A stretch of DNA of 38,743 nt from assembly GCA_964488715.1 (NCBI GenBank), contig CAZAVD010000004.1, positions 1 to 38,743 on the forward strand, in the 5' to 3' direction. A program made the position numbers and the translations under genes. This stretch comes from an uncultured Gammaproteobacteria bacterium. Lineage in GTDB: Bacteria; Patescibacteriota; Patescibacteriia; UBA2196. Within the stretch, counting starts at the first letter, position 1. Every line of letters begins with the position of its first letter. Below the pieces are notes generated by a model, which saw nothing but the letters and a program-made list of their open reading frames with translations, was not told the origin of the DNA and made no database searches. Shown here one piece after another: positions 1 to 38,743 of the stretch.

Positions 1-57
1 TGAACTTCTCGCTATCGCTCGACCACGCTGCGCTCTCCTCCTTTCAGTCGTCGGGTC

Positions 58-171
58 GTCTAACAGCGATTAAGAGGAAAATCCTTGCAGGATTTTACCC
101 AAATTGAATTTTTGGAGGTCGCTAACGCTCCACTCTCAAAAATCCAACTTCTCTTAATCGCGATGTTATGT
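58..171. mobile_element. attC-like (integron cassette-type) recombination hairpin
   Basis: GTCTAAC (RYYYAAC) at 58-64 and GTTATGT (GTTRRRY-like) at 165-171. Stem TAACA-GCGATTAAGAG (61-76) pairs with CTCTTAATCGC-ga-TGTTA (151-168), leaving 2 extrahelical bases. Two internal hairpins at 78-96 and 104-147. Confidence 0.6.
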
Positions 172-175
172 GAAA

Positions 176-651
176 TAATTTTTAGCGACCCCATAGAATA
201 ATTTATAAAATCTAAGCGATAAATATCCATTATGAGAGAAACTTCTGCATTTGAAAAGTTGGCAACTTCCGCATTAAATGTTTTCTTTGTTTTAATCATA
301 TTCTTACCATTGTACTTTTTAGTTGATGATATTTTTACAAAGAAACTCATATTGATAGGAATATTTTTTGGTTACAACATTATATTTCTCTTATTCAATC
401 AAAATAGATGTTTAGGAATGATGATTATGAAAACCAAATATGCCAAAAAATATTCAAAGTCACAACATTTCATTTGTTCAGTTTTATATACACTAAGTTT
501 CTCAACTTTATTATTTTGGATATTCTTTCCATTTGATTTATTCTTGTTCAATATGTTGCTGATTCAGTTACCAATAGTAATTCTCAAGAAAACAACATTA
601 CATGGATATTTATCTGGAAATATCACAACAGTGACGGGTCGCTAAAAATTA
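176..651. repeat. 16-bp perfect inverted repeats bracketing the RDD-like gene (cassette boundaries)
   Basis: TAATTTTTAGCGACCC (176-191) and GGGTCGCTAAAAATTA (636-651) are exact reverse complements. Confidence 0.85.
232..645 (+). CDS. Small integral membrane protein, RDD-family-like (cassette gene)
   Basis: 137 aa with 3-4 hydrophobic segments. N-terminal 'TSAFEKLATSALN', central 'CLGMMIMKTK' and C-terminal 'TLHGYLSG' resemble degenerate RDD motifs. Confidence 0.6.
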   Translation: MRETSAFEKLATSALNVFFVLIIFLPLYFLVDDIFTKKLILIGIFFGYNIIFLLFNQNRCLGMMIMKTKYAKKYSKSQHFICSVLYTLSFSTLLFWIFFPFDLFLFNMLLIQLPIVILKKTTLHGYLSGNITTVTGR

Positions 652-1537
652 CTTGCTCCGTTTCACTCTGAAAACTTCTTTTATCCCAGATATTATCAAA
701 ATTTTCTTTAATCACAACACACTCAAATCTCTCTAAAATATATTTTAATTTTTTCCAAGTTTTTTTAGTATTATAATATTTAATAATTTTTTTTAACCTA
801 GGCATTTTAATGTCTGGTTTTTTTTGTAAATCGTATGGATGAAAGTGGAGACAAGCTGATTCAGTTTTTAATTTGTTTTTTAATAAAATTTTATAAATCC
901 ACCACGGAATAATACGAATATAAATTCCTCCAGTTAAAGGCAGTTTAAATCTGCCATAATGATAGACAGAAAGAGGAAATTCCACTAAATTATTATAAAT
1001 TTTATATGGAATAAATTTATCACTTTCTACGCCATATGAACTATTTTTATAAATTTTTTTAATTATTTTAGGAAATTGATAGGGAAATATGGAAGAGTCG
1101 TATTTAATATTGTTTTTTTCTAAAATTTTTAAAGCCCATTTTGTTTTATTATTTAAAGAAAAATTTGGCGCCCGATATCCAATTGGTTGTTTATTAATAA
1201 TTTGAAATATTTTATTTTTTAATATTTTAATATCATTATCAAGTTTTTCAGGAGTAATTTTATATAATGGCTTGTGATCCAAAGTATGAATTGCAATTTC
1301 ATGTCCAGCTTTATTTATTTTTTTAATTAATTCAGGTTCTTTATCTAAAACCTTACCACTTACAAAAAAAGTTGCTTTAGCATTGTATTTGTTTAATAAA
1401 TTTAAAAATTTATGTGTAAAATCAGACAATGAGTCTTTTTCATTGCCTGTTAAATATGACCAAATTGAAGGTGATTCATACCAATATTCAAAGTCTATTG
1501 TTAGAAAAATTTTATTTTTATTATTTTTCACAAACAT
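623..1537 (-). CDS. Polysaccharide deacetylase (CE4/NodB; DUF3473-associated type)
   Basis: Motifs LTIDFEYW, KATFFVSG, GHEIAIHTLDH, GYRAPNFS, YDSS and HFHPYDL. ATG at 1537, overlapping the upstream gene, is preferred over GTG at 1561. Confidence 0.88.
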   Translation of the reverse strand: MFVKNNKNKIFLTIDFEYWYESPSIWSYLTGNEKDSLSDFTHKFLNLLNKYNAKATFFVSGKVLDKEPELIKKINKAGHEIAIHTLDHKPLYKITPEKLDNDIKILKNKIFQIINKQPIGYRAPNFSLNNKTKWALKILEKNNIKYDSSIFPYQFPKIIKKIYKNSSYGVESDKFIPYKIYNNLVEFPLSVYHYGRFKLPLTGGIYIRIIPWWIYKILLKNKLKTESACLHFHPYDLQKKPDIKMPRLKKIIKYYNTKKTWKKLKYILERFECVVIKENFDNIWDKRSFQSETEQVIFSDPSLL

Positions 1538-2240
1538 AAAATTGCCTAATACTAAATTCACTTATAAATCTAAATATTTTTTGTAATTTATTTATTATTT
1601 TTTCCACAAAATTTTGTAAAAATTTTGGACCTAATGGAAACAAAAAATCTGCTTTATGTAAAATCAATTTAAACCCAGAATCTGAAATTATTTTTTTCAC
1701 AGTTTTAGAAGCTAAAAATTTATGTGGGCCTTCACCGTGATTTGTAAATAAAAAATTATATATTTTTAAAAAAGGCTCAGCAGTTGATGGAGGCAAGCTC
1801 ATTACTAATCTAGATCCAGGTTTTAATACTCTATAAAATTCATTAACTAATTTTTGTGGATTTGGAGTATGCTCTAAAGTTTCTAAAGATAAAATTGCAT
1901 CAAAATGATTATCAGAAAAATTTAAATTTTCTAAATCAGTTAAATCAAATTTAGCATCTGGGAATTTCTTTCTAGCTTTTTCTATAAATTTAGGTGAAAC
2001 TTCTAAATTATAAATATCTAAATTTTTATTTTCTTTATTTAAAAATTTAATAGCATTACCAGTGCGTGACCAAATATTTAAAATTTTATTATTAGATTTT
2101 AAATTTAAATATTTAATACTTTCTAGATATCGTTGATAATGAGCATCGCCAATATTATTATTAATATCATCATATTCATCTACAGCACTATCCCAAAAAT
2201 TTGATATTTCCTGAATTGTAAAGTTATTATTGATTTTCAT
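1521..2240 (-). CDS. Class I SAM-dependent methyltransferase (Methyltransf_11-like)
   Basis: FWDSAVDEYD N-terminus, LEVSP, FSDNHFDAILSLETLEH and EFYRVLKPG. Motif I is atypical (LNIWSRTG). Confidence 0.8.
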   Translation of the reverse strand: MKINNNFTIQEISNFWDSAVDEYDDINNNIGDAHYQRYLESIKYLNLKSNNKILNIWSRTGNAIKFLNKENKNLDIYNLEVSPKFIEKARKKFPDAKFDLTDLENLNFSDNHFDAILSLETLEHTPNPQKLVNEFYRVLKPGSRLVMSLPPSTAEPFLKIYNFLFTNHGEGPHKFLASKTVKKIISDSGFKLILHKADFLFPLGPKFLQNFVEKIINKLQKIFRFISEFSIRQFYVCEK

Positions 2241-2896
2241 TAATTTTTAAATTTCTTAACAAATTTTTTATCTAATAATTTATTTAAAATTTTTTTCTTA
2301 ATAATATTTGGCACTAAATAATAAATTTTAATTAAAATTCTTTTTAACCAAATAACACTTATATTTATTTTTTCAACAGGCCAATCTGGATTAAATTGAT
2401 TATAATTTATTATTTCAGATAAATTATATTTTCTTGACATATTTTGTAATTCATTTTTTGCATAACCAACTAAAACATAAGAAATAGGGGAGAAGTATTT
2501 TGGAATATTAAAAATTTTTCTTATATCTTTTTTCTTTGGCAAATGACATACCCAACAAGTTCCTAATCCTAAATCAACAGCAGTTAAATTTAAATTTTGA
2601 ATTGCTGCTGCTGCGCTTTGAATATAATCATAATAATCTAAATCTTGCGTGCGATTATCATATAAAACTAAAATCCCAACTGGCGCATTTTTAATTACAA
2701 TAGAACCACCTTGATCAACTAATTTATTTTTTAAATCATCTTTATCAACAACAATAAATTTCCAGCCTTGAATATTACAAGCTGAAGGCGCATAAGTAGC
2801 AGAAGAAATTAATTTTTCAATTAATTCTTTTTCAACAGGTTTATCTTGAAAATTTCTAATACTGCGTCTGGATTTTATTGCATTTTGTAGTTCCAT
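2240..2896 (-). CDS. Nitroreductase family flavoprotein with C-terminal extension
   Basis: RRSIRNF, APSACNIQGWKF and AAAIQNLNLTAVDLGLGTCWV motifs. Confidence 0.92.
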   Translation of the reverse strand: MELQNAIKSRRSIRNFQDKPVEKELIEKLISSATYAPSACNIQGWKFIVVDKDDLKNKLVDQGGSIVIKNAPVGILVLYDNRTQDLDYYDYIQSAAAAIQNLNLTAVDLGLGTCWVCHLPKKKDIRKIFNIPKYFSPISYVLVGYAKNELQNMSRKYNLSEIINYNQFNPDWPVEKINISVIWLKRILIKIYYLVPNIIKKKILNKLLDKKFVKKFKN

Positions 2897-2910
2897 AAAA
2901 ATAACTAGAA

Positions 2911-3801
2911 TTAACTTGATTTTTTATTTATCTCTCTTCTTAAAGCAGCAATTTGATCAGCCATTAAACCAAAAAAGAAAATTAAAATTGAAGTTATTAA
3001 AATAAAAATTGTGCCTTCTGAAATATTTAACAAAGTTAAATCATAAATTAAAAAACCAAAACCAATTAAAAACAAAATTAAACTAATTGGAAAGAAAATT
3101 CTTAGCGGTGAAAAAAGCATAATTAAGCGTAAAATCAACATAAAATAAGTAACTGCATCTTTAAAATTAACTTTGCTCTTTCCGCCATCGCGTTTATTAA
3201 TTTTTACAGTCACAAATTTAACATTTAATTTTTCTTTAAGAAAAGCAAAAATACTTGTAGTTGAACAAGAAAATCCATCTGGATATAAATGCGCAAATCG
3301 CAAAAATTCATTGCGTTTAATTAATCTCAAACCACAATTAAAGTCTTTGACTTTTTTTCCTAATAAATATCTTGCCAACCAATGAATAACTTTTTTACCT
3401 GGCTGACGGATCCAAGGCCCTTGATAACCAACTCGTTCACCAGAAATTAAATCATAATTATCTGTATATTTTAACAAATCACTAATATAATCTACATTAT
3501 GTTGACCATCAGCATCAAATGTTAGAATCCAATCATATCTTGCAGATCGCGCTCCAGTTTTTAAAGACGCCCCATAACCCTTATTGTATGGGTGATTAAT
3601 AATTTTAATCCCGAATAGCTGAGGATTACTAATAATTTTTTTAGTGTTATCTGTTGATGCATCATTAACTACAATAATTTCAAAACTTTCTAAATCTAAA
3701 CTAGATAATTTATTTTTTAAATCACTTATAACCTGTTGAATATTATATTCTTCATTATATGAAGGAATTATGATTGAGATATTTTTTGTATTATTATTCA
3801 T
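2911..3801 (-). CDS. GT2 glycosyltransferase (DPM/GtrB-like) with two C-terminal TM helices
   Basis: ISIIIPSYNEE, IVVNDASTD, NKGYGASLKTG, FDADGQH and DFNCGLR motifs; hydrophobic C-terminus. Confidence 0.92.
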   Translation of the reverse strand: MNNNTKNISIIIPSYNEEYNIQQVISDLKNKLSSLDLESFEIIVVNDASTDNTKKIISNPQLFGIKIINHPYNKGYGASLKTGARSARYDWILTFDADGQHNVDYISDLLKYTDNYDLISGERVGYQGPWIRQPGKKVIHWLARYLLGKKVKDFNCGLRLIKRNEFLRFAHLYPDGFSCSTTSIFAFLKEKLNVKFVTVKINKRDGGKSKVNFKDAVTYFMLILRLIMLFSPLRIFFPISLILFLIGFGFLIYDLTLLNISEGTIFILITSILIFFFGLMADQIAALRREINKKSS

Positions 3802-3808
3802 AACTTAA

Positions 3809-3837
3809 TTTATATCATTTTAAATCCAAATTAGCAA
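3809..3837 (-). promoter_or_regulatory. Sigma70-type promoter of the GT2 operon (probably leaderless)
   Basis: Minus strand reads TTGCTA-17-TATAAA with TG extension, 7 nt before the ATG at 3801. Confidence 0.55.
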
Positions 3838-3841
3838 GAAA

Positions 3842-3889
3842 TTATTTTTAATCATTATGACGCGATCGCGTCATAATGATTAAAAATAA
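3842..3889. repeat. 48-bp perfect palindrome, copy 1 of the TTTTTAATCATTATG-N12-CATAATGATTAAAAA family
   Basis: TTATTTTTAATCATTATGACGCGA|TCGCGTCATAATGATTAAAAATAA, with no loop. Confidence 0.95.
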
Positions 3890-3920
3890 AAATCCCTATT
3901 GCTTTTAAACAACAGGGAAT
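3886..3920 (-). terminator. Rho-independent terminator of the 3937-4440 gene
   Basis: Minus strand TCCCTGTTG...CAATAGGGA hairpin followed by a T-tract. Confidence 0.55.
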
Positions 3921-3936
3921 GTCTCTTTTTAATTTG

Positions 3937-4440
3937 CTAAAACCAAATTTTATTTAAATCTGGGGCATTAAAACAAAATTTATGAAATAATTTTGACTTA
4001 TTCCATAAAAAAATATGAACACTGGTTTGAGCTGGATTATTTTTAGGAAAAACCTGATTTTCGCAATCTAGAACATCAATTATAAAATGTGTCCAGTATG
4101 ATGCTAAAATAATATAGCCAACACTTTGCTTGCATACAAGGATTAAATACCATGTAGCTAAATTTATCAGCAAACACGCTTCCCAAGTATGCATATAATT
4201 TACTCTTTCAGGTGTTGGATCGCCGAGAGTAAATTTTTTATTTTTTAATGCTTGCCAAAATTGTTTTAATCTTGGTTTATTTATTAAATAATGATCTGCA
4301 TCAATAAAAAAACCAAACAACATTGATAAACAAAATCCAATAATTCCTGTCCAATTTGGATTAATTATAAAATAAATTAATCCGTATAAAAAGGAAAAGC
4401 TTAAGTGAGCACCTAAATGCAAAATTAAAGTTTTCTTCAA
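3937..4440 (-). CDS. Membrane-bound metal-dependent hydrolase-like protein (YdjM/LexA-binding family-like)
   Basis: TM segments with H..H, IDADH, MHTWE and HFIIDVLD putative metal ligands. TTG start with GGAGG SD and an upstream TTGACA-17-TAATTT promoter. Confidence 0.6.
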   Translation of the reverse strand: MKKTLILHLGAHLSFSFLYGLIYFIINPNWTGIIGFCLSMLFGFFIDADHYLINKPRLKQFWQALKNKKFTLGDPTPERVNYMHTWEACLLINLATWYLILVCKQSVGYIILASYWTHFIIDVLDCENQVFPKNNPAQTSVHIFLWNKSKLFHKFCFNAPDLNKIWF

Positions 4441-4530
4441 TTTCTAATCCTCCAAAATTTAAGTTATCAATTATCTAATTAATTAAAATAAAATTAGCAT
4501 AGTTTTAAAAATATGTCAATTACTTGTTCA

Positions 4531-5910
4531 TCACTGTCCACCAGCGGAAAGGACGGTTTTAATAGTTTTTAAAACTATTGATAAATCTAAAATAAATGAG
4601 CGGTTTTTAATATAATATAAATCATACTGCAATTTATCTAAGGCATCCTTTTCTGAAGCACCATAAGGAAAGTTAATTTGCGCCCAACCAGTTAAACCAG
4701 GTTTAACTAATAATCGTTCATTATAATATGGAATTTTCTTTTCTAATTTTTCAATAAATTCTGGGCGTTCAGGACGCGGACCAATAAAACTCATTTCACC
4801 GCGCAAAACATTAATTAATTGTGGAATTTCATCAATACGCATTTTACGCATTATTCGTCCACTTCGTGTTACTCTTGGATCATTTTTAACTGCCCATTGC
4901 GGTCCATTATGTTCAGCATTTTTACTCATTGTTCTAATTTTAACTGCCATAAACTTTCTATTAGATTTGCCTGTTCGTTGTTGCATAAACAAAAACGGGC
5001 CAGGACTGTTTAATTTAACAGCAGCATAAATGAATGGTAAAAACAATAAAGAAAAAGATAAAATAATTATAGATAAAAGAATGTCAACTACGCGTTTTAT
5101 AATCTCAAAAATTACTTTTTGGCTTTCTTTAAGATTTTCTAAAAACCAAATCTGTCCAATTGTATTAACAGGAATCCTTCCTGTAAATTTTTCTACAAAA
5201 CTAGGTAAATCCCAAAATGAAATTTTTAGTGGAACACACTCATATAATTTATTAACTAAATCAAGATTTTGATGTGCATTTAATGCATTAACAATACTTT
5301 TAATTTTTTTAATTTTAACAAGACCTGCAAATGAATGCGGGGGATTAAGAATTTCTATATTATTTATCTTATTATTATGAATATCTTTTTGTTCTGCATT
5401 TACAATTCCAACTACCTTAAATCCTAATTGCGGTTTAGAATTAATTTCTTGCGCTAACTCTAAAGTTAATTCATTTAAACCAATAATCAATACATTATTT
5501 TGCCATGGCTTTATCTTAACTAATGAATTAAAAATTTGACGCCATGCAACAAAAAGAATAATTAAAATCATTAATTCTAATAATAAATTAGTTTTTGGAG
5601 CAATGCCTGGTTTTAAAATATAAAAATATGCCATAGCAATTCCAGCGCACCACGCCAATGCTTTAAATAAAGTAGAATAAAAAATAATATTATTTTTTGC
5701 CATTTGCAAACTATAAATTCCAGAAATATAAAAAACAATTAACCAAGTTGCAAAAATTAAACTAAATGGCAAAAAATGCTGTTCCCATCTTTCTGGACTT
5801 ACTGATTGTTGATAACGAATCAGTAAAGTCAGCCACAATGAAAGATAGAGAATTCCAACATCTCCAATAAATAAAATAAGATATTTAATTTTCTGTAAAA
5901 AATCATTCAT
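4531..5910 (-). CDS. Polyprenyl-phosphate glycosylphosphotransferase (WcaJ/WbaP family sugar transferase)
   Basis: N-terminal TMs, CoA-binding-like middle region, and a C-terminal Bac_transf domain (KRVVDI, DPRVTR, RIDEIPQLINVLRGEMSFIGPRPERP, VKPGLTGWAQI, DLYYIKN). Confidence 0.95.
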   Translation of the reverse strand: MNDFLQKIKYLILFIGDVGILYLSLWLTLLIRYQQSVSPERWEQHFLPFSLIFATWLIVFYISGIYSLQMAKNNIIFYSTLFKALAWCAGIAMAYFYILKPGIAPKTNLLLELMILIILFVAWRQIFNSLVKIKPWQNNVLIIGLNELTLELAQEINSKPQLGFKVVGIVNAEQKDIHNNKINNIEILNPPHSFAGLVKIKKIKSIVNALNAHQNLDLVNKLYECVPLKISFWDLPSFVEKFTGRIPVNTIGQIWFLENLKESQKVIFEIIKRVVDILLSIIILSFSLLFLPFIYAAVKLNSPGPFLFMQQRTGKSNRKFMAVKIRTMSKNAEHNGPQWAVKNDPRVTRSGRIMRKMRIDEIPQLINVLRGEMSFIGPRPERPEFIEKLEKKIPYYNERLLVKPGLTGWAQINFPYGASEKDALDKLQYDLYYIKNRSFILDLSIVLKTIKTVLSAGGQ

Positions 5911-6005
5911 AATAATTTTTAAATTTACATTAATTATACCTTTTTGTCAAGATTTAGACAAATTATAATTTTGCAAAAAATTATATTAAAATGTATAATA
6001 TATTT

Positions 6006-8225
6006 ATGCAAAATACAAAAATAACAAAATATTTAAACTGGGTTTTAAAAGGAGTTTTATATTTAGTTTTAATTACTCCGCTTTTAGTTAATTCTAGATT
6101 TGTTTTTCCTTTTATTACTTCAAAAACATTGTTTTTTAGACTTATTATTGAATTAGCAATAATTCTATATGCGGCATTGGCAATGATGGCTCCGAAATTC
6201 AGGCCAAAGATGACTAAACTGTCTTGGTTAATTGTAATTTTTGGAGGAATTATTTTGTTAACAGGAATTACAGGTGTTGATTTTTATAAATCATTTTGGG
6301 GCACAATTGAAAGAGGAGAAGGCTTTTTAACAATTTCACATTTAATTATTTATTTCTTAATTTTATCGTGGACATTTAAATCAAAACAAGAAATAATAAA
6401 TTATATTACTGGCGCAGTTATTATTGGTTTATTTGTTGATTTATATGCAATTTTACAACGCGCCCAAGTTGAAAATTTTTTCTTATTTGGACGGATAATT
6501 CATTCTGGTGAAGGTCGTTTGTCATCAACAATTGGAAATGCAGCATTTTTAGGCGCGTTTACTTTATCTCAATTTTTCTTAAGTTTATTATTATTTTTAA
6601 AAAGAAAACAATTATTCTGGAAAATTATTATGGCTTTAGCTGTAATAATTAATTTATATGTTTTATATCAAACACAAACTCGCGGATCAGCTATTGGATT
6701 GGCTGTTGTTGCATTTTTAACTAGCATTTTTTATTTTTTTAAAAGCCCTGATAAAATAAAAAAAATAATAGCTGCAACTATTTTGTTAATTATTATAATA
6801 TCTAGCAGTTTAATTTGGATTAAAAAAGATAGTTCTTTGGTTCAATCTAGTAAAATGTTGCGGAGATTAGTTAATATTTCAGCAACTGATGTTACAACTG
6901 AATCGCGAATCGCAGCATGGAAAACTTCTTGGAATGGATGGAAAGATCGTTTTGTATTTGGTTATGGCTGGGAAAATTATAATGTAGCTTTTAACAAATA
7001 TTTTCCTGCCATTATTTTTAGAGATGCTGGTTCACAATTGTGGTTTGATCGCGCTCATAACACAATTTTTGATGTTGCAGTTGCAACTGGGATAATTGGT
7101 CTAATTTGCTATTTAAGCATTTTTGGATTAGCTTTATATTATTTATATAAAAATATTAAATATGATTTTGATTTTTCAGCTATTTTAATGGCTTTATTAA
7201 TCGCGCACTTTGTTCAAAATATTTTTGTATTTGATGTGTTATCAACTTATATTATTCTATTTTTAGTTTTTGCAAGTGTTGTAATTAATAATATTAAAAA
7301 TAACACTCAAGAAACTGGGCAACAAAAGTCTGAATTTAATATTTTTATTTTTTCTATTGTTTTTATTTTAATAATATTTTGTAGTTATTTTTTTAATTTC
7401 AAACCTGCTAAAGCAAATATGACAGCAATCAAAGCATTAATTTCTGCAAGAATGGATCAAGAAAACAAATCAGTTGAAATCTTTCAAAAAGCTATTAATA
7501 TGAATACTTATCAATCACCTGAATTAAGAAAAAAACTTGGTGATAATATTTTAACTTATAATAAAACAAATAGTAAATTAAGCGCGACTGATGTTAAAAA
7601 TAATTTTGAAATTTGTATTCAAGAATTAAAAAATAATATTAATGAACATCCAAATGACGCTCAAGACTACATGTATTTGGCTGCGATTTATAACAGAGCA
7701 GCAATTTATAATGCAAATTATTTAGATAATGTAATTGAAACTTCTAAACAAGCTTTAAAATTATCACCAACTCGTCCGCAGATTTATTTTGAAATGGGAC
7801 AAGCTGAAGCAAATCGTAAAAATTTTGATAAAGCTATTGAATATTTTAAATTAGGAATAGAATTAAATCCAAAAACAGTTGAATCGCATTGGAATTTAAT
7901 GACAGCATATATTTTGTCTGGACAAACTGAAAATGCTGAAAAAGAAAAAGAATTTATTAAATCCAGAGGTCAAGATTTTGATGATATAAATAATTTAAAT
8001 CGTTTATATAGTATTTATTTATCAGTTGGGAATAAAAATAAATTAGTTGAAATTTTAGAAAAAGTTGTTATAATTCAACCAAGTGGACTTAGTTACGCGC
8101 GACTAGCAACTGTTTATAAAGAAGTTGGCAAATATGCTAAAGCTCTTGAAGCTGTAAAAAAAGCAGTTGAACTTGATCCATCTCTTACAAACGAAGCTAA
8201 TAAATTTATTGAGTTATTAAAATAA
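6006..8225 (+). CDS. O-antigen ligase / O-oligosaccharyltransferase-like membrane protein with C-terminal TPR repeats
   Basis: About 12 TMs, RLSSTIGNAAFLG, TQTRGS, GYGWENY and DRAHN (Wzy_C signature), followed by TPR helices. Start moved to 6006 because TTGCAA-17-TATAAT (5971-5999) overlaps the ATG at 5991. Confidence 0.88.
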   Translation: MQNTKITKYLNWVLKGVLYLVLITPLLVNSRFVFPFITSKTLFFRLIIELAIILYAALAMMAPKFRPKMTKLSWLIVIFGGIILLTGITGVDFYKSFWGTIERGEGFLTISHLIIYFLILSWTFKSKQEIINYITGAVIIGLFVDLYAILQRAQVENFFLFGRIIHSGEGRLSSTIGNAAFLGAFTLSQFFLSLLLFLKRKQLFWKIIMALAVIINLYVLYQTQTRGSAIGLAVVAFLTSIFYFFKSPDKIKKIIAATILLIIIISSSLIWIKKDSSLVQSSKMLRRLVNISATDVTTESRIAAWKTSWNGWKDRFVFGYGWENYNVAFNKYFPAIIFRDAGSQLWFDRAHNTIFDVAVATGIIGLICYLSIFGLALYYLYKNIKYDFDFSAILMALLIAHFVQNIFVFDVLSTYIILFLVFASVVINNIKNNTQETGQQKSEFNIFIFSIVFILIIFCSYFFNFKPAKANMTAIKALISARMDQENKSVEIFQKAINMNTYQSPELRKKLGDNILTYNKTNSKLSATDVKNNFEICIQELKNNINEHPNDAQDYMYLAAIYNRAAIYNANYLDNVIETSKQALKLSPTRPQIYFEMGQAEANRKNFDKAIEYFKLGIELNPKTVESHWNLMTAYILSGQTENAEKEKEFIKSRGQDFDDINNLNRLYSIYLSVGNKNKLVEILEKVVIIQPSGLSYARLATVYKEVGKYAKALEAVKKAVELDPSLTNEANKFIELLK

Positions 8226-8228
8226 AAA

Positions 8229-10439
8229 ATGTCAACCCAAAAAAAATCCAAAAAAATCTTAATATTTTCTTGCTTAATTATATTTTTAATTTTGCCGCAA
8301 ATAGTTATTGCTGAAAATAAAAAAAATAATTTATTAGCCTCATATAAAAGTGGGGAACTTTTAGTTAAATTAAAATCAAGTTCTGAAATTTATAAATTCA
8401 AATTTGATAATAATGAAAAATTAAATGAATTAATAAATTTTTATAATTCACTTCCTGAAATAGAATATACTGAACCAAATTATACTTACAAAGCCTCACT
8501 TGAACCTCTTGACGCATATTATCCACAACAACACCACTTAAGACAAATAAAAGCCCCACAAGCTTGGAGCACAACAACAGGGAGCAATAAAGTAATTATT
8601 GCAATTATAGATTCTGGTGTTGATACTGATCATCCTGATTTAAAAAATAACATTTGGATAAATTTAAAAGAAAAACCAAACAATGGAATTGATGATGATG
8701 AAAACGGCTATACTGATGATATAAATGGCTGGGATTTTGTAGATAATTCTAATGACCCAAAACCAAAATTAACAGATAATTATACTAAAACGGCTATTAA
8801 ACATGGAACAGTAGTTGCAGGAATTGCAGCTGCTCAAAGCGGTGACTATCAAGGAGTTGTTGGCGTTGCATGGCAAGCAAAAATTATGCCATTACGTGTT
8901 TTAGATGCTGTTGGTCTGGGAGATACTTTAACTGTTGCCAAAGCCATTGATTATGCTCGTGAACAAAAAGCAGATATTATAAATTTAAGTTTTGTTGGTG
9001 AAGGAGAAAGTTTAACACTAAAAAACGCAATTCGCCGCGCTCATGATGCAGGAATTCTTGTTATAGCAGCTGCAGGAAATGAAGTAGAATCTAGCATAAA
9101 TTTAGACACTAATCCGCGATATCCTGTTAGCCATGATGGTCCTAATGGTGAAAACTGGGTAATAGGTGTTGCATCAGTTAATAGTGCTGAAAAACTAGCC
9201 AGCTTTTCTAATTTTGGTTTAAAAAATATTGATTTAACTGCACCTGGTGTGAGTTTATTTAGCACAGTTTATCAAGATGATTCTGATTCAAATTTTAAAA
9301 AATATTATGAATCAGGATGGACTGGAACATCAGTTTCAGCCCCACAAGTGGCTGGAGCTGCCGCATTAATTAAAGCAATTAAACCAGGATTTACATTATC
9401 TCAAATAAAAGAATTATTGCTTACTAATGCTGACAATATTGATAACAAAAATAAAAAAAAATATAAAAATTTATTAGGCGCTGGAAGACTAAATGTTCAT
9501 AGCGCGATTTTACAAGCTAATTATAAAACTCCTGATCAACCAATTGCAAATGCTAAAATAATTACTTCACCTGGTCAGTCAGGTGGACCACATATTCGTA
9601 TTTTTAAAAAATCTAATTTAGAAAACCAATTTTTTGCTTATGAGGAAAATTTTAAAAATAATTTAAGCTTAAGTGTGGGAGATTTAGATAATACTGGAAA
9701 AAACAAAATAATTATTGGTCTTGGTTCAGGAACATATCCTTGGGTTAAGATTTTTGATCAAAACAGTAACTTAAAAAAACAATTTACAGCTTATGATTCA
9801 AATTTTCGCGGTGGAGTAGAAGTTGCTGTTGGCGATGTGAATGGTAATGGCAATTTAGAAATCATAACTGGCGCTGGAAAAGGTGGTGGTCCACATATTA
9901 GAATTTTTAATTCAAATGGAATTTTAATTAATCATTTTTTTGCTTTTGACAAAAAAGATCGTTCTGGTGTTTTAGTTGCGTCAGCAGATGTTAATAACGA
10001 TGGCAAAGATGAAATTATTGTTACTAAACAATCTAATTCATCAGAAATTAAAATTTTTGATTTATATGGAAATTTAATTAACAAGTTTTCACCTAAATTA
10101 AATAATATTTTAAGCATAACAGCTTCTAATATTAATTCTAACAATTCAGCAGAAATAATAATTGGCAGTGGAAAAGGAAATCAGCCACAAGTTCTTGTTT
10201 ATGATAAAAATGGAAACTTACAAAATGAATTTTTAGCATATCATCCAAATTTTAAAGGCGGTGTATTTGTTGCTACTGGAGATGTAGATGCTAATGGGAA
10301 AATTGAAATCATAACTGGCGCTGGGCCAGGAGGTGGGCCACATGTGCGCGTTTTTGATAATTTAGGAAATCCAAAATTCCACTTTTTCGCATATGATAAA
10401 AACTTTAGAGGTGGCGTTAGGGTTGCAACTAAAAAATAA
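8229..10439 (+). CDS. Secreted S8 (subtilisin-like) serine protease with C-terminal FG-GAP/VCBS-like repeats
   Basis: Signal peptide; catalytic triad in IIDSG, HGT and GTSVSAP; NGIDDDENGYTDDINGWDF insert; repeated GGPHIRIF...FAYD..FRGGV.VA.GD units. Confidence 0.93.
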   Translation: MSTQKKSKKILIFSCLIIFLILPQIVIAENKKNNLLASYKSGELLVKLKSSSEIYKFKFDNNEKLNELINFYNSLPEIEYTEPNYTYKASLEPLDAYYPQQHHLRQIKAPQAWSTTTGSNKVIIAIIDSGVDTDHPDLKNNIWINLKEKPNNGIDDDENGYTDDINGWDFVDNSNDPKPKLTDNYTKTAIKHGTVVAGIAAAQSGDYQGVVGVAWQAKIMPLRVLDAVGLGDTLTVAKAIDYAREQKADIINLSFVGEGESLTLKNAIRRAHDAGILVIAAAGNEVESSINLDTNPRYPVSHDGPNGENWVIGVASVNSAEKLASFSNFGLKNIDLTAPGVSLFSTVYQDDSDSNFKKYYESGWTGTSVSAPQVAGAAALIKAIKPGFTLSQIKELLLTNADNIDNKNKKKYKNLLGAGRLNVHSAILQANYKTPDQPIANAKIITSPGQSGGPHIRIFKKSNLENQFFAYEENFKNNLSLSVGDLDNTGKNKIIIGLGSGTYPWVKIFDQNSNLKKQFTAYDSNFRGGVEVAVGDVNGNGNLEIITGAGKGGGPHIRIFNSNGILINHFFAFDKKDRSGVLVASADVNNDGKDEIIVTKQSNSSEIKIFDLYGNLINKFSPKLNNILSITASNINSNNSAEIIIGSGKGNQPQVLVYDKNGNLQNEFLAYHPNFKGGVFVATGDVDANGKIEIITGAGPGGGPHVRVFDNLGNPKFHFFAYDKNFRGGVRVATKK

Positions 10440-10457
10440 TTAGGCTATAATAAACTT

Positions 10458-11468
10458 ATGAACAAAATCCTTCCTTCTGGAAAACCAAACATTTTAATCA
10501 CTGGTGGAGCTGGTTTTATCGGATCACATCTAGCTGATGCTTTAGTTAATCAAAATCACATAATTGTGGTTGACAATTTTATTACTGGATCTGAAAAAAA
10601 CATTGATTTGCTTTTACAAAATCCTAATTTTGAATTTATAAAACATGATTTAACCAAACCATTTGATTTAACTAAATTTCCAGAACTTAAAAAATTTAAA
10701 GTTGAACTGCAAGGAGTGCAAGAAATTTATCATTTAGCCTGTCCAACTTCACCAAAAGAATATAGTAAATTTCCTATTGAAACTTTAATGACTAATTCTT
10801 ATGCAACTTGGAATGCTCTAGAAATTGCAAAACAATTTAAATCTAAATTTCTTTTTCTGTCATCTTCATCAATATATGGCGACCTAGATGCAAACCAAGC
10901 AATTAAAGAAGATAACTGGGGGCATGTTAATCCAATTGGTCCGCGCTCTTGTTATAATGAAGGAAAAAGATTTGCTGAAAGTTTAATAATGAATTATCAT
11001 GAAAAATTTAATATAGATACGAAAATTGCTCGCGTGTTTAATACTTATGGTCCGCGAATGAAAACAGATGATGGTAGAATGATTCCTGATCAAATTGTAG
11101 CTGCATTAGCAAATAAAGATTTAGTAATTTATGGAACTGAAAATGACGAGGGTAGCTATTGCTATATTCAAGATTTGATTGAAGCATTAACACGATTAAT
11201 TAAATCTGATTTAAACAAACCTGTTAATTTAGGCAGCACTGAAAAGCATAAATTATCTGAAGTTGCTAAAATGATTATTGAGCAAACAGAATCAAAATCA
11301 AAAATTAAATTTGAAAAAATACCTAAATATTCTGCTAAACAACAACTAATTCCTGATATTTCTTTAGCAAAACAAGAAATTGATTGGTTCCCAATTGTGA
11401 CTCTTGAAGAAGGCTTGCAAAAAACAATTGAAGATATGAAAGTAAAGGTTAGGGAATATAGGGGATAA
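10458..11468 (+). CDS. NAD-dependent epimerase/dehydratase, UDP-glucuronate decarboxylase (UXS)-like
   Basis: ITGGAGFIGSHL, IYHLACPTSP, WGHVNPIGPRSCYNEGKRFAE and RVFNTYGPRM motifs. Confidence 0.9.
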   Translation: MNKILPSGKPNILITGGAGFIGSHLADALVNQNHIIVVDNFITGSEKNIDLLLQNPNFEFIKHDLTKPFDLTKFPELKKFKVELQGVQEIYHLACPTSPKEYSKFPIETLMTNSYATWNALEIAKQFKSKFLFLSSSSIYGDLDANQAIKEDNWGHVNPIGPRSCYNEGKRFAESLIMNYHEKFNIDTKIARVFNTYGPRMKTDDGRMIPDQIVAALANKDLVIYGTENDEGSYCYIQDLIEALTRLIKSDLNKPVNLGSTEKHKLSEVAKMIIEQTESKSKIKFEKIPKYSAKQQLIPDISLAKQEIDWFPIVTLEEGLQKTIEDMKVKVREYRG

Positions 11469-11488
11469 AAAAACTATTTTTATTAATT

Positions 11489-11517
11489 AATTTCGGCTAA
11501 AATTAGCCGAAATTTTT
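11489..11517 (+). terminator. Rho-independent terminator / short palindrome after the UXS-like gene
   Basis: AATTTCGGCTAA-aa-TTAGCCGAAATT followed by TTT. Confidence 0.7.
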
Positions 11518-11519
11518 AG

Positions 11520-11566
11520 TTATCCACAGTTTTACCCTTGACAACTTCCAAATAGTATGTTATTAT
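11520..11566 (+). promoter_or_regulatory. DnaA box plus strong sigma70 promoter
   Basis: TTATCCACA at 11520-11528, TTGACA at 11538-11543, 17-nt spacer, TG-n-TATTAT with the hexamer at 11561-11566. Confidence 0.75.
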
Positions 11567-12065
11567 AAGAGCATAATGAAGAGAGAAAAAAAGTAATAAA
11601 CAAGATCTCTTTTCATTTAATATCATTGACAAGAGATCTTTTTATTTTATATAACAATTTAACTTTTAAATAAGCTGGCTATTTGGCCAACTTCATGTAA
11701 GCTTGTGTCAAGTAGCCGACTTATTTAAGGGTTAAAATTTTAAACTTCTAGAGAAGAGAGATTAGCAAACTGGCATTAAATCTTATTTTATCTGCCAGTC
11801 ACTGTTTACTTAAAACTTCTCTGAAGATTTAAGAATTTAAAACATTTTCACTAATTTGGAGATTAGTCGCAGTTATGAAAAGGCTAAATCTGGTTTTACT
11901 AGATTTTCCCTTGGATTAACTGCTTGCCAGTATTTTGCTCTGTCAAATAAAACTGGTATTCCAAGCTCTTGGAATTTTGAGTGATGTGATTTCTCTAAAC
12001 ACATCATCCACTAATCTCCAGTTTAGTGGGAATGAAAAATAAAAAAACAAAATAAGGGATAAAAA

Positions 12066-12242
12066 ATGGAACTTGAAAAATTAAAAAAGCTAGCCATAAA
12101 TCTTTTGAATTATTATAAAGACTCAAAAGATCCATTGGCTTTTAAAGAAGCTATACGAATAATCACAAATGAAATCAGGCCAAAACAAGGTCTAGCTGAT
12201 TTTTTAAATGATTATTCAAGAATAGCTGGAATAAAAATTTAG
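12066..12242 (+). CDS. Putative 58-aa small protein embedded in the structured RNA
   Basis: ATG at 12066 with AAGGGA upstream, TAG at 12240-12242. Sequence MELEKLKKLAINLLNYYKDSKDPLAFKEAIRIITNEIRPKQGLADFLNDYSRIAGIKI; below the ORF-track cutoff. Confidence 0.4.
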   Translation: MELEKLKKLAINLLNYYKDSKDPLAFKEAIRIITNEIRPKQGLADFLNDYSRIAGIKI

Positions 12243-12359
12243 AAAAATTGTCAGAAGTTTAATATTTATACAACAAAACTTCTGACCTTTTCTAAGTTTC
12301 TAAATTAATTTTAGAAGTTTAGAAAAGTGGAAGAGAGTTTAAAAATATAGTATAATAAG

Positions 12360-12399
12360 GATGTTAACCCCACCCTTCGCGAAGGGTGGGGTTAACATC
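12360..12399. repeat. 40-bp perfect GC-rich palindrome
   Basis: GATGTTAACCCCACCCTTCG|CGAAGGGTGGGGTTAACATC. Confidence 0.95.
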
Positions 12400-12519
12400 A
12401 AAAAGCTGTTGGTTTGAATTAGAGGATAAAACAATCTCTCTTCTCGTCCCGCAATACTGTGGGACAACTATCCTTTAAATCAATTTTCTTGATCAAATCA
12501 AGAAGCCAACAGCTTTTTG

Positions 12520-12563
12520 GTTTTTAATCATTATGGCACGGTCGTGCCATAATGATTAAAAAC
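12520..12563. repeat. 44-bp palindrome, copy 2 of the TTTTTAATCATTATG family
   Basis: GTTTTTAATCATTATGGCACG-gt-CGTGCCATAATGATTAAAAAC; the right arm contains the prmC stop codon. Confidence 0.93.
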
Positions 12564-13389
12564 TAATTATTACAACTCTATTCCTTCCGGCCAAATCTTT
12601 AATAAACTTAATATTAATTTTTCCAAGCAGTTTTTGAACTGTTTTTTTTATTTCATTTTTTTGACTTGAATCAAATTCTAATAATATATATTTTGGCTTA
12701 TTTTTTAATTTACTAATCTGCTTTAATAATTTGCTTATAAAAAACAAACCATCTTTTCCAGCATATAATGCTTTCTGGGGTTCAAAAAATAAATCTTTAC
12801 TAACTTGTTTTTTATATTTATTTGGTAAATACGGGAGATTAGCTATTAAAATAGAATTTGTAAAATTAATATTTAAATTTTTCAATAAATCAGATTTTAT
12901 AAATTTAATTTTATTTTTTATATTATTATTTTCTGCATTTTTTTTCGCAATACTTAATGCCTGTTTAGAAATATCTGTTGCATAAAATTTTTTATTTTTA
13001 ATATTTTTAGCAAGAGAAATTATTAAACATCCAGAGCCAGTTCCAATTTCAATAATATTTTTTATATTTTTATTTTTTTCTAATAACTTTAAACTTTCTT
13101 GAACTAAAATTTCTGTTTCAGGACGGGGAATTAAAACATTTTTATTAATTAAAAAATCCAAACTATAAAATTCTTTCTTGCCAATAATATATGCCACTGG
13201 CTTTTTTTTAATTCTTTGCTTAATAAATTTTTTAAATTTATTTTCTTGTATTTTACTTAATTCAAATTCTGGATAAGAATAAATAAAAGCTTTATTTTTT
13301 TGAATCACAAAACATAACAAAACTTCTGCATCAAGATTTGATAATTTCTTTTTCTCTATGGCAAATTTTAAAATTTGACAAATTTTCAT
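12556..13389 (-). CDS. prmC: Release factor glutamine methyltransferase PrmC/HemK
   Basis: PVAYIIGKKEFY, VLIPRPETE, EIGTGSG, ANLPY (NPPY variant) and KDLAGRNRV; near prfA. Confidence 0.95.
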   Translation of the reverse strand: MKICQILKFAIEKKKLSNLDAEVLLCFVIQKNKAFIYSYPEFELSKIQENKFKKFIKQRIKKKPVAYIIGKKEFYSLDFLINKNVLIPRPETEILVQESLKLLEKNKNIKNIIEIGTGSGCLIISLAKNIKNKKFYATDISKQALSIAKKNAENNNIKNKIKFIKSDLLKNLNINFTNSILIANLPYLPNKYKKQVSKDLFFEPQKALYAGKDGLFFISKLLKQISKLKNKPKYILLEFDSSQKNEIKKTVQKLLGKINIKFIKDLAGRNRVVIISF

Positions 13390-13409
13390 ACAAAGATTAT
13401 AATATAATT
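13375..13409. promoter_or_regulatory. Bidirectional promoter between prmC and the antitoxin gene
   Basis: Plus strand TTGACA(13375-80)-17-TATAAT(13398-403)-6 nt-ATG 13410. Minus strand TATAAT(13401-396)-6 nt-ATG 13389. Confidence 0.7.
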
Positions 13410-13616
13410 ATGAACACAATAAATTTACCATTAACTTTAGACCAATTAGCTTTTGCATTAAAACAACTTCCAAAAAATGATGTTGAGGAGCTTGATTTAA
13501 TGTTGGATAAGAAATTAAAACAAACTGTTTTAAAAAGAGGAAAAACCGCTTATCAAGAATTTAAACAAGGAAACACTTTATCTTTAAACGATATTAAACA
13601 AGAATTAAATGTATAA
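13410..13616 (+). CDS. Putative antitoxin (68 aa) of a type II TA pair
   Basis: Small gene overlapping the RelE-like toxin start; C-terminal 'EFKQGNTLSLNDIKQEL' is typical of RelB-like partners. ATG 13410 preferred. Confidence 0.7.
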   Translation: MNTINLPLTLDQLAFALKQLPKNDVEELDLMLDKKLKQTVLKRGKTAYQEFKQGNTLSLNDIKQELNV

Positions 13617-13896
13617 ATTAGAATTCTTAAAACCTGTTAGAAAAGATTTGAAAAAACTCTTGCCCCAAACGCGAGAGTTTATTATTAATGATTCATTGCC
13701 AAAATTACAACATAAACCATATCAAGGCATTCAACTGCGAAATGAATTAAAAAAATATTATAAATACTCAATAAATCACAAAGGAGTAACTTACAGAATC
13801 ATTTATCAAATTTATAATCAAGAAGAAATTATTTTAATCATTGCTATTGGTGCTCGAGAAAAATTTTATGAAAGAATATTAAGACGGCTAAAATAA
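13609..13896 (+). CDS. RelE/ParE-family toxin
   Basis: 95-aa basic protein with MYKLEF...KDLKKL and YRIIYQI...ILIIAIGAREKFYE. Confidence 0.88.
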   Translation: MYKLEFLKPVRKDLKKLLPQTREFIINDSLPKLQHKPYQGIQLRNELKKYYKYSINHKGVTYRIIYQIYNQEEIILIIAIGAREKFYERILRRLK

Positions 13897-13898
13897 AA

Positions 13899-14939
13899 TT
13901 AATTTGCTTTTTTTAATTCTTGAATAATTTCTTTAATCTCACCGTCCATAATTGAATTAATATTATGCCAAGATTTTTTAACACGATGATCAGTTACACG
14001 ATCTTGAGGAAAGTTGTATGTTCGAATTTTTTCAGACCTATCACCAGAACCAATTTGTAGTTTTCGCTTTTCTGACATTTCTTTTTGTCTTTTTTCTTCT
14101 TCAAATGCCATTAATCGCGCACGTAAAACAGACAAAGCTTTTTCTCTATTTTTATGTTGAGATTTTTCATCTTGACAAGCAACAATTAAACCAGTTGGTA
14201 AATGAGTTATGCGAACAGCTGAATCAGTTGTATTTACACTTTGCCCACCAGGACCAGAAGAACGATAAACATCAATTTTAATATCTTGTGGATCAATTTT
14301 AATATCAATTTCATCTGCTTCTGGTAAAACAGCCACTGTAATTGCTGAAGTATGAACTCTTCCAGACTTTTCAGTTTCAGGAACTCGTTGCACACGATGA
14401 GTTCCAGATTCAAATTTCATCCAACCATAAACACCACTGCCAATAATTTCAAAAATAATTTCTTTAAACCCGCCAATTCCTATTGCATTACTAGATAATA
14501 TTTGCGATTTCCATCCCATGCTTTCTGCAAATTTTGCATAAACTCTAAACATTTCAGCTGTAAATAATGCTGACTCATCTCCACCAGTTCCTGCACGGAT
14601 TTCAATAATTGCATTTTTTTTATCTAATGGATTTTTAGGATTTAAAAACTCTTCTATTTTTTTTTCTAAATTACAAATTTTAGATTCTAAATCTTTATTT
14701 TCTGCTTCAGCCATTTCCACTAATTCTGCATCTTTTTTATCTTCAATAATCTTTTCATTTTCAATCAATAATTTTTCTAGTTTTTCTAATTCTTCTAATT
14801 TTTCATTAATTTCTTTAACTTCACTAAATTCTTTAGAAACTTGAGCATATTTTTTTGCATTACTTAAAACAGCAGAATCTTGAATAGCTTGCTCTAATTC
14901 TTGATATTTAGTTTTAATTTCTTTATATTTTTCTTGCAT
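13899..14939 (-). CDS. prfA: Peptide chain release factor 1
   Basis: [20 protein letters not shown] (PxT), SGPGGQSVN and [12 protein letters not shown]. Confidence 0.98.
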
Positions 14940-14956
14940 ATAATTTAAACAAATTT

Positions 14957-14990
14957 AAAATCCTGCCATATTTAATAATAGCAGGATTTT
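14957..14990 (-). terminator. Terminator-like hairpin between rpmE and prfA
   Basis: AAAATCCTGC / GCAGGATTTT 10-bp arms. Confidence 0.55.
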
Positions 14991-15004
14991 TAATTATTTT
15001 AAAG

Positions 15005-15223
15005 TTATTTTTTAAACTTAGCTTTTTTAGCAACTCGTGCCTCAAATTTTTCAACTCTTTTAGCTGTATCAACTAATTTTTGCTTTCCAGTATAAAATGG
15101 ATGGCATTGTGAACACAGCTCAACTTTAATTTCGGGCGAGGTTGAGCCAATTTCAAATGAATTACCGCACGCGCAAGTAACCTTAGCATTTGGATAATAT
15201 TTAGGGTGAATATCTTTTTTCAT
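15005..15223 (-). CDS. rpmE: 50S ribosomal protein L31 (zinc-ribbon type)
   Basis: [14 protein letters not shown] and [13 protein letters not shown]. Confidence 0.98.
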
Positions 15224-15229
15224 AAATAT

Positions 15230-15279
15230 AGTCTATCACACTTTAAATTTCTTGACAAGTCTTAGTATTATGTTAAACT
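15230..15279. promoter_or_regulatory. Divergent promoters for rpmE and rpsB
   Basis: Minus strand TTGTCA-17-TAGACT-6 nt-ATG (rpmE). Plus strand TTGACA at 15252-57 and TG-n-TAAACT with the hexamer at 15274-79. Confidence 0.6.
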
Positions 15280-15296
15280 AAAATCAAATTAATTAA

Positions 15297-15365
15297 ACCA
15301 CATGTTTTGCGATTAATAAGCTATCCTTTATAAATTAGTTTATTAATATGACCAGAACAGAGGAC
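15297..15365 (+). promoter_or_regulatory. Structured rpsB (S2) leader, likely autoregulatory
   Basis: Stems TGTTTTG/CAGAACA (15303-09/15353-59) and ATTAATAAGCTA/TAGTTTATTAAT (15312-23/15336-47) in the rpsB 5' UTR. Confidence 0.6.
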
Positions 15366-15377
15366 TAAAGGAAATTT

Positions 15378-16070
15378 ATGAAAACAACTGAAAAAGACCT
15401 GTTAAAAGCAGGCGTGCATTTTGGACACAAACCATCAAGCTGGCACCCTAGAATGTCAGATTTTATTTTTGCACAAAAAAACAATGTTCACATTATTAAT
15501 TTAACTAAAACAAAACAAAAACTTGAACAAGCATTAGAATTTATTAAAAAAACAATTACTGAAGACAAACAAATATTATTTGTTGGAACAAAAATTCAAG
15601 CAAAAGATATTGTTAAAAAATATGCACAAAAATGTGAAATGCCTTATATTGAACAAAAATGGTTAGGAGGAACTTTAACTAATTTTAAAGTTATAAATAG
15701 TTTAGTTAAAAAATTAGAAAGACTTGAAGCACAGGCTGAAAAAGATGATTATGAAAAAAAGTATATAAAAAAAGAACGACATATGTTTAATATAGAAATG
15801 GAAAGATTAACTAAAATGATTGAAGGAATTCGTACAATGAAACAAGCCCCTGATGCAATTTTTGTTGCTTCAGTGCGTGAAGAAAAAACAGCAATTCGCG
15901 AAGCTAGAAAAAAAGGAATTCCTATAATTGGAATCTGCGACACAAACACTGATCCAACTAAAGTAGATTACCCAATTCCAGCAAATGATGATGCAACTAA
16001 ATCAATTGAATTAATAACAAAATTAATTTGTGAAACAATTAAAGAAAATAAATCTAAAATTAAAAAATAA
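15378..16070 (+). CDS. rpsB: 30S ribosomal protein S2
   Basis: LLKAGVHFGH, ILFVGTK, KWLGGTLTNF and DTNTDP...PIPANDDA. Confidence 0.98.
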   Translation: MKTTEKDLLKAGVHFGHKPSSWHPRMSDFIFAQKNNVHIINLTKTKQKLEQALEFIKKTITEDKQILFVGTKIQAKDIVKKYAQKCEMPYIEQKWLGGTLTNFKVINSLVKKLERLEAQAEKDDYEKKYIKKERHMFNIEMERLTKMIEGIRTMKQAPDAIFVASVREEKTAIREARKKGIPIIGICDTNTDPTKVDYPIPANDDATKSIELITKLICETIKENKSKIKK

Positions 16071-16081
16071 AAAACTATTAT

Positions 16082-16534
16082 ATGATAAATGCACAAACAA
16101 TACAAAAATTAAGACAACAAACTGGCGCCGGAATTATGGACATTAAAAAAGCTTTACAAGAATCTAATGAAGATGAAACCAAAGCATTAGAAATTTTAAA
16201 ACAAAAAGGATTAGAAATAGCTGCAAAAAAACAAGCCACTCGCGAAACAAAAGATGGAACAATAGGCATATACTCACACTCTAACTCTAAAATCGCTGCT
16301 TTAATAATGCTTTCTTGTGAAACTGATTTTGTTGCTAAAAATGAAGAATTTAAAAAATTAGCATCTGACATTGCAATGCAAGTTGTTGGAATGAATCCGG
16401 ACGATATATCTGATTTATTAAATCAAAATTTTATTAAAGACGAATCAAAAACCATTCAAAATATTATTAATAACGCAACAGTAAAACTTGGTGAAAAAAT
16501 TGAAATCAGTGAAATCTCAAGATTAGCGATTTAA
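16082..16534 (+). CDS. tsf: Elongation factor Ts (short form)
   Basis: LRQQTGAGIMDIKKAL, CETDFVA and KLGEKIEI; follows rpsB; 150 aa. Confidence 0.95.
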   Translation: MINAQTIQKLRQQTGAGIMDIKKALQESNEDETKALEILKQKGLEIAAKKQATRETKDGTIGIYSHSNSKIAALIMLSCETDFVAKNEEFKKLASDIAMQVVGMNPDDISDLLNQNFIKDESKTIQNIINNATVKLGEKIEISEISRLAI

Positions 16535-16540
16535 AATTTT

Positions 16541-17332
16541 ATGAATGTTATTGAAGTTCAATTTGCTCCACTTAATAAAACCTATTGGTTTGACCCGCAA
16601 AATCATGAATTAAAAATAGGAGATTTTGTTATTGTTAAAACTGAATTAGGAACTGAATTAGGAAAAGTTATTGCTTTTAAAAAAATTAATACTAATGATA
16701 ATGAAAAAAAATCTCGTGAAATTAAGCCAATATTACGAAAAGCAAATTTATCAGACATTGACAAGGTAAACGAAAAAAATAAAAACAAAATCAATGATTT
16801 AAAAATCTGTAAAAAATTAATAGAAAAACATTCTTTAGATATAAAAATTATTGATCTGCATTATTCATTTGACGGTGGCCGTTTAACTTTTTATTTTACT
16901 GCTAATGGCCGTGTTGATTTTCGTAATTTAGTAAAAGATTTAACTCATAAATTTCAAAAATCAGTTCGTCTTCATCAAATTGGCGCGCGCGATGAAGCAA
17001 AAACACTTGGCGAAATTGGTCCATGTGGAAAAACACTTTGTTGCAAAAAGATATTAAGCAAACTTGAACAAATCACTTCTGAACATGTTGATGAACAAAA
17101 TATTGCTCACAGAGGCAGCGATCGTTTATCTGGTGTATGTGGTCGTTTTAAATGTTGCTTAAAATATGAATTTCCAATATATAAAGAGTTAAATCAAAAT
17201 TTACCACCTCTTGGTCAACGCATTAAAACTGAACATGGTTATGGAAAAGTTGTTCAGCTCAATCCTTTAAAAAACAGCGTGAATATTTGTCTAGAAAAAG
17301 ACAATAAAACAATTGTGGAAGAAAAAATATAA
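16541..17332 (+). CDS. ricT: PSP1-domain protein, RicT/YaaT family
   Basis: FYFTANGRVDFRNLVKDL, IGARDEAK, GPCGKTLCC and SGVCGRFKCCLKYE. Confidence 0.9.
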   Translation: MNVIEVQFAPLNKTYWFDPQNHELKIGDFVIVKTELGTELGKVIAFKKINTNDNEKKSREIKPILRKANLSDIDKVNEKNKNKINDLKICKKLIEKHSLDIKIIDLHYSFDGGRLTFYFTANGRVDFRNLVKDLTHKFQKSVRLHQIGARDEAKTLGEIGPCGKTLCCKKILSKLEQITSEHVDEQNIAHRGSDRLSGVCGRFKCCLKYEFPIYKELNQNLPPLGQRIKTEHGYGKVVQLNPLKNSVNICLEKDNKTIVEEKI

Positions 17333-17340
17333 TATTTTTT

Positions 17341-18348
17341 ATGTTTATCAAAAAAATCGGTATTGATTTAGGAACAACCTACACCTTGGTTTATTTACCA
17401 GGTAAGGGCATTGTTATTAATGAGCCATCTGTAGTGGCCTTGTCTGTTATAGATAAAAAAATCTTAGCAGTAGGTGATGATGCAAAAGAAATGATTGGTC
17501 GCACTCCTGATACAATTGTTGCTTCGCGTCCATTAAAAGACGGTGTTATTGCTGATTACAAAACCACTGAAGCAATGATCCGTTATTATGTCAATAAAGC
17601 TGTAGGTGGTATTCGCTTTTTTCGTCCTGAAGTTATGGTTGCTGTTCCAGCTGGAATTACTTCAACAGAAAAAAGGGCTGTAATTGACGCTACAATGTCA
17701 GCTGGCGCAAAAGCAGCATACATAATTCATGAACCAACAGCTGCGGCTATTGGTGCAAATATTCCAATTGGCTCTGCCTCAGGACACATGATTGTTGATA
17801 TGGGTGGCGGAACTTCTGAAGTAGCTGTAATTTCTTTAGGTGGAATTGTTGCAAATACTTCTGTACGAATTGGAGGAAATAAATTAGATGCTGCTATCCA
17901 AGAATTTATACGGCGTAGATATAATTTGGCTATTGGAGAACGCAGCGCTGAAGAGGCAAAAATTGAAATTGGTTCTGCAATGTATTTAGACAATCCTTTA
18001 AAAATGGATATTAAGGGTCGTGATTTAGTAACTGGTTTGCCAAAACTTATTGAAATTTCGTCTGATGATATTACTGAAGCAATTAAAAATGAACTTGAAG
18101 GCATGGTAAGCGCTGTTAAAAATGTTTTGCACAAAACTCCGCCAGAACTTTCTGCTGATGTAATGGATAAAGGAATGGTGCTGTCTGGTGGTACATCACT
18201 TTTAAGAAATATTGATAAACTTTATGCACAAGCAACTGGCGTCCCAGCTTATGTGGCAGACGAAGCCTTGCTTTGTGTTGCCAAGGGAACAGGAATTGCT
18301 TTAGATAATTTAGATTCTTACAAACGCTCAATTTTAGCTACAAAATAA
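17341..18348 (+). CDS. mreB: Rod shape-determining actin-like protein MreB/Mbl (paralog 1)
   Basis: IGIDLGT, NEPSVVA, RPLKDGVIAD, VDMGGGTSEVAVISLGG and TPPELSAD. Confidence 0.95.
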   Translation: MFIKKIGIDLGTTYTLVYLPGKGIVINEPSVVALSVIDKKILAVGDDAKEMIGRTPDTIVASRPLKDGVIADYKTTEAMIRYYVNKAVGGIRFFRPEVMVAVPAGITSTEKRAVIDATMSAGAKAAYIIHEPTAAAIGANIPIGSASGHMIVDMGGGTSEVAVISLGGIVANTSVRIGGNKLDAAIQEFIRRRYNLAIGERSAEEAKIEIGSAMYLDNPLKMDIKGRDLVTGLPKLIEISSDDITEAIKNELEGMVSAVKNVLHKTPPELSADVMDKGMVLSGGTSLLRNIDKLYAQATGVPAYVADEALLCVAKGTGIALDNLDSYKRSILATK

Positions 18349-19446
18349 ATGAAAATTCTAATCATCCATGATAGATTTCAATTTAGAGGCGGAGCAGAAC
18401 GCCTTGTTTTAATTATGGCAAAAGCTTTAGATGCAGACATCTTAACTGAATTTTGGATTGATGGCGAAACTTTTGATAAATCAGAAGTTGATAATAAATT
18501 ATTTATTTTAGACAAAGATGACCCAAACATTATGGCTTGGAGATATTTTCGTGCACAAAAAAATTTTATTTTAAAAACTAGAAAAATAATTAAAAATTAT
18601 GATTTAGTAATTTTTTCTGGAAACAACTGTTTATCTACTTCTATTCATCTTAAAAAAAATCAAAAACATTTTTTATATTGCCATTCTCCAGTTAGACATG
18701 TTTTTGATTTATTTAAAAAATTTAGATCAGAACAAAAAAATATATTAAAAAAAATATTTTATTACAATATCGGCGCTTGGGGAATTAGAATTATTTATTG
18801 GCTTGGCTTATCTAAATTTAAAACAGTTATTGCTAATTCCAAAAATGTTCAAAATAGATTATTAAAATATTGTAGAAAAAAATCTGAAGTTATATGGCCA
18901 CCAATTCAAACTAATAAATTTAAATGGATTGATCAAAAAGATTATTATTTATCTTTTGGTAGAGTTGATAAATTAAAAAGAGTTCACGATATTGTTAAAG
19001 CTTTTCAACAAATGCCAGATAAAAGATTAATTGTTTCTAGTGGCGGAGATGATTTAGAAAATATAAAAAATTTAGCTAAAAATTATGACAATATAAAAAT
19101 TTTAGGCTGGGTTGAAGATAAAGAATTAAAAAATTTAGTTGGAAATTGCATTGCTCCTATTTATCTTCCAATTGATGAAGATGCTGGGATGGTTCCTTTG
19201 GAAGCTAATTCTGCTGGAAAACCAGCTATTATAAATTATGATGGGGGATTTAAAGAAATTATTCAAGATGAAGTTAATGGTAAATTTATTCCTAAAAATT
19301 ATAGTATTGAAGAAATAAAAAACGCGGTCAAGTGGATGTCTCCAGACCGCGCAATGTTGATGAAAGATGCTTGTGAACAACAAGCTCAAAATTTTTCAGA
19401 ACAAAAATTTGTTATAAAAATTAAAAAAGTAATATGGAATTTATGA
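18349..19446 (+). CDS. GT4 glycosyltransferase
   Basis: GGAERLV, YCHSPVR, IANSKNV and EDAGMVPLEANSAGKP (EX7E). Confidence 0.92.
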   Translation: MKILIIHDRFQFRGGAERLVLIMAKALDADILTEFWIDGETFDKSEVDNKLFILDKDDPNIMAWRYFRAQKNFILKTRKIIKNYDLVIFSGNNCLSTSIHLKKNQKHFLYCHSPVRHVFDLFKKFRSEQKNILKKIFYYNIGAWGIRIIYWLGLSKFKTVIANSKNVQNRLLKYCRKKSEVIWPPIQTNKFKWIDQKDYYLSFGRVDKLKRVHDIVKAFQQMPDKRLIVSSGGDDLENIKNLAKNYDNIKILGWVEDKELKNLVGNCIAPIYLPIDEDAGMVPLEANSAGKPAIINYDGGFKEIIQDEVNGKFIPKNYSIEEIKNAVKWMSPDRAMLMKDACEQQAQNFSEQKFVIKIKKVIWNL

Positions 19447-20543
19447 ATAAAAAAACCATAATTACAATAGACGCGTCGCGTTCAACAGATTCTATTCAAA
19501 AAACTGGGGTAGAATTTGTTAGTGATGAATTGTTAAAAAAATTTAATAATATAAAAAATAATAATATTAATTTTATTTTTTATACACCAAAAAAAATTAG
19601 CTGGTTGCCAGATGAACAACAAAAAATTCTTAATTGGCCGTTTAAATTTTTATGGACGCAAATTAGATTAAGCTTAGAAATGCTATTTAATAAACCAGAA
19701 ATATATTTTTCACCAGTTCACACATTGCCTTTTTTTACGCCTAAAAATAGTTATAAAATTATTCACGATATAGCATTTAAAAAAAATCCAAAAATATATA
19801 ATTTAAAAAATAAAATTTTATTAAATTTTGATTTATATAGAGCAATTAAAAAATGCAAAAAAATATTTGTGCCAAGCAATTATGTAAAACAAGATTTATT
19901 AAAATACACAAAAATTAATAAAAACAAAATAATAGTAATACCTCATGGTTATGCTAGAAAAAATAATAACAAATTAAATACTAATAAAAAAAATCAAATT
20001 CTATATATCGGCAGAATAGAAAAGAAAAAAAATATTATTAATTTAATTAAAGCTTTTAATTTATTTAATAAAAAATATAATAATAATTATAATTTAATTT
20101 TAGCTGGTAAAATTGATAAATATTATGTAAATAAAAATTTAAAATATTTTAATAATAAATATATAAAATTACTAGGCTATATTTCTGAAGAAAAAAAATT
20201 TGAATTATTAAAAAGTTCTAGATGTCTAGTTTATGTTTCTAAAGAAGAAGGTTTTGGGATTCCGATTTTAGAAGCATTTGATTTTGAATTGCCAGTTGTT
20301 TGCTCAGATATTCCAGTTCTGCGAGAAGTGGGAAGCAATGCATGTATTTTTGTAAATCCAGATTCTCCAGAAGAAATTGCAGATGGAATTTCTTCTGTCA
20401 TCCCGAGTTCTTCTTCTGTCATTCCTGCGGAGGCAGGAATCCAGTCTAATTTAATCAAAAACGGTCAAAATCAACTAGAAAAGTTCAACTGGCAAAAAGT
20501 AAGAGAGAAATATTTGAAAGAATTATTAAATATGGTAATATAA
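19443..20543 (+). CDS. GT4 glycosyltransferase (mannosyltransferase-like) with an in-frame repeat insertion
   Basis: KTGVE, IHDIAF, YIGRIEKKKN and EEGFGIPILEAF. ATGA overlap at 19443 preferred over 19434. Confidence 0.92.
   Translation: MNKKTIITIDASRSTDSIQKTGVEFVSDELLKKFNNIKNNNINFIFYTPKKISWLPDEQQKILNWPFKFLWTQIRLSLEMLFNKPEIYFSPVHTLPFFTPKNSYKIIHDIAFKKNPKIYNLKNKILLNFDLYRAIKKCKKIFVPSNYVKQDLLKYTKINKNKIIVIPHGYARKNNNKLNTNKKNQILYIGRIEKKKNIINLIKAFNLFNKKYNNNYNLILAGKIDKYYVNKNLKYFNNKYIKLLGYISEEKKFELLKSSRCLVYVSKEEGFGIPILEAFDFELPVVCSDIPVLREVGSNACIFVNPDSPEEIADGISSVIPSSSSVIPAEAGIQSNLIKNGQNQLEKFNWQKVREKYLKELLNMVI
20415..20444 (+). repeat. GTCATTCCTGC-N4-GCAGGAATCCA palindromic repeat (RPE-4/dRS3-like), intragenic copy
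   Basis: Stem ATTCCTGC/GCAGGAAT; 28/29 nt identical to the reverse complement of 30617-30645. Confidence 0.85.
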
Positions 20544-20547
20544 AAAT

Positions 20548-21552
20548 ATGAAAAAAACCATCATATTTCTAATAACAATAATTTTATTTCTAATTGCAAT
20601 TTTTGGTCTTATTTTTATTTACCAAATTTCAGTTAAAACAAATTTTAAAACAGAAAAAGAATTTATAATTGAGAAAGGAGAAACATTAAATTCAATTAGT
20701 TCTCGACTTCAAGAGCAAGGAATTATAAATTCACAATTTGCTTTTGAAAGCTATTTATATCTTAAAAATTTAGAAAAATCTGTTCAAGCTGGCAATTATG
20801 TTTTAACATCAATGAATATTTCTGATTTATCTAAAATTTTATCAGCTGGCAAAGTTGATAATGAAATTCAATTAAAATTTATAGAAGGCTGGACTGCTAA
20901 AGAAATTGCAGACGAATTAATTAAGCGCAAAATAATTATTAATTCAAAAGAGTTTTTAAATTTAGCTCAGGCTAAAAATTTTAGTTCTGAATTTAATTTT
21001 TTAAAAGATGTTGAAAGTCGCAGTTTAGAAGGTTTTTTATTTCCAGACACATATTTAGTTTATAAAGACGCAACAACAAATGACATAATTTTAAAAATGT
21101 TGGATAATTTTGATAAAAAAATAACTCCTGCTTTACACACAGAAATTAAAGCTCAAAACAAAACACTTTATCAAATTTTAATAATGGCGTCTATAATTGA
21201 AGCTGAGGTTCAAACAGAAAAAGACAGACAACTTGTATCTGGAATTTTATGGAAAAGATTAAAAACTGGAATGTTGCTTCAAGTTGATTCAAGTTTAAAA
21301 TATGTAATTGGCAAAAAAGATCGTAATGTATTAACTTATGCTGAATTAAAAATTGACTCACCTTATAATACTTATAAATATAAAGGTCTGCCTCCAACCC
21401 CAATTAACAATCCTGGATTTTCAGCTATTCGCGCTGCAATTTATCCAAAAAATTCAGACTACTGGTTTTATTTATCAGACAAACAAGGCAAAACCCACTT
21501 TGCTCAAACAGGAAAAGAGCATGAGGAAAATGTGAAAAAGTATTTGAAGTAA
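20548..21552 (+). CDS. mltG: Endolytic transglycosylase MltG (YceG family)
   Basis: N-terminal TM, LEGFLFPDTY, MASIIEAE, SPYNTYKYKGLPPTPINNPG and YFLSD-like WFYLSD. Confidence 0.95.
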   Translation: MKKTIIFLITIILFLIAIFGLIFIYQISVKTNFKTEKEFIIEKGETLNSISSRLQEQGIINSQFAFESYLYLKNLEKSVQAGNYVLTSMNISDLSKILSAGKVDNEIQLKFIEGWTAKEIADELIKRKIIINSKEFLNLAQAKNFSSEFNFLKDVESRSLEGFLFPDTYLVYKDATTNDIILKMLDNFDKKITPALHTEIKAQNKTLYQILIMASIIEAEVQTEKDRQLVSGILWKRLKTGMLLQVDSSLKYVIGKKDRNVLTYAELKIDSPYNTYKYKGLPPTPINNPGFSAIRAAIYPKNSDYWFYLSDKQGKTHFAQTGKEHEENVKKYLK

Positions 21553-21561
21553 AAATTTTGT

Positions 21562-21590
21562 TTGACATTTAATAATGCTTTTGCTAAACT
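21562..21590 (+). promoter_or_regulatory. rplJL promoter
   Basis: TTGACA-17-TAAACT with TG extension. Confidence 0.7.
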
Positions 21591-21609
21591 AAAATCATAA
21601 TTGAATATT

Positions 21610-21680
21610 TACCACAGAAATTAGGCGCAAAATAAGTCCTAATTAGGTAATATAAGCTAATTTTAGCTAATTCTGTGGTA
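21610..21680 (+). promoter_or_regulatory. L10 leader-like autoregulatory RNA
   Basis: TACCACAGAA/TTCTGTGGTA outer stem and inner AATTAGG/CCTAATT followed by AGG, directly upstream of rplJ. Confidence 0.7.
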
Positions 21681-21747
21681 TAAAAATCAGAGATTTTTTA
21701 TTTTTATAAATTCCCTTAATTACTCAATTTCTTAATTACTAAAACAT

Positions 21748-22263
21748 ATGCCTAAAAACAAACAACAAAAAACTAAAATTCTTAAAGATCTTAATCAAAA
21801 AGTAAAAGATTCTAATTCTTTTATTATTTCAACATTTAATAATTTATCAGTTAATGATGATCAATCGTTGCGTAAAGATTTACGAAAAGAAAATGTTGAA
21901 TATGAAGTAACAAAAAAAACATTACTTAAAAAAGTTTTCGCAGAAAATAAAGTTAATGATTTACCTGAAAATGAATTACTTGGCAATATTTCTATAGCTA
22001 CTTCAAAAGATGAAGTTATGGGCGCAAAAGTTTTATCAAATTTTGCCAAAGATCATGAAAATTTTAATATTATTGGCGGAATTTTAAAGAAAATTTGGTT
22101 TGATTCATCTAAAATTGCAGAACTTGCAAAATTACCAACAAAACAAGAATTAATCGCGAAAACTGTTGGGACAATAAAAACTCCTTTGACTGGTTTTGTA
22201 AATGTTTTATCTGGAAATGCCAGAGGATTAATAAATGTATTAAATGCTATTAAAAATAAATAA
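21748..22263 (+). CDS. rplJ: 50S ribosomal protein L10
   Basis: LRKDLR...YEVTKKTL and LAKLPTKQEL; upstream of rplL. Confidence 0.96.
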   Translation: MPKNKQQKTKILKDLNQKVKDSNSFIISTFNNLSVNDDQSLRKDLRKENVEYEVTKKTLLKKVFAENKVNDLPENELLGNISIATSKDEVMGAKVLSNFAKDHENFNIIGGILKKIWFDSSKIAELAKLPTKQELIAKTVGTIKTPLTGFVNVLSGNARGLINVLNAIKNK

Positions 22264-22292
22264 TTAATAATTAACTAAAATAATATAAATTT

Positions 22293-22703
22293 ATGACAGA
22301 AGAAAAAAAAGAAATTAAAGTTCCTGAAAAATTTAAATCAATTGTTCAAGAAATTGAAAAAATGTCAGTTCTTGATCTTTCAGAATTAGTTAAAATTTTA
22401 GAAGACAAGTTTGGTGTTTCAGCAGCTGCTCCAATGATGATGGGCGCAATGCCTGGAGCTTCTGGCGCAGAAGAATCTGCTGCTGAAGAAAAATCTGAAT
22501 TTAATGTTGAATTAACTTCAGCTGGTGATAATAAAATCGGTGTTATTAAAGCTGTTCGCGAAATCACTGAAATGGGTCTTAAAGACGCTAAAGATTTAGT
22601 TGAAAGTGCACCAGCAGTTATCAAAGAAAGTGTTAAAAAAGAAGATGCAGAAGAAATGAAAAAGAAGGTTGAAGAAGCTGGTGGAAATGTAACTCTAAAG
22701 TAA
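22293..22703 (+). CDS. rplL: 50S ribosomal protein L7/L12
   Basis: [23 protein letters not shown] and [22 protein letters not shown]. Confidence 0.98.
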
Positions 22704-24761
22704 ATCAATCTGATAAATTTTGTTTTCAACACTAACCCATCCAATACTTTCATCAGAATTTATATTCAAATTATCTGCTTCTTTAAATTCTTCATTTAAT
22801 AATTGTTTATGAACAACCCCTTCTTTATCAATTTGCAAAACCCTTCCATTAATTTTATCTAAAACATAAATATGTTTCCAATCCTCTTGAGTATAAACTC
22901 TTAAATCCACGCCCAATTTATTTTCTAATTTACTTAAAATAAATTCTTTTTGTTCACCCTTAAAAAGTTTAACAATTTTACCACCATTTGCTAACCAAAT
23001 ATTTCCATCAATGCTCATTTGTTTTATTGAGCTTAATAAAGCCTTATCTGATTGGGTCCACACAGTGACATTTGGATTAGTTTCAGTTGGTTGCGAAACT
23101 TTATAAATCGCGCCAATTGTTTTATCTAAATAATAAATTCGTTCACCATAAGGTTTTAAATCAGCAATTTTATGCTCAGAATCTAATGTAATATTTAATA
23201 ATTCATTTTCTTGCCCGTGCCTAAAATAAATTTCATTTAAATTATTTAAAATCAAAAATCCTTTATCTTCCCAGTTAATTATTTTTTGTGCATTTAACCC
23301 TGTATATAATTCTGAAAATTCTTTTTGTTCTAAAGAAATTTTATAAACTTTATCTTGATTTATTAACGCATACAAAAAGTCTCCTTTACGGATAACTTGA
23401 CTAACTGACCCTAATGATTCTAAATCAACAACTTCATTTAATTGTATTTCATAAATATTATTTATTTTATTAATTAATTTACGAATTTCATTTTGTTCTG
23501 TGTTTGCACGGGTTTGCCATTTTTCGTCTTCAGTTGGCAAACTATCCAACGAATTTAAAGCAAAATTTAATAAATTCGTAGCTTTTTCATCATCTTGATA
23601 AATTAAAGCAGCTTGAGCTTCATCTTTTTTATCATTTACATTAATTAAAATATTTTCATAACTTGTGATTTTTTCTTTATACTGTTTATTAAAATACAAA
23701 TAAATTAAACTGCTAGCAAAAGTTATAATTAAAATTACAACAATACCAGCCCAATTAAAACTGCGTTTTGGCTTTTCAGCGTCAACTGGTTTTTCTAAAC
23801 TAATTTCTTTTTTAATTTTAAATTTATCTTTAATTTTATCTAATTTAGGAATTATTGTTCCTAAAGAAACTAAATCAGGTTTTTTAATTTTTGGTAATTT
23901 AAATTTCCTATCACTATCTTGTTTATTATTTTTAAATTTACTTCCAATGCTTTTAGCTATTTTACCTAAATTAGGCCTTGCTGAAGATTTTAATGTTCTG
24001 CCAGTTCGCTGCTCTAAATTTTCTAATTGTTGCATTGACTCTTGTGAACCATATAAATCTTTTAAATACTTTTGAGTTTTTTCATCAGGATTTTCAACTT
24101 CAAATGATTCTGTTTCATATTTTGCAATTAATGACAAAACATGTGGCACTTTTATATTTTCTTTTAACAAATTTTTAAATTGCTCAACAGATTGACTTGC
24201 TTTTAATTTGGTTGTAACTTCTTTAATTTTTTCTAAAGAAAAAAAGTCAAACAATGCGTAATTTGACAAAACCAAAACATCTCCAATTTTAACTTCTCCT
24301 GTTGTTAATTGAGCAAAAAAATTACCTGGCGTAGAGTCTTCTAATGTTGAATCTAAAATTTGTGTAACTTTATTGCTCCTCATTAAGTATCCAGAAAACT
24401 GACCAAAACTTGTCATTGCTAAAAAATCATCTTTAAAAACACCAATTAAAATATTAATTTTTTTAAACCAAATTTCAGGTTTAACAATAATATCTGCTAA
24501 ATTTAAATTTAAATTTTGGCAAGTTGTTTCTAATGAACCTTCAACATCTGGAATAGGAGAGGAATAATAATCAGTTTGCACTTGATCAATAATTTTTTTT
24601 ATTTTTTCTTTAACACCTTTTTCTCTAGAATTTATTTCAATCAAAACAAATAATTGACCTAAACCAGATTTCTCAACCAAATCTTCATGAGCAACAAAAA
24701 TATCCAAACTTGAGTTTGCCTTTTCTGGCGATAAAATTAATTTTCCTAATTGATGCTGCAT
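22695..24761 (-). CDS. Bitopic membrane protein: degenerate PP2C-like N-domain, single TM, beta-propeller-like C-domain
   Basis: [21 protein letters not shown] (PP2C-like fold), [23 protein letters not shown], and repeated IYYLD/IYVLD/IWLA beta-strand units. Confidence 0.6.
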
Positions 24762-24771
24762 TTATTTAATT

Positions 24772-24795
24772 GTAGAGACAGGTTTCAAACCTGTC
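24772..24795 (+). repeat. GTAG-type REP-like element
   Basis: GTAG-A-GACAGGTTT-C-AAACCTGTC. Confidence 0.6.
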
Positions 24796-24802
24796 CATCC
24801 AT

Positions 24803-24882
24803 TGTGAATAACTTTTTATTAACTATATTATACCATATTTTATATTTTTCTCAATTTTATGCTATAATACACCTGTGGAAAA
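24803..24882. promoter_or_regulatory. Two DnaA-box-like sites flanking an extended -10 promoter
   Basis: TGTGAATAA at 24803-11, TG-c-TATAAT at 24860-68 and TGTGGAAAA at 24874-82. Confidence 0.5.
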
Positions 24883-24932
24883 CAAAAATAAATAAAAACA
24901 AAAAACCCGTCAGACGGGTCAAGCAAAAACAA

Positions 24933-25685
24933 ATGAACCAAAAAAAACTAGCACAACTTATTCAGCTTATTGAAACTGCTGATATTTCGCTTCAACAGGC
25001 GCGAGATGTTTTAAAAGAATTAGGCAGTGAAAACATAAATGCAAATTTAGCGCAAGACCGCGCTGTAAATTTAAGTAGTACAGCAAATAACAAAGAACAA
25101 ATCATTGAAGGTGTTTTTAATGGTCAAAATATGATTGGCCCAGATGCAAAAGAATACAGTGTGCCAGCAAATTATGCTTCAAAATCAAAACTTGTTGAGG
25201 GCGATATTTTAAAATTAACTATTCAATATGATGGTTCTTTTATTTATAAACAAATCAAGCCAATTCAGCGAGACCGTATTAAAGGCAAATTAATTATTGA
25301 TGAAGTAACTGGACAATATTCAGTATTAGCAGAAGATAAAAAAAAATATAATGTTTTAACTGCATCAGCAACATATTTTAAGGCCAAACCAAATGATGAT
25401 TTGATAATAATTATTCCAAAAGATAAAGTTTGTCAATGGGCAGCTATTGAAAATGTAATTTCAACACCAAATAAACCAGTTCCAGAATTTGACAAAACTC
25501 AAACCATAATACAAGAAACTCAAGAAAAAACTCAACCTGAAGAATTAAAACCAATTGAAAATTCTTATTCAGGAATTAGCAGTTCAGCTGCGCCAGAATC
25601 AATCTTGCCAGAAACAGAAGAAATAATTAATAATACAGATTTAGATATTGATGATATAAAAAAGGGAGATTTAGCAGAATTGTAA
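24933..25685 (+). CDS. Conserved hypothetical protein (CPR-type) with acidic tail
   Basis: IIEGVFNGQNMIGPD.KEYSVPANYASKSKLVEGDILKLTI core. ATG 24933 preferred because the upstream extension crosses the promoter and REP. Confidence 0.75.
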   Translation: MNQKKLAQLIQLIETADISLQQARDVLKELGSENINANLAQDRAVNLSSTANNKEQIIEGVFNGQNMIGPDAKEYSVPANYASKSKLVEGDILKLTIQYDGSFIYKQIKPIQRDRIKGKLIIDEVTGQYSVLAEDKKKYNVLTASATYFKAKPNDDLIIIIPKDKVCQWAAIENVISTPNKPVPEFDKTQTIIQETQEKTQPEELKPIENSYSGISSSAAPESILPETEEIINNTDLDIDDIKKGDLAEL

Positions 25686-25777
25686 TTTAAAACTAACCAA
25701 TAATTAATCCAGATAATTTTTATTTAATTTTCTGGCTTTTTTTGTTTAAACTTTTTTTTTCTGTTATAATTAAATTA

Positions 25778-26533
25778 ATGTCAAGAATAATTTCTGTTGT
25801 AAATCAAAAAGGCGGAGTTGGTAAAACCACTACTTCAATTAACCTTGCTACTTACTTAGCCAAGCTAGGCAATTTTGTTTTACTTATTGATTTAGACCCG
25901 CAAGCTAATGCAACTTCTGGAATTGGGATTGACCATCAAAATATTAATGCTGGACTATATGAAGTTTTAATGGGTCCACATTCTTTACATCAAGTTACTG
26001 TTCCTCTTAACCCAGATGGATTGCGCGTTATTCCTGCTAATCAAAATTTAGCTGGCGCTAATATTGAACTAGTAACACAAATTGATAGGGAACAGCGACT
26101 TCTTAATGAACTTACTCAAGTAAAACATGAATATGATTATATAATAATTGACTCTCCACCATCTCTTGGATTATTAACAATAAATGGCTTAGTTGCTTCT
26201 GACGAAGTTTTGATTCCAGTGCAATGTGAATATTTTGCTCTTGAAGGTTTAGGCCAATTATTAAACACAATTAATTTAGTTAAACAATATATTAAACCAA
26301 ATTTAAATATTTTAGGTGCAATAATGACAATGTATGACGAACGCAATAAATTAGCTAAAGAAGTTTTTGATGAATTATATCGTTATTTCCCAAATAAAAT
26401 TTTCCGCACAGTAATCCCTAGAAATTCCAAACTTGCTGAAGCCCCATCTTTTGGTAAATCAATTTTGCATTATGATCCACAAGGCAAAGGCGCAAGAGCA
26501 TATAATAAATTAGCTAGGGAATTAATGGAATAA
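25778..26533 (+). CDS. parA: Chromosome partitioning ATPase ParA/Soj
   Basis: NQKGGVGKTTT, DLDPQANAT, DSPPSLGLLT and PVQCEYFALEG; start MSRIISV at 25778. Confidence 0.96.
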   Translation: MSRIISVVNQKGGVGKTTTSINLATYLAKLGNFVLLIDLDPQANATSGIGIDHQNINAGLYEVLMGPHSLHQVTVPLNPDGLRVIPANQNLAGANIELVTQIDREQRLLNELTQVKHEYDYIIIDSPPSLGLLTINGLVASDEVLIPVQCEYFALEGLGQLLNTINLVKQYIKPNLNILGAIMTMYDERNKLAKEVFDELYRYFPNKIFRTVIPRNSKLAEAPSFGKSILHYDPQGKGARAYNKLARELME

Positions 26534-26549
26534 AAAATAATATTAATAT

Positions 26550-27458
26550 ATGAATAATCAAAACCAAGCCAACAAAACCCTAGGCAGAGGGCTTTCATCT
26601 TTAATCAGTGATGAAAATCAAAATCGTCCTTTAGGCAAACCAACAGAAGCGCCTTATTTCCCCAAAACAAAACAAGGTGTAAGCAATCAAATTTTGCAAA
26701 TACCTGTTAATCAAATTAAAGCTAATCCTCATCAACCGCGCAAAGAATTTGCTGAAATTCCTCTGCAAGATTTGGTTTCATCAATTAGAGAACATGGTGT
26801 TTTGCAACCAATTGTAGTTACACAAACAATGGCAGGAAACTATGAATTAATTGCTGGAGAACGAAGATTGCGCGCATCAAAACTAGCTGGTTTACAAGAA
26901 ATCCCTGCAATTTTACGAACTGCCAAAGAACTAGAAAAGCTTGAATTATCTTTAATTGAAAACATACAACGACAAGACTTAAATTTAATTGAAAAAGCAA
27001 ATGCTTATAAAAAATTAATTGATAATTTTAATCTAACACATGAAGATGCAGCAAAACGCATGGGCATTTCTCGCGCGCAATTAAGTAATATTATTCGTTT
27101 ATTAAATTTGCCAGTTGATGTACAAAAAGGATTAGCAAGTGGAAAAATCTCTTTTGGTCAAGCAAAAGTTTTATTAGAAGTTAAAGATCAAAATAAACAA
27201 GAACAAATTTATAAACGCGCAACTCAAAATCAACAAACTGTTGAAGACACAAAAAAACAAGTTCAAAAAATAAAAATCAAAACACACACACGGAAAATAA
27301 AAAAAGACCCACAAATTCAAGAATGGGAAAATCAATTACAAGCTAAATTAAACACGCGAGTTCATATTAAAAAAAGAGGGGAATGGGGAGGAATTTTGGA
27401 AATAGAATTTTACTCAAACGAAGAATTAGAATCTTTAATTAAAAATATTAGCGATTAA
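26550..27458 (+). CDS. parB: Chromosome partitioning protein ParB/Spo0J
   Basis: LGRGLSSLI, NPHQPRKEF, GVLQPIVV, YELIAGERRLRA, ENIQRQDLN and an HTH. Confidence 0.97.
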   Translation: MNNQNQANKTLGRGLSSLISDENQNRPLGKPTEAPYFPKTKQGVSNQILQIPVNQIKANPHQPRKEFAEIPLQDLVSSIREHGVLQPIVVTQTMAGNYELIAGERRLRASKLAGLQEIPAILRTAKELEKLELSLIENIQRQDLNLIEKANAYKKLIDNFNLTHEDAAKRMGISRAQLSNIIRLLNLPVDVQKGLASGKISFGQAKVLLEVKDQNKQEQIYKRATQNQQTVEDTKKQVQKIKIKTHTRKIKKDPQIQEWENQLQAKLNTRVHIKKRGEWGGILEIEFYSNEELESLIKNISD

Positions 27459-28926
27459 AAAACTTAAAAATATTTAACTTTCTTTCTTGTTTAAAATAAT
27501 TTTTAATCTTGTTTTTAGCCAAATGGGTTTTAACATTTTGCAACCATCCTTCTGACGGACCTTTGCGATTTTTATCTACTAAAATCTCAATCATATCCCC
27601 ACTTTTTAACTGAGTTGATAAATTTGTCATTTTTTCATTAATTTTAGCACCAACACATTTATGCCCAATATCTGTGTGAATATAATAAGCAAAATCAACA
27701 GGAGTTGCGTTTTCTGGCAAATCAATAACATCGCCTTTTGGAGTGAATACAAAAATTCTTTTTTTAAAAAAGTCCAGTTTTAAAGTTTTTAAATATTTTT
27801 TAGGTGTTGATACTTTTTCTTGTTCTTCTAATAATTCCTTAATCCATTTTAATTTTTCTTTAGATACAGCGATTTTTTCTTTTTTATTTTCCTTGCCATT
27901 TTTATAAGACCAATGCGCTGCAATTCCATATTCTGCTTCTTCATGCATTTTTTGAGTACGAATTTGAAATTCAGTAATTCTACCTTCTAATCCAAAAACT
28001 GATGTATGCAAAGATTGATAACCATTAGGCTTTGGTTGAGAAATATAATCTTTTATGCGACCTTTTAAAGGTCTCCAAAGTGCATGAACATAACCTAAAA
28101 CTCTATAACAATCATCAATATTTTTTACAATAATCCGTAAAGCAACAACATCGTAAATCTTATCAATATCCATTTCCTTTCGCAAAAGTTTTTTGTAAAG
28201 CGAATAATAATGTTTAGGTCTGCCGTCAATTTTTATAATTCCAACATTGTCTTTTATTTTTAATTCTTTTTCAATTATTTTAATTACTTTTTCAATATAT
28301 TTTTTTTGCTCTTCAAATTTCTTTTTAGAAATATTCATCACCCATTTATATTCTTCTGGATAAACATAAGGAAAAGCCAAATCTTCAATCTCACTTTTTA
28401 ATTCATCCATTCCCAAGCGATTTGCAATTGGCGCGTAAATTTCTAAACTTTCTTGTGCAATTCTTTGCTGTTTAACTGGTGGCAAAGAACTAAGTGTTTT
28501 TAAATTATGAATCCGATCTGCAAACTTAATAAAAATCACACGTACATCTTCAGCCATTGCTACAAACATTTTACGAAGATTTTCTGCATATCTTTCTAAA
28601 CCACGATATTTAATTGTTCCTAATTTTGTAATTCCTTGCACTAAATTAGCAATTTCCAAGCCAAAATTTTTTTCAACATCTTGTAATGTTTTTTCTGTGT
28701 CTTCAGGAACATCGTGTAAAATACCTGCAATAACAGTTGGTAAATCAATATTCATTTGAGCTAATTTATATGCTGTTTCCAAAGGATGTTCAATATATAA
28801 TTCTCCACTCATTCTTTTTTGGTCATTATGAGCTTCTTTGGCAAATTCATAGGCAAGTTTAACTAAATCCAAATCAGCATCTGGATTATTTTTTTTAATT
28901 ACTTCAATTATGCGGTCAATGGTCAT
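27448..28926 (-). CDS. rel: RelA/SpoT family (p)ppGpp synthetase/hydrolase, short form (HD-SYNTH-TGS, no ACT)
   Basis: AGILHDVPED, KFADRIHN, RIKDYISQPKPNGYQSLHT, EFQIRT and FVFTPKGD...TPVDFAY. Confidence 0.95.
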   Translation of the reverse strand: MTIDRIIEVIKKNNPDADLDLVKLAYEFAKEAHNDQKRMSGELYIEHPLETAYKLAQMNIDLPTVIAGILHDVPEDTEKTLQDVEKNFGLEIANLVQGITKLGTIKYRGLERYAENLRKMFVAMAEDVRVIFIKFADRIHNLKTLSSLPPVKQQRIAQESLEIYAPIANRLGMDELKSEIEDLAFPYVYPEEYKWVMNISKKKFEEQKKYIEKVIKIIEKELKIKDNVGIIKIDGRPKHYYSLYKKLLRKEMDIDKIYDVVALRIIVKNIDDCYRVLGYVHALWRPLKGRIKDYISQPKPNGYQSLHTSVFGLEGRITEFQIRTQKMHEEAEYGIAAHWSYKNGKENKKEKIAVSKEKLKWIKELLEEQEKVSTPKKYLKTLKLDFFKKRIFVFTPKGDVIDLPENATPVDFAYYIHTDIGHKCVGAKINEKMTNLSTQLKSGDMIEILVDKNRKGPSEGWLQNVKTHLAKNKIKNYFKQERKLNIFKFFNR

Positions 28927-28968
28927 GTTTTTAATATATACTATTTTGATTAATTTGAAAAGGTATTA

Positions 28969-29115
28969 AATCTCCAATTTCCAAGATACAATTTCCAAAT
29001 AAATATCAAATTTCAATTTCCAATATTTATTTTAAAGTTTGGTTTTTGAGATTTGGGATTTGGAGCTTATTTGGAAATTGGAACTTGTATCTTGGAAATT
29101 CCGCTCTCCGAGCGG
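28969..29115. repeat. Heptamer-periodic large imperfect inverted repeat plus a small GC hairpin
   Basis: AATTTCCAAGATACAA (28976-91) vs TTGTATCTTGGAAATT (29085-100); CAATTTCCAAATAA (28989-29002) vs TTATTTGGAAATTG (29067-80); CCGCTC-tcc-GAGCGG at 29101-15. Confidence 0.85.
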
Positions 29116-29116
29116 T

Positions 29117-29160
29117 TGTGGATAACTCCTATTGACTTTTTCATCATATTTTGTTATTAT
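29117..29160 (+). promoter_or_regulatory. DnaA box plus sigma70 promoter of the GT4 gene
   Basis: TGTGGATAA at 29117-25; TTGACT(29132-37)-17-TATTAT(29155-60) with TG extension. Confidence 0.7.
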
Positions 29161-29205
29161 AGAATAATCTAGTAAAAAGTAAAATAAACTTAAATTAATA
29201 ATAAT

Positions 29206-30429
29206 ATGTTTAAAATAGCATTTATCGGACAAAAAGGTATTCCAGTTTCTCAAGGTGGCGTTGAACGCCATGTTGAAGAATTATCAGTAAGAATGGCGCG
29301 AAAAGGCCATGAAGTTTTTGTGTACACGCGTCCACAATGGGTGCCAAAAGAATACAAAAAATACGAACAAGTTAATCTAATTAGCTTACCTTCTACTAAC
29401 ACTAAATATTTAGACGCTGGTGTTCATACTTTTATTTCCATTATTTCAGCAATTTTTAAACAGAAAGTTGATATTATTCATTTACAAGGTGTTGGCCCAG
29501 GTTGGTTTACTTGGTTGCCTAAAATTTTAAATCCTAAAATTAAAGTAGTAGCCACCGTGCATTCAGCTGATTGGGATCATGGGAAATGGGGTAGTTTTGC
29601 TCAATGGATGTTAAAAATGGGCGCTAAATTTTCTTGTTATTTTGCTGATGAAGCAATTGCTATTGGCCGTAGTTTACAAAAACATTGCTTAATGAATTGC
29701 AAAAAAGATGTAACATATATTCCAAATGGAGTTTCAATTCCTGAAAAAAACAATCTAAAAAATTCTGCAGAAAATATTTTAGATAATTTTAATTTAACTG
29801 CTAATCAATATATTTTAACTGTAAGTCGTTTAGTTAAACATAAAGGTATTCATTATTTAATTGAAGCTTTTAAAAACTTTAAAGATAATTTAAATAAACC
29901 TGATCAAGCAAAATTTGCAAATTTTAAATTAGTTGTAGTTGGATCAACAGCTTTTACTGAAGATTACCAAAAATATTTGCTTAAATTAACAAAAAACAGA
30001 CAAGATATTATTTTCACTGGCATTCAAACTGGTTCAAATTTAGATTCTTTATTTAGAAATTCATATTTATATGCACAACCATCTGAATCAGAAGGTTTGT
30101 CAATTGCGCTTTTAGAAGCAATGTCTTATGCTAAATCCATTTTAGTTTCAGATATTACAGAGAATTTAGAATTAATTACTGGTAATTCTCAAACAGGAAC
30201 TGTTGGCTTTGATTTTAAAAATAAAAGCATTGCTGATTTAACTAGCAAATTAAACTTATTAATTCGCGACCAAGAGATTGTAAATTCAGTTGGAACTAAA
30301 GCCAGAAATTATGTTAAGTTATATTATAATTGGGAAGAAATTGCTGACCGCACAGAAAGGATTTATAAAAATATTGTCCGCATTAAAGACAAAATGCCAT
30401 CTAGGTTTAAACTAGCGCTGGCGAGATAA
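29206..30429 (+). CDS. GT4 glycosyltransferase
   Basis: KIAFIGQKGIP..QGGVERHVEEL, YIPNGV, VSRLVKHKG and SESEGLSIALLEAMSY. Confidence 0.93.
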   Translation: MFKIAFIGQKGIPVSQGGVERHVEELSVRMARKGHEVFVYTRPQWVPKEYKKYEQVNLISLPSTNTKYLDAGVHTFISIISAIFKQKVDIIHLQGVGPGWFTWLPKILNPKIKVVATVHSADWDHGKWGSFAQWMLKMGAKFSCYFADEAIAIGRSLQKHCLMNCKKDVTYIPNGVSIPEKNNLKNSAENILDNFNLTANQYILTVSRLVKHKGIHYLIEAFKNFKDNLNKPDQAKFANFKLVVVGSTAFTEDYQKYLLKLTKNRQDIIFTGIQTGSNLDSLFRNSYLYAQPSESEGLSIALLEAMSYAKSILVSDITENLELITGNSQTGTVGFDFKNKSIADLTSKLNLLIRDQEIVNSVGTKARNYVKLYYNWEEIADRTERIYKNIVRIKDKMPSRFKLALAR

Positions 30430-30440
30430 CAAACAAATAA

Positions 30441-30480
30441 TAAAAAACCACCGTTTCAACATCAAAGCGGTGGTTTTTTA
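30441..30480 (+). terminator. Rho-independent terminator
   Basis: AAAAAACCACCG...CGGTGGTTTTTT. Confidence 0.8.
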
Positions 30481-30520
30481 TTTTTAATCATTATGCAACG
30501 ACCGTGCTATAATGATTAAA
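30481..30520. repeat. Copy 3 (degenerate) of the TTTTTAATCATTATG palindrome family
   Basis: 37/40 nt identical to the reverse complement of copy 2. Confidence 0.9.
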
Positions 30521-30616
30521 TTATTTATTGAACAAAATATGTGTTCAACCCAACAATTAAATTGGTCATAAAAATAGACAAGAAAGAAATAAAATGATAT
30601 TCTAATAATATCTATA

Positions 30617-30645
30617 TGGATTCCTGCCTTCGCAGGAATGACAGA
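30617..30645 (-). repeat. GTCATTCCTGC-N4-GCAGGAATCCA repeat, intergenic copy
   Basis: TGGATTCCTGCCTTCGCAGGAATGACAGA, ending 5 nt upstream of the mreB ATG. Confidence 0.85.
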
Positions 30646-30650
30646 GTTTT

Positions 30651-31685
30651 ATGTTCAAAAACCTCATAGGAAAAATATCACATGATTTAGGCATTGACCT
30701 TGGCACTGCTAATACTTTGGTTTATGTAAAAGGAAAAGGAATTATTGTTGACGAACCATCTGTTGTTGCGATTAATACAAAAACAAATCAGATTATTGCA
30801 GTAGGAAATGAAGCAAAAAAAATGGTTGGAAAAGCACCAGCTCATATTTCAATTGTAAAACCATTAGTTGATGGCATTGTTTCTGATTTTGAAGTAACAG
30901 AAAAAATGATGAAATATTTTGTTGATAAAGTTCATAAAGATTCTTTTTTAACATCACCTCGTCCACGAATGGTAATTGGCGTGCCTTTAGATATTACAGA
31001 AGTTGAACGCAAAGCAGTTGAAGACGCCGCATTATCAGCAGGAGCGCGTGAAGTTTATTTAGTTGAAGAACCAATGGCAGCAGCCATTGGAGCACGATTA
31101 CCAATATCAGAAGCAATAGGAAACATGGTAGTTGATATTGGTGGAGGAACAACAGAAATCGCTGTTATTTCGCTTTCTGGTGTGGTTAGTTGGAAATCTT
31201 TAAAAACTGCTGGAGTAGAAATTGACTGGGATATTATTAATTATGCACGCGAAAAATACAATTTATTTTTAGGTGAAAATTCAGCAGAAAAAATCAAACA
31301 TACACTAGCTTCTGCTTATCCATTAGAAGAAAAATTAACAATGGAAATTAGCGGTCGAGATCTTTATTCTGGTTTGCCAAAATCTTTAACTCTTACTGAC
31401 GAAGAAATTCGTTATGCAATTTCAAAAACAATTAACACAATAATTGATAATATCAAATCAACTGTTGAAACTACTCCGCCTGATTTAGTTTCAGAAGTTT
31501 ATGAACGCGGAATTATTTTATGCGGAGGCGGAGCTAAAATCAAAAAACTAGACAAATTAATAACTCAAGAAACTCAAATTCCATGTAAAGTTATTGATGA
31601 TCCTTTAACTGCAGTTGTTCGTGGAACTGGTATAATTTTGGAAGATTTAGAAAATATGAAAGAATTATTAATTCCTACAAATTAA
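30651..31685 (+). CDS. mreB: Rod shape-determining protein MreB (paralog 2, in mreBCD)
   Basis: DLGIDLGTANTLV, EEPMAAAIGA and VDIGGGTTEIAVISL. Confidence 0.96.
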   Translation: MFKNLIGKISHDLGIDLGTANTLVYVKGKGIIVDEPSVVAINTKTNQIIAVGNEAKKMVGKAPAHISIVKPLVDGIVSDFEVTEKMMKYFVDKVHKDSFLTSPRPRMVIGVPLDITEVERKAVEDAALSAGAREVYLVEEPMAAAIGARLPISEAIGNMVVDIGGGTTEIAVISLSGVVSWKSLKTAGVEIDWDIINYAREKYNLFLGENSAEKIKHTLASAYPLEEKLTMEISGRDLYSGLPKSLTLTDEEIRYAISKTINTIIDNIKSTVETTPPDLVSEVYERGIILCGGGAKIKKLDKLITQETQIPCKVIDDPLTAVVRGTGIILEDLENMKELLIPTN

Positions 31686-31686
31686 T

Positions 31687-32484
31687 ATGTCTAATTTCTT
31701 CAAAAATAAATTTATCTCAACTTTTTTAATAATTTTGTTAATAATTTTTTTACATATTACTACAATTCTTTTGCCAATTGAAAAATTAATTTTATTCACA
31801 TTGCAACCGATTCAATCAATAACTTTTTTTGCAAGTCATAATATTTCTTTAGAAACTTCTAAAATAACTTTGCGCGAAAATTTATTAGATGAAAATAAAA
31901 ATCTAAAACAACAAATCAATTCACTTGAACAAAAACTTGTAAAACTTAGACTTTTTATTGAAGAAAATAATTTATTAATTGAACAAAATAAATATTTAAA
32001 ATCAACTAATTATAACTTTATCAATGCGCGAGTTATTTCAGTTGGTGTAGAAAATAATCCTAATTTATTAATTCTTAATCGTGGCGAAAATGATAATATT
32101 AAAGCCGGAATGGCTGTAGTTGTTGAGCAAGGCACTTTGGTTGGAAAAATAATTAAAGTTGAAAATAATATTTCACATCTTTTGCTTTTAACAGACAACA
32201 CAAATATAATCAGTGCTAGTTTGGCTGGTGATTCTAAAATCTCTGGCATTGTCCAAGGAAAAAATAATATTTCAATAAATTTAAATTATATTTTAAAAAC
32301 TGCAGAGATTTCATCTAATGATTTAATAATGACTTCAGGCTTTGATGAATATATTCCTACTGGATTATTAATTGGGAAAATAACTAATATTAATAATAAT
32401 CCTAATGAACTTTTTAAAAATGCAAATATTTTAAGCCCTGTTAATTTAAAAAATTTACGGATAGTGAGCATAATTATTAATTAA
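31687..32484 (+). CDS. mreC: Rod shape-determining protein MreC
   Basis: N-terminal TM, coiled coil, ARVIS, GMAVV...LVGKI and TSG.D..PTGLLIGKI. Confidence 0.92.
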   Translation: MSNFFKNKFISTFLIILLIIFLHITTILLPIEKLILFTLQPIQSITFFASHNISLETSKITLRENLLDENKNLKQQINSLEQKLVKLRLFIEENNLLIEQNKYLKSTNYNFINARVISVGVENNPNLLILNRGENDNIKAGMAVVVEQGTLVGKIIKVENNISHLLLLTDNTNIISASLAGDSKISGIVQGKNNISINLNYILKTAEISSNDLIMTSGFDEYIPTGLLIGKITNINNNPNELFKNANILSPVNLKNLRIVSIIIN

Positions 32485-32488
32485 AAAT

Positions 32489-33001
32489 ATGCTAAAAAAA
32501 TATCTTCTTTCAGCTTTATTAGTAATCACAGTTTTTGTCCTTCATCAAAGTTTAGCTGCACATTTAGATTGGCGTTTTAGTTTATGGCCGGTAATTTTAG
32601 TTTTTATTTTATTTACATTTAATGAAAATTCAGCTTTACTTTGGGCATTAATAAGCGGATTTTTACTTGATTTATATTCAATTTTGCCTTTTGGAATTTA
32701 TTTAATTGTATTGTTTTTAGTAATTTTAATTATATATTTATTAGCTAAAAATTTTGTAACTAATCGTTCTTTTACTTCTTTTTTTATTTTAACTTTAATT
32801 GCTACTGGTTTGCATAATTTATTTTTATTTTTAAGTCAAATACTTTTTTCATGGCTTGGTAATTTAGAAAAAATAATAATTTTTAATTTAAGCACAATTT
32901 TATTTCAAATTTTAACTAATATTATTTTATGCATAGTTTTATACTTCATAACCTCAAAATTCACCAAAAAACTTAAGACTGATTTGATTATTAATCGTTA
33001 A
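32489..33001 (+). CDS. mreD: Rod shape-determining protein MreD
   Basis: Five TMs with SGFLLDLYSILPFG; follows mreC. Confidence 0.85.
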   Translation: MLKKYLLSALLVITVFVLHQSLAAHLDWRFSLWPVILVFILFTFNENSALLWALISGFLLDLYSILPFGIYLIVLFLVILIIYLLAKNFVTNRSFTSFFILTLIATGLHNLFLFLSQILFSWLGNLEKIIIFNLSTILFQILTNIILCIVLYFITSKFTKKLKTDLIINR

Positions 33002-33018
33002 AAGGCTAGAATTAATCT

Positions 33019-35208
33019 ATGCTACCAAAAGGACCATACAATCCAAAAGATCATGAAAATGAAATTTACAAAGCTTGGGAACAAGGTGGGTTTTTTTTAC
33101 CCAAAAAAAATGGAGACAAAAAGTTTAGTATTGTAATGCCACCGCCAAATGTAACAGGTGTTTTACATATTGGTCATGCCTTAATGTTATCTATTGAAGA
33201 TTTAATGGTTAGATATAATAGAATGCTAGGCAAAAGAACTTTATGGATACCAGGAACAGATCATGCTGCAATTGCAACTCAAAGCAAAGTTGAAAAAGAT
33301 TTATATAAACAAGAAAAAAAAACAAGACATGATTTGGGTAGAGAAGAATTTTTAAAAAAAGTAGAAAAATATGCACAAGATAGTCATGATACAATTGTTA
33401 GCCAAACCAAAAAAATGGGAGCTTCTTGTGATTGGTCTAGAGAAGCATATACTTTAGACAAAAAAAGAACCAAAGCTGTAAACACTGCTTTTAAAAAAAT
33501 GCACGATGACGGATTAATTTTCAAAGGCCATCGTATTGTAAATTGGGACCCTAAAATGCAAACCACAGTTTCTGACGATGAAGTTGAATATAAAGAAGAA
33601 AAAACTCCTTTTTACTATTTTAAATATGGCCCTTTTGAAATCGCAACTTCTAGACCTGAAACAAAGTTTGGCGACAAATATGTTGTAATGCATCCAGACG
33701 ATAAAAGATATGAAAAATATAAACACGGCGATAAGATTAAATTAGAATGGATTAATGGAGAGATAGAAGCGACAATTTTAAAAGATGAAGTTATTGATAT
33801 GGAATTTGGAAGCGGAGCAATGACAATTACTCCTTGGCATGATCATACAGATTTTGAATTAGCTAAAAAATATGATTTAGATAAAGAACAAATAATAGAT
33901 AATAATGGAAAATTAATGCCAATCGCTGGAGAATTTTCAGGCATGCCAATTAAACAAGCTCGCGAAAAAATTGTTGAAAAATTAAAACAAAAAGGATTAT
34001 TAGTAAAAATAGAAAAAAATTACACACATAGAATTGCAACAAGCTCCCGCGGCAATGGAATTATTGAACCACAAATCAAGGAGCAATGGTTCGTTAATGT
34101 AAACAAAAAATTCAAACTTGAGAAATCTAATTTAAAAAATATAAAATCTGGTCAAGAAACTAGTTTAAAAGAATTAATGCGTTCAGTAATTGACTCAAAT
34201 GAAATTGAAATTTTACCAGATCATTTTAAAAAAACATACTTTCATTGGATAGATAATTTAAGAGATTGGTGTATTTCTCGTCAAATTTGGTATGGACACA
34301 GAATTCCTGTTTGGTATAAAGATAAAGAAATAAAAGTTAGCGAAGAATCTCCTGGTGATGGTTGGGAGCAAGATCCAGATACTCTTGATACTTGGTTTTC
34401 TTCAGGTCTTTGGACTTTTTCAACTTTAGGTTGGCCAGAACAAACCGATGATCTAAAAACTTTTCATCCAACAGATGTAATGGAAACAGGTTATGATATA
34501 TTATTTTTTTGGGTAGCTAGGATGATTTTAATGACAACTTATTTTCTTGGAGAAATTCCATTTAAAACAGTTTATCTTCATGGATTAATTCGTGATGAAG
34601 ACAAGAAAAAAATGTCAAAATCTTCTGGCAATGCAGTTGATCCTTTAGGCGCAATGGACGAATTTGGCACAGATGCTTTACGCATGGCTTTGGTGTTTTC
34701 TACAGGACAAGGTAATGATGTTTTAATTACTAAAGATAAAATTTTAGCGCAAAAAAAATTTGCTAACAAAATTTGGAATGCAAGCAAATTTGTTCTTTTA
34801 CATTGTAATCCTGAAATGCTGGAGCAAAGCAAAGGCGTGAAGGATCCCGTGGATTTTAACACAAATCATCCAGATGACAAAAAAATTCTTAAAAAACTAG
34901 ATAAAACAATAAAACAAATCACAAAAGATATAGACAACTTTATGTTTCATGAAGCAGCGCAAAACATTTATCAATTTTTCTGGTCAGATTTTTGTGATGA
35001 ATATTTAGAAAAAACAAAATCTAGATTAAATGGAGAAGACACAGAGGATAAAAAATTAGTTCAGAATATTTTATATAAAATTTTATCAACTAGTTTAAAA
35101 TTACTCCACCCATTTATGCCATTTATTACTGAAAAAATATGGCAAGAATTACCTAAAAAAGAAGAAAACAAAAAAATGCTAATTATTGAAAACTGGCCAA
35201 CAAACTAA
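33019..35208 (+). CDS. valS: Valyl-tRNA synthetase (short, lacks the C-terminal coiled-coil arm)
   Basis: PPPNVTGVLHIGH, GTDHAAIATQ, DWCISRQIWYGHRIP, DTLDTWFSS, GYDILFFWVARM and KMSKS. Confidence 0.97.
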   Translation: MLPKGPYNPKDHENEIYKAWEQGGFFLPKKNGDKKFSIVMPPPNVTGVLHIGHALMLSIEDLMVRYNRMLGKRTLWIPGTDHAAIATQSKVEKDLYKQEKKTRHDLGREEFLKKVEKYAQDSHDTIVSQTKKMGASCDWSREAYTLDKKRTKAVNTAFKKMHDDGLIFKGHRIVNWDPKMQTTVSDDEVEYKEEKTPFYYFKYGPFEIATSRPETKFGDKYVVMHPDDKRYEKYKHGDKIKLEWINGEIEATILKDEVIDMEFGSGAMTITPWHDHTDFELAKKYDLDKEQIIDNNGKLMPIAGEFSGMPIKQAREKIVEKLKQKGLLVKIEKNYTHRIATSSRGNGIIEPQIKEQWFVNVNKKFKLEKSNLKNIKSGQETSLKELMRSVIDSNEIEILPDHFKKTYFHWIDNLRDWCISRQIWYGHRIPVWYKDKEIKVSEESPGDGWEQDPDTLDTWFSSGLWTFSTLGWPEQTDDLKTFHPTDVMETGYDILFFWVARMILMTTYFLGEIPFKTVYLHGLIRDEDKKKMSKSSGNAVDPLGAMDEFGTDALRMALVFSTGQGNDVLITKDKILAQKKFANKIWNASKFVLLHCNPEMLEQSKGVKDPVDFNTNHPDDKKILKKLDKTIKQITKDIDNFMFHEAAQNIYQFFWSDFCDEYLEKTKSRLNGEDTEDKKLVQNILYKILSTSLKLLHPFMPFITEKIWQELPKKEENKKMLIIENWPTN

Positions 35209-35239
35209 CGTTAGGGTAACGTTACCCTAACGTTAGTTT
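35202..35239. repeat. 38-bp perfect palindrome overlapping the valS stop
   Basis: AAACTAACGTTAGGGTAAC|GTTACCCTAACGTTAGTTT; contains TAACGTTA three times. Confidence 0.95.
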
Positions 35240-35309
35240 ATAAAAATAATTTAAAAATAATGCAATAAACTTTAAACTTTCACAATTCAAATCCTAAGGA
35301 GGTATAACC

Positions 35310-36317
35310 ATGTCTAAAGCAACTACTCATTTTCCTATCCCTCTCACTGCGCAAGAGATAAAAAAAGAAAAAAAATCAACAAGCTTTAAAATAAACATTT
35401 TATTAAAAATTGTATTTAAAATAAGACAAATTCATGCTTTTATTTTTAATCTTCTTTTTCATCATGACTTTGTCTTTAAAATAATTGGTATTTTAAATCG
35501 CAGATTGCATTTTCTAAAAGCCATATTTATTGTTTATCCTGAATTGCCTTGGCTTGCTCATGCTTATGTCCCAAAAAAGAACTGGCCTAAAATGATCTGG
35601 AATCCTTGGTTAGTAAGTGTTTATAAGCTACACAAACAACCTTTTGGTTTAAAATTTGTCATTTCAGCAACAGGAAAGGATATAAGTGTTGAAAAAAATA
35701 TTGAAAATTTAAAACTACTCGTCAATGAAGCTGAACGCATCAGAAAATTGATTCACGCAGATTACAAACTTTTTGCTGGTCGATTGCCTGGCATACTTTA
35801 TGCGCGTGGTTTAATTAAAAATACGCCTGAATTAATATCAACAGTTAAAGTAGTTGAAGATGTTGAACTAAAAATCAGCCATGAAATTAAATATCCAGTA
35901 AACACTCCTCTTGTAATTCTTGGTGGTGGTGGTTTTGTTGGTAGTCGTTTATTTAACATTAATCATCGATCAATTACTCGTCTTGATATCAAATTCAGTA
36001 GCAAACAAACAATTTCAACTGATTTTTATCACAAAATGTTTGTTCTGATAAATGTAAGCGACCGCAAAGCTCTTGCTCGACATATATCAAGGTTGCATGA
36101 TTTAAAGTCAGGTACAATTATTATTAATGAGGTTTATCCCCCGCCTAATCAAGAAAAAATAGATATGCTCACCCAAGCTGGAATAAAAATTGCTCATGTG
36201 GTTGGATCAAAAGGCAAAGCATTACTTCCATTGCCAGGGCCATATAAAAAAGCAATTCCTTGTTGTGGTGTCTGGCCAAATGAATACATTAAAGCTGTAT
36301 ACACATGGCTAAATTAA
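35310..36317 (+). CDS. Hypothetical Rossmann-fold oxidoreductase (distant acyl-ACP reductase/COG5322-like)
   Basis: AIFIVYP, LFAGRLPG, LVILGGGGFVG, GTIIINEVYPPP and AIPCC; strong AAGGAGG SD. Confidence 0.5.
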   Translation: MSKATTHFPIPLTAQEIKKEKKSTSFKINILLKIVFKIRQIHAFIFNLLFHHDFVFKIIGILNRRLHFLKAIFIVYPELPWLAHAYVPKKNWPKMIWNPWLVSVYKLHKQPFGLKFVISATGKDISVEKNIENLKLLVNEAERIRKLIHADYKLFAGRLPGILYARGLIKNTPELISTVKVVEDVELKISHEIKYPVNTPLVILGGGGFVGSRLFNINHRSITRLDIKFSSKQTISTDFYHKMFVLINVSDRKALARHISRLHDLKSGTIIINEVYPPPNQEKIDMLTQAGIKIAHVVGSKGKALLPLPGPYKKAIPCCGVWPNEYIKAVYTWLN

Positions 36318-36322
36318 ATACT

Positions 36323-36358
36323 AAGCGCGTTTTATAATATTATAAAATGCGCTTTTTT
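36323..36358 (+). terminator. Terminator / 32-bp near-perfect palindrome
   Basis: AAGCGCGTTTTATAAT|ATTATAAAATGCGCTT followed by TTTT. Confidence 0.7.
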
Positions 36359-36407
36359 ATTTTCCTTAAAAATGGTAAAATAAATTTAAAGAATAAATCT
36401 AAATCCC

Positions 36408-38579
36408 ATGCAATTTTTGTTAGACACTAAAAATATAATTTTAATTTTGACTGCCTTGCTTAATTTAATTTTAGGCTTCTTTATTTATTTTAATGGTCGC
36501 AAAAAGAAAATTAACAAAATATATAGTTGGAATATTGTAGCTATTGTTAGTTGGGTATTAGCAATGCTTTTTTTCCGCTCTGCCACAGAAACAACTAGTC
36601 TCTTTTGGTGCACTATTTTATATGTTGCACCAACTTTTATTGCTAGTAGCTTTTTATATTTTACATATATCTTTCCAACTCAAAAAATAGAAAACTTAAA
36701 ATGGCGCTACTGGATAATTATTTTGAGTAATGCTTATATAATTTTCTTAACTATCTTGCCAAATATGTTAATTCACCAAGTTAATATTCGGCCCGGATTA
36801 GAAAAAGAGATAATTTTTAATTTAATACCTTATTTATTTTATGCTTTTTATATTTTAATCTGTTTTTCACTTGGTTTTGTGCGGCTATTTCAAAAATACT
36901 TAAAATCTTATGGAAAAGAAAAAACACAGATTATATATTTACTTTTTGGTTATGCAGTCGCAGCTAATCTTGCATTTATAACAAATCTAATAATGCCATG
37001 GATAGGAAATTTTTCTTTAAATTGGTTAGGTCAAATTTTCACTATCACTATGGTAAGTTTCACAGCTTATGCAATTATAATCCATAATTTAATGGACATA
37101 AAACTTGTTTTGCGAAATTCATTTGCAATTTTAGCGCCTTTAATAACAATTTTAATTGGTTATACAGCTGTTCAATATTTAATTAATTTATACTTGCCTA
37201 ATTTAGCAGATGCAATAAATGTCATTATTCTTGTTTTATCAATCTTATTTTTCATTCCTTTAAAAAACTTTTATTATCACATTGCAAATAAATATTTCTT
37301 TTCCTCGCTTTATGACAGTCAAGAAGTATTAAACAATTTATCAGATAAATTGCGCTCAAGTTTGGATATTAAAATAATTTGTAATGTAATTTCAAAAACT
37401 TTAGTTAATGCTTTTCATTCCAGGGCAGTAGGAATTTTAATTTTTAATGAAAAGAAAAATCACTATCTTGTCCAGCATAATTATAATTTCAAAATTAATA
37501 CTCAAAAATATTTTCCTAATGACAAATTTTTACAAAACAAATTTGCCAAACAAAACAAAATTTTAGTTCTTGAAAATATTAAAAACAATATATTTTATAA
37601 AAAATCTAAACAAACAATTGATTTGTTAAATAAATTAGAAGTTGAAATTTTAGCGCCTTTAAATATTAAAAATAAAATGATTGGCTTAATTGTTTTATCA
37701 CAAAAAGAATCTGGTGATATGTATAATGACGAGGATTTAAAAGTTTTAAAAGTCATTGGCGCGCAAACTGCAGTAGCTTTACAAAATTCCTTGCTTTATC
37801 AAGAATCTTTGCGTTTTGGAGAAAAATTAAAACAAGAAGTTAAAATTGCAACCAAAGATTTGCAAGATGCAAATGAAAAATTAAAATTGCTTGATAAAGC
37901 AAAAACAGAATTTGTTTCCATTACTTCTCATCAATTACGCACTCCTTTAACTGGAATCAAAGGTTATTTATCAATGTTTTTAGAAGGTGATTTTGGCAAA
38001 CTTAAAACTGAACAAAAAAAAGTAATGACAGATGTTTTTAATAACAGCAACAGACTTGTTAGACTAATTAATATTTTCTTAAATGTTTCACGCATTGAAT
38101 CTGGCAGATTAAAATTAGACAAATCAAAATTTGATTTAATTGAATTAATTAATGAAATAATGCGTGAATTAAAATTAGGCGCTGAAAAAAAGAATTTAAA
38201 ACTAGAATTTAATAAATCAAAAGAAAAAATAGAAGTCTTTGGAGATAGAGATAAAATCGCTGATGTTGTTATGAATCTAATTGATAATGCAATTAAATAC
38301 ACAAAAAAAGGAAAAATAATTATTAGCGCAGAATTAAATAAACAAACTGCCCAGATCAAAATTAAAGATTCTGGAATTGGCATTGATCCTCAAGAAGCCA
38401 AAACTTTATTTAATAAATTTACTAGAGGTAGAAAAATTGCTGAAATAAACACATCTGGATCAGGACTTGGATTATTTATTGCTAAAAAAATTATTGAACT
38501 TCATAATGGAAAAATTTGGATTCAATCACAAGGCGCAGGAAAGGGAAGTAAATTTATTTTTGAAGTACCCATAAAATAA
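36408..38579 (+). CDS. Membrane sensor histidine kinase (7TM-type N-domain, GAF, HisKA, HATPase_c)
   Basis: About 9 TMs; GAF-like GLIVLSQK..GDMYNDEDL; H-box SHQLRTPL; NLIDNAIKY, DSGIG and GSGLGL. Confidence 0.95.
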   Translation: MQFLLDTKNIILILTALLNLILGFFIYFNGRKKKINKIYSWNIVAIVSWVLAMLFFRSATETTSLFWCTILYVAPTFIASSFLYFTYIFPTQKIENLKWRYWIIILSNAYIIFLTILPNMLIHQVNIRPGLEKEIIFNLIPYLFYAFYILICFSLGFVRLFQKYLKSYGKEKTQIIYLLFGYAVAANLAFITNLIMPWIGNFSLNWLGQIFTITMVSFTAYAIIIHNLMDIKLVLRNSFAILAPLITILIGYTAVQYLINLYLPNLADAINVIILVLSILFFIPLKNFYYHIANKYFFSSLYDSQEVLNNLSDKLRSSLDIKIICNVISKTLVNAFHSRAVGILIFNEKKNHYLVQHNYNFKINTQKYFPNDKFLQNKFAKQNKILVLENIKNNIFYKKSKQTIDLLNKLEVEILAPLNIKNKMIGLIVLSQKESGDMYNDEDLKVLKVIGAQTAVALQNSLLYQESLRFGEKLKQEVKIATKDLQDANEKLKLLDKAKTEFVSITSHQLRTPLTGIKGYLSMFLEGDFGKLKTEQKKVMTDVFNNSNRLVRLINIFLNVSRIESGRLKLDKSKFDLIELINEIMRELKLGAEKKNLKLEFNKSKEKIEVFGDRDKIADVVMNLIDNAIKYTKKGKIIISAELNKQTAQIKIKDSGIGIDPQEAKTLFNKFTRGRKIAEINTSGSGLGLFIAKKIIELHNGKIWIQSQGAGKGSKFIFEVPIK

Positions 38580-38596
38580 TATGCTATAATATATTT

Positions 38597-38743
38597 ATGA
38601 TTATTAGACCAAAAATAATTCGTCAAATAGAAAAAACTAATTTAATTGGACGAGGTTGCAATAATTTTCCAACTTCACAAAAATGGGGATTAGTGCGAAA
38701 AGCCAAAACCAAAGCTGACAAATTTGTGATTTGCAATATTTCT
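38597..38743 (+). CDS. NuoF/HydB-like (Complex I 51-kDa family) flavoprotein, N-terminal fragment
   Basis: MIIRPKIIRQIEKTNLIGRGCNNFPTSQKW...KFVICNIS resembles GLRGRGGAGFPTGLKW...KYVICN; runs off the window end. Confidence 0.7.
   Translation, partial: MIIRPKIIRQIEKTNLIGRGCNNFPTSQKWGLVRKAKTKADKFVICNIS

Follow-up and report, generated by a model that had tools for sequence, protein, structure and literature searches.

What kind of locus opens a Patescibacteria contig with a long imperfect hairpin, a single small gene between inverted repeats and what looks like a damaged second hairpin? The question arises at the start of contig CAZAVD010000004.1 (assembly GCA_964488715.1), where the window, that is, the whole 38,743-nt stretch of DNA analysed here, begins. 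Integrons are defined by the integrase IntI and its extra domain, and a preliminary description of this DNA had proposed an integron-like cassette with no integrase in the window. We find that an array of integron-like gene cassettes likely has its distal end at positions 1–698. The system it belongs to occurs in many tiny Patescibacteria genomes and seems to employ a shortened relative of the integron integrase. Its arrays are made up of long imperfect hairpin sites that separate co-oriented accessory genes, each cassette having its own pair of ends, and at their start they adjoin a divergent tyrosine recombinase gene (270–280 aa) and a conserved attI-like site. The cassette-array interpretation of the preliminary description largely holds. 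Three contrary outcomes named there (a single-copy hairpin, copies that do not bracket single variable genes, and synteny of the small membrane gene with the neighbouring deacetylase gene in relatives lacking the hairpin) were tested, and none occurred.

A complete attC-like site at the contig end

A complete attC-like recombination site occupies positions 54–176 of the forward strand, on which all window features lie unless stated otherwise. It is recognised by its fold, its layout and the covariation of its stem over 12 copies. Read directly from the sequence, it begins with an R'' core, GTCTAAC (58–64), followed by one unpaired base, A65, on the 5' side of the stem. The inner stem pairs positions 66–76 with 151–161 (11/11 complementary) around a variable loop that holds a hairpin (78–96), the motif CCCAAAT (98–104) and a second hairpin (approximately 104–147). 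AACTTC (146–151) precedes the 3' stem arm, three unpaired bases on that side, GAT (162–164), follow it, and the site closes with the R' core GTTATGT (165–171) and GAAAT (172–176). The cores, stem and two internal hairpins reported earlier are thus all present in the sequence. Folded as DNA, window 40–200 reaches -26.3 kcal/mol (z = -4.52), a value that none of 200 shuffled sequences equalled. Our covariance model of the site, R1, scores the hairpin at 80.4 bits, the same hairpin being one of the seeds of the model.

Searches for other structured elements gave little. Rfam had no match at the gathering score in the window or in three array contigs, and in window 1–800 its only matches were five to snoRNAs at chance level (E 1.6–9.5). 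Neither the window nor the array contigs contained a tRNA or tmRNA. The GC-rich window start had raised the suspicion of an rRNA end or intron, which was rejected. Window 1–800 yielded no terminator-like site, and a promoter and terminator scan did not exceed expectation from shuffled sequence either at the window start (6 found against 4.3) or in the spacer between recombinase and array (2 against 2.5).

Because the window begins at a contig end, the array looks cut off. The GC-rich conserved stretch upstream of the hairpin (1–55) lies at the right end of a preceding cassette, and agrees at every base (100% identity) with C26:1–55, the end of another contig of this genome, in reverse complement. 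Similar sequence recurs elsewhere: window 3–65 matches C57:3040–3102 at 96.8% identity, and window 1–65 matches C43:2109–2176 at 88%. Summed contig depth over positions 1–55 is 20–40 times that over 201–3000 in four metagenome runs. Arrays of such repeats break assemblies, as they do here. The preceding cassette probably continues on contig C26, judging from the shared end sequence; the earlier suggestion that the window holds the last unit of an array is on this basis, a 55-base overlap, probable.

A family of hairpin sites in Patescibacteria

The hairpin is far from single-copy. This genome contains 12 full and five partial copies, the full ones on five contigs only, with none elsewhere in 865 kb. 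A generic hairpin scan proved unspecific in this AT-rich genome, returning 784 candidates, and the covariance model was used instead. R1 was built from seven short copies and under-scores those with long loops, such as the two C26 sites at approximately 28 bits. It matches 79 of 150 relatives in the same class and 30 of 150 samples from across the phylum. All matches are co-oriented within their own locus (65/65), and 15 of 16 array ORFs in this genome run in the same direction as the sites, which bears out the expectation that the copies bracket single variable genes.

In the stems of these sites, structure is better conserved than sequence. Across the 12 full copies, 90.6% of stem cells pair, against 25–46% when the partner arm is slid. 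Compensatory changes occur in eight of the 15 stem pairs, and none of 500 shuffles reaches the observed covariation. The covarying arms lie on either side of 60–200 nt of unrelated loop. Among 62 sites, the cores retain AAC in 60, GTT in 53 (ATT in five) and TT in all 62; they fit RYYYAAC/GTTRRRY, and the 3' core takes the form GTTRNNY-GAAAT. Stem spacers measure 1 nt on the 5' side and 4 nt on the 3' side in 25 of 46 sites, and a 3-nt excess is found in 33 of the 46. Further, the blocks CATC, TAT/ATA, GG, CCCAAAT, ACTTC and GAAAT are conserved across sites. ATT replaces GTT in both full C26 sites and in the terminal site of the window, and the window/C26 array may for that reason be inactive.

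The last cassette and its truncated end site

The last gene cassette spans positions 166–692: it opens with the TT of the R' core and closes with the base that begins the terminal core (A here, G elsewhere). We infer these limits from the rule of crossover at GTT and from how the two cassette ends complement each other. The cassette contains one ORF (232–645), which encodes a hydrophobic protein of 137 aa. The ORF lies between two arms of an outer stem, one at 173–191, which follows R' without a gap just like its counterparts in other cassettes, and one at 636–654. These 19-nt arms are 95% complementary, and the 16-bp inverted repeat first noticed here (176–191 with 636–651) is confirmed as an exact 16/16 match whose right arm takes in the TAA stop codon of the gene (643–645). 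The label 'RDD-like' once given to this gene finds no support, since a Pfam search with the protein gave no family at E ≤ 0.01; its family is unassigned. Only one homologue (40% identity) was found among 150 relatives, and none in 12 genomes of the same family, so that synteny of the gene with the deacetylase is not seen. Around that homologue, in G139, no R1 site lies within 1.5 kb (best E approximately 1).

The cassette runs into a truncated terminal attC (655–698), and the damaged second hairpin suspected at this place is real. Window 673–696 matches 146–169 at 75%, and a profile built from five site copies finds window 657–698 with nhmmer at E = 0.0033. Window 674–696 is also 91% identical to C57:1–23. 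Read against the other copies, the site keeps an R''-like remnant (661–675), ACTTC (674–678), the 3' stem arm (679–688), GAT (689–691) and a degenerate core, ATTATCA (692–698); the 5' stem arm and the entire variable loop are missing. As one arm is gone from the terminal site and its core has ATT in place of GTT, the last cassette of the window would probably be fixed in place.

The first non-cassette gene, a polysaccharide deacetylase (623–1561, reverse strand; Pfam PF01522 and PF11959), runs into this junction. Its Pfam matches stop at residue 285 of 311, and its final 26 or so codons extend into the attC remnant. A homologue in G009, a genome of the same family, likewise matches only to residue 285; it is separated from the recombinase by 14 kb, has the opposite relative strand and does not sit at the array end.

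Complementarity between cassette ends

If recombination joins the two ends of a cassette, the cores at those ends should match each other. In 49 cassettes, the four variable nucleotides of R'' match, as complements, an average of 3.02 of 4 positions in the R' at the left end of their own cassette (22/49 perfect), against 1.94 for the R' in the same hairpin and 1.94 for all other pairs. This own-end match is the footprint expected of crossover at GTT. As for the recombinogenic strand, which may be either one, the 3-nt excess in the stem sits on the coding strand's 3' arm, a geometry typical of the canonical bottom strand. The own-end match and the tiling of the arrays, however, put the crossover at the 3' core, where canonical integrons also have it.

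The complementarity reaches well past the 7-bp cores, as had been proposed for the single cassette of the window, and it is general. The 16-bp inverted repeat is a cassette-specific outer stem of a kind found across cassettes: own ends have a median score of 30 against 18 for mismatched ends, and the score lies above the 95th percentile of mismatched pairs in 30 of 45 cassettes and above the 99th in 23 of 45. Outer stems reach approximately 70 bp, have symmetric offsets, abut the cores and flank the ORFs tightly. To our knowledge, no such cassette-specific stems have been described for integron cassettes.

We envisage that the hairpin, once folded, is bound by the recombinase and that strand exchange takes place at the conserved GTT/AAC triplet. 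Recombination of one site with the next would then excise a cassette as a circle, which could be re-inserted at the attI-like site. In the array, the halves of the outer stem would be kept apart by the gene; in the circle, the two cassette ends would meet and the hairpin would gain a cassette-specific outer stem of up to approximately 70 bp, formed in the window's cassette by 173–191 with 636–654. The outer stems may bear on the folding of circles or the making of cassettes. Because the 1-nt/4-nt asymmetric loop differs from canonical attC geometry, we only infer a folded single-strand mechanism.

A short tyrosine recombinase beside the arrays

The IntI-like tyrosine recombinase looked for around this array has a likely candidate outside the window. 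C26:3856–4689 encodes a tyrosine recombinase of 277 aa, divergent from the array and 3.8 kb from the overlap with the window. It scores 223.6 bits against the integron-integrase model TIGR02249 (cut-off 265), leaving model positions 180–236 unmatched, and slightly more, 232 bits, against the XerA model NF040815 (cut-off 220). Its closest relative of solved structure is VchIntIA, which has 60 residues where the recombinase has 17, and which its N-terminal half most resembles; the solved XerA 4a8e scores 154.7 bits. The motif LRVQDIDFEQ and a KSPL tail are common to the recombinase and 11 canonical IntI-like proteins. The IntI insert, however, is present in all 11 canonical proteins and absent from all nine short ones. 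Lacking the IntI-specific domain, the recombinase is not a canonical IntI, and a distinct Patescibacteria cassette system was therefore the better half of the original guess. In a tree rooted on six Patescibacteria Xer proteins and built without archaeal XerA, the short recombinases are sister to the 11 IntI-like proteins at 100/100 support, and the recombinase would accordingly be placed as a sister of the integron integrases without their extra domain.

Linkage of recombinase and array recurs wherever it could be seen. Orthologues adjoin arrays, in divergent orientation, in G071, G024 (two loci), G089, L030, L033 and L045, which are all the loci with enough flanking sequence, and overall the arrangement holds in eight of eight flanked loci, the protein ranging from 270 to 280 aa. 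The L033 orthologue, at 62% identity, comes from a record labelled as an archaeon (the label as deposited). In nine of nine loci having at least 290 nt upstream of the recombinase, a conserved core consists of an R''-like box, 2–3 nt and GTTRNNN-RAAAT, mostly 57–130 nt from the start codon (approximately 355–385 nt in G024 C33). Its position and sequence suggest an attI-like insertion site. Site and recombinase (the latter scored at E ≤ 1e-50) occur together in 50 of the 150 relatives; a further 29 carry just the site, 10 carry just the recombinase, and the remaining 61 lack both.

Alternative explanations

Elements that exploit Xer, and plasmid pdif modules, are the comparison systems for a different explanation, in which a Xer-like enzyme acts on double-stranded dif-like sites at which elements have been stacked. 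The recombinase passes the NF040815 cut-off without an IntI insert, shares its size (approximately 275 aa) and domain layout with archaeal XerA and bacterial XerC/D, and the attI-like core is short, inverted and made of two arms. Yet the stem arms covary across a 60–200 nt loop, something superfluous for a double-stranded site of two arms. Xer/dif dimer resolution, moreover, is a housekeeping system, a near-universal pairing of a single site with its recombinase, whereas here there are many sites per genome, and the short recombinase is patchy (60 of 150 relatives), lies beside hairpin arrays and coexists with a separate XerC/D-like gene in G000 and in all five other genomes checked. Its clade is also sister to IntI and not to the sampled Xer, in a tree without archaeal XerA. 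A Xer/dif-type origin is on these grounds improbable.

Still less credible is an ordinary attC cluster without an integrase, served in trans by a canonical IntI elsewhere or unassembled, with the short recombinase unrelated. Cores that fit RYYYAAC/GTTRRRY would be expected of such a cluster, and 29 of 79 site-bearing relatives fall below the threshold for the short recombinase; but no protein of this genome, whose marker completeness is 100%, exceeds the integron-integrase cut-off, the recombinase is adjacent and divergent in 8/8 flanked loci with an attI-like site in 9/9, and R1 finds no site beside 13 loci with distant recombinase relatives, 12 of them full-length IntI-like genes. We give equally little weight to non-mobile repeated palindromes between genes, whether terminators, regulatory hairpins or REP or MITE types. 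The sites are indeed intergenic and fold strongly, and outer stems that hug ORFs would also pair in a transcript, but palindromes of this kind would not be expected to be confined to arrays in one orientation (65/65) and linked to a recombinase; nor was a terminator-like site present in window 1–800, and complementarity of a cassette's own core ends is expected only from site-specific exchange. Against the cassette-array reading itself we counted the absence of the IntI domain, the 29 of 79 site-bearing relatives without a recombinase at E ≤ 1e-50, the differing attC geometry, a C26 join that consists of a 55-base overlap, a tree without archaeal XerA, the sole homologue of the 137-aa gene (in G139) having no nearby site, and no excision or circle joint in the assembled contigs examined.

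Relation to known integrons

Our literature search found no paper describing the present system. The phylum is not among the integron hosts named in the text of PMC9024848 and PMC9668308, whose supplementary tables may list it. The likeness to classical integrons, as these are presented in Nivina et al. 2016 (PMC5027507), is extensive: a recombinase divergent from the array beside an insertion site, co-oriented cassettes ending in hairpins, RYYYAAC/GTT cores, stem structure conserved beyond sequence, an R' whose variable half belongs to the next cassette, and a variable terminal structure. The same account gives canonical attC a central spacer of 5–6 nt and 2–3 extrahelical bases near L'', whereas the sites described here have a 1 × 4 asymmetric loop. 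Unlike classical attC sites, they also have strongly conserved sequence blocks, and unlike classical cassettes, theirs have cassette-specific outer stems of up to approximately 70 bp. Classical IntI, finally, has a specific domain around patch III that the short recombinase lacks.

Archaeal integrons (Ghaly et al. 2022, PMC9668308) resemble the present arrays in coming from metagenome-assembled genomes of small-celled lineages, in mostly being arrays without a detected integrase and in having attI directly beside intI. However, archaeal IntIs are reported there to retain the additional domain, and work cited in the same paper reports this domain as necessary for IntI activity. The Patescibacteria recombinase is without it. 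That a tyrosine recombinase can work on folded single strands while lacking the IntI domain may have a precedent in CTX phage integration, in which Xer reportedly uses a single-stranded hairpin substrate. That case involves one attachment site, whereas here there are cassette arrays with an attI platform.

It is tempting to see in these loci a phylum-wide Patescibacteria integron lineage, whose integrase, sister to all IntI, never had or else lost the IntI domain, and which has a folded site of different build and private outer stems whose halves come together again only once the cassette is an excised circle. We offer this larger reading tentatively, as quite possible but somewhat short of probable. 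A widespread array system whose recombinase is an IntI sister lacking the domain would widen the definition of the integron, would bear on the origin of integrons from Xer-like recombinases, and would provide a natural comparison for the function of the extra domain. If the short form were ancestral, the lineage would show integrons as they were before IntI gained its signature domain. Further, bacteria with reduced genomes and a host-dependent life would own a dedicated gene-capture device, and the cassette platform would be a main route by which such tiny genomes gain and shuffle accessory genes.

Cassette contents and movement

Public data for this locus comprised eight assembled-contig sets from marine or seawater metagenomes in two studies, two of which may be the source sample. 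Neither a 165-to-692 joint nor a circle junction occurs in the assembled contigs of four metagenome runs. Joints of 183 to 644 (X1) and 180 to 647 (X7) were seen, with sides of 22–23 letters and the intervening letters unread, and are indistinguishable from repeats of other organisms.

Array cassettes carry accessory genes for GNAT acetyltransferases, MazG nucleotide pyrophosphatases, methyltransferases and transporters, and seven of the 16 ORFs have no family. One GNAT cassette is 76% identical to a counterpart in the array of a genome from a different family, in which Adk is 51% and Map 52% identical.

The site and last cassette of the window

The features listed in the preliminary description, which saw an integron-like cassette with extended inverted repeats at 58-695, are all present in the window sequence. 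The attC-like site opens with the R'' core GTCTAAC (58-64) and closes with the R' core GTTATGT (165-171). Between them, an exact 11-bp stem (66-76 with 151-161) stands one unpaired base from the 5' core and three from the 3' core, and two internal hairpins lie within the site. Folded as DNA, this region has a z-score of -4.52, and none of 200 shuffles folded as well. A 19-nt inverted repeat (173-191 with 636-654; 16 of 16 positions exact at 176-191 and 636-651) encloses an ORF of 137 aa (232-645), the stop codon of which lies inside the right arm. This gene has a single homologue among 150 relatives. Scanning the window for tRNAs and Rfam families returned neither.

The damaged second hairpin reported at the end of the cassette is confirmed as a partial copy at 655-698 (repeat match; profile E = 0.0033). 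It retains an R''-like remnant complementary to the left end of the window cassette, together with ACTTC, the 3' stem arm and ATTATCA at the core position. Its 5' arm and loop have been lost, leaving this terminal site unable to fold. The last ~26 codons of a deacetylase gene on the opposite strand traverse the remnant; these codons fall past both its Pfam domains and the part matched by the homologue in a relative, G009. Downstream of the array is a run of minus-strand genes (including 2911-3801 and 1521-2896), of which the annotated one is the deacetylase; judged by their translations, others are glycosyltransferase-like, nitroreductase-like and methyltransferase-like. This suggests that the array terminates at a surface-polysaccharide gene cluster.

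A family of sites across the genome

The site belongs to a family with 12 full and 5 partial copies in this 865-kb genome of 77 contigs. The same layout, in which a gene is followed by a hairpin (AAC core, covarying stem, variable loop, GTT core) and then by the next gene, recurs on contigs C57, C43, C59 and C26. As positions 1-38743 of contig C4, the window starts where that contig does; its first 55 bases are the reverse complement of C26:1-55, an overlap that includes two bases differing in other copies. Positions 3-65 are repeated on C57 (97%) and 1-65 on C43 (88%). Among the 12 full copies, 90.6% of stem cells are paired, versus 25-46% when the partner is slid, and 8 of 15 stem pairs have changed on both sides, a degree of covariation reached by none of 500 shuffles. 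A covariance model of the site (R1), seeded with seven short copies, has its matches in the genome confined to five array contigs; a match on C2 (E = 0.8) was taken as chance.

There are at least two array ends in the genome, and only one short recombinase. The second end, on C43 (locus L003, 4384-4810), lies directly against the core genes adk and map, and its last site has ATT in place of GTT. On C57 (L001, 945-1740), a cassette gene of 160 aa with higher GC lies inverted between ~75-nt inverted repeats, the only one of 16 array ORFs in the genome on the opposite strand. Three cassettes also carry a GC-rich block of ~55 nt (window 1-55, C57:3040-3092, C43:2120-2166 and C26:1-55), positioned between the outer-stem arm, one of the complementary cassette ends outside the site cores, and R'', and without a partner across the hairpin. 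It contains CTCCTCCTTTC, resembling the 3' end of 16S rRNA. Comparable GC-rich sequence with GCTTCGC-type loops is found ahead of R'' in other genomes.

Comparison with canonical attC sites

Across 62 sites, a single nucleotide is unpaired between core and stem on the 5' arm, against usually 4 nt (RAAC) on the 3' arm, and in 33 of 46 well-paired sites the 3' excess is constant at 3 nt. The description of canonical attC sites in PMC5027507 gives a central spacer of 5-6 nt, with extrahelical bases near L''. Blocks conserved in the present sites across families are CATC, TAT/ATA, GG, CCCAAAT, ACTTC and GAAAT. Among the matches listed from the main text of openly accessible full-text literature, none describes integrons in Patescibacteria/CPR by title and abstract. 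Such a system is likewise unmentioned in the available sections of papers on IntegronFinder 2.0 (PMC9024848), archaeal integrons (PMC9668308), cassette functions (PMC10661359) and the resistome (PMC11386340), and in those of Nivina et al. 2016 (PMC5027507).

An integrase-related recombinase

Two tyrosine recombinases are encoded in the genome. The gene on C5 encodes a XerC/D-like protein and follows a cell-division gene. The other, the short recombinase (C26:3856-4689, 277 aa), matches the integron-integrase model at 223.6 bits, with model positions 180-236 unmatched, and the XerA model at 232 bits (cut-off 220). Its best solved relative is a Vibrio integron integrase (2a3v), in which 60 residues stand opposite 17 of the query. 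In alignment, the C26 protein and 11 canonical IntI-like proteins have in common LRVQDIDFEQ, a KGxKDR block, the catalytic residues HxxR/H/Y and a KSPL tail; of the IntI-specific insert the C26 protein has nothing. A tree with six Patescibacteria Xer proteins as its root, and no archaeal XerA, places nine short recombinases and the 11 IntI-like proteins in sister clades, the node uniting the two having 100/100 support.

In window orientation, the recombinase gene is directed away from the array and is followed by an attI-like core and four cassettes. These carry a 110-aa ORF; a 180-aa ORF; three genes encoding a methyltransferase, a QueF-like protein and a Vut_1 transporter; and, probably, the 137-aa ORF of the window. 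Because three of the four sites in this array read ATT, it may be inactive.

Cassettes as probable moving units

For 49 cassettes, we compared the four variable bases of R'' with two R' partners. The R' at the cassette's left end, belonging to the site before it, agreed at an average of 3.02 of 4 bases (22 perfect). The R' within the same hairpin agreed at 1.94 of 4, no different from the value over all other pairs. Read from sequence, such a pattern is the classical mark of strand exchange at the conserved GTT. In public sequencing runs, covered at the level of contigs, no event of recombination was seen. One GNAT cassette has a counterpart of 76% identity in an array of a genome belonging to a different family; the two core proteins compared between these genomes, Adk and Map, are 51% and 52% identical.

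The extended end complementarity first noticed as a 16-bp repeat proves to be one instance of a general feature. The median complementarity score between the first and last 160 nt of a cassette is 30, versus 18 for mismatched pairs, with 30 of 45 cassettes above the 95th percentile of mismatched pairs and 23 above the 99th. The outer repeats run from directly after R' to directly before R'' with matching offsets, reach about 70 bp and often abut start and stop codons. Once the cassette is excised as a circle, its two repeat halves would extend the hairpin outward; in the array, the gene lies between them. The outer stem would stabilise folding of the circle, or draw the two flanking sites together; alternatively, its halves could pair in the transcript. 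ORF-less mini-units occur in L003 (C43; 3958-3995 and 4560-4600), in L061 (G009; upstream of 18453) and in L045. Each begins with an R' box and GAAAT; 13-42 nt further on comes the complement of this sequence, which closes as an R''-like box. These are 'empty' cassettes, comprising only an outer stem.

Linkage of recombinase and sites in other genomes

Orthologues of the short recombinase (48-77% identity, 270-280 aa) adjoin co-oriented R1 sites, divergently, in G071, G024 (two loci), G089 (gene interrupted), L030 of G009, L033 and L045, which is every locus with enough upstream sequence. All 65 R1 matches fall on a single strand within their own locus. An attI-like core (R''-like box, 2-3 nt, GTTRNNN-RAAAT) was found in nine of nine loci, for the most part 57-130 nt ahead of the start codon and at a greater distance in G024 (C33).

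Among 150 relatives of the same class, 79 have an R1 site and 60 the recombinase (E <= 1e-50): 50 have both, 29 only the site, 10 only the recombinase and 61 neither. These genomes are mutually related, and the counts are given without a p-value. In several of the genomes with the recombinase alone, its gene stands at the start of a contig. In an even sample of the phylum, 30 of 150 genomes have an R1 site. No R1 site was found beside 13 loci with more distant recombinase relatives, 12 of them full-length IntI-like genes, so the site family differs in sequence from whatever lies next to those loci. At E <= 1e-20 the protein family exceeds 7,000 members, which come from Patescibacteria sources under the names tyrosine recombinase, XerD or 'integron integrase'.

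The orthologue in G089 (G089:C18:122103-123933) is interrupted by ~1 kb, and two others have in-frame stops (G148:C1:171642-172418 and G022:C5:5423-5932); all three genomes still bear arrays. In L033 (7660-8825), a short recombinase of 62% identity with an adjoining R1 site lies on a 1.39-Mb scaffold labelled as an archaeal MAG, which could reflect mis-binning, mislabelling or cross-domain spread. Across G009, G071 and G024, the short recombinase is 77%, 60% and 53% identical, Adk 46%, 40% and 47%, and Map 64%, 47% and 52%. Between families, the recombinase is conserved above Adk throughout and above Map in two of the three genomes, which suggests strong constraint or horizontal spread.

Follow-up and report, generated by a model that had tools for sequence, protein, structure and literature searches.

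Two candidate structured RNA genes, J5 and TD, in an intergenic gap of a Patescibacteria genome

Introduction

Patescibacteria (CPR) account for a large share of bacterial diversity and have tiny genomes. The titles and abstracts searched mention almost no noncoding RNAs (ncRNAs) from this group beyond the universal ones, and none like the two described here. The question is raised by one intergenic gap within a 38,743-nt stretch of DNA, hereafter the window, from an uncultured member of the group: does the gap carry one giant RNA, several separate RNAs or no RNA gene at all? The first-pass annotation had favored a single RNA of about 950 nt, of the size of OLE, ROOL and GOLLD, with a cluster of structured RNAs as a fallback. 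Comparison with relatives agrees with the fallback. In our reading, to which as a whole we assign a probability of roughly 0.45, the gap would hold two tandem ncRNA genes on the + strand, J5 and TD, separated by lineage-specific filler, and TD would pair with the J5 precursor and control its attenuation. Judging from conservation and folding, the gap very probably contains two ncRNA genes that are structured, conserved and independent of each other; the mechanism of pairing and attenuation is put forward tentatively.

Results

Layout and folding of the gap

The gap spans 1088 nt between an epimerase/dehydratase gene (10458–11468, +) and prmC (12556–13389, −) and is the longest ORF-free stretch in the whole window, in line with its first description as the sole gap of kilobase scale. 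The two flanking genes converge on it. Two studies, on metagenomes of marine or seawater origin, supply the 8 DNA sequencing runs listed as containing the locus stretch, and no RNA run is among those listed. Its features, in window coordinates, are:

11489–11514, +: terminator-like hairpin at the end of the epimerase/dehydratase gene (11-pair stem, then a T run)
11520–11528, +: TTATCCACA box, 9 nt upstream of the P1 −35 element (by sequence)
11538–11566, +: predicted promoter P1, TTGACA-17-TATTAT, TG-extended (11 of 12 matches)
11573–11598, +: leader with purine box R1 (GAAGAGAGA, 11578–11586), from sequence and predicted pairings
11595–11655, +: H1, terminator-like hairpin followed by UUUUUAUUUUAU, a candidate attenuator (−15.8 kcal/mol, z −2.7)
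11652–11742, +: H2, long hairpin restricted to the genus (−36.6 kcal/mol, z −7.7)
11741–11835, +: H3, conserved hairpin with purine box R2 (GAGAAGAGAGATT, 11751–11763; z −3.8)
11843–12036, +: J5 core, in which a closing helix and four hairpins meet in a five-way junction; the loops are conserved (z −10.7, model match)
12066–12242, +: orphan 58-codon ORF preceded by AAGGGA, which may not be a gene (ORF list; not conserved)
12250–12327, +: two hairpins, that at 12250–12286 terminator-like (−29 kcal/mol, z −6.2 for 12244–12335)
12328–12356, +: purine box R3 (GAAGAGAGT, 12330–12338) over a weak −35 element, then the −10 element of predicted promoter P2, TATAAT, at 12351–12356 (by sequence)
12360–12399, +: perfect 40-nt palindrome (inverted repeat, 20+20), interpreted as a 5′ hairpin on the TD transcript
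12400–12518, +: TD, consisting of rod P1–P2, apical loop, hairpins P3 and P4 and a closing helix, then a U run (fold z −9.4, model)
12517–12566, either strand: terminator-like, two-way palindrome shared with prmC (20-pair stem; repeat family in the genome)

The terminator-like hairpin at 11489–11514 would insulate the gap upstream and the TG lies ahead of the P1 −10 element; the initial account of the gap's upstream border and promoter holds. On the + strand, positions 11573–12520 fold at −312.9 kcal/mol, whereas shuffled controls average −180.3 (z −15.6) and none of the 20 folds as well. The − strand reaches −288.6 kcal/mol with a similar z. In every element run on both strands (H2, H3, J5 and TD) the + strand is the more stable; the − strand of H2 folds at −24.7 kcal/mol (z −4.2) and that of H3 at z −2.9. 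All the main helices first proposed, namely H1, H2, H3, the five-way junction, the palindrome and the branched domain, are found in the MFE or centroid fold. The hairpins proposed within 12080–12320 fared less evenly: those within 12244–12335 fold well, whereas 12080–12240 overlaps the 58-codon ORF and is unaligned in relatives. Compensatory changes in H2, H3, J5 and TD, the many G-U pairs and the conserved promoters bear out the proposal that a + strand RNA is under selection.

The region is unique in the genome except for the terminal palindrome, copies of which, 85–93% identical, occur at C4:30474–30520, C4:3840–3892 and C11:18342–18380. With its GC-containing hairpin, flanking T runs and repeated copies, 12517–12566 has the makeup of an intrinsic terminator or palindromic repeat.

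Search for known RNA families

At the gathering score, none of the 4227 models of Rfam 15 matches anywhere in the window or in five homologous loci, in agreement with the initial impression that no recognized class is present. Relaxing the search of 11400–12700 to E≤10 yields only sub-threshold hairpin-like microRNA and snoRNA models, the best of which scores 36.1 bits where its gathering score is 99, and the 4 matches obtained at E≤5 in seven TD loci all lie outside TD. ARAGORN finds no tRNA or tmRNA in the window. RNase P RNA and tmRNA can be discounted as identities, the genome having its copies elsewhere (C3:12464–12859 and C16:16472–16866, respectively). In the assembly, conserved primer-type motifs picked out just a truncated 23S piece and no 16S.

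SRP RNA was likewise rejected as an identity for J5 or TD: RF00169 has no match in the genome or in any of 31 relatives, and RF01854 has none. The Ffh M domain (PF02978) is not found in the genome or in any of five relatives, two of them single-contig assemblies, and no PF00448 match in the genome lies above the cut-off. Judged from these searches, the lineage appears to have lost SRP.

P1, leader and H1

P1 is kept in four relatives (G001, G005, G008 and G010). The start-to-start distance from the TTATCCACA box to the P1 −35 element is 18 nt in G000, G001, G005 and G010, and the box is present upstream in G008 as well. We take TTATCCACA to be the DnaA-box consensus. It is also a common promoter-proximal motif across the genome.

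Within the leader, R1 has two predicted partners, the H1 5′ arm (12 bp, −11.4 kcal/mol) and the TD loop (−14.2 kcal/mol); the full H1 hairpin reaches −15.8 kcal/mol. The z of H1 is modest, and 5 of 200 shuffles fold equally well. Its arms have diverged from those of G001 and G002, yet by eye the pairing persists. Furthermore, a leader with a purine box followed by a terminator-like hairpin with a CU-rich arm or loop can be recognized by eye in 8 genomes of 5 genera. In the window and in G002 the leader also encodes a mini-ORF of 6 codons.

H2, H3 and J5

H2 is present in the window and in G001, with double compensatory changes between the two, and both H2 and H3 are missing in G002, a genome of the same genus. 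H3 has 24 pairs, 8 of them with compensatory changes across 6 genomes; its R2 box is half paired and half within an internal loop.

The + strand of J5 folds at −76.8 kcal/mol, as against −63.5 kcal/mol (z −8.1) for the − strand, and the J5 model (model R2, not to be confused with the box) matches 11846–12031 with 169.5 bits. Compensatory changes are seen in 23 of 48 pairs among 9 sequences, and the P5 loop reads TTTCTCTAAA at 11990–11999. The multi-branch architecture, the conserved loops and the compensatory changes are kept across genera. J5 is found as a single copy in all 12 other genomes of the family and in 6 of 10 genomes of the sister family f3.

TD

TD was compared in 32 distinct sequences. 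Its apical loop, AAUCUCUCUUCUC, is almost invariant and predicted to be single-stranded; the near-invariant motif within it, AATCTCTCTTCTC, lies at 12433–12445, and in 27 of the 32 MFE folds none of its bases is paired. By eye, the loop is one-sided in the 32 folds, with 13–17 nt on the 5′ side and 0–4 nt on the 3′ side. All 32 end in a closing helix whose 3′ strand runs into a U run.

Compensatory changes affect 15 of 29 pairs in the seven sequences from the window's family, 11 of 31 in a second subfamily (12 sequences) and 7 of the 15 pairs of helix P1 across all 32. In this helix 96% of cells are paired, the observed score was equaled by none of 500 shuffles, and 49 G-U cells would be A-C mismatches if read on the other strand. 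The TD model (model R1) gives 120 bits for the + strand and 29 for the −, and the − strand folds with a z of −6.3.

TD occurs in 15 of 151 sampled genomes of the class, in at least nine families, and also in another class. In other families and in that other class it is found without J5, each time with a near-consensus promoter. A promoter-like site (at least 9 of 12 matches, at most 100 nt upstream) precedes 22 of 26 distinct TD copies, as against 9 of 26 reversed controls. By sequence, TD thus looks like a free-standing sRNA gene, with its own promoter and a terminator-like 3′ end.

The segment between J5 and TD

At the P2 position, G001, G002, G004, G008 and G010 have TATAAT or TGnTATAAT, and in all six genomes first compared such a −10 element and then a hairpin precede TD. 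In most TD loci a hairpin of unrelated sequence occupies, by eye, the position of the palindrome. The hairpin at 12287–12327 is also present in G001, G009 and G012. Elsewhere, relatives carry inserts of 0.3–0.9 kb between modules, of differing kinds and some with ORFs. In G001 the J5–TD interval contains an ORF of 92 codons that runs on the opposite strand, and in G010 H3 is separated from J5 by an ORF of 108 codons whose ribosome-binding site is strong. None of these inserted ORFs belongs to a Pfam family.

These observations bear on whether P1 gives rise to one multi-domain RNA of about 950 nt, its terminal domain tied to H3 by long-range pairing. The modules all lie on one strand, the MFE fold of the whole region joins the 5′ purine box to the TD region, the aligned blocks of J5 and TD lie only about 45 nt apart in G002, and complementarity between H3 and TD would also fit an intramolecular contact. 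However, a conserved −10 element and a 5′ hairpin belong to TD itself, which stands alone in other families and another class, H1 and the hairpin at 12250–12286 are terminator-like in the window, inserts with ORFs split the modules in G001 and G010, and G002 does without H2 and H3. We therefore consider a single RNA improbable and abandon this part of the first-pass annotation; assignment to the large ncRNAs of the OLE, ROOL and GOLLD kind was rejected on the same grounds, modules being gained, lost and split by inserts and TD having its own promoter.

The 58-codon ORF raises another alternative, that the upstream structure is a cis-regulatory 5′ leader, riboswitch-like or a leader-peptide attenuator, for this ORF. 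It lies downstream of J5 with a plausible ribosome-binding site, and the 6-codon mini-ORF of the leader would suit such a role. Nevertheless, among 5.8 billion proteins the only match to the ORF is itself, it has no Pfam family, and it has no alignment in G001 or G002, where it is absent from the same place; we accordingly rejected it as a real conserved gene. Moreover, conservation of the mini-ORF stops at the genus, and what follows J5 in 15 genomes of the order is TD and not a conserved gene. A cis-acting leader is largely refuted because there is no conserved downstream gene, and is extremely improbable.

Complementarity between the TD loop and the J5 precursor

Returning to two separate genes, the TD loop is exactly complementary to 13 nt of H3 and 9 nt of R1 in the window, and its duplex with the R2 box of H3 is predicted to comprise 13 bp at −20.9 kcal/mol. 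Across the order, boxes of 9–14 nt complementary to the TD loop are found in the J5 leader and in H3. In the 865-kb genome GAGAAGAGAG occurs three times, namely in H3, as the TD antisense and once elsewhere, and GAAGAGAGA four times, three of them at the J5/TD locus including the TD antisense. Perfect 9-mers of the TD-loop complement number 4–5 each genome-wide against 4.2 expected, and 2–3 of these copies fall in the J5/TD locus or are the TD antisense. A scan of the genome for TD-loop targets with G-U-tolerant 11-mers returned mostly GC-rich terminator hairpins. Purine-rich and CU-rich sequences are of low complexity and pair in several registers, and the purine and CU boxes amount to one double-stranded DNA motif in two orientations.

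Among 19 J5-bearing genomes of the order, J5 is preceded by a purine box and followed by a CU box in 15 and has neither box in 4, a co-occurrence that is phylogenetically clustered, the four box-less genomes all belonging to family f3, three of them to one genus and the fourth to another, and that uses box patterns defined only after the sequences had been inspected. The same layout is seen on two more metagenome contigs. The boxes are nearly invariant, and the TD loop shows no clean covariation with them. An alternative loop–leader complement occurs in one of three genomes of genus g11 (G019, 10 nt); it is not convincing in G015 or G021 and was dropped as covariation support.

In four genomes of other families that have TD, the 11-nt loop complement is limited to the TD antisense and three sites, two of them identical copies and all in apparently open reading frames. 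With no extended partner found in these genomes, the conserved role of the TD loop must lie elsewhere than in pairing with a J5 leader. This favors a different view, namely that J5 and TD are protein-binding housekeeping RNAs, for example a 6S-like partner of RNA polymerase or a decoy for a protein of pyrimidine-rich single strands, with the purine/CU complementarity incidental or secondary. For a loop that stays near-invariant in families where no 11-nt partner was found, a lineage-specific RNA target is a poorer explanation than a protein or some other universal ligand. Each of the two RNAs is single-copy, strong promoters precede many of the copies, and no 6S RNA could be detected in the genome. 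On the other hand, the fact that purine and CU boxes are either both present or both absent would need a separate explanation. The 6S version further conflicts with the failure of RF00013 to match the genome at E≤1, where control genomes do match, or the seven TD loci at E≤5, and with architecture, the TD loop being one-sided and J5 a five-way junction; 6S identity was rejected for both. Overall, we regard the protein-binding view as rather unlikely.

The boxes have also to be weighed against an explanation at the DNA level, in which the gap is a non-essential spacer with palindromes, REP-like or terminator repeats, and repeated sites for DNA-binding proteins. Under this explanation one would expect what is seen in the − strand, which also folds far better than shuffles, in the terminal palindrome with its repeat family, in the two orientations of a single box motif and in the fixed distance of the TTATCCACA box from P1. 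It sits poorly with the uniqueness of the rest of the region and the consistently greater stability of the + strand, and with helices whose pairing is kept via G-U, which is meaningless for duplex DNA. Nor does it account for the multi-branch folds that different genera have kept, together with their loops and compensatory changes, and we hold it to be highly improbable.

Discussion

Proposed mechanism

Under the preferred reading of two tandem genes, gene 1, transcribed from P1, would yield a precursor of about 470 nt containing in order the R1 leader, H1, H2, H3 presenting R2, and then J5 of about 190 nt, which we take as the functional product. The CU-rich 5′ arm of H1 could pair with R1 instead of forming H1. 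Gene 2, transcribed from P2, would produce an RNA of about 160 nt made of the 5′ hairpin and TD, the loop of which may base-pair with the R1 and R2 boxes in the product of gene 1. Once TD occupied R1, the 5′ arm of H1 would no longer be sequestered, so that H1 would form and transcription would end early. The outcome might be that TD sets the level of J5, or that the two RNAs work as a pair.

Comparison with known systems

The closest parallel for TD is provided by the Yfr1-type sRNAs, which display an ultraconserved unpaired motif between helices. Like these, TD is a free-standing gene with its own predicted promoter and a terminal U run, and has a near-invariant 13-nt single-stranded motif framed by helices that are free in sequence. 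Unlike them, it is longer and rod-like, has a 5′ hairpin and shows no Rfam similarity, and the only extended partner found is a neighboring ncRNA precursor and not an mRNA start region.

The proposed logic resembles that of the pT181/pIP501 type, in which an antisense RNA drives transcription attenuation of plasmid rep leaders: a small RNA on the nascent leader would block an anti-terminator, and a terminator would then form upstream of the product. In contrast to those systems, the regulator would act in trans, is encoded on the same strand about 800 nt downstream and has a predicted complementarity of 9–13 nt. The product also differs, being the mRNA of a replication protein in pT181/pIP501 and, as proposed here, a structured ncRNA at the J5/TD locus.

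6S RNA has a two-stranded central bubble, and an invariant loop sequence is not typical of it. TD and J5 are similar to 6S in size (about 160–190 nt), in being single-copy and housekeeping-like with a strong promoter, and in a closing helix formed by both ends from an A run and a U run. They differ from it in the lack of a model match, the one-sided and sequence-invariant loop, and the five-way junction of J5. Finally, the locus shares with OLE, ROOL, GOLLD and raiA its high degree of structure, its place in an intergenic gap and its discovery by comparative analysis, but there is no Rfam match and the conserved units measure about 190 nt and about 120–160 nt, not about 950.

Significance

The first reading of this gap is thereby corrected, in that it does not hold a new giant RNA. 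Instead, J5 and TD represent two new RNA families, a conclusion that is well-supported. J5 is present as a single copy in every other sampled genome of its family, and the 13-nt loop of TD is near-invariant across families and reaches another class. The apparent pairing between the two gives rise to hypotheses, duplex formation and H1 attenuation, that are testable in vitro without cultivation. One can further imagine J5 and TD as two RNA subunits of a new housekeeping system of Patescibacteria, in which a CU-loop site crossing classes, a ribozyme or RNP core formed by J5 as a single-copy RNA found throughout the order, pairing with sRNA-driven attenuation and a tie to the cell cycle through the DnaA-box-like motif would come together in a lineage apparently devoid of SRP; as extrapolated from the sequence, this picture is decidedly unlikely. 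More generally, more than 500 nt of structured noncoding sequence with strong promoters has been kept in genomes of 0.7–1.2 Mb, and we therefore argue that these RNAs have an important function.

Two probable RNA genes in the gap

The 1088-nt gap between the NAD-dependent epimerase/dehydratase gene and prmC, than which the window has no longer ORF-free stretch, most probably (about 0.85) holds two independent, conserved + strand ncRNA genes together with lineage-specific filler. These are J5, a ~190-nt five-way-junction RNA behind promoter P1, and TD, a ~120-nt rod-shaped RNA behind promoter P2; both are absent from Rfam 15. The genome (G000) comprises 865 kb in 77 contigs with 29% G+C, the window being contig C4. 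The genes past prmC are a ParE-like toxin gene (13609-13896), preceded by a small ORF (13338-13616), and prfA; toxin gene and ORF, which separate prmC from prfA, are on the opposite strand.

Features of the gap and its flanks
10458-11468, + strand: NAD-dependent epimerase/dehydratase gene, left flank
11489-11514, + strand: terminator-like hairpin, 5' of P1
11538-11566, + strand: promoter P1, near-consensus TTGACA-17-TATTAT with upstream TG (sequence match)
11843-12036, + strand: J5
12400-12518, + strand: TD
12556-13389, - strand: prmC, right flank

The upstream terminator, consensus promoter and chain of helices described in the first-pass annotation are all present in the sequence. Its proposed comparison with shuffled controls also came out in favor of structure: the minimum free energy (MFE) of 11573-12520 is -312.9 kcal/mol versus -180.3 +/- 8.5 for shuffles (z -15.6). 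A role as DNA features only would fit the reverse strand, which also folds better than its own shuffles, yet is 24 kcal/mol weaker; with the + strand more stable for each element compared, this reading is unlikely.

Predicted fold energies by strand (kcal/mol)
H2 (second leader hairpin): + strand -36.6, - strand -24.7
J5: + strand -76.8, - strand -63.5
TD: + strand -47.8, - strand -43.2

As the same annotation had anticipated, no Rfam 15 family reaches threshold anywhere in the window; relaxing the search to E<=10 brings up nothing but hairpin models of microRNA and snoRNA type that score far under their cut-offs, and TD finds no Rfam model even at E<=5. Membership tests exclude the locus from 6S RNA, SRP RNA, RNase P, tmRNA and the large orphan RNAs. 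Yfr1-type sRNAs, plasmid antisense-RNA attenuation and 6S RNA resemble it in design, not in membership. No such RNAs in Patescibacteria were found in the openly accessible literature.

The region is single-copy in the genome except for the palindrome 12517-12566, a repeated and probably two-way terminator. Similar ~45-nt palindromes (85-93% alike) are found at gene ends at 30474-30520, 3840-3892 and G000 C11:18342-18380, and are probably two-way terminators as well.

Modular anatomy in relatives

Within the family, BLAST located pieces of the region at the same place in six genomes from five genera; they follow the epimerase gene and, wherever the contig extends that far, adjoin prmC. The gap measures about 0.9 to 2.4 kb in these relatives, and only certain blocks align, in constant order; the region is therefore modular. 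In the congeneric genome G001, the promoter is kept together with a TTATCCACA box 9 nt 5' of its -35 element. Among the leader hairpins behind P1, H1 differs from G001 in arm sequence with pairing kept, H2 displays double compensatory changes and H3 is nearly identical; compensatory changes are numerous throughout the five-way junction. A second congener (G002, promoter region masked by N) is without H2 and H3, H1 being followed directly by the junction. Of the two possibilities raised initially, a cluster of structured RNAs stands; a single 950-nt RNA, compatible with the shared strand of all modules, is unlikely, as modules are lost or pushed apart by inserts in relatives and TD has a promoter element of its own and also occurs alone.

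The blocks are separated by inserts, some of them with ORFs. In G010, H3 and the junction flank a 108-codon ORF whose ribosome-binding site is strong; G001 has a 92-codon opposite-strand ORF between junction and terminal domain, and G008 an 850-nt G+C-rich insert between leader and H3. The last (L012, about 350-1190), in an otherwise A+T-rich locus, has no Rfam match and holds a 132-codon ORF. None of the inserted ORFs of G001, G008 and G010 belongs to a Pfam family, and a 58-codon ORF in the window (12066-12242) has no relative except itself among 5.8 billion proteins. A leader controlling this small ORF, for which its plausible ribosome-binding site and its location 3' of J5 would speak, is unlikely, the ORF having no homologue but itself and no counterpart at this place in G001 and G002.

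J5 RNA

Nine distinct junction sequences align over their full length, and RNAalifold predicts 48 pairs, with compensatory changes at 23. In the predicted fold, a closing helix of 19 bp encloses the long hairpin P2, whose apex is conserved, then variable hairpins (one or two) and finally hairpin P5, with the loop (C)UUCUCUA(G/A)A in this family. Covariance model R2 finds one J5 copy in all 12 other family genomes, and outside the family in 6/10 genomes of family f3 and 0/1 of f2. In a sample of 151 genomes of the class, it matched its own genome, two family members, two RNAs of family f16 and one weak candidate.

The genus g11 has a TTGACA-type promoter just ~45-60 nt 5' of J5, which makes J5 look like the product of a P1-type promoter; H1, H2 and H3 would then belong to a long leader elaborated inside the family. 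The f16 RNAs (G036 C5:149759-149899; G103 C1:755777-755917) are 140 nt long, each with its own TTGACA promoter. They also have a 5' hairpin, and their outer A-run/U-run closure resembles that of TD, which hints at a common design or origin of J5 and TD.

TD RNA

All six genomes first compared carry TATAAT or TGnTATAAT followed by a hairpin of unrelated sequence upstream of TD (in the window, a perfect 40-nt palindrome), and TD itself has the centre AAAAUCUCUCUUCUC in all six, with ends AAAAAGCUG...CAGCUUUUU. For seven sequences, RNAalifold predicts 29 pairs and finds compensatory changes at 15 of them; covariance model R1 matches 10/24 genomes of the order. By eye, four more family members (G006, G009, G011 and G012) carry, 3' of J5, a TD that shares this loop and differs in the sequence of its closing helix. 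Pattern scans returned 16 stretches in species genomes (closing helix in six) and 47 in metagenome contigs, many being duplicates or chance matches. Screening by regular expression and closing-helix complementarity kept 29 distinct candidates, which with three variants gave 32 aligned sequences.

Their MFE folds form a rod (helices P1 and P2) capped by a one-sided loop, usually with a P3 hairpin after it. The loop motif, A(A/U)U(C/U)UCUCU(C/U)CUC, is wholly unpaired in 27/32 folds. In helix P1, 96% of cells are paired, with changes on both sides at 7/15 pairs; its covariation score was matched by none of 500 shuffles, and shifting the partner by 1-3 columns lowers pairing to 38-58%. Its 49 G-U cells are consistent with a + strand RNA. 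A second subfamily (12 sequences) has 31 pairs, 11 of them compensatory. Promoter-like sites (>=9/12 matches, <=100 nt upstream) precede 22/26 TD copies versus 9/26 reversed controls, 15 of the 26 copies having a perfect TTGACA.

A further model, R3, draws on all 32 sequences and matches 15/151 class genomes in at least nine families and 3/151 genomes of the phylum sample (own genome included), counts that are lower bounds because the filters were strict. One of these three, G183 from another class, combines a perfect TTGACA-17-TATAAT promoter, 5' hairpin and loop motif. TD neighbours murJ-lepA in four contigs, hrcA-grpE in three, lepA in three family genomes and, convergently, prmC in the window; neighbours thus vary by lineage, ruling out TD as the leader of one particular gene.

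Possible pairing of TD with the J5 precursor

The TD loop AAUCUCUCUUCUC (12433-12445) is exactly complementary to GAGAAGAGAGAUU in H3 (11751-11763) and to GAAGAGAGA in the leader (11578-11586), with predicted duplex energies of -20.9 and -14.2 kcal/mol; a third purine box lies directly 5' of P2. The 865-kb genome contains three copies of GAGAAGAGAG, namely in H3, in TD (antisense) and at one other site. In the predicted fold, the H3 box is paired inside the hairpin over its first half, and an internal loop holds the other half. Before the 3' arm of H1 is transcribed, the leader box and the CU-rich 5' arm of H1 could form a 12-bp hairpin (-11.4 kcal/mol); the full leader is predicted to favor H1 (-15.8 kcal/mol), which is terminator-like and precedes UUUUUAUUUUAU. 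TD might thus pair through its loop with the J5 precursor, promoting termination at H1, or couple both RNAs otherwise, a tentative proposal drawn from complementarity.

By eye, a purine-box leader followed by a terminator-like hairpin with a CU-rich arm or loop recurs in eight genomes of five genera, and in two metagenome contigs promoter, purine-box leader, J5 and TD are arranged in the same way. Using box patterns defined after the data were inspected, 15 of the order's 19 genomes with J5 have both a CU box 3' and a purine box 5' of J5 and four have neither (G018, G019, G015, G021), which is suggestive of pairing and not independent evidence, because these four all belong to f3, three to one genus and one to another. 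In genus g11 (G019, G015, G021; L132-L134), the RNA found in place of TD retains the closing helix and one of the inner hairpins; the CU loop motif is lost from it and the purine box from the J5 leader. The replaced loop of G019 is exactly complementary over 10 nt to a site in the J5 leader of that genome; G015 and G021 show no such complement. In contigs L095 and L073, the interval between J5 and TD also holds another small conserved element (AAAUCCAUGCUCAACCCAUGG...) as well as a CUAUUAGUUUUCUC stretch that is conserved.

Beyond the order, TD is present without J5, and no extended complementary partner of its loop was found in four genomes of other families; the ligand of the loop must hence be a more general one. 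The main rival to pairing is that J5 and TD are protein-binding housekeeping RNAs whose complementarity is secondary; it accommodates this distribution, and the exact matches to H3 and the leader in the window speak for pairing.

Other repeats and genome observations

TTATCCACA, the DnaA-box consensus, occurs 48 times in the genome versus 10.4 expected (window copy 11520-11528); by eye, about nine copies precede a TTGAC -35 element at a distance of 0-10 nt. Its start-to-start spacing to the -35 element at P1 is 18 nt in G000, G001, G005 and G010, and G010, G005, L073 and L077 have similar boxes close to promoters of TD or J5. The genome also has repeated G+C-rich hairpins, CCCCUCC-UUGAAAAG-GAGGGG followed by AGAGAUUUUU (C14:14706, C18:7895, C22:5453, C35:8395, C1:47715 and others); the 5' flank of the C14 copy resembles the TD loop motif of other families.

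The SRP system was not detectable in G000 and its relatives, while all control genomes matched: small SRP RNA was found in 0/31 genomes and large SRP RNA in 0/1, the Ffh M domain neither in G000 nor in any of five relatives (two single-contig), and no SRP54-type GTPase over cut-off in G000. Conserved-motif searches recovered a truncated 23S piece only (C17, about 14391, - strand) and no 16S rRNA in G000, whose rRNA operon seems largely unassembled.

Collectively, the locus yields two putative ncRNA families that are new and well supported by covariation, and offers a testable RNA-RNA hypothesis.
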